DNA from: Trichosphaerium sp. ATCC 40318
Lineage: Eukaryota; Protista; Tubulinea
Length of the DNA stretch: 64,000 bases
Direction: 5' to 3'
Assembly (NCBI GenBank): GCA_038496445.1
Contig: JALMLS010000641.1
Coordinates: 39,781 to 103,780, forward strand
Shown: positions 1 to 64,000 of the stretch, one piece after another
Layout of the letters: the number at the start of each line of letters is the position of its first letter
Position numbering within the stretch: the stretch's first letter is position 1
Made by a program: the position numbers and the translations under genes
Notes under the pieces: generated by a model
Database searches by the model: none
The model's input: only the letters and a program-made list of their open reading frames with translations
Told to the model about the DNA's origin: nothing

Positions 1-166
1 AGTCTTTTGTTTCTGTCAATGAATTTGAAGCGTCTGTTGGAAAGGCGGAAAATCAGAAAGCTGTTTGTGAAGCAAAAATATCTGCTAATTTTCTCATCAA
101 ACTAGCTTAAGTGCATGGCCAATAAGTAATTAGGGAATAGAAAGTAAAGTGTAAACAAAGTTCACA

Positions 167-2626
167 ATGGCTGAACCTAATACCACTCCGCTTACTGTGG
201 AACAACAATACGATTTAATTACAAATGACTTGCAGGAAATACCTCTCTCTGATGTACCTCGCCTGAAAGCGCTTCTAAAAGAGCGTAACGAAAAGGGTGA
301 ACCTGTGAGAATATACTGGGGCACAGCAACAACCGGCAAACCGCATTTTGGCTACCTTGTCCCGATCTTCAAGATTTCGGACTTCCTAGCAGGTTTGAAG
401 CCTATTGTAGCTTTTGTAGCGTTAACGCCTCACTTTAGCTGGTTGTCACGTCACTATCCTTTTTGCTGACATTCATGCGTACTTGGATGACATGAAGAGC
501 CCATGGGACGTTTTGCAGCACCGTTGTGAATTTTACGAAAAAATCATCAAAGGTACGCTATCAGACCACTGCATTGGTTGCTCCATAATTTGTTGATGCT
601 AAAACGGCTACTTCAGCCATGTTATCTCTTGTTGGATGTCCACTAGAAAAGCTTCACTTTGTAAAGGTACTGTACGCTCGTAAAATACTCAAGCATTAAC
701 TTGGTAATCATTCAGGGATCGGATTTTGAGCTTGACAAAAAATACACCCTAGACGTACTAAAAGTTTCTGCAATGGTAACCACACACGATACAATAAAGG
801 TAAGAGCATACGCGTAAAAAAGACGGTTTGTTTTACGCACAAAAATACGCCAACTCTGTGTCTAACACCTACACCAAGGCTGGCGCTGCTGTAGTTCGCC
901 AAACAAAAACACCAAAGATGAGTTCTTTGTTATACCCAATTTTGCAAGCTCTAGATGAAGAATACTTGGGCGTAGACTGCCAATTTGGCGGTGTAGATCA
1001 ACGTAAAATTTTCATGTTTGCAAAAGAACAACTACCTAGAATTGGTTACAAAAAGAGGTAAGTAACGCAATGACCTCATCTCCAACTGTTTTTATTTGTT
1101 TGGTCGCTAACCACAATTTTGTAGAATTCATTTAATGAATCCTTTGATACCTGGCCTTACTAAGGACGGAAAGATGAGCAGCAGTATCACAAACTCTAAA
1201 ATTGATTTTGATGACAGTGACGATGAGATTAAGTGCGTTTTTTAACCAAGATACTTTGGCTAGTAAAACATATTTCTGACACTTTCTAGGCGAAAGATTT
1301 CTTGCGCTTACTCTATAGATGGTGTTGCCGAAAATAATGGCATGCTTTGCATGTTAAAATACGTTTTATGGAGGTACGACGAACGTAACAAACTACAACA
1401 AGAACTACAATGTGAAAGAAAATTTGTTTCTGTTTGGCACCCCACAGAAATATTTCTTACTCTTGTAGACGTTTGTGTAAGAAAGAAAAACCTGGTTTGG
1501 CTGTTATGCAAGGTGATAAGATAGCATTTTTCTCTACCTACGCTGAATTGGAAGAAGCTTTCACAAACAGTACGTTTCACTTGTTTGAATACTTTTAACT
1601 CAACCACCTTCAGAAACGGTTACATCAAAACAACTCAAAGCATCAATTGTGGATGAACTCATAGAGTTAATCAAGCCTCTTCGTAAGGTCTTGGAAGAGA
1701 GCAAGGTACAAAATAGTCTTTTAAAACACATTGTATCATTGTACTGATTGTGACACGTATTTATCATTTTTTTAGGCTTTGCTCGCAAAAGCTTACCCTG
1801 TAGACGAAGAAGAACAGAAGCGTCTTGCTGCGCTAAAAAGTGTCGTTACTAAGGGTACAAAACCTACAAAATTTCTTTAACGCAAACTCACCTTTGTACT
1901 ATCTAGCTGCTTCAATCACTGATTTCGAGATTAAAGTTGGTAAAATTGTTCAAATTGAACCAGCAAAAAGAGGCAATAAGTGCGTAGTAACCAAAACTAA
2001 AACCAATTGATTTACGCTTTAGATTATACCTCTGTAAAATAGATGTTGGAGAAGACGAACCACGTGATGTTTGCGCTGGATTACGCCAATTGATGACAAT
2101 TGACAAATTGCAGGTAAAAGAAAAAAAGTCATTTTGATAAGTATTGGTAAACAAAGTCTAATGGTATTTTGTATTGCAGGATAAGACAGTATTAGTTGTT
2201 AGCAATTTACCTCAAGTAAAGTTGATGGGCTTCCCATCCAATGGTATGATCCTAGTAGGCTCAGTGGGCAAGAAAGAGGTAACGAATGACTTCTTTTTTG
2301 TAAAGAGAACTAAACCTTATCTTTTAGTTTGCACTCGTTGAACCACCTCAAGGTGTTGAGATTGGAGAGGTTATAACCTACGGATCACTTGAAGGTAGTC
2401 CACTACCTTCTGCGTCATTGACAAAGAAAAAGATTGCAAAAATCTTGAGTGTACGTGAACACAAAGCAAACAAACAACTTGTTTAATCAACCATCTTCTT
2501 TTTTTTATTTACATATTTTTTTAGTTTTTGAAGACAGACGCTGATGGTATGGTCATGTGGAAGACAACACCTCTTATTACATCCAAAGGAAACTGTAAAT
2601 CTCTCCCAAACGCTAATGTGAGCTAA
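167..2626 (+). CDS. YARS1: Cytosolic tyrosyl-tRNA synthetase with C-terminal EMAP-II-like tRNA-binding (OB-fold) domain; multi-exon
   Basis: [15 protein letters not shown] (HIGH-type motif), [29 protein letters not shown] and GKMSSS (~1168-1185). The spliced C-terminus reads [49 protein letters not shown]. Stop TAA at 2624-2626. Confidence 0.96.
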
Positions 2627-2682
2627 AAACAGAGAAGAGAGAAGAGAAAACAATAAAAAGAGCGTTTCTATCTTTCTTTTTT

Positions 2683-3147
2683 TTAATCCACTTTTTTCAC
2701 AATTATCGGAGACTCATCCAAAGGTCTGTATGGGACATTATTACTATTCATCACATCAATAATATCTTGATTAAGTCTTGCGAATACACCTGCAGCGTAA
2801 CAACCTGGAACCCATTCTTTGATGATCGATTAGTAAAATTATTGTAATTTTTTTCGTTGTACTTGGATTCATGCGCGTCCATTTTGCTACCCAACTCTTG
2901 TTTGGGTCTGTCATTGTGATTATTCTTGAACGAAAAATGTTACGTTCATTTATTTACAAAATTTGAGCGCCTACCCGTTGAAATTGGTTGTAGTTAGGTC
3001 CACAATATCGTCATCTTCATTTGTATACAGAAATTGAAAGCGAGAGCAATTATCACAACGATCAAGTCTGAATTGTTGCTCAGTCTTCACTAGGCCACAT
3101 ATCAAACAAGCACGAAGCCTTGTGAGTTTGTTTGGGACAACACCCAT
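2683..3147 (-). CDS. SPT4: Transcription elongation factor SPT4 (3 exons; missed by the ORF track)
   Basis: Manual translation: MGVVPNKLTRLRACLICGLVKTEQQFRLDRCDNC...TTTNFNG/IITMTDPNKSWVAKW.../VPGCYA, which matches the SPT4 zinc finger and SWVAKW motif. Confidence 0.95.
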
Positions 3148-3327
3148 GTCTTCGTAGCTGAGGGCTCAGAATTAGTATGTAGGGAGTTTTTTCGATTAGA
3201 AAATGCGAACCCGTCATGCATTGTTGGTGTTGGAGGGATAGAAAACTGTAGCCAGCTTTCTGACCTTTTCTGACTCTGCGTTTTTCTCTTTGTATTTTGT
3301 TACACAAAGGCAGTACGACACAAAAAA

Positions 3328-3975
3328 ATGAGCCTACAAGAACAATCACGTAAACTAGAACAAGATTTAGCAAAGCTTCGCAAATTACAACAAGGTACGC
3401 GCGATATTATAGTATAAACAGTTAATTTAATCAATTTAGATGTTGTAAAGGCACAACAGCAAAAGAGAAAACTAATAACGCAACAAAATGAAAATCAAAT
3501 GGTCAAATTGGTACGGCATTGGCCTAATTGTACCTTCAGAATCCTCACATGATCACATAAAGGAGTTGGCAGAAATTAAAGATGATGGCACAGTATACAA
3601 ACTCATTGGCCCTTGTCTCGTAAAACAAGACCTGAGTGAAGCCAAAAAGACGGTAGAACAGCGTCTCAAGTACATTGGTGGCTTACTGTACGTAAACCAC
3701 GCCCAAATGACTTTAAAATGATCTACACAGCGCTGTACCACATGTCAAATCTTTTTACATATTTTAACGCGTACAGAACTTAAAAAACAATCCGAGGCAC
3801 CAGCCTACAAATCGTTTTATTTTCGTCCAATTTCACATCTAAGCCACTTTTCAGCGAAGAATGCGAGAAGCAAACAACAGAATTTCAAAAAAAATTCACT
3901 ACCCAACAACAACAGACTCTAGTACTACAACAACAAGTCCAACAAATGGCTCAACAACGTGCAGCTGGAAAGTAG
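3328..3975 (+). CDS. PFDN6: Prefoldin subunit 6 (beta-type prefoldin)
   Basis: Spliced: MSLQEQSRKLEQDL...QQNENQMVKL/ELAEIKDDGTVYKLIGPCLVKQDLSEAKKTVEQRLKYI; stop TAG at 3973-3975. Confidence 0.92.
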
Positions 3976-4272
3976 GCTTGTTTTCAAAAAAAAAGTAATA
4001 AAAACTGTCTCAAACAACAAACACTAGCAAGCCTTTGTAATCAATTTCCAATCAGTTTACAGCGTGATATTATTGGTACTGTCGATCTTACCAACGACTG
4101 AACGGTTTCTAAATATCACGAAAGAAATGAGGTTTTAACAAACAAAAAAATTTGATTCGTCAGAAAAAAACAGTTGGTTAAATAGTACATTTATTAGGGG
4201 AGTGGTTTCATCTTGAAGAAAGGGAAAAATAGGAGGCAACGAAAGAACATACTTTCAAGCAGTTTAAACTAC

Positions 4273-7200
4273 TTAACTGAATGTTTTCAAAGTACCAAGG
4301 TTAGCAGGCTTAGGTGGAACAGCAGGCGTATAAGCGTCAACAGCAGGTAATTTAGGACCACCACTGCTATCAGTATCAGACTCCTCAGCTAGATGAGCAT
4401 CAATACTCTTACTCTTCCTTAAAGTCGATAACCCAAGACCAACTGGCTTCGAAGGTAAAGGAGGTGGCGGTCTCTGAACCTAAAAAAAAAAGTTAGATGG
4501 TTTTCTTGGTTTTTTCTTAAAAAGCACTTACTTTGCGTTTCTTTCTTCGTCTTCGTTTAGAACGTTCACTAGCATCTAAGTCACCTTCTTGTTGTGTTGG
4601 AGAGGTTTTAATACTAGAACTAGCATCAACACGTCTACCACTCTTCTTGCGTGCGGAACCAGGTTTTTTGATTTTTCTATTACTTTTATTTCCTCTTGCG
4701 CTTTTTTTCCCACTTGACATTCCAGAACTATTATTTGTCTTCGTAGGTAATGAAATTTCAAAGTCAAAATCAGCTTTTCCTACTAGTCGAGGAGAAGAAG
4801 CTCCTCTAGGCGAAGAAGGCCCTCTTGGAGAAGAAGGCCCGTCATTAATAGTATTGACTTTTTTTGGGTTTAATGGCCCTTTTCTTGCTCTTAGGAAGTC
4901 ACTTTTGAACGTCTCGTCAGTCTCCAATTGAGCAATCAAGTCAACACCAACATTTCCTCCGAGTGTCTTTCTACGATTTCTTCTTTCTTTCTCCTTTTCT
5001 TTTTTCTTTTTACGTTTTGTAGAACGCTTAGTTGAAGCCTTTGCAGACATATCAACAGAACCACGTGTAGGTGGTACAAGTGGGCCTCTTGCAGCTTTAG
5101 GACTTGTAGGTGGTGAAGAAGAAGTAGCTGTAACAGCTATACTCTTAGCTCTGTATTTCTTTTTCTTTTGTTTTTTGGCATAAACTTTATCTGATTCTGC
5201 AGCTGCTTCTGAAGAAAGACCAAACTTAACTCCTTTACCAGTAGGACTCTTACTCTCTTGTGTTGCATTTTGTGGTATAGGTGGAAGAGCCATAGAAAGC
5301 CTCTTATCATTAGTAGAGAAAGAAGCGTTAATTTGTCTTTGAGCTATGTTGCCCACTGGTGCAGTCTCAGCCTATAAAAATAGGTAAGAAACAACATTTC
5401 ACAGGAGGACAAAAAAACCACGTTTCTTTTCCCAGACGGTTTCAACGTACACGTGCTACAAAATCACTACTTGGAGCAAGACCAGATGATGTTCGCCTTC
5501 CTGTTCCTGTAGAGCTTCCAGCTGAGTTATTAGATCCAATAACCTACAATCTCGTATAAATGATAAAGCAAGGCATTGTGATGAACTCAAGATATAGTAG
5601 TAACATTCTTCTCGCGTACATGTTTTAAAGAAGCTGCTGACTGAGCAACACTTGAATCTTCAGTGGGTTTTTTCAAAATAGAACCTTTAGGTGACGCCGA
5701 ACTTGATGCAAGTTGTTTACTACCTGCCGTAGAGAATACTCCACGCATAGATCCAGGTAATGGTGCTGTACCCGATGTACTAACAGTAAATTGTCCTAGG
5801 GTACCACGTCTCTCTCTAATCACTACAGGCTCATCATAGAAAGAATAACTGAGGAGATTAATAGGTGGAATGAACTTTGATTTTTCCTCAAAAGGAATAG
5901 GAAATCCACCAAGTCTAGTACTTTATAAATGTAGTTAGGATATTATATATTACCTTAGAGCCTCCATGACCATCTTAGCTGAGTGTATTTCTGATAAAGA
6001 TGAAAGTATTTTAGGCAATTGGATGTCATTAGATTCAACAAAGTCCACAAACTAAAAAAATGGTTAGTTGTTTTTTATCATCCACGTGTTAGACTTTTCG
6101 TACTTGTTGTGGAGGTGTTACAGTACTTATATTTTCAGTAAATCTAGTGCCTCCTTTATGGAGCTGTTGTATCCATCCAATTACATTGACTTGTCCAGAA
6201 GATGTAATAGGTTTCTTGAGAGGACACCACCTAATGACAAACCATTACTAAAATGTTACCATAAAAAAACAAACTAACAAAACACGTACCAGATGCCTAT
6301 ACCATTAAACTCATGAATACGTTCATACAATCTAAATAAACTGAACCCTTCACGTGGTTGTTCCTAATAATCAAAATATTAGTCTTTCAATTCAAATCAA
6401 TAAAAAATCTCGTACAGTAAAAGCATCTTGAAAGTTAGTTACATTTCTCGTTATTTCAGCAAGGAATAGCTCTGGTTCTAGAGTATACTTATTTACAAGT
6501 TTCACTATTAATCCAACACGTGTATATGCTGTGTTTGTATGTAACTTTGTAAGGGAAGGTAGTATACCAACACCATTGTATACTATGTAAAACAAAAAGT
6601 CAACCTCCATAAAAAAAAAAAAAGCTAGATCTACGCACATAAAATATCGCCTGTTTTGAACTCGTCACAGTGTTGTTTGTATGAAAAGTTATGCTTAAGT
6701 TCATATCCAGAACTTGGAGCAGGAAAATAAGGAGGACTAGTTATTTGTTCCTAACCACGTGCGTGTCAGACTCAAAGCAAAAATGACGTGTGTTCAAAAA
6801 CCACTTTTACTTTTTGAATTTCACACAGAAAGTCTGCAGGTTTTAGTGAAATAACATGCACAATACCTTTAGTTGGGTGTAAAAGAACCGTGCGTGAATG
6901 TTTCCAACGATTTCCCTCGGATTTTTCTATTCATGACGGTGAGAAGAGACCACAAGGTCGCCTAAGCGCGTGTAGTAGTTTAATAGGTACCTTAGAGTTC
7001 GCTAGTATACTTGCTGGAGCTTGTACATCTGTCCATTTGTCGCACACAACTTCTTTCTCAAAATCTGATGGAGAGCAAAGCTCACACGTCTATACATGTC
7101 AGGGATTACACGATCGTCGCTAGTTTTGTGCTCAAAGCAGAAAAATACCGTTTAAATACTAACGTACACCCATTAGCTTGTCTCCACCTAATTTTCCTGT

Positions 7201-7584
7201 GCTTGACCATATTTCTAAGGTAATAGGAGTGACAGCATCAACAATTTCGCTACATCCAGAATACGTAAGTTGACGCGTTCGTGTATTACCGTACAGCATA
7301 AATATCTCGTTCCACACTGGCTCTTGGGTTTTCTTTACAACTTTCGTCTTGAAACGCGGTTTGTGGTACACAACGCGAGCGTACGGATTACCGACTATAA
7401 TAATGAGTCTTCTGGACAAATGAAGAATGTTTACCTTTGTTTTGTTGTAATAGGCCAACGCCTTCCATAACTGTAACAGTAAGTGCCAAATACAATATAA
7501 CGCAATAGTACCATAAACGAATAGCTTTGAGTCCGCATCATCGAACAGCTCTTCGAGCTTGCCGGATTTGGCCTTTGCTTGCAT
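4273..7584 (-). CDS. C2-domain protein with a permuted papain-like (NlpC/P60, YiiX/C92-like) domain, probably inactive, and a long Lys/Ser/Pro-rich tail
   Basis: C2: NPYARVVY..FKTKVVKKTQEPVWNEIF. Middle domain: FKTGDILLYNG..TNTAYTRVGLIV..LYERIHEFNGIGIWWCPLKKPI..IHSAKMVMEALR. Tail includes ORF 4517-5356 and ends VPPKPANLGTLKTFS*. Confidence 0.75.
4788..4841 (-). repeat. Three-copy 18-nt coding tandem repeat (GPSSPR-GPSSPR-GASSPR)
   Basis: Visible in the translation of ORF 4517-5356. Confidence 0.75.
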
Positions 7585-7697
7585 CTATTGTCACAGTCAC
7601 GCGTTTTTGAGCGTAATTGACCAAACTTCCGAAACAAAGACCTAGAATTTAACATTTTATTTCCTCAGTTTGCTCACCAAGCAGCAAATACACTTAG

Positions 7698-9305
7698 ATG
7701 TATTTTTCAGCTGATGAAGATGACATTACATCCACTCCGGTTGAAGTTGGAGGTACATCGTACGAGTACAATGAAAACTCTACCAGTGTAACAATTGGTA
7801 CGTGCATCTCGCTAGTATAAATTCTGGAAACAGTTTGGTGACAGCGTTGTTATTTTACAGGACAAGGACAGCAAACTATACACCAGGTATGCTATTCAAC
7901 AGTAAAAACCATTTGACAGTTACAGCGGAATGAATACAGGTTGCTTTCATATTTTTTGGCTGCTTTCGCGTTTACACAGTTGTTTGATACCATATTTTCG
8001 TTCGCTGTCAAAATGTACGCACTGGAAGCAAATTCGAAAGAAAAGCAGAAAAAAACAATTTGACATTTACCTTGTAGAGATTCTAAACCCAACTTGCATG
8101 TTACATACAAGGAAATGGTTCAATTCCGTACGCTCAAAAGAAAACAAGTTGATCACAAGCTGAATATTCGGCTCCTTACTTATTACTAGTTCCACCAATA
8201 GCTAGATTGCTTATATTATGGCGTGTGTATTTCTTTAAAATTAAAAAGGAGAACAATAAGGCTTCCCTAATCGAGGTAATTCCAAAACAAGCAAGAGACT
8301 TTTTTTTTCTTACAATGGTTTTTTAGATTTTTATTTTTCTGTTTCTTGCTTGTTTATGGCTTCTTGGGTCAGGTACATCACCTATCAATGTATTAAAAAT
8401 CACGTGGCTTATACTATAGGTGTAAATATTGCCGCTCACGGTAATGGCAGAATAGTGAATGGAATCAACAAGCAGTGGGATGCGTTTAATGCAAATGTTA
8501 CTTTTCCTCCGGAATTGAAACTTATTGCAGGTGATTTGGATACTTATATTACCGTTAGCATCTATTTTATATATTCTTTTATACTCACAGAAACATAGAG
8601 TCTTGAACGTGTACAAAAAGGGTTACTTTTAGTCAGCGCATACTTCGGACATTGTGCGTGTTTTTTTTTGGTTGCTAAAGTGTATCTTGTGTTAGTTAAA
8701 ACGAGTCAATGTCACTTTGCACAAACGAATAGTTTTAACGTTGTTGTTCTAATATTTTTATAGTATGCTTTTATATACTATTACTATGTTTGGTAATTCG
8801 TCAATGGGTACTAACACTTCTTTTTTTTTGAAGGGTTTTTTTCAACGAAATAACTCGTTCTTTAGCTCAATCCTTTACCTTATGTTCCAAAACATAATTT
8901 ATGGCACATGACACTTATAATAGTGTCAGCAGTAGTTTTTGGCACTAGTACTTTAGCTCTATCTATTTACAAGTATGCCAATTTAAACGGTTTTTCAATG
9001 TCCTTTTTTTTGACATAGTAGTTTTTTTTTGGTTTGTTAACGGCTTTGTTCTAGAAAAACAGTCCCTTTAACTATTATATACGCTGTTTTAAACATTATT
9101 TTTGGTATATATGTCTTTCTTTTAAGAGAGAGATGTTGTGAGAGATTAGAGAGAGCAAAATTTAAAGTACGTCTTTTTGTTGTGTTAGGATGTACGTTTT
9201 TTCAGCTAACACTCTATGATATAGTATAACCAATATATTAATCGATTTGACGGCGATAAATCTAGAAAAGCTTTTCGATGGAAGGAGTACCCATGTGCGT
9301 TTTGA
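7698..9305 (+). CDS. Hypothetical multi-pass membrane protein
   Basis: Hand-splicing gives a continuous frame MYFSADEDD...YFLAAFAFTQLFDTIFSFAV...GLLLVSAYFGHLCFYILLLCLVI...MTLIIVSAVVFGTSTLALSIY...PLTIIYAVLNIIFGIYVFLL...EYPCAF* with several hydrophobic segments. No family recognised. Confidence 0.6.
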
Positions 9306-9909
9306 GTTTTTTGTAAAAAAAAGAAGAAAAACTTGTCATGGATTGTTATACGTTCTAACCACCTTTTAGTGCTTGTATTCCTTATCACATCTGCTTTGCC
9401 GATGAGCTTTGGACTCATAGTGTACGCTATAGTATATTTTGTTGCGTAAAAAGAGATTGAGAGGTCTCATATTTGACACAGTAGTGTTGCCTATAATTCG
9501 CTTACTTTGCCTTGTAAATAAATTTTTCAAAAACCTCAAAAAGTATTTGCTCAAAGCGGTTGTAAAGTATGTTATACTTGGCCAATACGATGATTTGAAC
9601 GACACTTTGAAAAGCTTGGCTACGTAACCTTCAATTATTCACTGCACACGCGAAAATCAATGAAATTTAGCGAAATTTCTTTTCTTTTTATAGTTTTTAC
9701 CTCCATTTACTTTCTGGTTTTTTGGTTTTTGGTTTGAACTATGTCTTTCATTTCGTTTTTATTTTTAACAACGTACATTCTTCTTTTTCATCAGTTTGGA
9801 ATTTCGCCTAGTTTTTAGAATGAAATTATAGAAATCAGAATATTCACCGTATGCCATACTCTTTTCTTTAGTGACATCGTACTCTCATTAATAAAAAAAA
9901 TATACAACA

Positions 9910-11748
9910 ATGGCGTCGTCTGTTACAAAGACGCTACCAGTAAAGCTATTACTGTTACAGTCTGAAGGGCTAGTAGATGTTAAAGTACAATCTTATGGCA
10001 CTTCGAAAGGACCAAAGAAACAAGTCACACTTGACTCTGATGGTTTCACAACAGTACGTGTATATAAGCAATTGATAAAAAGTTGTCTTCGCTTGCTAAC
10101 TCTGGATAAGGTTGTAAGACGCAAGTCTGTACAGAAGGCAAAGACACGAAAGACAAAGCCAAAATCTACGCAACCTAGGCGCCAGCAAGCATTGAAGAGT
10201 GTCCCTAGACGTACTCCTCAGAAGGTGGTTACAAAGGAGGTTGTAAACAAGTCCAAGCGTGTAAATTATAACGGCAACGACAATGTTTGGGACGTGATTG
10301 AATTTGTTTCTCCAGAGCAAGAGCGAAAAGTTCAGAAACAAACAACAAAATCGCCTAAAGTTGTAGCTTCAAAAGAACTCCAGAATCCTTTGCCTCAAGT
10401 GCATGTAGATACTAGTGATCTTTACAAAGTATCTAAAGCTAGAGACATTGATGATTCCGAAGTAGAGAAGTCACAACAGTCACAAAAGTTAAGATGTTTT
10501 GATACAAACGAACACTTTACACAACAAGTGATTGGATTGCCAATTTCAATTCGAAGACGTAATGATTACTACTACCTTGATTGTCCTTTTGTTTATCAGA
10601 GCTATCAAAGCTTTCATTCAAAGAAGACTAGAGAGACATCGTGGAAAGAACGTTTTCAACATTGGTTGCCTCTATGGATAGACGAAAAACACGCCAGAAG
10701 GTAATGGCTTTTTTTATCTTTTTTTTTTTTTGAAGGTTTTTGTTTTGTTACGAATCTCAGTCTCACACTTTTATGTAGAGCTTCAGTTCATGTTGATAAA
10801 GCCATTTTAAATATATGGATGGATCTTCAAAAACGTAACTTTGGTAGATTCACAGGAGATTACTGGACGATGCCAACTTTTGCGCCAAAAATGGTTTTGG
10901 AGGTTATTCCACCTTTGATGAGCAGTATTGTTTCGAGACTCTACAGCTGGAAATCAAAGAATATATCCGCACCAATCGAAGCATACCGTGCTTGTCATAG
11001 ATTGCTTATTAGCTACGTTGAGAGGTTCCCTGCTTTGAGAAAAATGGTAAACCAAATCGCTGTAAAGTTTATTCGAAGTGATGTTGAGAGACGAAGCTGG
11101 TGGGATCTAAATGAGTTCTTACAGATGGCGACAGTACGTTGAATTTTTGCAATCATGCTTTTCTGGTGTTTACGAAACGTGTTGCTTATTTTTTATTGAA
11201 AGGTCGCTGATAGAGTTACTTGGAATCACTTGTGTTTTCCTTTTTTGAAGGAACTTTTTGAAAGAGTAGCAAAAAGATCTGCACGTGTTTTCCCTAGGAA
11301 CAAAAATGTTCCTGCAAACTTTACACTGAAGACAGCAGTTCCATGCCCAGCTGGTACGTATCTGCAAACGACTTTTAAGGCGAATCTGCTTTTTTTTTTT
11401 CAATAATTGTATCTTATTTTTTTCTTAGATAACTACCGTAACGCGACTACCTTCGAATGTAACAGTAGGACTCTAAAGATTGCTGCCATGAATGTATATT
11501 TTTTTACACATGTTGCTCGTACTCTTGGTATTGCAACAGAGAGCACAACACTCGCTTATGATGCTGCACTCAGCTTGCCTTCAAAAAGCATGATAAGCTC
11601 TATTTCACAAAAATTAGCAGAGATGGACTCCATGAAGTCTTTTGATGCTTTTTTCCTTCACATGGGTATAACACCAATAAAAGGTAATACCCTAACTGCT
11701 TGGTTACTCCAAGCAACAAAAAATACGTCAAAACGACAAAGGAACTAA
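9910..11748 (+). CDS. Hypothetical protein: Lys-rich N-terminus plus a conserved-looking helical domain
   Basis: Three long ORFs (9910, 10819, 11407) are joined by GT-AG introns. Motifs CFDTNE..IGLPI, WKERFQHWLPLWIDEKH, PKMVLEVIPPLM and IEAYRACHRLL recall an uncharacterised protist/fungal family (from memory, not searched). Confidence 0.7.
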
Positions 11749-11951
11749 ACATGTATAACAAAAAAAATAAAACTACAGTTCCTGTGAAACAGTTTCGTGT
11801 AAAATTATCACTTGAAATACTTGGTTCCTACCTTGTTTATGTCTGCGCAAATCCAAATCATTATCATCACGTGTTCCAAGTGAGGCTTACTTGGATAAAT
11901 GTCTAAGTCAGACACGTGCTAAGTAAGTGTCAGGAACTGAAAGTTTAACAC

Positions 11952-14684
11952 ATGGCACAGGGACGACGACCTTCTATTAGGTTCTACGATGCGTCACAGT
12001 ACAAATTACAGTCGTTACCACACGACGTTTGCGTTTTTGCTTCTTCAAGGTGCGTAATTGATACTGACTGTGGTAATACAGAAAAAGTAGCAGTTGAGTT
12101 AGCCCTAAACTTTTTTGACGATTTATTTTTTTTGTACAGCCAGAATCGTTCTCTGACGGCCAGCATGGGATATATTGATACAGTACCTTACGTAGAGCCC
12201 GGCGAGGTTATCTTTCGGCAAACAAGATTGTATGTCTAACAAATAGCTTTAAAATAGTCAAAGTAATCAACTGCAGAGGTTTTGTTGGATTTATTTGTGT
12301 TGGAAGTCCAAGTAATCTTGCAAGGGCTGTTTGGAAAGCTCTTTGTGGTGCACAAGACCATAGGAAGCAATCAGTACTTTTCGATGTACCCTCACAAGGT
12401 AACAACCTTTAGAAAAAAGACAACGAAAATGTTTAATGCAATCAAACATTTTTGTTTTGATCACGTGATTACTGATTTTATCTTTTTTAATAAGAAATGA
12501 CACAAATACATGCACAAAAGGTTGCAGATGTCTTGAATAACACTATCACGCAGTTTGCAAAGCGTAATTTAATGATAAAAACGATTACTCTGCGCATCAA
12601 TTCACCAAGAGAATTCAAAATTTTCCAAAATACATTGGGTATTCAACGAAGGGAGTACCGGCAAGATATGAATTCTGAATATCACCTTCGAGCTCGCAGT
12701 GTGCAACTTAATCCAGGATATCCACAAGAAACACCTGATCGAAATGGCCGTATAGCTGTGTCCCGTCAGCTAGGCGAATACGACTACGGACAGCATTTCA
12801 GAGGAGACGGGAGTTACTCTCAGATGTCTCCTCGTAAGAAGCAACTAAATCATTACGAGTCTGATCAAGACCCTTATGCACGTGTACCTATTCCTTCAGG
12901 AACTCCCAGAGATTATACGGACCGTGAAAGAAGTATCGAAAGAAACTACGCATCCCAAACACAACCAGAAGAACCTTCTATTCTTGCTTACACAGAAAAT
13001 GAATACGATGAAACTAATCGTGAATCCTATGATCCTTGCGCGGATCAGACGTACCCCAATTTCGATGTAAACGCTGAAGCAGAAGAGGTAGCCAAAAACC
13101 TAATCTCTGTTTTTACTGGCAAAGGGAAAAAGAAGTTGACAAAGATTAAACGGTAATAATTGTTTTTTGTAAACGTTTTTTCACATTATTTTTAGAGAAC
13201 ATCCTGATGTAAAACAAATGGCATTATTTAGACGTCTAGCATCTACGTTTGGCCAGGTGCGATTCTTCTTTTTTTCAGCATCAAGTTTCTTCATGTCACC
13301 TAGTAAACATTTTTATTAACTAACACGTTTTTTTTTACTGAAAACAGCCAAATCACCCTACATCAACAAGGAATACAAGAGCTTTTATGAATGATGTATC
13401 AGATGAAGTCTACGAGAGAATAGTACGATATTATCTCTTATGTGTTTCATACACCTACTATTACGTATTTAATGAATCTGTCTAGATTGCAGCACATATT
13501 AAAGAATGTGAAGCAGACTTAAAGGAAAAGATAAAAGAAAGTAAATTTAAAAAAACCAAAGCAACTGTTAAATACGCTGCACGTGATTTGTACTTTGAAG
13601 CGAACTTTTGTGAAGAAGTGATATATGCAACTATAGTAAACGAGTGTTCAAGACGCAGTTTGCATAGTAGCTCTTATGCAAAGCAGATGAAAATGGAATA
13701 TTGCACTAAATACAAGGTACCAAAATTACAAACAGAACTTGATGAATTGAACGAAAAATACAAACTGCTGGATTCTACATGTGAAAGATTGAGATCGGAA
13801 AAAGAGAACCTGGTAAAAGAGGCTCGAGAGAAAACAGCCAAAAAGAATGCTGCAATTAAACAGTGCAAAAGAGTTGAACAACAACTGGACAAAGCTATGC
13901 TTGACATCGAAAAGTTGGAAGACGACCTTGAGGTTAGTGAAGAGAGAGAACATAACCATGCAAACCAAATTGCACTATTAAGGAGCCAACAAACAGCAAC
14001 ATTCAAAGATTTGGAGTATTACAAAAGTGAGTCAGTAACCTTAAAAAGACATAGCGATGCCTTGACAGTACGCACTTTATTTTTTATCTTTATTGAAACC
14101 GGAACTCTAGAGCGAACTCCACACCACCAAAATAGCTTTGAAAGACTTAAAAGTAGAATTTGGTATTGCGATTGATGAATTAGATGACCTTAAGAGAGAA
14201 AGGGATAAACTCAATGTATGTATCTCAAAATTATTGAGAAAAGAAAAAAAAACTTCGACCTTAAATTTCTGTTTTAGAAGGACTTGCGGGATAGTACAGA
14301 AAAAGCACGAAGACTACAAAGGGAAAACAAAGAGTTGAATAATACGCTTGTACGTTGTAGTAAGTAACCTTGTCCTTAATAGTCGTATATAACAGAGGAG
14401 AACAAGCGCTACGAGCAGTGAAAATCTACAGCTTGAATATAAAAAATTGGTTGCTATGCTTAATGGCAAAGACGCACTAATACAGGAGATGTCATCAATA
14501 ATTGGAGACAAAGATCTACACATTGAGCGCTTACAGAATCAAGATAAGGCACGTGATTTTCATTGAAAGGATCACTCACGTTTTAACTCGTTTTTCAAAG
14601 GTATCATCAAAAACTATAAAAGATTTGAGAACAGAGGTTTTAGGACTTCAACATCAAGTTGACAGCAGTCACCGGACTGTCTAG
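11952..14684 (+). CDS. Protein with a degenerate macro-like N-terminal domain, low-complexity linker and C-terminal coiled coil
   Basis: The spliced frame is continuous through ORFs 11952, 12497, 13588 and 14138 to TAG 14684. The segment at 13700-14650 is heptad- and E/K/L-rich. Confidence 0.7.
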
Positions 14685-14977
14685 TCACTTCAATTACAAT
14701 CGTGGACTCTCGAAGAATCCCTCAGTGTCCGCTACATTACTGTTGTTCTTATTTAGTGGGTTAAACTATTGCTATGCATGTAAAACTATTCACGCATCCT
14801 CCTTGTAGAAATTAAATCCTGGAACGATTTTCCTATTTGAGCATCCAAGATTTTTTTTTGACATTCAATTATCTAAATTTGGTTTATACTGTGCAATAGC
14901 AGTGTGAGCACTTTGGTTGTGTACTTGCACTCAAGGAGCAGCAATATCTGCTACATTACAAGCGCAAAACTCACCGT

Positions 14978-17900
14978 ATGAGCCAAAACACCACAGGAGG
15001 CGAGGGAAGTAGTGACTTGCACGGTACGTAGTGATTGCAGAGTAATCGAAAACGATCGGACTTGCTTGACATGTACCTTATCTTATACGCTTCGATATAG
15101 CCTCGGAAGAATCCTCAAGCGAAGAATACGTTCCTCGCTTTGCCGTATTCAATCCAAATCAATTTGACTCAGATTACGTTGCAAGTGAAAGCAGTGACAG
15201 CGATACGCCAGATATGTTCTTTGGAGATAGCAAGTCCAAAAGAAACGTAAATTTGGGAGGTCGCTCTCAAAAAGCGCAGAGCAAGCGTACATCGATTGTG
15301 AAGTTACAAAAAAGCCGCCAGGACCGTGAAGAACAGCGGTTAAACGAATCAGCTGCTATTGTCCTTCAAATAAGGTTTTACGCCGTTTTTATGTGTATCT
15401 AACATAAAGAATAGGTGGAGAGCGTATTCTTTGGCTAAAAAAACTCGAGCTAAACAACAAGAGCAAGCTGGCGCTCAAATAGACCAATTTTCAACAGGTA
15501 TGTTTAACTGCCAATGCCCCGCTAAATATTTGTCCGCAATTACAATCTTACATGTCGTAGCACCTACTGCAGATGCGTTATACGCGGCTATACGTGGGTA
15601 TCTATTGACTGCGCCATTGGACGACACTACATTCTTCAAGCTTTGCAAATTTGTATTACGGAGCCTTAAGCAGAGCAAATCCGAGCTCAACATCATCCAA
15701 TACGCTTCATCTGTACGTTAACTATTCTTGTGGTATTGTTTAATCTTGTTGGCAGCAAGAAACAAAGGCAGGATTTATTCTGAATATGAGGCGACTAATT
15801 CGGTATTCTTTACCACATTTGGTAAGTCGCTGCTTTTGTCTTAATTTGACATTGTGTAGCAAGGAAATGACTTAAAAAAAATGGCTGTTCCTTTGCGTGT
15901 ATTATTATCACTAACTGATACTTCATTCTGGGCTAGTACTACAGCGCCTGCAAATGTTCAAAAGTTAGTTCCTTTACAATTAGCAAGGTTAGTTGAAAAT
16001 ACCCAAGTTGAACTATTATTTGTTTCTGACGTGCATAGGTACTTGGTCGAAAATAGACCCTTTGCACCTATTTATAAGATGTTTGTTCTCTCGCATACAT
16101 CAACTACGAAAAAAAATGAAGACACGTCAAGCATGGGTGCAATGACGAGCGTTGTATGTTACTCCTTCTTTTTTTTGAATTACAAAAGTTGTTTACATTC
16201 ATTAACTGATATTAGTTGTGCAATTTGATCAATAGCTACAGTAGACTACTTCCGAGTGATCAAGTGTTTCTGGGATTTCAAATAGTTGTAGAACTTCTTC
16301 ATGTGCCATCTTTGTCTTCCAGACTACCTCCTGTTTCCCAAAACCTGCTTTTTGTTCGATCTTCAGAGAATTTACTAAAACTTGCACTCCCTTGTATTGG
16401 TATGTACTGATATTACACTTATACAAGCTAACAAAACTCGTCTTAGATTCCGTTAATTTTCCGCCAAAATCATTCGCTGCACCAGATAACGGAGTTGGCA
16501 CGTGATAAAATATGCATCTGTTAAGGGTTTATTAACAAGATAATAGAACATGAAGAGGATGATGTAGATGAAGAAGCCACATCAGCTGTGCTATTAATGC
16601 TAGAAAATCTAATGGAGATACTTCTTGAAACAAAGATATCCGAAAAGGTTAGTACTACACATGTGTAGCTATCTTCGTTAATTTCTGTTTTTCTTAAATT
16701 TTTCTTAGGCTGCTACAGATATTTCTCGTTGTCTTGTTGTTTTGTTAAAGCATCTCGACAAAGCTCCTTTAGATTCCAAAAACGCTGTCCAAAAACTACG
16801 TTACTTCACACGTGTAGAGGCGTATAATAGTGTGTTTAAATACTTGCTTAATCCAGGTGATTCAAGTCCAGAAGAATTAACACAATCAATACACTTGGGA
16901 TGCTCGCTCTATGGTACCAAAAATTGTAACATCCTTTTGCTAATGCCGGACTAGTACATCTACTTGGAAAGTTTCCAGATCTTGCTGTTTCTCTATTGAA
17001 CTTGCTGTCCTTTACGAGGTAACAGACAAATGTGGGTTTTTTAAAGTTATTAATTCTGTTCTTAGACGAAATATTCTTTTGATATGTCTATGGAACTGGC
17101 TCAAAACAAACGGTGGTTTTGAGGTCATGGAGAATCGGAGTACAAATCCACATTCCTTTTTTTGATGATTTCTCATTTTATTTTGTTAGGAGTTAGTGAA
17201 AAGTACACTAAAGTTGTAGAAATTGTAACACTATTTGTTGTTTGCTATGGGCATTTGCTTATTGGTACTAATTTAGTTTACAAGCCTGCCATATCTTACA
17301 GTTCTTAGTTTTGAACGATGATGAATTTTATGAGACTAAGAGACCTCTGCACACCGTACGAGGGTTATGTGGTTACGTTCATAAGCTAATATTTATACTC
17401 TAGGATGAAGTAAGTAGATTGGTATCAATGCTAAAAGAGTGGATCTTCTCGTTGTATATTGAAAATGATCACACTAAAATCACTGAACCAGAAAAAGTTC
17501 TAAGGTACAAGCAGTAAATGAATGTTCTAATTCTAATGTTCCTTTTTCAGAGGTATTTCTAATCGTGTTTTGGTTCAATTACACGATCGTTTTGTTAGAC
17601 GCAAGTTTGGTGATGCTTCTATGTGGAAACTTTTACAAGTTCAGAATATGAACTTGATAGAGTAAGTTAATCATGAATGAATAAGGGATTCGTCTAATGT
17701 TTTCTTCAACATTAGGTTAAGTAGGGTGTTTACAGGAGAGGCAGTGCCTAGTTTATTAACATATATACCATTCTGTTTCCCCTTTACTGATCGTTACAAC
17801 TACTTTCGTAATCTAATACTACAAGATATCTCTTCCTCAACGTACTGATTTTGTCTTTCAACAATCTAACACTTGGTTAGGGTACATAGTATACAATGGC

Positions 17901-19367
17901 CAGTAGTCCAAATAAGAAGAAAAATGATAGTAAGAGACGGATTTGAAGCTTTTGGTAATGCTGGGAGTAACATGTTGAAAGGAAAGCTAAGGTATTGATT
18001 ATCAAAGTTTGTAAACCACTTTTTCTGACTTTTGTACTCAGAATTTCTTTCATCAACGAGTATGGCGTGGCTGAAATTGGTTATGATATGGGTGGATTAT
18101 TTAAAGAGTTTGTAACAGAGCTTGTAAGAACAGCATTCGCTCCAGAGTTTGGTATGCCACCGAGAAACAAACTTTTAGCATGTGTTTTAAATTAACTTTA
18201 TACTTTAGGGCTTTTCTGTCGTAACACAGATGGTGACTTATACCCAAGCCCTATATCACATAAAGTAGAAAACCATCTTGAATTGTTTACCTTCTTGGGT
18301 TCAATTGTTGGTAAAGCTTTATTCGATGGTACCGTGTTTTAATACGACGATTTTTGTTTTTTGTTTGGTATTTATTTTCCATGTTAGGTATTGTTGTAGA
18401 TCTCCCTTTTGCTAGCTTCTTTTTAAATAGAATGCTCGGGAAAAGAAACTCAATAGACTTGCTTAAGTCTCTTGATCCACAGTTATACAAGAACTTAATG
18501 TTTGTCAGAGATACAGATGATGTCAAAGCATTGATGCTCACTTTTTCTATGGCTTCAGATAGCGATGAGTTCCAAGGACGAAAGGAGATGGACCTTATAC
18601 CTGGAGGCTCTCAAATTGAAGTTACTAAGGATAACCGCATTGAGTATATTCATCTTGTAGCAGACTTTAAACTAAGCAAAGAAATCAAAAAACAGACAAG
18701 AGCATTCCTTGCAGGTACCTTCTTTTTTCTACATCTCCTGTACTGCAAGTCACAATATATGTTAATACTCCATATAGGCTTCCGTAAGATTGTTCAAGTC
18801 AATTGGTTGATGCTGTTTTCTCAGCATGAGATGCAGATACTCATATCTGGAGATAACGTTGATATTGACATTGAAGATCTTAAAGCAAATACTCAGTACG
18901 ATTTGAATTCATGTTATTGTTGGTTTTAGTCACAACCCACTCTTATTGTTTCCCTTCTATAGGTACAAAGGATACACAGCAAGATCGTGGACAGTAAAAA
19001 ACTTCTGGAGCGTGTTAACTTCGTTTTCAAAGGAAGAAAAACGGAAGTTTCTGAAGTTTGTCACTTCATGTTCAAAGCCTCCAATGCTGGGTACTTGTTT
19101 CGGGTTTTTTTTGAAGACATATGTCTACTCACACCGTTATGTCTAGGATTCAAGAATCTATTGCCTCCTTTTACAATACAAAAACTTGAAAATGGAGCGA
19201 ACACAGGTGTATCATTTTTTGGCATTGGTGTTAACGAACCGTCAAGATTGCCTTCTTCTCACACGTGTTTTAATACTTTGGATCTACCTCCTTATCGTAA
19301 GCAATCTACACTACGTGATAAATTGCTATATGCTATAAATGCTCAAGCAGGTTTCGATAATTCTTAA
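14978..19367 (+). CDS. UBE3C: HECT E3 ubiquitin ligase, UBE3B/UBE3C/Hul5 family
   Basis: MFFGDSKSKRNVNLGGRS plus an IQ-like AAIVLQ motif. HECT domain: ISFINEYGVAEIGYDMGGLFKEF, LKFVTSCSKPPMLGF, RLPSSHTCFNTLDLPPY..AGFDNS*. An upstream exon from ATG 14978 splices in frame; the family-typical start is 15214. Confidence 0.93.
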
Positions 19368-19934
19368 TGACAGATAAAGGTTGTCTAAGTTGTACTTGTA
19401 AAAAAAAAAATACTTTCAGAAAAAAAACCAAAAGCTTTCATGAAAGGGGTGGTATAAACCTTGCTCTTAATCATGCTTACCTTGCGTAACCAGTGATAAC
19501 TGGGTATGAGTTATTATCAAAATGTGACATAAACTATGGATACAACGCAGTATTGAAGGATTTTTTTGGAAAGTTTTCTTTTTTTTGCCAAATCGAAAAT
19601 TAAGTCTGTTTTCGCTCATCCTAAAACAACCATTCTGCACTTCAAATCAGACAACACGGTACGTAAAAGTGTTATCGTTTATTTTAAAGAGCAAGCCATA
19701 CAGCGTGAAAAGAACGCTAAAGGTAGCGCTATTTATCAGTGTACTAACACTTTACGCACTTTAGAACGCTTAATAAACGTACTGAATACGTTACTACTAC
19801 CAATTAATTGTCGTTGACAGGAAAACCGCTAGTTAATCACATTCCAAGTACGATAAGCGTTATCAGTATACTAGCTATTAATCCGCTTTATTAGATCAAA
19901 TTTAAAATAAGTGCAACCCTCACTGTTAGGCAAT

Positions 19935-22900
19935 ATGAGCCAACAGAACCAAACAACGCCTAAAAACAATCGTAACACTGCTTGTAATGCTTTTGAACCT
20001 CAATTATGGCGAAGAAATAAATGCAAACATTGTTTTGTTTCAAAGACGCTTCATATAACTACGTACGTGTACTTACATACGTATACTCATTTATAAAGGT
20101 GTCAAAAAAAGGCCTCGTTCCTAATATTACTTTTTTGCTTTAGATCTGAAAACGAAACAACGTCCACAGGCAAAGACACATCTACAGAGCCCAATCTAGC
20201 ACAATTAATTTTTAGTGATCATCGCGAACCGCCGGATGGCGAATTAAAAGGCCCAAGGTCTACTACTAGTGCTAACGTGTTGTCTAAAATTAATCTATTC
20301 GAAGCTCTTGTACGTTGACACGCAAAAAAGATGTCACAATGAAAAACTTTGTTTTTTTTTTGAGAGAATTCGCAAGAAAGTGCTCCGCTTTTACGCAAAG
20401 CGGTGTTGTGCTGAAACTCCTTGAAAAGCAAAAAAATTATCTCGCTTTATTTAATTATCCTCATGCTAATTATTATGCTATAGGTTCCAGAAGAGACTAT
20501 GGACTCTCCAACAGAAAAACGGTTGAAGTACGAGAATTTTATCACGTGTCTTTTTTTGGTTTTTTTTCTTCATTTTTGGGTGTTCTAGAACTATATTTTT
20601 TTCTTGCCTCGTTCCTCACTTTTATATCAGACAACATCAGAGAAATGTCGTTAGTGAAGGTGCATCAGGGTTTGCTGCATTAAAACGACCAAACAAGAAA
20701 ACACATAGGCATTACGTAAGCGTTACACCCTTTGTATTTGGGTTTTTTGGACTAATTAGTATTTTTGGAGTACTGCTTATTTTTGGCGTTCTAATGACTC
20801 ATTGGTAGGTTTCTGAGGTTACTGGATTTAATGATAGTTTGGAAGAAGGCTTACGCGCATCTCTAAGGCTAAGCCTTCATCAAATCAAAGAATTACGCGA
20901 AGAAGGTGGGAGAAATAGAACTACAAGTTTGGCAAGTGATCCAGATGCAGGAGTGAATCCAAATGCTGAAGTTGATGAAGAAGCTGAAGTAAATGATAGT
21001 GAAGCTCAGAAGCAAGGTACATTAAACAATGCCATGGAAACATTTCAGCTGTTTGCTTTCGCATCATAATTCGTTCCTTACCTGATGTACAGCTGAAGTG
21101 AAAGGTGTTTCAAGCGATGAAGTCATTTCTGAGATGGATGGTATGATAGCTATGCTTGAAGCAGGTATGTTACTAGAAAGTTACAACACAATTAGAACTA
21201 ACGTACTTTTAGGTAAATTTGATGAAGTAGCACAAGGCTTGGACGACTCCACTAGACCTGGTAAGCGCATTATTTATTATTCATCTTAGCACAGATTCTC
21301 ATACATTTATAGAAGGTGCAGCAGACAGTAAAAGTCAAAACACAGATGCTGTTACAACAGAAAAAACAGAAGAACCTAAAGACATACTCGAAGAACTAAG
21401 CGTAAAGAAATCACTCCCAAAAGTACCTGAAAAATCACAAAAAACAAACGGGCAACCAGATTTTGTAGTACTAGAGGTACACGTGATACACTAGAGTCAG
21501 GGGAAAAGCTTACAATATTTTTACAGGAAGTACCTGGAGATGCTCCTTCACAAAAATCTCCTCGTGCAAAGAAACCACTTCCTATTCCTAAACGAAACGT
21601 TCATGCACTAAGAGTATGTTTAGTATTTTACAGGCATACCGTTGTCTTATTACTTGAGCCTAGGAGTCAGCCACACGTTCTTCAACATACTCTGGAAGTG
21701 CAGCACAAGGTAAACTTTTTTTGTTCTTTTTTTCCTTTTAACACCTTTGTTGTGTAGTCGTTTCCAAGCCTTCAAAAGCAACAAAGGCGCTTAAACACAT
21801 GTGGCGCAGATCTAAACTACCTCCGAAAGAGGTTGGAAGTAAGCCAATGCTAGCTCCTGGGTACTATAATCGCAACTTGCTATTTGTTGTAATTTTTTTT
21901 TACAGACGATCAAACTCGGGTAGTAAAGGTAACCGGTTTACTATCAACTTTCAAGGAACGCCTCCTTTACAAGCACACAAGGGATTACGTAGGACATAAT
22001 CACACCAACCATATTTAACAAGAAAAACAGGGCATGATGACGGGACAGTGTCACAACTTCGGATTCGTGATGTTACAGAAAAGAAGCCTGCTTCGCCTCG
22101 TCGCAGTATTTATGTATCAGCAGATGTACTGATTACTCTTAAATGTTGTTTATGATACTAACTTGATGGATGTTTAGGGTAGTGCAGACAAACCTCAAGA
22201 ACCAGGTAGTCATTGTACAGATCTTTTCTTAAGTTTGCTAATGATTTGTTAAGCGAGCTCAGCACCTAATGTTGACGTTTTTGAGGAAATCAATGATATA
22301 GAGGAACAAATGGAGAAAGAATTCAAAGCTATTGAACTTGAGAGATTCAAGGTTTATGTTGATAGCAGAGAAGAACCAGCAACACTCGAAGATGCTCTAG
22401 AAGAGATTAAAATAGTAAGACAATACAAGTCTTTTTTTTTTCTTTTAATTGAATGTTTTTATTTCTTACCACCTTATAAAGCTACGAGCTGGTGCAAAAG
22501 ATCTGCAACGTGCATTGCATAAACAAACAGAAGTCAATACCACATATAACAAAGATTTCGAAGCTGACATGACAAAGTACTTAACTGATAACTGAAATTA
22601 ACTTCACGGGGTTTTTTACTTATTTAAATTTGTTATACCACTGTTCTAATGTTTTAATGTAGGTTACGTAGTCAGATGAGTAAATACAGACGTGAAGCAA
22701 TGGAACTTAAGGTACTGAAAAAAGGCTGATGAAGCGATATTTGCCTGCTGTTAAGTGTAGACTGTTTTCTCACAATTTTTTCAAAAACAGGCGTACAAGA
22801 AGATTGTGCATGGTAAATTAGCCAGTATGGGTGCTCAAGGTCTTGATATTATTGCCGAAAAGAGTGGTTGGCTTGAAAAGAAGAATGTAAGCAAGAAGCT

Positions 22901-24907
22901 ACAACAATGGAAACGTAGATTCTGCTGCTTGACGCCTGAAACATTATACTACTTCAAGAGCCAAACAGTGAGTGCTGCCTAATTTCTTGATCTTCAAAAA
23001 AATGACGTAACACGTGATAATAGGAACTTGAACCTCAAGGAAAGATTGACCTACGTACAGCTACATTCAGTAAAACAGATGATTCAGCAAACATCAACAG
23101 CATGTACAGTTTTGAGGTAAGACTTTCAAGTCAAAGATGTTTTTTGTTTAACACTTGATAAAGGTCAATGTCAAGGGACCTCCTGATTACCAAATGTACT
23201 TTTTTGCAGATACAGCTGAAGATAGGAATGAGTGGTTATCTACAGCGAGATACCTAAAGGAACAGATTCAGGTACAAAACACGCATTAAGTAAGTTAATC
23301 ACTCACTTAACTGTTAGAATCCTTTGGCTCGTTGTGGTGTCAGTGATCGTGCAACATTGCTAAGAGTACGTAACTGGTTTGTATGTAAGTAAAAGATACT
23401 AAAGACAATCAAAATAGATTATAGTGACTCCTCCATATAAACTTATGACTGATTTTGTAACACATACATCACTTCAAGACGGAACAAGTGCGGGTAAATC
23501 TGTACTAAATATATTTGATGCTAGAGGAAAATTATTGGATCTAATGATGGTACTCATATCTCAGGAGATAAATAACACAAGTACGAAGGTTTCTTCTATA
23601 TATTGAAGCGTTATTTTTGCTGAGAGTTTTTGGATTGGAGTAATGTATTTACTAGGAACGAATGGAACACTTTTCAGAGGAACAACACTTGTTAGTAAAT
23701 TCCTTCGTGAGTACTTCAATAGAGTTGCATCAAAGTATCTTCGTGGAACATTGTATAGAGTACTTACAGATCTCATTCTTGAAGATAAAAGCATGGAGGC
23801 ACGAGACTAACTATTTTTGGGTTTTGTAGTATTTAATAATTCTTGATTCTTGGCATCTTTTCTAAAACACCTTCAAGGTCCGCCCTAATATGATTAAACC
23901 TGGTGAAGATTTATCTGCAAATGCTTATAATATACAAGAAGCTACACAACGTATACTTAACGCTATTCTATCATCTGTAGACCGCGTGCCTCCGTAAGTC
24001 TTTTTTGTTTTGTTACATCAATCTTTTCGGTTACTAATATCCAACGCAAAGGGAAATGAAGCATATTTGTTGCCACTTACGTAAATGTGTATTAAAGAAG
24101 TTTCCAAAAATGCAACACACAAGTATAGGTGGCTTAATATTTTTACGGTACGTACAAGACGACAGGAAGCCAAACTGACTTTTTTCCAAAAAATTATTTG
24201 CTCACCTTTTCCTAGTTTTTTCTGCCCAGCAATTGTGTCCCCAGTGTCTTGTGGGTTGCTCCAAAGTACGTTTATATGCATTGTAGTTACCTAACATACG
24301 TTTAAGAACAACCATCAACAAGGATAATGAGAAATTTTGTTACTATTGCTAAGCTGCTTCAATATATTTCAAACAACTTAGAGTTTACAGTAAAAGAGAA
24401 GCAAATGCAGATTTTTAATCCTTTCATACGCACAAGCATATCAAAGGTTAATAACTTTTTTGTATTGATTTCAATGGTACGTTATTTTTGCATACCAGTT
24501 TTTTCACGCACGTGTGATACTGGTGTACATAGCACTCAAGTTAAACAAGAATTAAAATATCACCAATTTTTTTTCGCAATCAGCGGAAATGTGGAAGCAA
24601 GCACGATGGAAGTGATTTTCCGCTCCACCTGTCATGCTTCCAGACCATTCCTTTAACAGGTTTTTTGGTCAAATCATGCAAATTCGAACTGAAAAGTGCA
24701 ACTTCACGTGATTTTTTTTTTTGTATTCTAAGGTTTTTTATTAATTTTTTTGGTTAGCCTCTGTCTTCTTCTGAATGTATTCCAAAACCAAAATTAGAAA
24801 CAGTCAAATCAAGAGATGTTGAGGTATTAAGATCTTTTATTGTTAAGATATTAGACAAGCTTGAGCCAACATTAAAGCAATGTGCTGCACAATTGAAAGC
24901 GAAATAA
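19935..24907 (+). CDS. Ras GTPase-activating protein with a PH domain and an N-terminal C3H motif
   Basis: PH: KSGWLEKK..QWKRRFCCLTPETLYYFKS..PQGKIDL..RNEWLS. RasGAP: TLFRGTT (arginine finger), GGLIFLR/FFCPAIVSP, IAKLLQYISN. Confidence 0.92.
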
Positions 24908-25352
24908 TATCACGGTATACCCACCCGTTTTGACGCGTGTGCTTTGATGTAAAATTGTAAAATAGATGATACAAATAACGTAATAATTGCACTTGTCTTT
25001 CGTTAATGGCTACGCCAGTATATGTTTAGTTGAGTAACAACCACAGCTTTGGGTTACTTCATTTCAAGCAAGCACCATCAACTTGACTCCTTGCTTTGCA
25101 AACAAACGTTTAATTTACAATAACCTGTGGTAGAGCATCTTTCTTCGCTTACTAATGAGCTAGTTTCGTGCAAGTCAATACACAATGGAATCACCATGTA
25201 CTATTTACTTTTGTTGATCTAGTCTGTAGTGCATGGCAGTCCGCCAACTTACTAGTAACGGCACTGTTTGTACAAGTTCTAAGCAACAGGCACCATTTCT
25301 TGATCGCTCAAGCGTGCAAACTGATCACGTGATGTACAATGTTTCGTTTTTT

Positions 25353-26165
25353 TTATTTGTTTCTTTTTTGCATTATGCGTTCTATCAAATCATTTTTCTC
25401 AATACACCCAGCGTAAGAGATATCATTCTTAGCCATAATAGTACGTAACCGTCTAACTGACAATTGTTTTAACTCTTCGGCTGTAACTGTATTGATATCA
25501 AGAGGCTCTGGCGCGTTTACGGCGGTATCAAGAGCGGATGCAAAGCCAGCATCCACTAGAGGAGAAGTAAGAAAAAATTGTTTTGGAACGGCTGTTTGCG
25601 TACTTGGATGGCCTTTCCATGATATGTTGCCTTCCTTGTTGATAACAAAAGCGGCAGGGATGCCTGACATACCAAAACGTTGCATATAACCTGCCAAGTG
25701 GTTAAAACTTTACCACAGAACACTTTACGCGTAGGGGTAAGGTATGAATGGATATTAACGTACTTGAAGCGCTTCCATTTGTATCTAAAGCTACGACGTA
25801 ATCCATTTGCTTCCCCATTCCTTGTACGAATGGTGCTACTTTCTTAGAGTAGAATTAACGTTAGTTATACGCAACATGACGTTTCGTGATTAAAAATTGC
25901 TTACTTGCATTGTTTCCTGAGTAATACCCACAAATGTAACGCTAGGGTACTTCTTTTGTAATTCTGTTAGATGTGGAATTGATTGGCGACACGGAGGGCA
26001 CCTTCACCTCTAATTAGGCGACAAGAACCCGTAGTAAGCTAAAATGACTTACCATGTTGCCCAAAACTCTAATACGGTTATTTTTCCACCAAATCCTTTA
26101 CTGAAATCTACAGCATCTCCCTTTACTACTGAGAGACCAGTTATTGGAGTAGCAGCATCAGCCAT
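25353..26165 (-). CDS. TlpA/redoxin-type thioredoxin-fold protein with a C-terminal SAP-like helical domain
   Basis: [23 protein letters not shown] and GIPAAFVINKEGNISWKGHP; C-terminus LSVRRLRTIMAKNDISYAGCIEKNDLIERI. Confidence 0.9.
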
Positions 26166-26234
26166 TGTACCAGGTTTATTTTGAACGGCATTCGTTGCCA
26201 AAACAGTCAAAATTTTTCACGCTTTTTGAAGTAA

Positions 26235-27615
26235 ATGACAGCCAACGGCGTTCGTGTCACTGTTCTAGGGGCTGGTGTTATAGGGCTCTCTACAGCGTAC
26301 GCCTTGTTGAATACAGGCAGAGTATCTAAGCTTACAATTGTCGCTGATCGCTTTACGCCTAATACTACATCTGGTTATTATTTACGTGCCGCCATAATGA
26401 TAATAACACCATTGTAGATGGCGCTGGAGGGATTTGGTTTCCTTACAAAATAGAACCAAAAGAAAAGGCTTTACAATGGTCTATTGAGACATGGAAGGTA
26501 TTTGACGCTTTAACGGCAACTCACGGAGACATTGGAATATCATTGGTTTCAGGTAAAGAATACTCAAGCAAACCATTGCCTCCAGAGATTCCATGGTGGT
26601 CACCACATGTTAAAGTACGTCAACACCGTGAGCCAACATCTTAACTGATACAAAGGACTTTGAACTGTTGTCTGACGACGAACTGATCCCTGACGCTGTT
26701 TGTGGATACTCATTTAAAGTACCTCTTGTACGTAACCTTACATATTTGGAATCAATGTCTTTTTGCTATCACGTGATTGCTCGAAGGAATATTTACAATG
26801 ATTTTGTTTAGGTAGAAACTTATCGCTATCTTCGCTGGCTTCATGATAAACTTGTGGGCCTTGGTGTAGTTTTTATTAAAAGATCTGTTACATCGTTACA
26901 AGATGAAATAGTATCAACTAAGGCGGACTTGTTGGTAAACTGCCTGGGCACGGGGAAACAATATTTAACAAATTGTACTCTAACAAATACTTTAGGTTTA
27001 GGAAACCGCGTGCTACTAAATGATAAGGAAATAACGGCTGTGAGAGGTGTTCTAGTACGCGCAAAGACTCCATCTAACGTAATTCCTCGGTTCTGGGACT
27101 TTCCAGACCATCCAAAAGGATTAAGCTATGGTATTATACGAAGGTATTAATTTCAAAAAAAACAAACAAAATGGCTTACGTGTGAAGGGATGTAGCCTTG
27201 TTTGGTGGCACAGATAATCAAGATGACTTCTCTTTGGAACCTCGTAAGTTATAACATCTTGTTAAACGATAATAACCATTGTAATAGGCGAGGATGCCGA
27301 GAGAATAGAAAAACAAGCAAAACAAATAGATCCATCATTTGCAGATTGGAAAGTTGAATCAGTGTGGTACCACCAACAATACTTTATTATTATTTAACGA
27401 ACCTATAACGACGTTCTTTGTTACTCAATATCAGCACTAGGGTTGGACAAAGGCCTTTCAGAACAAGTGTTAGATTAGAAAAAGATGATTCATTCAAAGA
27501 CTGTTTTGTAATACACAATTACGGACATGGAGGTGCTGGACATACAGTTCATTGGGGATGCGCACAAGAAGTAGTTAGTATCGCCCAATGCCTTCTTCGT
27601 AGGTCATCCTTATGA
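26235..27615 (+). CDS. DAO: D-amino-acid / D-aspartate oxidase family flavoenzyme, likely peroxisomal
   Basis: VTVLGAGVIGLSTA, FTPNTTSDGAGGIW, LVNCLGLG, AVRG, VGQRPFR and HNYGHGGAGHTVHWGCA; C-terminal SSL is a PTS1-like tripeptide. Confidence 0.93.
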
Positions 27616-28260
27616 CACTCAATATTTGGTGTCTAATACAAAATCTCTTGTTTCTGGTTGGAATCTCAAAAAAAAAGTAGTCAACGGAAAAAACGTGTAC
27701 TTGTAACAAATGACTGTACAATCAAAGCAGTAGCTACCAATGTTGGCGCCAAAAACTCCTTGCTATGCATACGTTAGACAGTGCAGCTGCGATAGTTTGA
27801 GGACACTACAATCGCCTGTTAGTCATTTTATTCTGTAAAGAACCAAGGGCGATCAAAACAAGTTTACCCTAACGTCAACGCGCAAACCAGTCCAACTAAA
27901 CGTTTCTTACAAAAACGAAGCTATAAAACGTTGAAAAAAATGTCACTCGCTTTATGAGCCTGAAGAAACTATAAACGTTACCTCCGGAGTCTGCTTAGGT
28001 TGGTTGAACATCGTAAAAACATTAAAATGGCCACGCCTCCTTTTCTGCTTATTTTTTCGAAAAAAAATGTGAATCTAGAGTCGAGATTAACTGTGGTATG
28101 CAATAAACGGTGAACCAGCTGCTGACTTAAAAGAATCTTTTTTTCGCAATCAATTTCATGAAAGTCTCCTTTGGCAAACACAACGCAACGAATGGGCTCC
28201 GCAAATCAAAAAGAAAATAACAAGCTAACGCGACATCACGCAAAGCAGCTTTTTAAGAAG

Positions 28261-29074
28261 ATGCCGTACTCTAGAAACTTCCAAATGACAAAAAGCGCAG
28301 CCTTAGCATTCCCACAAGACTACGAGGACAATATCGAGTTTTATTACTTTGGCGGTGGAACACAGGTGCAAAAAACGTAGAAAATACTCTTAATTAACTA
28401 GTAATAGCATGGAGGTATTATATTTAGAGGTGTACAGAATAAAGCAATTGTCGGCAAAGTTGAATTGCTCCACATAAAAAAGTCCGATTGCTAATTAACA
28501 ACCTATCAACAAGCTCACAACGTTCATAGAAAGGGCCTTAAGGTAAAATGGACAGTTAGAGTATCAATAGCTTCTTGGCGAGCGAAACCAAAGGATATTA
28601 AAAGATCTACGCACAAATGGACGCCGTTTTCTTTCTTACAACTATGTCATACATACAACGAAGACAAATTCAAGATATACCATATGCTTTTCTCTAATTG
28701 CAACGCATTCGCTCACCACTTAACGCAGTACGTAGTAAACATCATAACAAACGAAAAAAACACAGTTTTAAAGCGCATCATTCCGTTTTTTTCGCTAAAT
28801 GTAAAAATGTAGCTACTTGCAGAAACATGTAGATGATGTTATACCTTTTGAACCAGATACAGAAAAAGCAATGTTAACAAACATGAGAGACTTGGGTACA
28901 CCTTTAGGTATTGGTGTTACAGTCGTACCAGATGATTGCGGTTTTGGAGACACTAGAGAGCTATCTGATGAACAAGTGTTAGGACCAACACCATCAGCGT
29001 CATTAGAAGATTTATCAGCTATAGCTGAGAGCTTACCTGAGAGTTCAGTAGAGGATTTATCGCCCATAGATTGA
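28261..29074 (+). CDS. PPPDE/DeSI- or LRAT-like permuted papain-fold peptidase
   Basis: Spliced: ..GGGTQHGGIIF (candidate catalytic His) ... KIYHMLFSNCNAFAHHL (NC motif), then an acidic tail (ORF 28817-29074). The start and second intron are uncertain. Confidence 0.65.
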
Positions 29075-29247
29075 CAAAAAAAAAAATGGAAAAAAAAAAT
29101 GTTAAATGTAAAGTAGAGTAAAGTACACAGTATTTGTTATTGAATACAGCAAGTCGTTGATGTGTCAGTGGGAATCTAAAAGCATGATTAATTTTTTTCA
29201 TGAAAAAAAGATAAAATTTTTTTGATGTTTTTCTCTGTTGTTGTGTG

Positions 29248-30175
29248 TCATTGAATCGGATTTTTTTGTACCATTTCTTCTGGACACTTTGGGCATGTAT
29301 ACCGCCATTGCATTGATATTGACATTGTTTCACATATAACTTCGTGGCCCCATCTAAAAGAAAAAAAAAACTGTTAGTTTTTTTAAGGCCGTTAAATAGT
29401 TCTGAGGCACCCGAAAGGAATGAACATCATATCTCCTTGTTCTAAATAAACTACAACCGGTTCGGATTTGAAAGGAAACAATGATGGATGCCATAACCTG
29501 GCCAAGAAATTAAAAAAAAAATGACATTCGGATTTCGCTACAAAAAGTTTGGATTGCGCTTTGTGTTGCTCATACTTTACTGTTTTTTTGCCTCGAACTT
29601 GTAGTAACCATCCATGTGTTTCATGGCCATCTACATGAACAGGAGAAATTGCACCAGGTGGACCAACAAAGAGATAACAATATTGTGCTAAACGAATAGT
29701 GTCAGAGGTGAGTAGTGGTTTGGGGATGGCGTACTGCTAAAATTTCTGCGCGTTGACCACTTTTCAAGATATTCAGGAAACCCATCTTCAGCTAAAGCTA
29801 CTATATCGTTGGCACTCTTCTGAATTTGCCAATCTGCAGCGTAGAACGTTTGTTTATCGCTCTTTTCGTCAAGTGAGCCACAATAGTCAAAATATTCGTT
29901 AAATGTCATCGTTGTAGAGCCGCCATTGACGTAGTCTCTAGCCTGTGGACATTTTAACGTTCTAAAAGATTGTTTTAACATACTTTTATCTCGTTATCTC
30001 CATGATGAGTTTTAATATACTCAAAAGAGAGCGTTTTGAACAGTTTGGAATTCACCAAACCTCCACGAACTACTACAGCCTTGTTTGGGCTCAAAAACTT
30101 CTCATTATATTGCTTGCAACTTAGCGTGGTTACATAGTCAACTGAGGTTAACGTATGCTGTTCATCTACCTCCAT
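29248..30175 (-). CDS. JmjC/cupin-like Fe(II)/2-oxoglutarate oxygenase
   Basis: FLSPNKAVVVRG, LFVGPPGAISPVHVD (HxD), WLLQVRGKK and LEQGDMMFIPFGWGHEV (distal His). Confidence 0.9.
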
Positions 30176-30369
30176 TCGCTCTGTTTAAGTCAAATTCCAT
30201 TAAGATTACTCGAAAGGCTCTAAGAGCCACGGAACAATAAATAAACCTCACAAATTACAACAATCCCACTAACCCTAAACCAATTATGACACCACGTTGA
30301 CCTTATACAAAAGCGATCTATTTACAAATATCTTACAAGCAATTTTTTGTGTTTGAACTCCATCAAACC

Positions 30370-32719
30370 TTAATCTAAAGGTGTGAGATTTATCAATCCA
30401 CCGTGAACACGGAATACAAGTTTAGTTGTCTTAAGGGCGCTTCTAAGCTTCCCCGCTTCAACACGCTGTACTTCAGCCCATTTGGTACGTTTGATGGCCC
30501 TTTAAGCAAAGTCAGAAGGAAAGAAACAATGAAATGAACAAAAACCAAGAAAACAAGTCCTACACGCACCTAAACTTTCCTTTGGAGAACTGAATAGTCT
30601 CAGTACTACGTAATTGCTTATCATCTCCATTGATGTGTATTTCCACACGCAGAGAGGACAAGAAATTCAATTTTCTTAACGGTGCAAGTGTTGGCAACTC
30701 AGGTCTCATAATCTCGATAAAAAGTTCCAATTCTTCCAATTGTGGCTGAACCAAATGTGTCATAGCTTCTCCAAGAACGCGAGATAGATACTCCAGGGAC
30801 TGTGTATCTTGTTTAATAGCAATAGATAGTCTTTTTAAGCTTGGAAACTTGATATGTTTTGTGAAATTCCAAAAGTAAGGTTCATGTATCTCACAATCTT
30901 CTAAAGAAAAAAAAAAGAGTAAGTCACGAGTTACAAAAGACAACAAGCTATTATTATAAAAATAATCGAAACAAAAAAGCGAAAAAATGAAGTACGATTG
31001 GGTAGTATTGATATTCTAGTCAACCATGTTGGTATTACTGGAAAGTACGGAAAGCCAAAGGGAGGTTTTTACAAAAAGAAGAAAAAAAATCTTATTAAAT
31101 TTTCAAACGTACTAGCACTCAATACAATACGTTTAAGAGATGTTAATCTAGTAAACGTAGCATTATCAGTCTGTAAAAACCCATCAACATTTACTGAAAC
31201 ATCCAAACAACTCAGCTTAGGAAGAGCTGTGAGTTTAACTAAATCTTCCAACATTATATATGGTACAGAATGACTATAAAGTGTTTTGCTGAAGAAACAA
31301 ATTGGCGTAAGAGATAGCACACGAAGTGATGATAACTTATTAATCTCAGCGAGATGTACATGACCACCACGAGAGAACCCAATATGAAGACTTCCTAAAG
31401 CAAAACAAAAAGTCAAAAAAAAACATTCAAGAAACTTTTCGAACATACGTAATCCTACTAACGTTGTAGGTAACTGAAGTCTCTGTGGCATAAGTTGTTC
31501 CTCGTATGTAAGACTCTTGAGATTCACCAAATCGACCAACCGAACGTCTCGAGTGAACTAATGATATAAACTGTAAGAAACAAAACAAGCCAAATAAACA
31601 CAAAAAAGAATAACTGGTTTTTGCTTTTTATCAGTCTGACCTAGCATCAGCAATGAAGTTATAAACCGAGATCGGTTTGTCTAATCATATAAATCGGGTA
31701 CACACAATTTACAAGTGTTTGTATGGAGAAAACAAATAAAAAAGAAAAAAACGCACATAATATAGCCCTTTAACTCGTAATCTCTTCAATGTTGTCCATC
31801 CCTATATCAACATTTATCATCTTTAAATCAAAACAATTGCTATCATACCTCAATAAGAGAACGAACACCTTCATAATCCCTACGACCACCATGAATCCAA
31901 CGATCCAATTGCAACTGCAATTCTGTCATTTCTAACAAAATAAAATTAATAAAAAACTACGAATCTATCAACTCCCACATAGCTGGATTTTCAAACAAAA
32001 ATATGACGTACGTGGAAACTTGCTTCTAATAAAAACAGCCAACTCCTTTGTAATCTCAGCGCTTGTAGCCTTGATATGTAATCCTGTTAAATTTGAAGAG
32101 AACATGTCAAGGCACTCTCGCTTAAGTAAGTTCTTATCAACGGACACTTTCTGCACGTGTTGTAATACATTATGATTTGCAAGCAATACAAACTCTCTAT
32201 TTTTATAAAAACCTTTGATAAGCCACAATACCACAACACGACAAAACGAATAAAAACTCCAAAAAAAAAAAAAGCGTACTTAAACTGACGATTAAGAAAT
32301 TGATCACCAACAAAATCAACATGTCTACCTTGCCTTGATGAAAGCGTCAGAGTGTTTTTTGATTTTCTGTAATCCACAACTTACCACGTGCGTGCGGTGA
32401 ACATACAGTGATGCCAAGACTTTGATACCCTTATACAAGTTATTAATAAAAGAACAAAGAAGACATAGAAGCACTACTGTGGTGCCCAAAAAAGAAAGCA
32501 AAAAAACAAGAATTTAACAGTCTCGTGGTTAAAAGTAAAACAACTCCTTCGTACAACATCAAAGAGTCATAGTATCGCTCTAGGCATTTTATATGTGAGA
32601 ATATCTCAACAATTAGCTCCTGTGGTAATGGAGCAACTTGAATAACATCAACCTGTTAAAAAAAGCTTTTTGTCAATTTAACTCTGAAAAAAATAAATAC
32701 ACCCATTATGTTTGGCCAT
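30370..32719 (-). CDS. F-box protein with degenerate leucine-rich repeats
   Basis: LPQELIVEIFSHI (F-box) near the N-terminus; repeats LVNLKSLTY, LSSLRVLSL, LPKLSCLDV, LTSLKRIVL, FPSLKRLSI and PQLEELEL. Confidence 0.8.
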
Positions 32720-32970
32720 TACATACCCTTTTTCTCTGTTTCCTCTTTGCTTGACGACTAATTTTCGCCCAATAATTTAATTGTGTGACAAACTCATCAA
32801 CATCCTAACCAGTACACCGTGAGTAATTGTGTAGTCATAAATGTGTATAAAAAACAGCTAAAAAGCGATTTGGAACTAATAATAAAGATGTTTTTGAAAA
32901 AAACAAAAAAAAATAGTAAAAAAGCGTGTATTCCAGTCCGTGATTATAATACTGAATGACAAGGGAGGTA

Positions 32971-33384
32971 TCAGAATTGATAAATCTTATTGCGTTTTAA
33001 ATAAAATAAGTGCAATTTCCAAAAAAACTGCAAACACCTCTGCAGTGCTTCCGTCGCTATGGGAAAGCGTTGTGTATTGTTTTCAGAAGTAAAAATGGAG
33101 CCAAAACGCTGCAATACCTGTTCCGGGTTTTTCTTGCCGTCGTTTGCTAGTAACGCTATGAAGCTTTCTCTGTTGTTAACCACGCGATCAGCGATCAAGT
33201 CCGCGAGAGGGTGCAAAAACGTGTTGATATCCCACGGGTCGCTTTTTACTGGAGAAATAGGTTGTTCAAACCGCCTGCAAGTCACTTAGGAATAACAACA
33301 CGAAGTTCATTGCGAAATAGCGACGTGCCTTTTCAAAGGAGGTGATAGTGATAGTTTTTTAGGCCGTGAGTTGAAGCCGTACAT
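32971..33384 (-). CDS. Small hypothetical protein
   Basis: MYGFNSRPKKLSLSPPLK joins ORF 32971-33285 (RRFEQPISPVKSDPWDINTFLHPLADLIADRVV) in frame through a GC-AG intron. No family recognised. Confidence 0.4.
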
Positions 33385-34820
33385 ACTTAGAGCGTATTGA
33401 TGACCTTCTTATTGCTTAATTTAAAAAGCTGTTGGCTTAGCTCAAAAATTTTTTAAAACTCTTTCTTATGGAGTCGGCCACACCTAAATGAGTGCTAAAA
33501 CACAGCAGAAGAATATACAAGCTAGAGGCTTCGAATGTACGTATCTCGAAACAGTATTTGTTCGTAAACTAAGTAAAAGTAGTCCTGGATCATACAGCAG
33601 ACGTTCAAATACATTCTTGTGCGTAGGTAGTATTTTCACTGCACCACTAACAGTTTTTTACGCAAAGGGGGTAAATCAGTTAAAGAAGCGTTCGAAAAGG
33701 TTAGTACAGCGTAATTTGTGCCTAACAGCATTTTACCATAAAAACGGTTGCAGTTTAACGGCTGTTGCAATACACTTCACCTGCCTTAGCTAAACGATTT
33801 TTAGGCAGCACTTGCGTGTTATGACTGCATGACAAGCCTCGACAAAGTAGAAATAAGCAATCCACCACAGGAGCACACTTTCGAGGTTGAAGGTCGCCGT
33901 CCCGCTTTCAATACGCGTATATTTTACAACTATGATTAGGAGAGGACTTAGAGAGCCTGTTGTATTCTTTTCTTGAAGAGTTCTTATTTGTTTTCGGCAC
34001 TGATTTCCTTGTTTGTAAAGAAATTATAATTTTATGTACGTTTTTCGGGTCTCGGGTTGTTTTAAAGTTAATAAACCAAAAGAACTAACAAGTGTTCACT
34101 AGCTTTTGATAAAGAGAACTTCAAAATAAAGGCAGTGGGGTACATACACAAGAGTTTCCTTATCATTAAAACCAATTTGATCATAATTTATGATAAAAAG
34201 TTTGTTTTTCGAAAATAATTAACACGTATTCATCTGGATGTCCTTGGTATCTCGTGTAACACCTAACACTATTTCTTTAGGCGTGGTGAGACGTTTGATT
34301 TGAAGAAACATGAACAAGGAACAGAAATAAAGGCTATAACTTATTCAGCTATGCGTATTATTGAAACGGACATGAGATGTGATATCTACGTTATTGTAGA
34401 TATATAGAATAATTCACAAAACCCCCAAGGAATTAGAGTCAAAACTACAAAAAAGGAAAACAAAAAAAACCACAAGTCGGCGAGAAAGTCTCGTTTCTAC
34501 GTTGGATTACAATAAAAAAAAAAAGCGCTAAGTTTTATTTTCAAAAAGGTCATGGGTGGCTAAGTTGGGATAATTTTTGGAGTTGTCTTGTGTTTTCCCA
34601 ACTTGTGAAAACTCCATGCCATGATTATTCGTGGAGCTACTCGAATTTGATGGTCGGGTTTTTGCCCGAGCAACTGGAAAAAAAACTGTAAAATTTAATT
34701 TTAAAATACTCGGAAGGAATATAATATGATTTTTACAGAAGATTGGTGTAGTTTATTGAAAAAAAATTATAAACATAAAGGATCACCTGAACTTTGTTTT
34801 TGTTTTAGCTAATGTACATT

Positions 34821-35690
34821 TCAATGTTTTTCCTCAGTGTCAGTAAAGTGTTCTTTTCTTTCCGGAAGAGACTCACTTTCTTGTTGTGGAGGTGTAGGAG
34901 GCCTATTTCTGATAGGTGGTAGCGTTATAGGTAGGTTTGTTTGGTTTCGTATTGGAGATAAAATTATTGGCTTAAAACGCCTGATTGGCTCGTTTGCAGA
35001 TGTAGTTGGTTTAAATCCAGTGTTACACCTTACCTGCGGTGGATTCAACTGCCTAGTGCTACTTCGTTTTCTTACTCCTTGTAGTTGATTTGGCTCGTAA
35101 GAGTTTGTTGAGAAAGTAAATGTTCTTCCTTGTGTTTGTTGTTGTTGTGGAATATATACATTGTTTGGTAAAGGAAGTCTTACTGTGTTTTGGGCAATAG
35201 GTGCCATTCCAGGAGTACATGTAGGATGCGAATTTCGGACTTGCCTTTGTGGAGGCAAAACATCGTTTCTTTGTGCTTGATACCAATGAGGCTCGTGGTT
35301 GTGCGCATGGGAATATACTACGTCTCTGTAACGGAAAAATGTTAACGTGATATTGTATACAAGACTAAAAGTCCGCTATTTTGCGCTGCACGTTCCCAAA
35401 TCGTAGATAACGTTTGCAAACACAGAATTGGTCTTCGAGTAGATCGGAACAACTCTTGAAAAGATTACTTACTTGAAGAGAGGATTGTCAGAGTTTACTT
35501 GTAAATGCTTTCTAGCCGGACAGGCACGCAATGCGCATCGATAATATAGCCGTACAAATTCTGAGTTTTTGATGCTCCGTCTGCCTACGTTGTGCCATCT
35601 ATACCCATCTACGCTTGTTGGAGCGTCACATGGGACGACTGTGTGTTTTTTATAGGTAAAGCTTGACATAAGCTCCTGAGGCTCTGACAT
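34821..35690 (-). CDS. WRKY-family transcription factor with a divergent heptapeptide (2 exons)
   Basis: DGYRWHNVGRRSIKNSEFVRLYYRCALRACPARKHLQ..DVVYSHAHNH gives C-X4-C-X23-H-X-H; Pro/Gln-rich C-terminal region. Confidence 0.85.
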
Positions 35691-37551
35691 TTTGTTTGAA
35701 TATCAAGAGCGTGATAGCTTTGTAGCACACAAACAAATAAGACCACTCGAGCTATTTCTTTTTTCTCAAGCATAAAACGCGTGCGTAGCGTGTTCCATCA
35801 TTTAAAGTGTATGTGAAATATTGTTTCTTTATGCTTTATAGGCTTCTCGTTTTTAGTGGCTATGCCCGTAATTTTAGTTACGTTTTAATAAAATTACACG
35901 TTTCCAATTCGGGAGATTGGTAATTTCTTGATTACTAGACTCAACAACGACCATCCAAAAATGTACAAATGGAAAATGTATGTTTATTACAGTATATAGA
36001 AGTAAACACAACATTTTTTAAAAGGTTTTTTGGGCGAACACTTTTAAGAATTTCAAGTTAAATGTCCTTTAGTGCTAAATAAACCTTGTTGGATAATAAA
36101 TATGCTAATTTAATGCTTCCGAGGTATTCCGCAGTCTTGTTGGTGATTTTTCAAACCAAAATTTTTAGCGATAGTCAGGAATTCGCTAGGATCGTATGTG
36201 CATACATTAACTAGCGGTTTTACGTTGTTTTCTTGAAGAAGGATATTCTGTGGTTACGCAAATAGAAACTGTGTGCTTATTCTATTCGAGAATTACCATG
36301 ATAGGTAGTGCTGCTTAGATATACTTACGAATGGGTACTAGTTCACTACAAAACGTACGGTAACTAAAAAGTTTTTCGACTGAACAATTCTGTTTCATAA
36401 TAGCTCCGGACATTCTTGTACCATTGAAGAGCATTCACATATTATATTTCGGGTTGTTTTATCATGTCAAGTTTTGTAGGTGACGAAATTGCGCAAACAT
36501 GACGTTTTTACAAATCGAAGCGTCAATAGATTAACGTACGCTTGGGCGCCATTATGTAGAAATTTGTGTTCAATTTGAGCTGCTGTAAGCCATAGTCTTT
36601 CATCATCTTTAAGCTAATCTAGCACGGAAACTGAAGGGTTACGCACCTACCTCTAAAAGGCTGACGCTGCTAGTGATGTTTTTAGCATGTTTTTGTACTG
36701 TTGCAGTGGCGTTGACGGTTTTTTTTCTCGGCTGTGACATCAAGACAAGGTATGATCTTGTGACCTTCTTCGGAGGCATACAATTCGGAATACCAACACT
36801 ACAAATGCAACCTCAACCGGTGTATACAGTTTGCATAACGTTGCTGGTAAGTATAGTTTACGTACGGCCTACTTTTGTCTACAATGACAGAACGACAAGA
36901 CAACTACTTCTACTGTTCACTGTTTTGTGTACATTTCTGTTTAGGCATTGTACACCACTAGATCTATTTTCACGAGTATTCAAAGTAGCGGGCGAACACA
37001 AGACGTAATAACTAGCTTGTACCGAAGCAAAATTTATGTCACAAATATTTTTCACATCATACGAAAATAAGCTTGATATAGCCACCAATTGTATTTTTTC
37101 ATATATTTCGTTACAGTTTTGGGTAGTAGAGAAAACTGTTAATACTTTTCTATCAAATTATGGTCACCACATTTATTTATAAACATATAATTATATAATT
37201 ATAAACTAATATCATTATGACAGACATCAAAAAAAAAAAAAAGAGTTATCAATTTTGTGTTCTTTATTTTCGAACGAAATTAGTTTATTGTATTTCCTTT
37301 CCGTTGCGCGTAGGTGTTCCATTTTTTTCATTTTTTTTTTCTGGATTCATTTTCTTTTTTCTGAAGACGATAGAAAGTAATTATGTGATTTTGTGGTGTA
37401 TCTTTCCGAAAAGTATTCCTACCGTCACCATAAACAACCAAGAACAACCAAGAACAGGCGGAAAAATATAAAACACCGCTAAGTGGACGTTTGTTAAGTG
37501 CATCTTTGTGAGAATGAGATTGACAGCGTTCTAGTAAGTTGTTTCAACGCT

Positions 37552-39603
37552 ATGTTCCCTGTTGTTAATCCAACAGAGTCATTTTGGCAGCGTACTACAA
37601 ACTTTTCACCAAAACAATCTACAGAATCGCAATTACCGTCAAAATGCGATGTTTGTATCGTCGGTGCGTATTGTATCACGAATTAAGCGTTTATTCTGAT
37701 GAACGTACAGGTGGAGGCATGGTGGGCGTGTCATGTGCCTACTGGTTACAAAAACTATCCCCACAAGCGAGCGTGGTGTTATTAGAAGCGCGTGACTTAT
37801 GTGGAGGTACGTAGTGGTTTATTACCAAGTTTTTGCTTAAAACGTGAGTTAGGCGCTACTGGACGTAATGGTGGCCATATGTACGGTGGTATTAGCACAA
37901 TAATCAACTAATTTACTAGGTGGCCATGCTACACGGAACCAGACGTACAAAAGTGTCAGTATGAAGAGAGCATCATTGATTTTCAACAATTAAATGTTGA
38001 TGGCGTCAAAAGTACGCTCTACAACGAGATGACCAGTTTTTTTCTGTGAAATTGTTTTCATTCAAAATCCTCAAGCTCATCAACGTACACCTAATAGAGA
38101 CTATCGAAGACTTAAAAATACAATGCGATTTTCGCACTGTTGGTGGTGTAGAGTACGTTAACCTAAAATACTTGTCCGTTGTCTGAGATTTTGATTGTTT
38201 CCTTTTTTTTGAAATAGGTTGTTTGATTGTGAAAAAGTTGTTGCAAGTAATTACATTGAGTCTATTCTAAGTGGTAAAACACTTCGTGGCGAATCTTTAC
38301 GTGTTCTTGATGACAAAGAGATTGCAGATAAAATAGGGACAGGAAAATATAAGGTAAACTTTTTGAAGGGTGGTATCTAAATCACGTGACGTCATGAGGC
38401 GAGAAACTAACAATTTTTTTTTTTAAAGGTTGGAGCATTTCAAGCTAGTGTTTCTCAGTTTTGGCCTTCTAAGTTTGTAATGGGTGTTGCTTCGTCATTG
38501 AAAGAAAGGTTCGTTTTGGTAATTCAATGTTGAGATTAGCTATGAACTAATCTTGGCTTAGCGTTGACATACATACGTTTACTACTGTACATAGCATATC
38601 ATCAACAAGAAACGATGATGGTTCTGTAAACTTAAAAACAAGCAAAGGTATTACATCGTAAAGTTAAACAGCGGATTGATAGTAATTGCTGACAATATTC
38701 GAAAAAGTATTAGCTTCTGACGATTTCCTTTTAAGGTGAAATATGTGCTCTTAAACTAATAGTAGCAACTAACGGATACACTGCTGGTATACTCCCAGAA
38801 TTTAAAGATCATATTATACCAGTTAGAGGTAAATAGATGATCATATATTTTATTTTTGGTACAAGCAAATGTTGCAACTAACAAAAACGATCAAAAGGTC
38901 ACATTATTTCAACGAAACCTCTTAAACAAATGAACCTAAAACATAATATTGCTTTCCCTGAAAGCATCGAGTACTTAATTCAAAGGGAAGATGGTCGTAT
39001 TATATTTGGATCAGGACATGAAGAGAAAGTCTTTGATGATGCAAACTTGAACAAAAAAATTGTGTATGTTGCTCTAAAACTCTTAATATTGTTTTATTGA
39101 CGTCTATGACAAAGAAATGAAATAGAAGAGTTTCTTCATGAAAAGTGGGGTCTAGATAGGACAGTTATTGATCAGTATTGGGCAGGTATTATGGTAAGCT
39201 CAAGATCACTAATCAACAAAAATTTTCCATTGAATCAAAACATAATATGTTTGATTAAACTGACGACTTGTTCTCAAGGGATACACAAAGGATCACCATC
39301 CAGTTATTGGACCTGTACCAAATCGAGAGAATACTTTCATTGTAGCAGGATTTTCAGGTAAGTCAAAGCCTTGCAACTAAACGTTAAGAGCTTGTTTTTA
39401 TTTTGAGTTCTTGGGTAAACTAAGATCAACTTTAGGTGAGGGTATGTCCCTTGGATTTCAAGCTGGAAAGACTATAGCAAATTTAGTATGTGGGAAAATA
39501 GATGAAAAAAGCCTAGTGCCTAGGTAAGCCCATTTCCTAACAGAATCACAAACATGAGCTTACTATTTTATCATCTAGTTTTTTGCCAAGCAGATTTTTT
39601 TAA
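37552..39603 (+). CDS. FAD-dependent oxidoreductase (DAO/PuuB-like glycine/amine oxidase family)
   Basis: SFW..DVCIVGGGMVGVSCAYWL..VVLLEARDLCGGATGRNGGH; IVATNGYT, IIPVRGHI, WAGIMGYTKDHHPVIGPVP and AGFSGEGM. Confidence 0.9.
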
Positions 39604-39814
39604 CCTTTACCATGACCTTAAAATCCCGTCACTTATGGATATCCATGTACATTTGTAAATACAATAAATACCTAATAGATACTATGGAGGCTTAATTTTA
39701 GCCCACAACATCAATAAACTAACTGAGACAACTCGGAAGAAAAGAAAAAAATTGCCAAAAAAAGAAGGTGTCAGAATCTTCCTCCTTTATTTTTTAAATA
39801 CATAACTCAATTAT

Positions 39815-42800
39815 CTACATCATTGTACATTTCCCTTCTTGCTTTGACTTTTCTCTTCCGTAAAACGTAGAACGAGAGCGCTTACGACCTAATGACGAAG
39901 TTTGTGTTAATTTCAGTGAAAATCGGTTTTTCTTAAAGGGTTATAACCGTTTCTAGTACCTTGAGGTGCAACATGTGAAGCCACGCAATGACCGGTATCT
40001 TCATCAAATTGTATTTTGGTGCATAATTTACCAATAAATCTTGTTTTGAATAATTCACGGATTTCTCCAATAAAAGAAGGTATTTGATTCCTGTTCGTTA
40101 GTTTGCTCACAACTGATCCAACAGTTCTCCTTTCTACAAAAAACCTCAGCAATCAAATCACAGCTATATCGCCTCTTAAGCTGTCATATTAAAGATACAT
40201 GTGGAGCACTCATGAAGCTGAATGAACACAAAACAGAAAAAAAACCAAAGCTATTTTGAACTTATTTTCACGTACCGAAATTGATGTTTTTTATAGATGG
40301 TTCTGATGCCCTATGGTTTTTAATGTTATAAATCATCGTATGAATATGATTACTATTCATTCGAACAACGTACTTGAAAATAATACTTTGTTGAAGTGCA
40401 TCCCAAGTTACAACAAAATCAAGTGCGATATAAATTGATCCTCTCTGAATCAGATATGCTCTTGAGAACCTCGAGTTTACTTGTATTATCGGCTTATATT
40501 CGACATAAACTTTAGGGCTATAAAAACATCAGTTGACATTCACTAGAAACGGAAGGTGATACTGTCTTTGAAGATAGTACTTACCTCACAATTCTGATTT
40601 CATTATTTCTTAGCGAGAATGTTAATGGTGATATTATTTTTACTCTTGTTAATGGTGCACTCTCAGATGTTGCTTCAGTAACGTCAAACATTGAGTCAGT
40701 CAAGAAGAATACTTTGGGTATCCATTCTCTAACAAAATGCCTAAAAAGAAAGTGAGACAGGAGCGAACAAGGCGTGTGTTTGTTTTTTTTTGTAGTACAT
40801 TAAGTTGCTTTTGAAGTCACTGAAATTGAAGTCACCACCGACTTCTTGAAGGTCACGCACATGATCTTCAAAATTTGTACTTCCAGTATCACAAATACAA
40901 GGTGAGAAAGTATTTTGTAGCAATCCTGTCAAGTTCCGTGTGACCTAGATGCAGAAATGTTAATTTTTTTGAAAATCATGTTTTTTTGTACGTCGTGCTC
41001 TAACAGTGAGAAGTTACATAAGAATTTGTCTTTCCAATCTCTTTTCATATCGATAATCCATTTATCTACTGCACGTGGTAGAATATGATAACGACCAAAA
41101 GTTGATCTAGCATAATCTACAATACCTAAAAGAAAAAAAGGTTAGAAGGAAAGCAACATACAAATAGCATGTTCTTTACCAACAAGTCTATTATCAGGTT
41201 CAAGAAACTCTTTCAGTATAGGTATTTGTCTGAAATCTTTAGAAGGCTTGATACCAGTTACACGTAATACTTGTGGAACACGAATGAGTGCTAACAAGTA
41301 TCTACAAGTAGAAGTCAGTTTTCTTGAAACGAAACATTGGTTGAGGTTTTTTGTTCGATTTCTTAACGCTGGCGTACTGTTCCAGGTGCGCAAGGCGTTG
41401 CTCAATATAATAGGGATCCAGATTACCAAATATTATCTTGCCAGGGAATGGAGGCACTTTGACATCCCAAGGCAAGAACAACAATAACTAATACAAACAG
41501 TTTATATAAATGATATTTAATCAACTCTTTTTTTGTGAAATCACGTGCCTTTTGATGCAAGCAATCGAATTCACTAAACCTACGTAGTACGTAGTGTTTA
41601 CTGACGTCTTTTGTAACAAGACTTTGTACAACAGTCTCAATCATGTAAGCAACGTGTATATCGTTGTCTCTTGATTTAATAACGTATCCAGGAATAGAAA
41701 TCATCAAGCCTTCACCTTTTTTGATTATTCACACTTTTTCCACTCAAAAAAAAAAACCAAAAAAATATCGTTTTCTTGGCATTCACGTGATTGAGTTACT
41801 GTGGTTTTTTATCTAATTTTGTTCACGTGTATTTGAAGGTAAAAAAATCGAGAAAAGTCGTACTGCGTGATGGTATGATATTGGTTGTTTGTTTGTTTTC
41901 CATATAATTTGGATCCCTATCAGACAAAAGTCATTTTCTCGTTTAGAAACGCTCCTCTTGGATTACAAAATCGTACCCTCTTACACCAAAGTTGCCAACA
42001 CTGAACCCTTTATTTTCGATTGGTTGTATGATAGGCGTTGTGGGCTAGAAACAAATAAAAAAGTTAGTTGGTTTTTTTTTCTGAACAAAAATATACTTAC
42101 ACGTGGAGGTATCCCTGAAATACTTTTACGTCTTGAAGCACGTCCACCAAAACTATGTGATTGATCTATACGCTCTTTATAAATTACTTCTTTATGCTCT
42201 TCAACATGTCTCCAATCAACACCGACTGATTGAGAGGGTTCAATATAACTGTGTAAGAACGTTAAAAAGATGTTACTATTGTTATATCCTTTGTCTTGCC
42301 TATTGTTTCGAGCTCCTTCACGTCTGCTAATTATTGGACTTTCTACTAAAGGGGCATTCATTGTCTTTGATTCTAACGTTTGAGGTCTCAAATCGCGAGA
42401 TGGTGATGTAGTTCTTGTCATTACTACTTCTACTTCTCTAAGGTCATTCATCATGGTATCCTAAAGTGGTAAGCTTATAATAACATCAACACCTTGCATA
42501 CGGCATTAAGTTCCTCAGGGATAACCAACACTATTTCTGCACCATCTTCGCTACCTTGTGCTGCAGAAAGCGTAGGTGTACCTGAACGGCAGTTAAAAGA
42601 GATGAAGCTAGATTGGGTTTTTTCATTCATATCATTCGCTGAAACTTACCCCTTCGTGTCAGTGAATGACTGCCTACTAGAAAGTCGAAAAGATCAGATA
42701 CTGTAACGTATCCACCTCGTCCAATATTTGAATTTCCTTGTAAAACATATGAAACCAATCTAGCAAAAGTGGACACACCAGAACCTTCTGTCTAAATGTT

Positions 42801-43955
42801 TTTGTTAATCCAAAAATAAATTCTTCAAAGGTAGTTTTCACTTGCACTAACCTCGCCAGGGCTTCCTGCAGTGAGTACTAAACGTGCAGATTTATCAATT
42901 CTTGTCTTTGTCCATTTCTCGTCCCGTATTAGAGTGTTTCTTCTTGCACCACTGAGAAGTTTTGTCTTTGGGTCCATGGTAAACGCTAGACAGGACGAAG
43001 TTTAATTGATACATATAGATAACATGGTGCACTTAGAGAACGCAAAGTACATCATTTGAGTAAACCATTTGCAAAAAAAGAAGAAACAATTTCAGCCTTT
43101 TAAGGCTAGAAGAAATACCTGTAAGTTGACAGTTCATCAAAAATAGCACGTGCATTGCTTTCAAATACTTAGAAATTGTTAGCAAGGCGCTTTGATATAT
43201 TAAACAAACCTCATTGGACCACTTTATCAACTCAGTAACAGATATTAAGGAACTCTTGTCGAGTGGTGATCCATCATAAGGTACTAAAAAACTTTCTCCT
43301 AAATGCAAGTTTTAGTTCGAATACATTCACTAAATAGTAGGTTCATACCCACGCCTTTATCATTCTCCATAGTGTATCCATGTCCAGAGAAATATATCTA
43401 ACAATTCTGGTATTAAAACACGTGATAAATGATGTGCAAACTTTTAACTAACCGTAAGCATGTCCTCGTTTTGGATCTGATCTGGAATGCGTTTCATAGC
43501 GCTCATAATAGCTTCCTTTGTAGCATTTTCCTCTTGAGACATTACTTTAAGCGTGATACAACGAAAATTGTTCATACCTTTCAAAACAATCAGGTGCGAT
43601 TCATCTTTAATACCAGTGCTCTCTAAGCACTCTTTAATCTCTGTAACATCACCCAACGCCTTTTACTTGGTTGTAAGCCAAAAAATAAAAAAGTTACTGT
43701 GTATTTTCTATTTCAATCAATTCACGTGATAGGGGTTTTTATCACGTGTTTTTTACCTTGTCGTTTGGTGGAAACTCTAAATAACCGCGTATACCAATTA
43801 CTATTGCGAATCTCTTTCTATAGACATCAGAGGCACTATGTGTATGTTCTGGATGCTCCTAAGTTGTTATTTAAGGATTTGTTTGACAAAAAAAGGGTTT
43901 AACATGCTATGTTACGTAGGTTTGTTTAATTTTTTTATGTACATACATAGGCCAT
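39815..43955 (-). CDS. Caspase-fold (C14) pseudo-peptidase + PX domain + C-terminal CaaX protein
   Basis: YRKRFAIVIGIRGY..ALGDVTEI..NATKEAIM..IYFSGHG..FLVPYD..HVLFLMNCQLTG..RLVLTAG. PX: HVAYMI..VLRRFSEFDCLH..PPFPGK..IEQRLAHLEQYL. Ends GKCTMM*. A single-gene model needs inferred splices at about 41720-41990. Confidence 0.75.
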
Positions 43956-44289
43956 CTTTTTTGTCAGATAGTGTCACCGCCACAATACTCCGCCTTGTTA
44001 CACTTGTAGTTTTTGTTCGTAAAAATATTGACAGTGTCAAATGTGTTAAGCAATGTTCTTTACGATGAATTGAAGACTCCTTTGAAGTACTATTACATAC
44101 GAGCTAGTTATACGATAGTTTATACCTCTATAATGTAGTACAACTGACGTGAGAGTAGCGCTGAGCAATCTTTGTGAAGGAAAGATGACACATCGGAATA
44201 TGACACGTACTTTTCGCTTTGGTTAAATAAAATATCCCAAAGACATGGAAACGAACAAGGCGTTGATTGTTGTACATGCGTTGTTATTT

Positions 44290-45484
44290 TTAAATATCAT
44301 CGTCGTAATCGTAGCGATCAACTGGAGGTACCATTTGGTAACCGTCTTTTTGGACACGTGTCCAGAAGAATAAGCCAAGAGCAGTAGCAATACCAATACC
44401 CAAAAGAGATAGGATAATTAAAAGAGCAATGCCAGTACCTGGTATACCTAGATAGTTACGTTAGAGAGTTTGATTACCAAACAAAGCTTGAGTTAATTAC
44501 CATGGTGGTGTTTCTTTGAGGAAGGATTTGATGGTGAGTCTGTAGCGGATGGTTCTTTTGTGGGTGAAAATGGAGCAACTGGCGGAGGTGCTTCTGTTGG
44601 TGCTTGTGGAGGTTTTGAAGGAGGCTTTGTTGGTTCTCTTGTAGGTGCTACTGGTATTAGAGTCGTTGGTGCTAACGTGGTAGGTGGTGGCGACGTTGGT
44701 GTTGTAGTTGGTGTTAACGTTGTAGGAGATAGTGTTGTTGGCGCCAGAGTAGTTGGTGGCGCTGTTGTTGGTACCAGAGTAGTTGGTAGTGTTGTGGGAG
44801 CTACAGTTGTTGGTGCTAAAGTGGTCGGTGGTGGCGACGTTGGTGTTGTTGTAGTTGGTGCTAACGTTGTAGGAGATAGTGTTGTTGGCGCCAGAGTAGT
44901 TGGTGGTGCTGTGGGGGCTACAGTTGTTGGTGGTAATGATGTCGGTGCTGTTGTGGTTGGTGACAGAGTTGTAGGTACGCGAGTTGGGGGTGGAGTTGGC
45001 GATGATGTTGTTGGTGACGTTGTTGTAGGGGTGTGGGTGGTAGGTGTTGCAGTTGGTGCTACAGGCGCAAGGGTTGGTGGTGATGTTGTAGGAGCATGTG
45101 TGGTTGGCATAAGTGTTGTCGGCACTGGTGTTGGCTGCATTGTGGGCATGAGTGTAGATGGTGCCATCGTGCTGGGTGGAAGCGTTGTACTGAGGGTAGC
45201 AGCGCTATCTAAGCTATGTCCTAGTGTTCTAACAGGCTTAAAGTGGCTTTGGACACTCTGAGAAACATAGCTGGTGGATTTATCTGAACTACGCGTGGTG
45301 GCGTATTTAGAAGCTAACTTCATCAGATTTACCGTTATTGATACCAGAAACTTGGGAAAGTACCTTCAGTCGCCTTTAATGAATTGAAGGACTCCTCTGT
45401 AGCAATTTGTAAACAATTAGAATGATGCAGAACGCATAGAATGTAGAATAGTGTGAATAGCGCTATTTGAGCATAATGAGGCAT
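44290..45484 (-). CDS. Mucin-like Thr/Pro-rich type I membrane glycoprotein
   Basis: Signal-like MPHYAQIALFTLFYILCVL; PTTLAPTT repeats (ORF 44493-45323); TM segment GIALLIILSLLGIGIATALGLFFW; tail DGYQMVPPVDRYDYDDDI*. Confidence 0.85.
44640..45190 (-). repeat. Degenerate coding tandem repeats (PTTxxPTT) with a near-identical ~80-bp internal duplication
   Basis: The segment at ~44683-44760 is repeated at ~44827-44907 with a few substitutions and one 3-nt indel. Confidence 0.85.
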
Positions 45485-45656
45485 TTGTTATGTAATGAGG
45501 TGCATTGAATGGCGTTTAAAAAACTACATAAAGTCAAGGCGAATCATACATTTGGTTGTAGTCTTTAACGTTGTTACGAAGGTACCACCATTCCAGAGGT
45601 TATCCCTCTTTGGCCATGCGCCTAACGCGCTCAATACCTACGTATTAAAAAAAGAA

Positions 45657-48600
45657 ATGAGCGACAAAAATGAAGGAGAGTCTCCTGTCGAACAAGACCC
45701 CAGGTTAATATAGATTTTTTGATATACGTTAATGGAATTAAAGAACACAACGGAGGAAAGCTTCAAAGGACAAAAAGGCCAGGAAGGACCGTAAACGAGC
45801 GAGGACAGCTAATGAAACGGTTTTCGACAAAATAGACTTTAAACACAGACCCAGTACAGGCAAACGATGACAAACCGCGACGTAAATACGTTATAAATAA
45901 CACTATTACAATAGGATGGGTTTCTGCTGCACCTAAACTTGAATCTGGGGAAGAAGGATCACTAGACAATCAAAAGCAGGTGCGTTAGCAAATATACATT
46001 GTAGACAAGCAATGGTTTTTATTTCAAAAAAATACCCTTTCGGCGTACCAACCAAAAATTATTAGAAACGGATAGAAGCTGGTGTACAAGTAGGCCCTAC
46101 TTTTGGAGTTGCTAGACTAAGCGCTTTAAACGAAGATACACAAGCAACAATCCTAATAAAATTCGGGTACTGTACTGTTACAACAATTGGCAACATCGAA
46201 TTTCCATACTATTTACAAATCCTTTTGGTTTGGCGTTCGATTGTTAACGTATTTTAAAATAACAGAGAAAGAAAACGTGCACGCTCAGGAGGTGCTAAAT
46301 CTAATAAGACGATCACTTCATTGGGATGGCTTGAAGTTGAACAACAACAGAGAGATATTGGTACATATTTTTATCTATTTGTTGACGTTGGTGAAGAGGA
46401 TTCAGTTATTTTATTGAAATGTTTGAACGATATTCTTTTTTTTGTTTAACTTTTCTTGTAGACCTTTCTATATCTTTTGAAGATGACACAGAAGAGGATG
46501 AAGGTCTATATGAGGATAGTATATTCGTTAACGGTCTAGGTATGAAGGTGGTTCCTCTTTTTTTCATTTTTTCACTTGAGGCCAAGTGTTTTTTTTTGTT
46601 TGATTCGTTGGCGACTGATTGTTTGATAAATAGGCTTCCTGAATTTTTATAAAATGGATCAATTCACAGACGCTATTCTTGGTACATTCCTACTCTTCTT
46701 TTGCGATGTTTTTGATATTTTTTTATTATTTTCTTTATTGTATTTTATCCGTCTAATGTCTTATACTTTACTGTAGAGCTCCAAAACTCTGTACAATTTA
46801 AAGTACATAAATTAATACTTGCGTACAGTTCTGGCTACTTTTTGAAGTACTTCACTGCACAAGGTACCTACAAATTAAGAAATGAAAGCATCCACTTTTA
46901 GCTCCAGTCGTCTTTTTTTCTTGGCTTTTTGACATTTTTTCCAGAACGCAAAGCGGAAGCAGAAGGGACTACAAGGGATATTGTAGATGGTAACTGCTAT
47001 AAAAGGTGTATAGCCGCATTCTAATGCTTAAAATTAGATGGTGAACTGGATGTTATTAAAGTGAACTTTAATGGACCCACTGAAGTGTTTAGTTCTATTA
47101 TTAATTACTTCTACACTGGTACGATATTATTCTTTTAAGCGTACTCGTATTATTGAGTTCCTAATACCCATACACACTCGTGAAATCTTTAAAATGACTT
47201 AACAAAAACGCTAGAACTTAAGATTGGCTCACTATTTTTTTTTCCGTCTTTCTGCTATGGTTGTAGTCTCTTTACTAAACGGATTTTTGTATAGGTGATA
47301 TAAAGGTTACAAATGATAACGTTATACCCATTTGGGTACTTGCAGAGAGTTATGATATACCCACACTACGGAAGAAAGTAACAATTTATGTTCGGAATAA
47401 TCTTGAGCGTACAAATGCAGTGCCAATGCTGCGACATGTTATAAAGTGAGTAACAGAAAATCTCATTATTATCAATAGGTGTTAAGTATTGTTTATTAAT
47501 TAATTCATCTTAGGTTTAATGTAAAGGATCAGCAACTCATCAGTCGATGTGTTCATAAGATTGCAAGAAACTTTTGTTACATCTATGATGAGGATTATCG
47601 AGATATTCCTTACTCTATTTTTTATGATATTATTTCACATCGAAGGCTTGCCTTAAAGGGCGAGTGGTTCTTGTATAACACCACAAAAATGTATATTTCA
47701 CACACAAAATTGAGCAACGAGGTACGTACATAAGCGGATGCGAAGAGCAACTTCCAAGTGGTCTTTTTTATGTGGTTTTTAATTTTTCTCTCCACACGTT
47801 TTTCTTCTAACCCCTTGTTATAGAAAACACAAAAGCTTTTTGAGCAAGTACGCTATCGATTTATGAAGTATGATCAGCTTGCAAAAGTCCATAAAGAAGG
47901 ATTTGTTGCTGAACGATACTTGCTTGAAGCTGCTATGATGCGACTAAGGTACTCTTTCATTTTGTGTCTTCGTGTATGTCTTCTTATTTTTACTATAGGC
48001 GTTTAGAACAACCTGCTGCAGGACCTCCATCGAGCCTACCCGCATTCTTACAACCAAGACCGGAACACTTTGTGGATCTGGTATACAACAAAGACAACGA
48101 CCACTTTTTTAAAGGAATCATTTGGTACGATGAAAAAACCAATCCTGGTTCGTAGTGTTAACTTATTATAGGTGGATTGCTACAAATTATGGTAGATATG
48201 ATAAAGATGGTAACGTTGAATGGAAGAATCCTCATGAAGCACAACGTGTAGTTGTGGAATCTTCACCTCTTTCAAAAGGTAAGAAAATTCTTTAACTTTT
48301 TGTCCAACAACGTTTCTTTACTTGATACCTTTAATACTTGACTCTGTGCATCTTAAAAGATTACATACATGTTCTGATTTTGTTTTAAAGGTAAAGTATC
48401 AACGTTAGCGGATAGAGAAAAGGCAGAAATTTGGACACAAGATGTGCCTTGTGCTTGGTTTTCAATAGATTTTGGTGAAAATCGAAAAATTGTACCAAGC
48501 AAGTACAGTCTTCGTCACGGAGGTAATTGGAAGGCGGATGCTATACGTAGATGGGAACTTCAAGGTACATAACATATCTTAAAATAAATGTACTCACAAG

Positions 48601-49055
48601 AGTACCAACACTGTGCAATGTGATCTTTGTTTTCTCATTTTTTTCTTTTCTCAAGGTTCACAAGATGGAGAACATTGGGATATTCTTAAGAGACATGATC
48701 ATGATGTCTCACTTAACTCACCTTTTGCTGAACATACTTGGAATCTTGGTAATGTTACAAAACCTTATAGGTTCTTCAAGTACGCCTCTACGCTTCAGTT
48801 CTTTGTCTTTGTTTTTTTTTCTTCATTACATTTTTTATCTTTACTGTGTGGTTGTTTTTTAATTGCAAGGCAGTACAAACGATACCACCACAAGTCATTA
48901 TGTTTATAGAGTCACTCCAACTAACTCTTTTTTTTAACAGGGTGCTGCAAACAGGTAAAAATAGTTCACATCGTAATTTTTTGGTTTTGAGTGGTTTCGA
49001 ATTTTTTGGTCGTCTCTTTGATTCCACAAATGATCATGATTACTCTAATCCTTAA
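45657..49055 (+). CDS. BTB/POZ-BACK protein with a C-terminal discoidin/galactose-binding-like domain (HECTD1 / At2g30600-like)
   Basis: FKVHKLILAYSSGYF, FSSIINYFYTG and QVRYRFM; C-terminal KGIIWWIAT..WKNPH..WFSIDFG..YSLRHG..WELQGSQDGEHW..H..YRFF..LSGFEFFG. Confidence 0.88.
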
Positions 49056-49592
49056 AAAAAAAGAAACATAAAGAAAGAAAGGGTAATTAGGATCATAGAA
49101 AATAATAATTAAAAACAAAACCTGTTGTACATAATTGTAACAAAAAAATAAAAATAAAATGAAAGAAAAAGTACATTATTTGGTTTCTAAAACAAGACGT
49201 ACGCATACTACAAGAATTCATACACAGTACCGGTATTGTTCGAGTGGTAAATGTACAAAGTATTATCTGAGGATACCACAACAGTCAATTTGTTGCAATC
49301 AAAGTCTGTTTAAAACCTTTGATTTTCGTTATATTATTTTCAACTTTATTCATCAAAAACATAAACAGCGGGTGCCTGGTAACCCTTTTTACTGCATAAT
49401 AACCAAACATGGAATATACAAGTACGTTACAGTAAGAATGATTGCTTTTTTGTTCTTTTGTTGTTAGAACAACTCAATCGCATAAAAATTACGCTTCTAC
49501 GCGTGAAGTGGTTACACTGAACCTATTTGAATGATTTTACAGTTTAGCTAACTTTTTTTGCTTTTACTCACTCTAACTGCTTCACACAATAG

Positions 49593-50822
49593 CTGTCGTT
49601 ATAGATAATGGCTCTGATATGATAAAAGCCGGTTTCTCAGGAGAAGAACCAAAAGCAATCTTTCCAGCCTTTGTAGGTCGCGAGTATGGTAAACATGGAG
49701 GGCGCCCATATGTCGGTGTCGAAGCGGTATCTAAACATGGTAGAACCACAGTAACAAGACCAACAAATCGTGGCGTTATAGCCAACATGGACGATATGCA
49801 AAGCGTATGGCAGCATACTTTTTATAGCGAACTCCGTGTTGAGCCAGAAGATCACCCTGTTCTCCTTACAGTAGCTCCACTTAGTCCAAAAGCAAATAGG
49901 TCAAAATTCCATTCCAACTTTTTGTTTAAACTGACATTGTATTTGTTCAGAGAAAAAATGACAGAAATTATGTTTGAGACGTTTAAAATACCTGGTGTGT
50001 ACGTAACAATACCACAAGTACTATCTTTATTCGCTTCTGGGCGAACAACAGGTATGTAAACAACAGTACAAACACTTCTGTAAGACTAATTTAAAAAAAA
50101 AAAGTGAATACTTGTTGAATCTTTGTTTAGGCATTGTTCTTGATTCTGGTTTTGACCTCACTCATGCTGTACCAATATATGAAGGCCATGCTATTAATCA
50201 TGCTATATCGCGTATAAGCCTAGGTGGTTATGATCTAGGTAAATACTTTAGGAAGTTACTCAATGAAAATGGTAAATCTTTCCCTTTCGACATGAATTGG
50301 CATGGACTTGAGCATACTATAGCTCGTCACTTAAGAGAAAAACTCTGTTATGTTGCTCTGGACTCTGAGAAGGAGACTATAAAAGAAATCTCATCAGATT
50401 CTCTTAACAATGACTATGGTTGTGGTAATGATTTTACATCTCCTATTGGTGCCGAACTTTTTAAGTGCCCAGAAGCTCTATTCAAACCTTCTTTGATTGA
50501 ATTAAAATCACAAGGGATACACGAACTGATAAACAACTCAATTAAGACATGTGACTCTGATCTACATAAGGAGATGTATGGTAATATTATACTATCAGGT
50601 GCAAACACAATGTTTGATGGTATTGATAAGCGTTTGGACAAGGACTTATCTCCTATTGCTTCTACTGATATGAAGGTAAATATTATTGCTCCTAGTGATA
50701 GAAAGCAATCTGCATGGATTGGAGGCTCTATTATTGCTTCCTTACCTAGTTTTTGTGATAAGTTAATGACAAAAGAAGAATATGACGAGTATGGCTCATC
50801 TGTTCTTGTTAAGTGCTTATAA
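49593..50822 (+). CDS. Divergent actin / actin-related protein (5' exons upstream of 49593 unresolved)
   Basis: [74 protein letters not shown] and [10 protein letters not shown]. Confidence 0.92.
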
Positions 50823-51815
50823 GTAAGTACTATTACTATCACGTGTTCTTTTGTTGACGGATAAAAAACGCTTTGCTGGTTAGTAAATAGCTTATTGGTA
50901 TCATTCAGAATAAAGTTGAGGAAGCAAAGCTATACTCCTGACGTATTTATTTAATTCCCTCCCGGAGTTTTATTTTTTCACGTTCCAATTGAGTGTTGTA
51001 TTTTTGTTGAGTTAAACCAATCAATTAGCAATTTTTATTGATCATTTCTTAGCTTTGTAGGTAATATTTGTGTACTACTATTACCTTGATATAGCGAATA
51101 TATTAACAAGACACGTTAGTGAGTCCATAACCTTTACGAACTCGAAATAACCTAAACAAGACTAAGCCAAAAACAAAAGTAAAAATAAAACATAAATACC
51201 GTCTGTACTTGGATCCCATAATGCGCTATGACAAGTATGGTACCCTCCATCTGTTGCTGGGATCATTGTTACTTTGACTATTGGTACTATGAGACAAAGT
51301 GACGCTATGGGTACTTCACTGTGTACCAATAAATTTGTGCATTTGCGAAACTTCTGGTAGCTTCCTTAACAGTGAACCAGTAATGTCTTCAATCCACTGT
51401 TTCGCCTTTATAGTTGTTTAGCTATTACACTAAGTCGTTTGACGCAAAACCGCACTTGTCCTGGGTGATACCTGTCGACTTTGTCTAAAACTGAGCTGGC
51501 TACCTATATTTCGCGTTAAATTTAAAAACTAACACGTGATTAACTCACTTGTTGGAGTACAGGCATCAAATCGTGTTTATTTATCTGTGTTATCTTTGTA
51601 GGCTCTACAGCAGCGCTGTTATCTACTTCCGCCATCACTATCGAATAAACAAAGCCGGACTAAATAAATAATAATAAAAGGCAGCTCAAAAAAGTCAACT
51701 GCATTCTCCGTTCCAATTTTTAGCAAAAGAAGAATTCGTGTTGTAGCCCGAAAAGGCAGCTTCATATTTCTTTTTTTTGCATAACAGGCACTCCATACAT
51801 TACCTGGGTAATGCC

Positions 51816-52317
51816 ATGAGTAGCTCATATCAAAGAAGTAAGCGTAGAAGACGAAATGCAGAAATAGATTCTGAGGTGACGTTCTAACTATCGCCTAAAA
51901 CAATAACTGATAGCTAGAGTATAGGAAATAAAGCCATTAGAACCTGCGAGAAACAAATATCATTACTTCAATCTGTTTATAAACGAAACAGAGGCTGAAG
52001 AGCCAAAACGAGGTTGCAGCGCACCTAGAACACATTGTATTTTATGCACGCAGCGTATTGAAGCGTCAAATATGATTGTATGTGAAACATGCGAAGATGT
52101 CGATTACGACGTTTGTTCATCATGTCAAGGTCTAAGAGTTTGCCAATCATGTGGTGTGGTTGTTTGTAGAGACTGTGCGCTTTGTGATATAGCTTTTGAG
52201 TGTGCACATTGTGAGGTATTTACTTGTACTTCATGTGATGTTGGAAATGCATGTTTATGTTGTAAAAAAGAAGTTTGTAGCTCATGTGCAATTCATTGTA
52301 TGCGCTTCACGATATAA
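51816..52317 (+). CDS. Small Cys-rich protein with tandem CxxC pairs and a basic N-terminus
   Basis: MSSSYQRSKRRRRNAEIDSE/EIKP...CILC..CETC..CSSC..CQSC..CRDC..CAHC..CTSC..CLCC..CSSC; one GT-AG intron. Confidence 0.7.
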
Positions 52318-52517
52318 CACCACTTACTACTATAAACAGCCTATAATTGTAACGATACGAGTAAAAACAATAAATGTACAACAGCACTAAAATCAAAAAA
52401 AACTCAAGTTGTCAGTTGACAAAAACGTTTTGATCTTGTTAACAACTTAACTTGTATTCATGAAATACATGGACGTACTTAAAGTCAGTTTGTTTTATTA
52501 TTTTACACGTGTATTGT

Positions 52518-54591
52518 CTATCTCGTACTCCATTTCCAACGAGATGGTTTGATAAATAAAAGGCATCCAGCACATACGATAAGTAAGGTAGCCATGCCGA
52601 AATAAAGAGCTGCAAAAGAATCCAAGTTATCTCTTATAACAAGAACCAAGCTAGGCATGAACGCGGCAATGCATGGTCCAATTGTAACAAAATTATAGAA
52701 TTTCCCAAAGTGCTTGACGCCAAATACTTCAGCAACAAGTACAGGATAAAGTACCCACCCAACACCCCAACTAATAGCTGCACCATAACAGTTAATATTT
52801 ACAAGAAAAGAAAGTCTATTTGAAGTGAAAGAGGTTGGTTGTGTACCTTGCATAATTAGTAATACTCCGAATATGTACGTCGGTGTATGAGGTATAGTTG
52901 TCATGAATCCCACAATGATATAAAGTGCAGCAGCGAACAGCTATCGCGTAACAAAATTAAATAACGAAATGATAAAGAAATACATACCATACTGAAACTC
53001 ATGAGCGTTGCAGTGCGCATCAATTTGATTTGTTTTACTTTTGACGATAATATCCCCATAATAAAAGCTGAGCCCGCAGTGACAAAACTGAATCCTTTCT
53101 AATACAATGACAGTTTAGGCGCACGTGATTCGAAAACAACTCTACTTACAAGAATTATTTGATCAAAGTCCTTCATACTCTCATCATCTTCACGACAAAA
53201 ATTAGATTTCACAATCTAACCGAAGTATTGGATACCTTTTATATAACCTTTCCATAAAAACGACGCATTACCAATAATGTTTATACCTAACACAGTTTTA
53301 CTATATTAACAACAAAACTTCAGAAGTTCTTTAAAAAAATGCTCTAGACATACCAGCACTCGTCTGTGCTAACACGACAAGAAGAACAAGGTAGAAGTAT
53401 GGGTTTGTGAATATAATAAAACCAGTTGATAGAACCCATGGATCACCTTTTGACTTCGTATTCTCCTGTTGTTACAACATTAGAAATTACATTTTCGTTA
53501 CAAGATATAAGCTAGTGTACCAGTTCAAATTGTTCTATACTATCAGTTACTTCAGTTGTAGTTGTCATTTCAATTTCGATATGGTAGTCTTTTTTTTTAA
53601 ATAAGAGTAATAGACCTGAAGCTATAACAGCGCCTAGAATAGCTACATATACAGCCCACATTCTTTAAAAAATATATTAATATTAACTAAAAGTTAGAAC
53701 TCAGTTTTCTTTGAACGCACCTGTAGTACTCACGCCAAGGTAAACCGTCATCGACATTTTTAACACTATCGTATGCGGTAATAAGTAATAAATATAAAGC
53801 AAGAGAAAAGTTGACACAAGCCACAGTAATAGAAACCTAAAACAATAGTCACAAAAAAAGCATACAACCATTTTTAAATACCCCCACGCCGCTTCTAGAT
53901 GGACTTATTCTTATCGCTGTTGCAATTGCTGTTGTAATAGCCTACAAGAATTGTAAGTGTAACCAAAATCACGTGATATTTTTTTGACAAAACCAGCTTT
54001 GTTTAACGCACGCCAGCACCACTTAGTCCCAAAATTATGTACAAAATATACGCAAGCCAAGCAGTGCTTGGTGTTAAAAAGCTTATCGCAACATAGCACA
54101 ATGATAACAAAATACTAGCAAGAACACCAGAAGCGAAAGGACCGAAAATATCATAAACATACCTAATTTTTGTGACCTGACTGTCTCCGAAAAAAAGAAA
54201 AAAAAAACCTCAGAATTTTTTTATGTACATACCCGAAAGGCAATCCAAACGCGTTTGTAGATATAGCCAGCGATTGAACCAAGCTTAGTTGTGTGTCCGT
54301 AAAATTCAGATCATTCTTTATACCGCTATATACGCGTTCAAGGCTGTAAGAGCTTCCCCTTTTGAATAGAGCATTAGTTATTGTTTGTTGAGGAAAATGT
54401 CAATTGCAGAAAGTTCGTAGCAGAAAAACGTGTTAAAAGTACCCAATTAGCGCCAATGATATTGTACCGGCTAGTATAAGTAGAATCTTTACTATAGGCC
54501 ATGTAGAAAAGCTTGATGACCTTTTGAACTTGTACTCATCTGTCGACAACAAATAGATGTTTGGATTGCTTACAACCTCTGAACTGGACAT
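52518..54591 (-). CDS. Major facilitator superfamily transporter (OFA/nodulin-like)
   Basis: Multiple TM exons; G-Y-V-Y-D-I-F-G loop motif; LYPVLVAEVFGVKHFGKFYNFVTIG. Confidence 0.85.
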
Positions 54592-55128
54592 TGTGCTAAT
54601 GTAAACAGCGAGAAGATGCGTTCCCAAGTATTTTACACTTGAATAACAATTGACTTTGTATCACGTGATATCTTCCTCCTGTGCAGATGAAGTAAACGGA
54701 GAAATATTTGGAACAATAAAAACCCTAGTACGGAGTAATTTACACTCACCTTGACTGACATTTGCTTCAAAAAAACAGCCAACCTTCCGATCTTTTTGAC
54801 ATATTTGTCTTTCCGGCTACAATTATTGTGAAAGAAGGTTGATGGACACACCAGATTGTATAATGACACCAGCAGCCCTCGCATTAGGTAGCACGCTCTT
54901 GAAGACCCAAGTACCTACGTTGTAAGAGGCCTAGTACATACAATATCTATCTTGTGCAAGTCAAAATTACACAGTTTACCTTTGTAGTTTGTTGAGACTA
55001 TAGCTGTAAGTAAAACAAACGTTGTGTATATAACTCGTATCACTGTGGGATACTAAACAATGAGAAAGAGACTATACTATTTGTTAAATAATACTGTTAC
55101 AAGAAAGTACAAAGGAGATGTTTAAAGT

Positions 55129-56088
55129 TCAAAGACTCTTCTGCACTTCCTTTTTGAACTCTTAAGTACTAATAGCATTTGATACAAACGGGAGGTTTAT
55201 AAACTCTTCCATAGTAGGAGAATCTGTAAGGTCAAGCACACATCTACAAATTCAACAAAGTCGTTCTAACCCATTGTTTATCAAATAAATACTTGATAAG
55301 CCTTTTTGTTTCTTCAAAATTTCTGTGTCGTTTTCCATTGTAGGCAAACTCTCATCGGAGTCCACGGCAAGTTGTATAGCCATCACTCCAACAGCATATA
55401 TCACTTGCTTCGGTATAACCAAGCTCTTTTACAGTAGGTGGAACGAACCCAAAGGTACCATCAAATAGAGTATATCCTTCAATGTAAGTGATAACTTGCA
55501 ATTCCAAAGTCGGTTAATTTAGGGACATAGTCTTTTGTGATTAACACATTTTCTGCCTTGATATCACGGCGAATAATACCGGCACGGTGCAGTTTGGAGA
55601 CTGCATTCAGTGGCCTTTACAATAGTAGCAATAGCCTCTTCTGTTAAGTTGTGTAACTGTTCAGCATCACAAAGTGCCCTTGGTGTTACCAATGCAGCGT
55701 CGCTACCATATTCGATAACATACACCGATTCAAGTATATTTTCGCATGAAACAACTCGAGATTGCTCGAATTCTGTTTTCTACAGAACACGAGTTAGAAA
55801 AACGAAGTGAATTGCACCAACCGGCAAAAATAAAAACCGTTTCGTTAATCAAAGAAGTGAGTACGTACAAGTACTCTACCCATGGTTCTACACCGGGCTC
55901 TACTCTTTCCAGTAAAATTAGCTACTTTTGCAGCGAGCTTTGCCACTTGTCCTGTCGTGTGCTATAAACACAGAGCCACAAGTGCCTTCGCCCAGTTTCG
56001 ACTTTTTGACTTTAATACCTTGTTTAGGACTCCTGCCGATAACAGTATTGAAGAAAGAGCGTGAAAGAGTTTCGAATAATCTAGCCAT
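55129..56088 (-). pseudogene. Ser/Thr protein kinase pseudogene (at least 4-5 frameshifts and an in-frame stop)
   Basis: LGEGTCGSVF, LAAK, KTE, LHRAGIIRRDIKAENVL, KLTDFGIA, GTFGFVPP, SDI/YAVGV and PTMEEFINLPF lie in changing frames that introns do not explain; TAA at 55162-55164. Confidence 0.85.
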
Positions 56089-56538
56089 TGTCGTTTAAAG
56101 AAGTGCGAAGCTCGGAAAGATAGAATTGTTACTAAAAAAGGCGCGGAAAACTGGCCTGTTTTTAAACTACTGCTTTGGAATTTAGCAAAACATGACACCT
56201 TTTAATCAACATCAAAACGACTTTAGAAGCATTTCCGGAGCGAACGGTTCAAAAATGACAAAAAAGGAAAGTGATGTACAACTGACAGACTTTTTGGCTA
56301 TTTTAAAATAATGCTCAAAACCAGATCAAGTACTTCTTAAATAATGTTAAATATGGTGATACAGCGCCTCAAGGCTAAGAAAAGCTAAACTACGTGCAAC
56401 ATGAGAAAAATAATAGACATAGAAAGATTGACACCCAGTACTGTAAAGAGCAAATAGGGGAAAATAGACAGAAAAACGCGAGTTTTCAACAGTAGGGAGA
56501 AACTAACAAACCAATTAAAAATATCTTAGAAACGCATC

Positions 56539-56823
56539 ATGTCAACCATTATTAAATCGATCGGCAACTTTACCAAACGCTCATACAACCGACTATTGCG
56601 ACGATCAACGAAGAAATCGACCAATGTCAAGATTGTACAAGAACGAGTATCTGTTGTTACGTTCGAGAAGCGCATACAGTTCATCCCAACATACGAGGAA
56701 CAAAACAACCTTATGACGAGCGCCACATTGGTCGAACACGTTGAAACCGAATGCCATTTGTCTCCTATGCAACCTATATACTTTGGAGCACCTCTAAAAC
56801 TACCGTTGGCGCCTAGAGCTTGA
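56539..56823 (+). CDS. Small intronless hypothetical protein (94 aa)
   Basis: ATG-initiated ORF with coding-like composition in an otherwise empty interval; no family recognised. Confidence 0.4.
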   Translation: MSTIIKSIGNFTKRSYNRLLRRSTKKSTNVKIVQERVSVVTFEKRIQFIPTYEEQNNLMTSATLVEHVETECHLSPMQPIYFGAPLKLPLAPRA

Positions 56824-57779
56824 TTAATTAACACTACCGAAACTCGAAGTGGAAACAAAAAAAAACCAAGTGTAAAAACAGTAAACTAAATGTACAATAG
56901 TAAACAGTGTAACCTTAAACTCTTTCAGTTGTTTGTTTTTTGCAAGTTTGCAACAAGAATACTTACCGGTGATTTGAGAACAGCAACGAGCACAGAAAGC
57001 ATCCATATCGCGTACAGAGTGTTTACACAAAGTGTAGAATAGTTAGTTTTTAGTGGTTTATTAGAATCCGCTTTGTGGGCCAAAATAACACTAAAAAGGT
57101 TACAAGTACGCTCTGATATGCGATGTGAACACTATTAGAGCTATACAAGCGAATAAAAAACAGTACACCGTTACGATCACGTTTTTTCGCCAAAACTAGA
57201 AGCAAAACTGATCAAAGCGACATTGACGCCATATTACAAATACATAGGTTAACTGGGTAAATGCTAACGTATTTATTAAGAGCTTTAAAATTAGATATTC
57301 TTGCGGTTGTCAGCACCACAACTACGCTCTACCATAGATGTGGAGAATAAGATAAATAAATACTGTAGTGGCTTTCGTACGCTGCCTTCTCACTTGCATT
57401 ACGCGCGTAACCAACAGCTCTTAAAACTGAGCACCTAACACTAAACCCTACGAACTTTAAGTCTTTATCTACAATAATTTTAAGTAACTACCTTGGTGAA
57501 CGCATTCGCGCTTGGAAATCATCAGTTTTTTTGATTCAATAACAAAATGTTTGATTTGAGAACAAAGAAAGTGGCTCGAGCTCGACTACGTATTCTTTTT
57601 GTGAAGTAACAGGCCATTGTAAAAAAAAAATACTTTAATCTATGTACAAGCACAACCAACTACGTGTGAAAGACTGAGAAAGGTTGTTTTCATCCAAAAA
57701 GCTTCCTGTAACCTTTCCGTCTCTTTTACCACTTTGAGGTCAGTTGTGTTTTTGTTCGTGTTTCGTTATCCGATAACTC

Positions 57780-60278
57780 TTATAAATTCGGATTTGGGTT
57801 ACTTCTACGTCTGCGGTACTTTCCATTAGTACGACCATGGTTGTCTCTACAAAATTATAAAATCAGATAAACTTGACTGTACCATCTTAAACACCCTTTG
57901 CAGTGACGTACCTTGGTACAGAAGGTGGAGGACGTGTTCTAGAGTCAGAATTACGCCAAGTGTAAGGGTCAGGCCAATTAGCACTACTCGTTCTATTATG
58001 AGGCAAAGTAGGCGATTGAGAGGCATCGTTTGGGTTTGCAGACATTCTGTTCAATGGCGCTGCACGAGGACGAATCTCAGAACGTTGTTCTGAACTACGT
58101 GGTGAAGTACTCATAGTGTTGTTGTTTGTGTTTGAATTACGACCAGGTTGGTTATTTACTCGGTTAGTGATATGCGCATTGTTAACAGCTCCGTTAGGCA
58201 CCTCTCCTTGGCGTACATTATTACGACGAGGCTGAGTAGTATCAACACGGTTCCCACGATTATTATTTTGAATATTAGAAGGAGCTTGATGATAGTCACG
58301 CTAAAGAAATTCAGTTAGAAGATGAACAAGGAAAATTAAAAAGTAAGGTGAGTTTTTTTTTTAAGGGTGACGACTACGTACATTTCCATGTCTTTGGGTA
58401 GCAACAGGAACCCATGCACCTGAAGGAGCTACATTGTAAGGGTGAGGTACATTCTCGAAAGCACGCCATGGATGCCATGTACGTTGCTCTACCAGCACGC
58501 TCAGCACAATTTTTTTTGAAAGAAAAACGACCTACCTGAGGAACCATTCATTGGAGAATTAGCAGGCCTACGTGGCGACGAAGGTGAGAACTGGTCTTGG
58601 TTTCCATCGTGCACGAATTGTGTCTGGTAGCGCATAGGTACTAGCGTCATTGATGGGTGAACAGGTGTAATAGGACGTGTTGTATAATACGGTAGGGTAT
58701 TGGTGTACCCTGCGTAGTTATAGTGTACGCCACTATGAACAAACGAATTGTCGTCTGTAGCTGGCATTCTCGCGTGGTATCTAGGTGGAGGCAAGAATGA
58801 GCCAGCTGTGTGCAAAAGTTAGTGCTTTACACGAAGTAACTCAATTATGGGCTTACGAGGGTTCTGAGGAGGGGAACGATAGTGCCGGCGTCTGGGATCT
58901 ATCATTGGGCAATAGAGCTTGGTAGAAGGTAAGTATAGGTTGAGGTTTGGTCTTGTATTCAACTACAACGCACTGGTGGTGTTCGCGATTGTTCAAATGA
59001 GGTTGGTGGGCGTGATATTTGCGGCATAAAGTCGTGAAGGAACGGATTCCTTCCATGGAATACGTCTTCTTGCCACATTTCTGAAGGTCCTAAAAACAAC
59101 ATAGTATTAGAGTAGTCCCTTGTTGTTGCGTTTTAAGCAACATACCACGCAGTGAAAGTCCTGAACTGCTACTGGAAAGAGGGTGATCTGAAGGTTCGTT
59201 GTTAGGCTCAGTATTAGGGTAACCAGAACGCAAACCGAGTTCGCCCCAAGCGCTAATAAAAATAAGCTTTTTTTGTAATTTCTCCTTTTTTTTAGTGTAC
59301 TCTAATATAGACCTATGCTCTTCTGGTTGCTCCGTATTACCTCTTTCGAAGTTTGCTTGATCATCACGGCACTTTACAAGAATATAAGAGATTGATTTGA
59401 AAAATCAAAAAAAACAGAAATTACAAGTTTAGAAGAGTGATGCAGACTTTTAACTACCGTGATTTACCTTTTTAACTTGCTCTTTAGTCATTCTGGCTCT
59501 ATAGAGCGAGAAACAGTCCTTGCACAAGTAATTATGACGTTCAGTTCCTTCACCTTGTTTACAATTCCATAAACAAGATTGATCAGTCTCAACACGTTCC
59601 TAAAATCACAGTTAGTATCTAGTAATAGATATTGTTGATGATCTAACCAAAAACAGACAAAATCAAAAAAAAAAAAATAAATAGAGATAAAAAAGCCTTC
59701 AGTACCTTTGTAGCTAAAACCTGACATAGAGCTAGATTCTTACGTAGTGGTATACATGGAGAGAAGTCCTCACTTTAAAAAAGGAAGAGTTTAGTATTGG
59801 CGTTATTGCGTTTCTTTAAAAAACTATATCTTACCGGCATATCGGACACTGCCAAGATAAAACGCCCATAATACACTTTATGCAAAATGAATGACCACAT
59901 CGTAGGCTAGTTGGGAACCCTAAAGTGTTAGGTTAATCGTTGAGATTTTAAAACCGCGCTCGAGTTAAGGACAAAGCGTAAAGCAATGTGTACAGGCCGT
60001 ATTGGTAATTCAGAAAAGCGAAATTTTAAAAATGTAACGCAATTGTACCATTACGCCCTAGTGTGTCCAAGCATATCGAGCAGGTGGGATGCGAGGCTTT
60101 TTCTTCCTGTAGGCGCGTTTCGTCATTACTTTCCACAGAGCATGCACAAGAACGCGTAGGAGTAGCCAGCTTAGTACCTAAGAGCCTATGTAAATAATCG
60201 TCTTTAACACTTATTAAAATTACGTGGTTTGAGCGCCACCAACGGCTCAACGACTACTTTAGCTGTCTTATTGCTCAT
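57780..60278 (-). CDS. RING-HC (C3HC4) finger protein with a long disordered Pro/Arg/Asn-rich C-terminus
   Basis: CSICLD..LRCGHSFCIKCI..CPICR across spliced exons; the start is inferred. Confidence 0.8.
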
Positions 60279-60725
60279 GAAATAATTCTGTGGCCAACCA
60301 ATGAGCTTCCGCCAATACTCGACCCATTTCCTACTAGACTTAACAGCATAAAAAAACCCGACTTATTTTAAGGCAGAAAAATCCATAACTGCCTTTTTAG
60401 AGCGCACCGGTTCAATAACAAGCAAACTGTAGAAACACAGTTTATAAAAACGTGCCGTGTTTTGAAAAAATCAAGAAAGAGCCGAGTTCAACAGCAAGTC
60501 AAGACACCCTTTTCTTAGTTTTCCATAGCGTAATACTTTGTGTTCGAACTTTCCACAACAAGTTGAGTTTACGTTTTATTTCGCTTATAAAATGAGCAGT
60601 TTCAACACGTGGGGAAAAAGGGGTAGAGAATTTGAACGAATAGAAATGTATACCGCCTTATTTAGTATTGCACCTCAAGGCTTTGTAACGATCAGTGACA
60701 TATGAAAACATTTATTAATAAGGAG

Positions 60726-63149
60726 CTAGTAGATTACACTACTCATCTGGTACTGTTATGTCCGGCTTAGGAAGAATAGCTCCAGAAAATGCGAAATATG
60801 CAGCTGCGAGTGTCAAGAGAAAGTTTACAGTTTGACCGACTAGGTACAAGAGAAGGAGTTTTCCTCCTTTTAGTTTCTTGATTAATACTTTAATACTGCA
60901 TGATAATCCAATACCAACAAAAGCAACAGAAAACCACCACGTGCTAGCTGCCTACACCATAAAAACAAGTTAATTGTAATGCCTTTAAACAAACAAAACA
61001 AAACGTCAAAAGAAGAAAACACGTGCTAGTTTTCAAAGAAGATAATAAAGAAGTCTGTCTAAAACTGTGGTTTTAAATTATTTCATATGAAGTACTTGCC
61101 TTTGCCATATCTAGAACAATATCTGTCTTTGCTTCACCGATTGTTGGAACAAGAATAAATGAGTACACAAGAGAAGCAATAAAAAATCCTAAAACGAATT
61201 TTGGAAACTTCTTCCATAGGACCCAGTATGATACACCGTTTCCTTCAGAATCCTTTTCAACCATTCTGTACCAATAAAATGCGATAGCAAGACAAACAAA
61301 ACCTAGAATAAATACAAAGTTAAAAAGAGAAAAAAGAAAGAATTATATCGCTCCAAGTACTTGCCTATAATTGCGTTTTGTACCATCTTTACAACGCTAG
61401 CAACCTCTTCACATATTGCACTTACAATTGCTCCTGCGGCAACAACTGCAGCGGTTTCTAGACAATCACGTGAGAAAACGAAATAAAAAATATTTTAAAG
61501 TGAATTACAACTTACCGTTTATAGATCCTCCGAACCAAGCTCCAGCAACATAGTGATCCATACCAGAGTAGATGACCAAGTACGGTAATGATACCATAAA
61601 AATTGTTGTAAAGAAACTTATCACGCCAATGGCAATAGCAAGCTTAATACAAGTTGTTAGAATAAAAACAAAAAAAAAGAGAACGCAAAGCAAAACTTAC
61701 GTCAGCTGCATTTCCACCAACACTTGCTGAAGCTGCGGCTGCTGCAGATGCGCCACAAACGCAAGTACCAGTAGACAGAGTAATAGCAAGCTTCTTGTTA
61801 GCCATCTTGAGTATTTTTGTTCCGAAGAGGTACATGCTTATTAAAGCAACTATTGGATAACACTTAGTGATTCTGCGCCAACTTTTTGTAAACTTACCAG
61901 GTGTAACGCAAAACGCAACAATAATTCCCGGTGCTCCCAGGTTGATAACAGTCTGTACTTTAATTGCGAGTAGTACAAGGCCAATCTTCAAAAAATATTC
62001 TGGTCTGTTAGGTTTTAAAAGCCATTCGTTTGGTATCTTCAATAAATCCGTAATGTTTACAATAGCTATACCGAAAACAATAGCCTAATAAAAACCTATG
62101 TAAGTACATTCATAAAATTGATCATGTAAGCACCCAAAACGCGTATCCAAGACCATACCTAAAAGAATTTAATTAAGAGATATTTTACTTTAAATTTCGT
62201 CTCGGTCACGTTCATGCACGTGAATGTAACCGACATTTTATAGTACGCACGTTGAAAAGTCTTCTTGTTTTCCCAAGAATAATGCAAGGAAACCAAATAA
62301 GTGTACAACAACATCTTATAGGCGTCAAACAAAATAAGTTGTTCAGTCTTTACGGTAGTTGGTAAAATTTTTCAAAAAGGATACATGATAATGAGAGCGC
62401 TTTGAACTCTCTGCCATGAATGAACATGCCAGAAAATGCGTTTATGATAAACATGACAGCAGAATTAAGTAAAATACCAACCCAAACGTCATCCGTATCA
62501 GCTCTTGTTGTCTTGTCTATTGCAATAAAAGCCACCTAAAAAAATTAAACACTGACAGCAAGAAAAAGGCCACAAAACGGGTATAGTTTAAAAAAGGAAA
62601 TGTCATGCTTCTAGGCAGTACAAAAAAAAAACCTAATGAAGCCTTATCTAGTGGCATGTACTGCCCAAAATAGCATAAACCAAAACACTCCGAACATTTT
62701 TGATTTTCGAACAATACAAGAAAAAAGTCCTCAAACTATTCTACCTTGGGCTCTTTCCAGGGCCACTTTTGCGGTATGAACGCTGTAAGTGGCCTGTTGT
62801 CAGATGTGAAGACCACAATCAATATTAAGGATATGATAGTCAAAAAACCTAAGGACGCGTTAGCTTCATCAACCATTAGGTCTTGGATGTACCTAGCCAC
62901 ACAGAGAACCAATCCTCTGTTATTTTCGGGCCTGCTTGATCCCATATGTAACCCAGCGTTATCTAACGAACCAGTTACACTAATAGAAGTAGTTTTGTAA
63001 AGAAGAAAAGTTGACATTACTTTTGGCTTTTCTTTGTATTGTTTTCCGTATGCGCTGGTGTCTGAACCGTCTGTTACAAGCATTGTACTTTCTGCCGTCG
63101 AAAGCGGTGTGGCTTCATCATTTTGAAGAGAAGTACCGCCGTAAGACAT
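60726..63149 (-). CDS. YeiH / putative sulfate exporter (UPF0324) family membrane protein
   Basis: EYFLKIGLVLL, GTCVCGASAAAA, GAWFGGSI, A..VKMVQN and WKKFPKFVLGF; many hydrophobic segments. Confidence 0.88.
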
Positions 63150-63387
63150 TATGGAGTATTTGTAGAACGAAGTATTATGTTTGTTAGTTCACCCGCACGT
63201 GATGTTTGTACTTGCCTCGCTTAATTCGTTAAGTCATTTCCACAGGCAGTACCTTTGTGGTACAACAAACGGCGCATTCGAAACAAACACTAATGAGCCT
63301 TGTAAAAAAGCAAGATACTTAATCTTTGTTTTATGTATCACGAGCAATCACTTGTGCTAACTTTTTTTTATTTACGCATTTTTTCCC

Positions 63388-63953
63388 TTAGCAGTCTTCT
63401 TTAAACTCAACCCAAACTGGTTTGTTCACATCTTTTCCAGATTCATATAGAGCGTCGAGTACTTTTGTAATACGCTCAGCCATGTGCACGTATGTCTTTC
63501 CAGCATCAGGGTTTGTCTTCATTTCTTTAACGACTTTGGCAAAATTGTCTATCATATTGACTTGACCATAGCCAGGTTTCCCTTTTCCTGAAACAACCTC
63601 TACTTCGGCCTCTCTTGGAGGTGCATGATACTCTATTCCAGAATTAAGTTACGTAGATTACCAGATAGAAAACAACTTACTCGTGTATTGCCATTTGTCT
63701 GGTACGCTACCCTCACCTTCTGGCCAAGGGAAGCAAAATGATCCATGCCAAGGCAAGTAAACATCATCACAAATAATCCTACCTTTCTTTCCGACTACTT
63801 CAACAGACTGACGGACTGTACCAGCAAGGAATCCTACAGTAGAAATAAGAACAGAAACTTATACCTCTTTGTTGGCATACCGAAATCGAAATTAGCACGA
63901 CATTCGTCTTCAAAAACAATCATTCCACTGCCAGCATAGATAACACCAAGTTC
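63388..63953 (-). CDS. Gfo/Idh/MocA-family oxidoreductase, C-terminal part (5' end lies beyond the window)
   Basis: GMIVFEDECRANFDFGM..QSVEVVGKKGRIICDDVYLPW..QVNMIDNFAKVV..TKVLDALYESG....PV. Confidence 0.75.
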
Positions 63954-64000
63954 CTGGTAACAACGTTAATACCTTGATTTATAAAATTGTATAGATTTCT

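Follow-up and report, generated by a model that had tools for sequence, protein, structure and literature searches.

A probable single gene of Trichosphaerium sp. combining a caspase-family domain of bacterial type with a PX domain and a farnesylation-type tail

Extra C-terminal domains in p20-only members of the C14 group have been described solely for prokaryotic forms, and the characterised eukaryotic p20-only forms consist of p20 alone (PMC5756287). Pseudo-orthocaspases have Tyr and Ser where the dyad His and Cys stood (PMC6426788). The Chlamydomonas protein CrMCA-II is a type II metacaspase attached to the plasma membrane, and its protective role is independent of proteolysis (PMC10896300). 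Here, we describe a locus on the minus strand of a 64,000-nucleotide stretch of DNA from Trichosphaerium sp. ATCC 40318 (the window), where a caspase-family domain of bacterial type is probably linked to a PX domain and a farnesylation-type tail within one gene of 22 exons. The predicted product, referred to below as the C14-PX protein, shares with bacterial orthocaspases and eukaryotic metacaspase-like p20-only C14 proteins (MEROPS C14, PF00656) the pattern AxVIGI.xY, ND, AT, YFSGHG and LVPxD, as well as a hydrophobic strand before the Cys, followed by G.FT-like and VTV.DL motifs. It differs from them in that D-x-C-x-S-G is reduced to M-N-C-Q-L-T. The characterised eukaryotic p20-only forms have p20 alone (PMC5756287); in the present eukaryote, p20 is followed by PX, an orphan region and a CaaX box. 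Like the pseudo-orthocaspases (PMC6426788), the C14-PX protein has a predicted p20 fold with a noncanonical and possibly noncatalytic active site, but it retains the exact His motif and a Cys at or beside the nucleophile position. CrMCA-II is likewise a membrane-sited member of C14, a siting that is predicted from sequence for the C14-PX protein; however, CrMCA-II is canonical, active and Arg specific, whereas the C14-PX protein has explicit membrane-address modules, namely, PX and a polybasic CaaX end. In contrast to metacaspases of types I to III, the gene is devoid of DCCHSG, which is found in the classical metacaspases of the same genome (loci L004 to L006), and no p10 part was detected; a disordered linker comes after the p20-type match.

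The gene model was built by hand. It covers 43955 to 39815 of the minus strand and comprises 22 exons, with 871 codons plus the stop in total. All of its introns are of the GT-AG type save one, which is GC-AG. The spliced model is a single open frame throughout, and a script run on the joined exons confirmed its continuity and length; the C14, PX and CaaX parts can thus be linked without a stop, as an earlier sequence-only reading had assumed. The span proposed by that reading is the same, and its ends, an ATG at 43955 and a stop at 39815, coincide exactly with those of our model; the motifs that it quoted are all found on the minus strand where it had placed them. Since E2 has no in-frame ATG, a short first exon was required, and E1 (43947 to 43955; ATG GCC TAT, then a GTATGT donor) was read from the sequence. 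An AATAAA is present 23 nt past the stop codon (39786 to 39791, minus strand). The matrices used for scoring splice sites were trained on the inferred introns of this same gene. About 337 nt separate the stop of the upstream gene from the ATG at 43955. A shared upstream motif was considered as a general promoter element and rejected, being present solely at the two neighbouring genes.

The N-terminal part of the predicted protein was compared with a profile hidden Markov model (HMM) made from 74 bacterial PF00656 (Peptidase_C14) domains, five of which were verified as PF00656 members. Collinear matches to this profile define a p20-type domain in nine exons, E2 to E8 (43858 to 42502, minus strand): E2 (43858 to 43757), which encodes KRFAIVIGIRGY, E3a (43659 to 43578), E3b (43532 to 43453), E4 (43397 to 43349), E5a (43298 to 43210), E5b (43167 to 43119), E6 (42985 to 42852), E7 (42791 to 42650) and E8 (42581 to 42502). 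Six of these exons matched HMM nodes 17 to 38, 44 to 64, 69 to 90, 95 to 105, 108 to 133 and 199 to 224, in that order. The collinear chain scored 33.5 bits, and the highest score among 1,000 shuffles was 4.6. When all 3,305 stop-free segments of the whole window were ranked with the same HMM, E2 and E4 took the top two places; the window-wide E value of E2 was 0.0016, and E4 scored 10.8 bits against nodes 95 to 105. The sequence IYFSGHG, in which His and then Gly come after a hydrophobic strand, aligns to nodes 95 to 100, and the codon of the catalytic-position His lies at 43380 to 43382 (minus strand) within an exact YFSGHG. The motifs FLVPYDG, HVLFLMNCQLT and ARLVLTAG are also present on the minus strand. 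The chain score and the exact YFSGHG bear out the earlier proposal of a prokaryotic-type C14 domain with an intact His motif. When single exons were scanned with Pfam and NCBIfam, no C14 match was obtained, and a six-frame search of the genome with PF00656 returned five other loci, the C14 exons at 43858 to 42502 not being among the matches; the Pfam C14 model misses these short exons. A word search seeded with the paralogous caspase-like reading frame L003 was blank. For the exon carrying the Cys, a phmmer search of the PDB found nothing or chance-level matches (cullin), and the ESM Atlas gave universal stress protein (Usp) fragments only.

Two short in-frame, stop-free GT..AG segments within this domain are optional. 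The first, of 45 nt (43533 to 43577, minus strand), may be a very small intron or else a loop that is kept; its donor scored 9.6 bits and its acceptor 1.1, and once it is excised the sequence fits the bacterial consensus without gaps (IVLKEENAT versus VLLGEDAT). The second, of 42 nt (43168 to 43209, minus strand), contains a CTAAC branch-like motif and has a weak acceptor of 0.5 bits.

The PX domain is encoded by E11 (41709 to 41549), E12 (41487 to 41378) and E13 (41301 to 41180) on the minus strand. In a genome-wide six-frame search, it scored 24.1 bits, above the Pfam cutoff of 21.6. Taken by exon, the Pfam matches were collinear, with E11 covering positions 3 to 24 (14.1 bits) and E12 covering positions 29 to 59 (20.8 bits). 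The residues that contact phosphatidylinositol 3-phosphate (PI3P) are kept, namely, RRF (in VLRRFSEF), the Lys of PPFPGK and the helix-2 Arg (in YYIEQRL), and they align with those of the nearest solved structure, a weak match to the PX domain of KIF16B. The sequence-only reading had reported a PX domain here, and both the score and the presence of RRFSEF and PPFPGK, with their canonical phosphoinositide-contact residues, agree with it. The GC-AG intron of the model lies inside this domain (41488 to 41548, minus strand, 61 nt, donor AAG|GCACGTG) and is the only junction that preserves the spacing of the PX profile; it was adopted because the 88-nt GT-AG alternative used in the first model deletes profile positions. 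An AT-AC (U12) intron was also considered, and no acceptor for it is present. With PI3P-binding PX domains (KIF16B, PDB 2v14, 6ee0; sorting nexins), the C14-PX protein has in common the Pfam PX match, RR[FY], PxxPxK and the helix-2 Arg. In contrast to sorting nexins and KIF16B, no BAR, PXA, RGS, FERM or kinesin partner was detected, and the partners are a caspase fold and a CaaX tail.

Behind the PX domain, about 308 residues belong to no recognisable family (39960 to 41125, minus strand); this region is composed of E14 (41125 to 40992), E15 (40944 to 40799), E16 (40740 to 40585), E17 (40517 to 40276) and E18 (40133 to 39960). The region had been noted before as unrecognised, which stands, and as about 250 residues long, which is too short. 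Pfam searches of the C-terminal exons gave nothing at E values up to 10 except one chance-level match to Spc25, and none of the domains that partner PX in sorting nexins (BAR, PXA/RGS/Nexin_C, FERM, SH3 and MIT) was matched. Against the PDB, E17 and E18 gave either no match or weak chance ones (cullin), and neither exon has a paralogue in the same genome. For E17, phmmer against 1.84 billion representatives found no credible relative, and the ESM Atlas gave nothing, with a low recognition value (1063). A phmmer match of E17 to a tandem-repeat protein was dismissed as noise because the eight copies of its 56-residue repeat inflate the E value; three other matches, to Asp-box propeller repeats with a common G.IY...D....TW-like word, were noise as well. 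The last exon (39815 to 39888, minus strand) encodes a polybasic tail, with CTMM at 39829 to 39818 and a TAG stop at 39817 to 39815. The basic ending GRKRSRS..GKCTMM is present as quoted before, with a Cys fourth from the C terminus, and the last 30 residues contain 8 Lys plus Arg against 2 Asp plus Glu. A Met at the X position of a CaaX box directs farnesyltransferase, and the genome has three prenyltransferase-beta-type loci together with ICMT genes. CTMM is a putative farnesylation-type CaaX box, through which the protein would be prenylated. The Lys/Arg-rich stretch straight before a box ending in Met resembles the anchor of K-Ras4B; however, the predicted box has Thr at a1 and Met at a2, and the C14-PX protein is not a small GTPase.

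We put the probability at roughly 0.4 that the locus is one gene with a C14 domain, a polar linker, a PX domain, the orphan region and a polybasic CTMM tail, with the catalytic pair leaning to His/Cys. The identity of the nucleophile bears directly on this reading. The sequence LFLMNCQLT contains a Cys codon (43131 to 43129) followed by a Gln codon (43128 to 43126; both on the minus strand), and the sequence-only reading had placed Gln at the nucleophile position, with a Cys one residue earlier, and had called the protein a pseudo-caspase. The Cys is where it was said to be, but the choice of Gln is weakened by a near tie in which Cys has a slight edge. Without gaps over nodes 140 to 156, the Cys register scored +1.08 bits and the Gln register +0.22. 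With the 42-nt segment kept, the values were 0.96 and 0.61, and with it removed they were 16.5 and 14.6; its removal brings Cys onto the catalytic node without an indel, and the Cys register is then ahead by 2 to 4 bits. When more positions are scored without gaps, it is the Gln register that leads, at +1.6 versus -1.8 for Cys. Aligned as MNCQLTA to MDCCHSG, the Gln register also has the more conservative flanks (N for D, T for S and A for G), and its C corresponds to that of the DCC variants in the bacterial set. On this alignment, the single fused gene would encode a dead protease acting as a membrane-tethered binding module or scaffold, and there are precedents in the pseudo-variants of the caspase family (PMC6426788) and in a membrane-bound metacaspase with a protease-independent role (PMC10896300). 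However, the SG anchor of the Gln alignment relied on a G that the spliced protein does not have. The intron 43118 to 42986 interrupts the codon after QLT, and the G of "QLTG" comes from reading on into that intron; after splicing, the sequence is QLTAF. In addition, YFSGHG is exact, whereas the known pseudo-orthocaspases replace both dyad residues (PMC6426788). Overall, we regard a dead protease with Gln at the nucleophile position as somewhat unlikely. That position may be occupied by either residue, Cys being slightly favoured, and we lean toward a retained pair made of the His of YFSGHG and the Cys of LFLMNC. The His-to-Cys distance is 53; most members of the bacterial set have 51. None of the flanking positions of MNCQLT agrees with D-x-C-x-S-G, the D, S and G all being replaced, and for that reason activity is doubtful, but the protease may still be active. 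Among the losses is the conserved Asp two residues before the nucleophile; if the protein cuts at all, it probably does so without the Arg/Lys specificity of meta- and orthocaspases.

The join between the caspase and PX halves has to be weighed as well. The linker exons E9 (42460 to 42101), E10 (42044 to 41977) and E10b (41916 to 41864; 41864 to 42460 in all, minus strand) match no family. They encode about 160 polar residues rich in Ser, Arg, Asn and Pro; the S/R richness claimed for them is only moderate, with 17 Ser and 16 Arg in 161 residues. The frame of E9 is open for 159 codons in DNA of 36% GC, and a word search seeded with it was blank. In our model, the junction (41710 to 41976, minus strand) consists of an intron of 60 nt (41976 to 41917), E10b and an intron of 154 nt (41863 to 41710). 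The four top splice sites of the gap of about 270 nt run donor, acceptor, donor, acceptor; they are phase compatible, bound an open 53-nt exon and arrive in the PX frame. This is the sole in-frame path into the PX exon in which all four sites reach at least 3.5 to 4 bits, and the one real intergenic control had no such path at 4 bits. These splice-site statistics, which are the whole basis for the join, make it likely that the halves form one transcript. They also leave room for two same-strand neighbours fused by a gene-modelling artefact, since 3 to 6% of Markov-resampled gaps yielded a comparable path (P of about 0.03 to 0.06) and the simplest junction, a single 271-nt intron (GTGTAA..AAAAAAG) used in the first model and then rejected, has sites scoring just -0.1 and -0.4 bits. 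Gene A would then run from 43955 to about 41944 and encode the caspase-like domain and, behind it, a disordered tail whose last residues are ..GVRGYDFVIQEERF, as the frame past E10 ends at 41946 to 41944. Gene B would run from an ATG at 41702 to 41704 (minus strand) to 39815 and encode PX, the orphan region and the CaaX tail. This ATG coincides exactly with the first strand of the PX fold and is preceded, 25 nt upstream, by an in-frame TGA (41731 to 41729) and, 40 to 70 nt upstream, by a T-rich run, and the 239-nt gap left between the genes is not far from the spacing of about 337 nt before the ATG at 43955. The ordered, phase-compatible sites described above argue against this arrangement. 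So does the gap's lack of a canonical poly(A) signal (no AATAAA or ATTAAA, whereas AATAAA does come after the final stop), a weak argument because the upstream gene has none either. Within the gap, CACGTGA was rejected as a promoter mark, the word being enriched all over the window, and a snoRNA or special fold was rejected too (Rfam blank, fold z-score of -0.59). Overall, we consider two separate genes unlikely; they would amount to an ordinary divergent orthocaspase-like gene beside an unusual PX-CaaX protein, a result of modest interest. Very improbable, finally, is a partly nonworking model, in which the orphan C-terminal exons or the linker are mis-modelled or decaying and the CaaX box is fortuitous. 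E17 and E18 have no relatives in the searches run and the Atlas value of E17 is low, but nine consecutive exons remain open across introns with good donor, branch-like and TAG acceptor signals, and the last intron has strong splice signals, with AATAAA after the stop.

If the locus is one gene with a His/Cys pair, the PX domain and the farnesyl-plus-basic tail would jointly keep the protein at endosomal or phagosomal membranes rich in PI3P, and the caspase-fold domain would be presented from the membrane on a flexible linker. Lipid binding, cellular location and activity are predictions from the encoded motifs, and the adaptor or scaffold role and the endosome/phagosome targeting proposed by the sequence-only reading are putative in the same way. 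We found no description of a C14-PX fusion in the literature, and searches by single exons or reading frames found no orthologue or paralogue with the same fusion. Tentatively, this could be the first caspase-family protein with modules dedicated to lipid targeting that direct it to a membrane; in a phagocytic amoeba, it would be a caspase homologue residing on phagosomes or endosomes. If true, this would run counter to the generalisation in the literature that p20-only C14 proteins of eukaryotes have no extra domains, and the protein could act on cargo, ingested prey or membrane-proximal signalling, as either a respecified protease or a pseudo-protease. Caspase homologues outside animals are poorly understood. 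A fusion with PX and a CaaX box would hint at the site of action of such a protein, namely, PI3P membranes like those of phagosomes, and would add to the evidence for nonproteolytic or respecified caspase folds at membranes (PMC10896300).

The window has the composition of AT-rich eukaryotic DNA (36% GC), and a three-frame reading of its minus strand from 43955 to 39815 recovered every motif quoted in the sequence-only reading. A gene model of 22 exons was built manually along GT-AG signals. A script check of the joined exons gave 871 codons in one open frame, ending with TAG at 39817-39815, and an AATAAA lies 23 nt past this stop codon. Most introns are 41-97 nt long and three are 133-154 nt; GTA or GTT is found at most donors and TAG at most acceptors, and a CTAAC/TTAAC-like word is frequent 8-15 nt before the acceptors. 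Database searches were run exon by exon, the exons being joined only for frame, length, composition and one 22-residue motif score.

The single short caspase exons had no Pfam or NCBIfam match, and searching the 70-Mb genome in six frames with PF00656 recovered five other loci but missed this gene. We therefore built an HMM from 74 domains excised from 79 bacterial loci gathered via the word FFYFSGHG; 5 of the 74 were checked against Pfam and were PF00656 members (E-values of 5e-16 to 5e-36). When 3305 stop-free segments of the window were scored, the top two matches were exons E2 (15.7 bits, E = 0.0016) and E4 (10.1 bits), and the eighth best was E3; the three are neighbors on one strand. The exon matches covered HMM nodes 17-38, 44-64, 69-90, 95-105, 108-133 and 199-224 in order. 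This collinear chain reached 33.5 bits, whereas 1000 within-exon shuffles averaged 0.13 and peaked at 4.6. At the sequence level, the N-terminal domain is a genuine p20-type C14 domain like those of bacterial orthocaspases, because the matches tile in order and the chain lies far above the shuffles, and the earlier call of a caspase-family domain is thereby supported. Three of the five loci found with PF00656 are classical DCCHSG metacaspases. One of the remaining two, L003:836-1843 (G000:C84), carries another divergent caspase-like domain (YALVIGNGEY .. FFYFSGHA, PF00656 E = 3.8e-10) behind a long N terminus rich in Ser and Pro; a word search found no relatives of it.

The PX domain proposed earlier was also supported. 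Exon E11 matched positions 3-24 of the Pfam PX profile (14.1 bits), E12 matched positions 29-59 collinearly with it (20.8 bits), and the locus scored 24.1 bits in a genome-wide six-frame search, above the cut-off of 21.6. The only junction preserving the profile spacing was a 61-nt GC-AG intron at 41548-41488 (minus strand, donor AAG/GCACGTG). RRF, PPFPGK and the Arg of IEQR are present in the PX exons; RRF, a PxxPxK-type Lys and a helix Arg are the usual PI3P contacts. The nearest solved structure, a weak match, was the PI3P-binding PX domain of KIF16B. The donor of the GC-AG intron that splits the domain is exactly GCACGTG, overlapping the CACGTG palindrome word. CACGTGA occurs 39 times in the window against 5.5 expected, often as the palindrome TCACGTGA, and is spread over introns, exons and spacers alike (e.g., 41783-41790, 43722-43729 and 12461-12468).

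The weakest link of the model is whether the caspase and PX parts belong to a single transcript, as had been claimed. The locus also fits two separate genes, a caspase-like one followed by a PX one: the frame after E10, in the linker, closes at 41946-41944, an ATG at 41704 stands exactly at the first PX strand and is preceded by a T-run and an in-frame TGA, and a single intron of 271 nt, the obvious choice, would use very poor splice sites. However, when all GT/GC and AG sites in the gap were scored with matrices built from the other introns of the same gene, the four best were, in order, donor 41976, acceptor 41917, donor 41863 and acceptor 41710. Their phases agree, the 53-nt exon between them is open, and together they form one valid in-frame path into PX, the only path with every site at or above 3.5-4 bits. 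Such a path was found in just 3-6% of 1000 Markov-resampled gaps, and none was present at 4 bits in the true intergenic stretch that precedes the gene. With this path on one side and the ATG at 41704 and the closed frame on the other, we give a single gene spanning both parts a probability of about 0.7.

The upstream neighbor at 44292-45323 (minus strand) encodes a mucin-like protein rich in Pro and Thr, whose last exon, behind an intron, encodes a transmembrane helix followed by a short tail of acidic character (..YDYDDDI) before the stop. A motif of ~22 nt, CA[A/G]AGGAGTC(C)TTCAATTCAT, occurs upstream of both this neighbor and the gene under study (45376-45398 and 44062-44083, minus strand), with no further copy in the window; a regulatory element common to both genes or a local duplication could explain it. 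An open frame of 236 codons at 50112-50822 (plus strand) encodes a candidate divergent actin-like or Arp-like sequence.

After the PX domain, ~308 residues are encoded by five exons with strong splice signals. This region had no Pfam match; E17 and E18 had no credible PDB match and no paralogue in this genome, and E17 had no match in the ESM Atlas. The phmmer matches of E17 among 1.84 billion representatives were rejected as noise, being one tandem-repeat artefact and otherwise repeats of Asp-box propellers. GSIYIALDFVVTWDA in E17 (40277-40516, minus strand) resembles the Asp-box blade word G.IY.S.D.G.TW of bacterial BNR-repeat proteins (P0003), a weak, repeat-inflated likeness that is probably due to chance. 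The tail encoded by the last exon is basic (8 Lys+Arg versus 2 Asp+Glu in the final 30 residues) and carries the CTMM end of the CaaX box noted earlier, a plausible predicted prenylation signal. The genome carries three prenyltransferase-beta-type loci and ICMT genes.

Full-text literature searches that paired PX with metacaspase, caspase-like or orthocaspase brought up no description of such a fusion. According to a review, extra domains occur only in prokaryotic orthocaspases, and the p20-only proteins of eukaryotes characterised to date have a single domain (PMC5756287). In Chlamydomonas, one metacaspase is attached to a membrane and has a role that does not depend on proteolysis (PMC10896300).

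The His motif reported for the active site, YFSGHG, is exact. The motif HVLFLMNCQLTG, previously aligned to ..DACxSG with Gln on the nucleophile position, is present, but its final G lies in a codon that the next intron interrupts, and the spliced sequence reads QLTAF. Two in-frame, stop-free GT..AG segments on the minus strand, of 45 nt (43577-43533) and 42 nt (43209-43168), have good donors and weak acceptors and fall where the protein is 14-15 residues longer than the bacterial consensus; each may be either a tiny intron or a loop kept in the protein. Over nodes 140-156, the Cys of LFLMNCQLT scored +1.08 bits on the nucleophile node and the Gln +0.22. In a gapped global fit, the Cys and Gln registers scored 0.96 versus 0.61 with the 42-nt segment kept and 16.5 versus 14.6 with it removed, whereas a wider ungapped window slightly favored Gln. 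The His-to-Cys spacing is 53 residues, compared with 51 in most bacterial members. These scores are nearly tied, with a small edge to Cys; an intact His/Cys pair appears slightly the better bet, and a "pseudo" caspase would be only a little less likely. Pseudo-orthocaspases have both dyad residues replaced (PMC6426788), unlike the protein described here. Since the conserved Asp two residues ahead of the nucleophile and the SG behind it are replaced in either register, retention of Arg/Lys specificity would be unlikely, judging from the known S1 pockets of metacaspases. If the 45-nt and 42-nt segments are tiny introns, their retention would still give a full-length protein.
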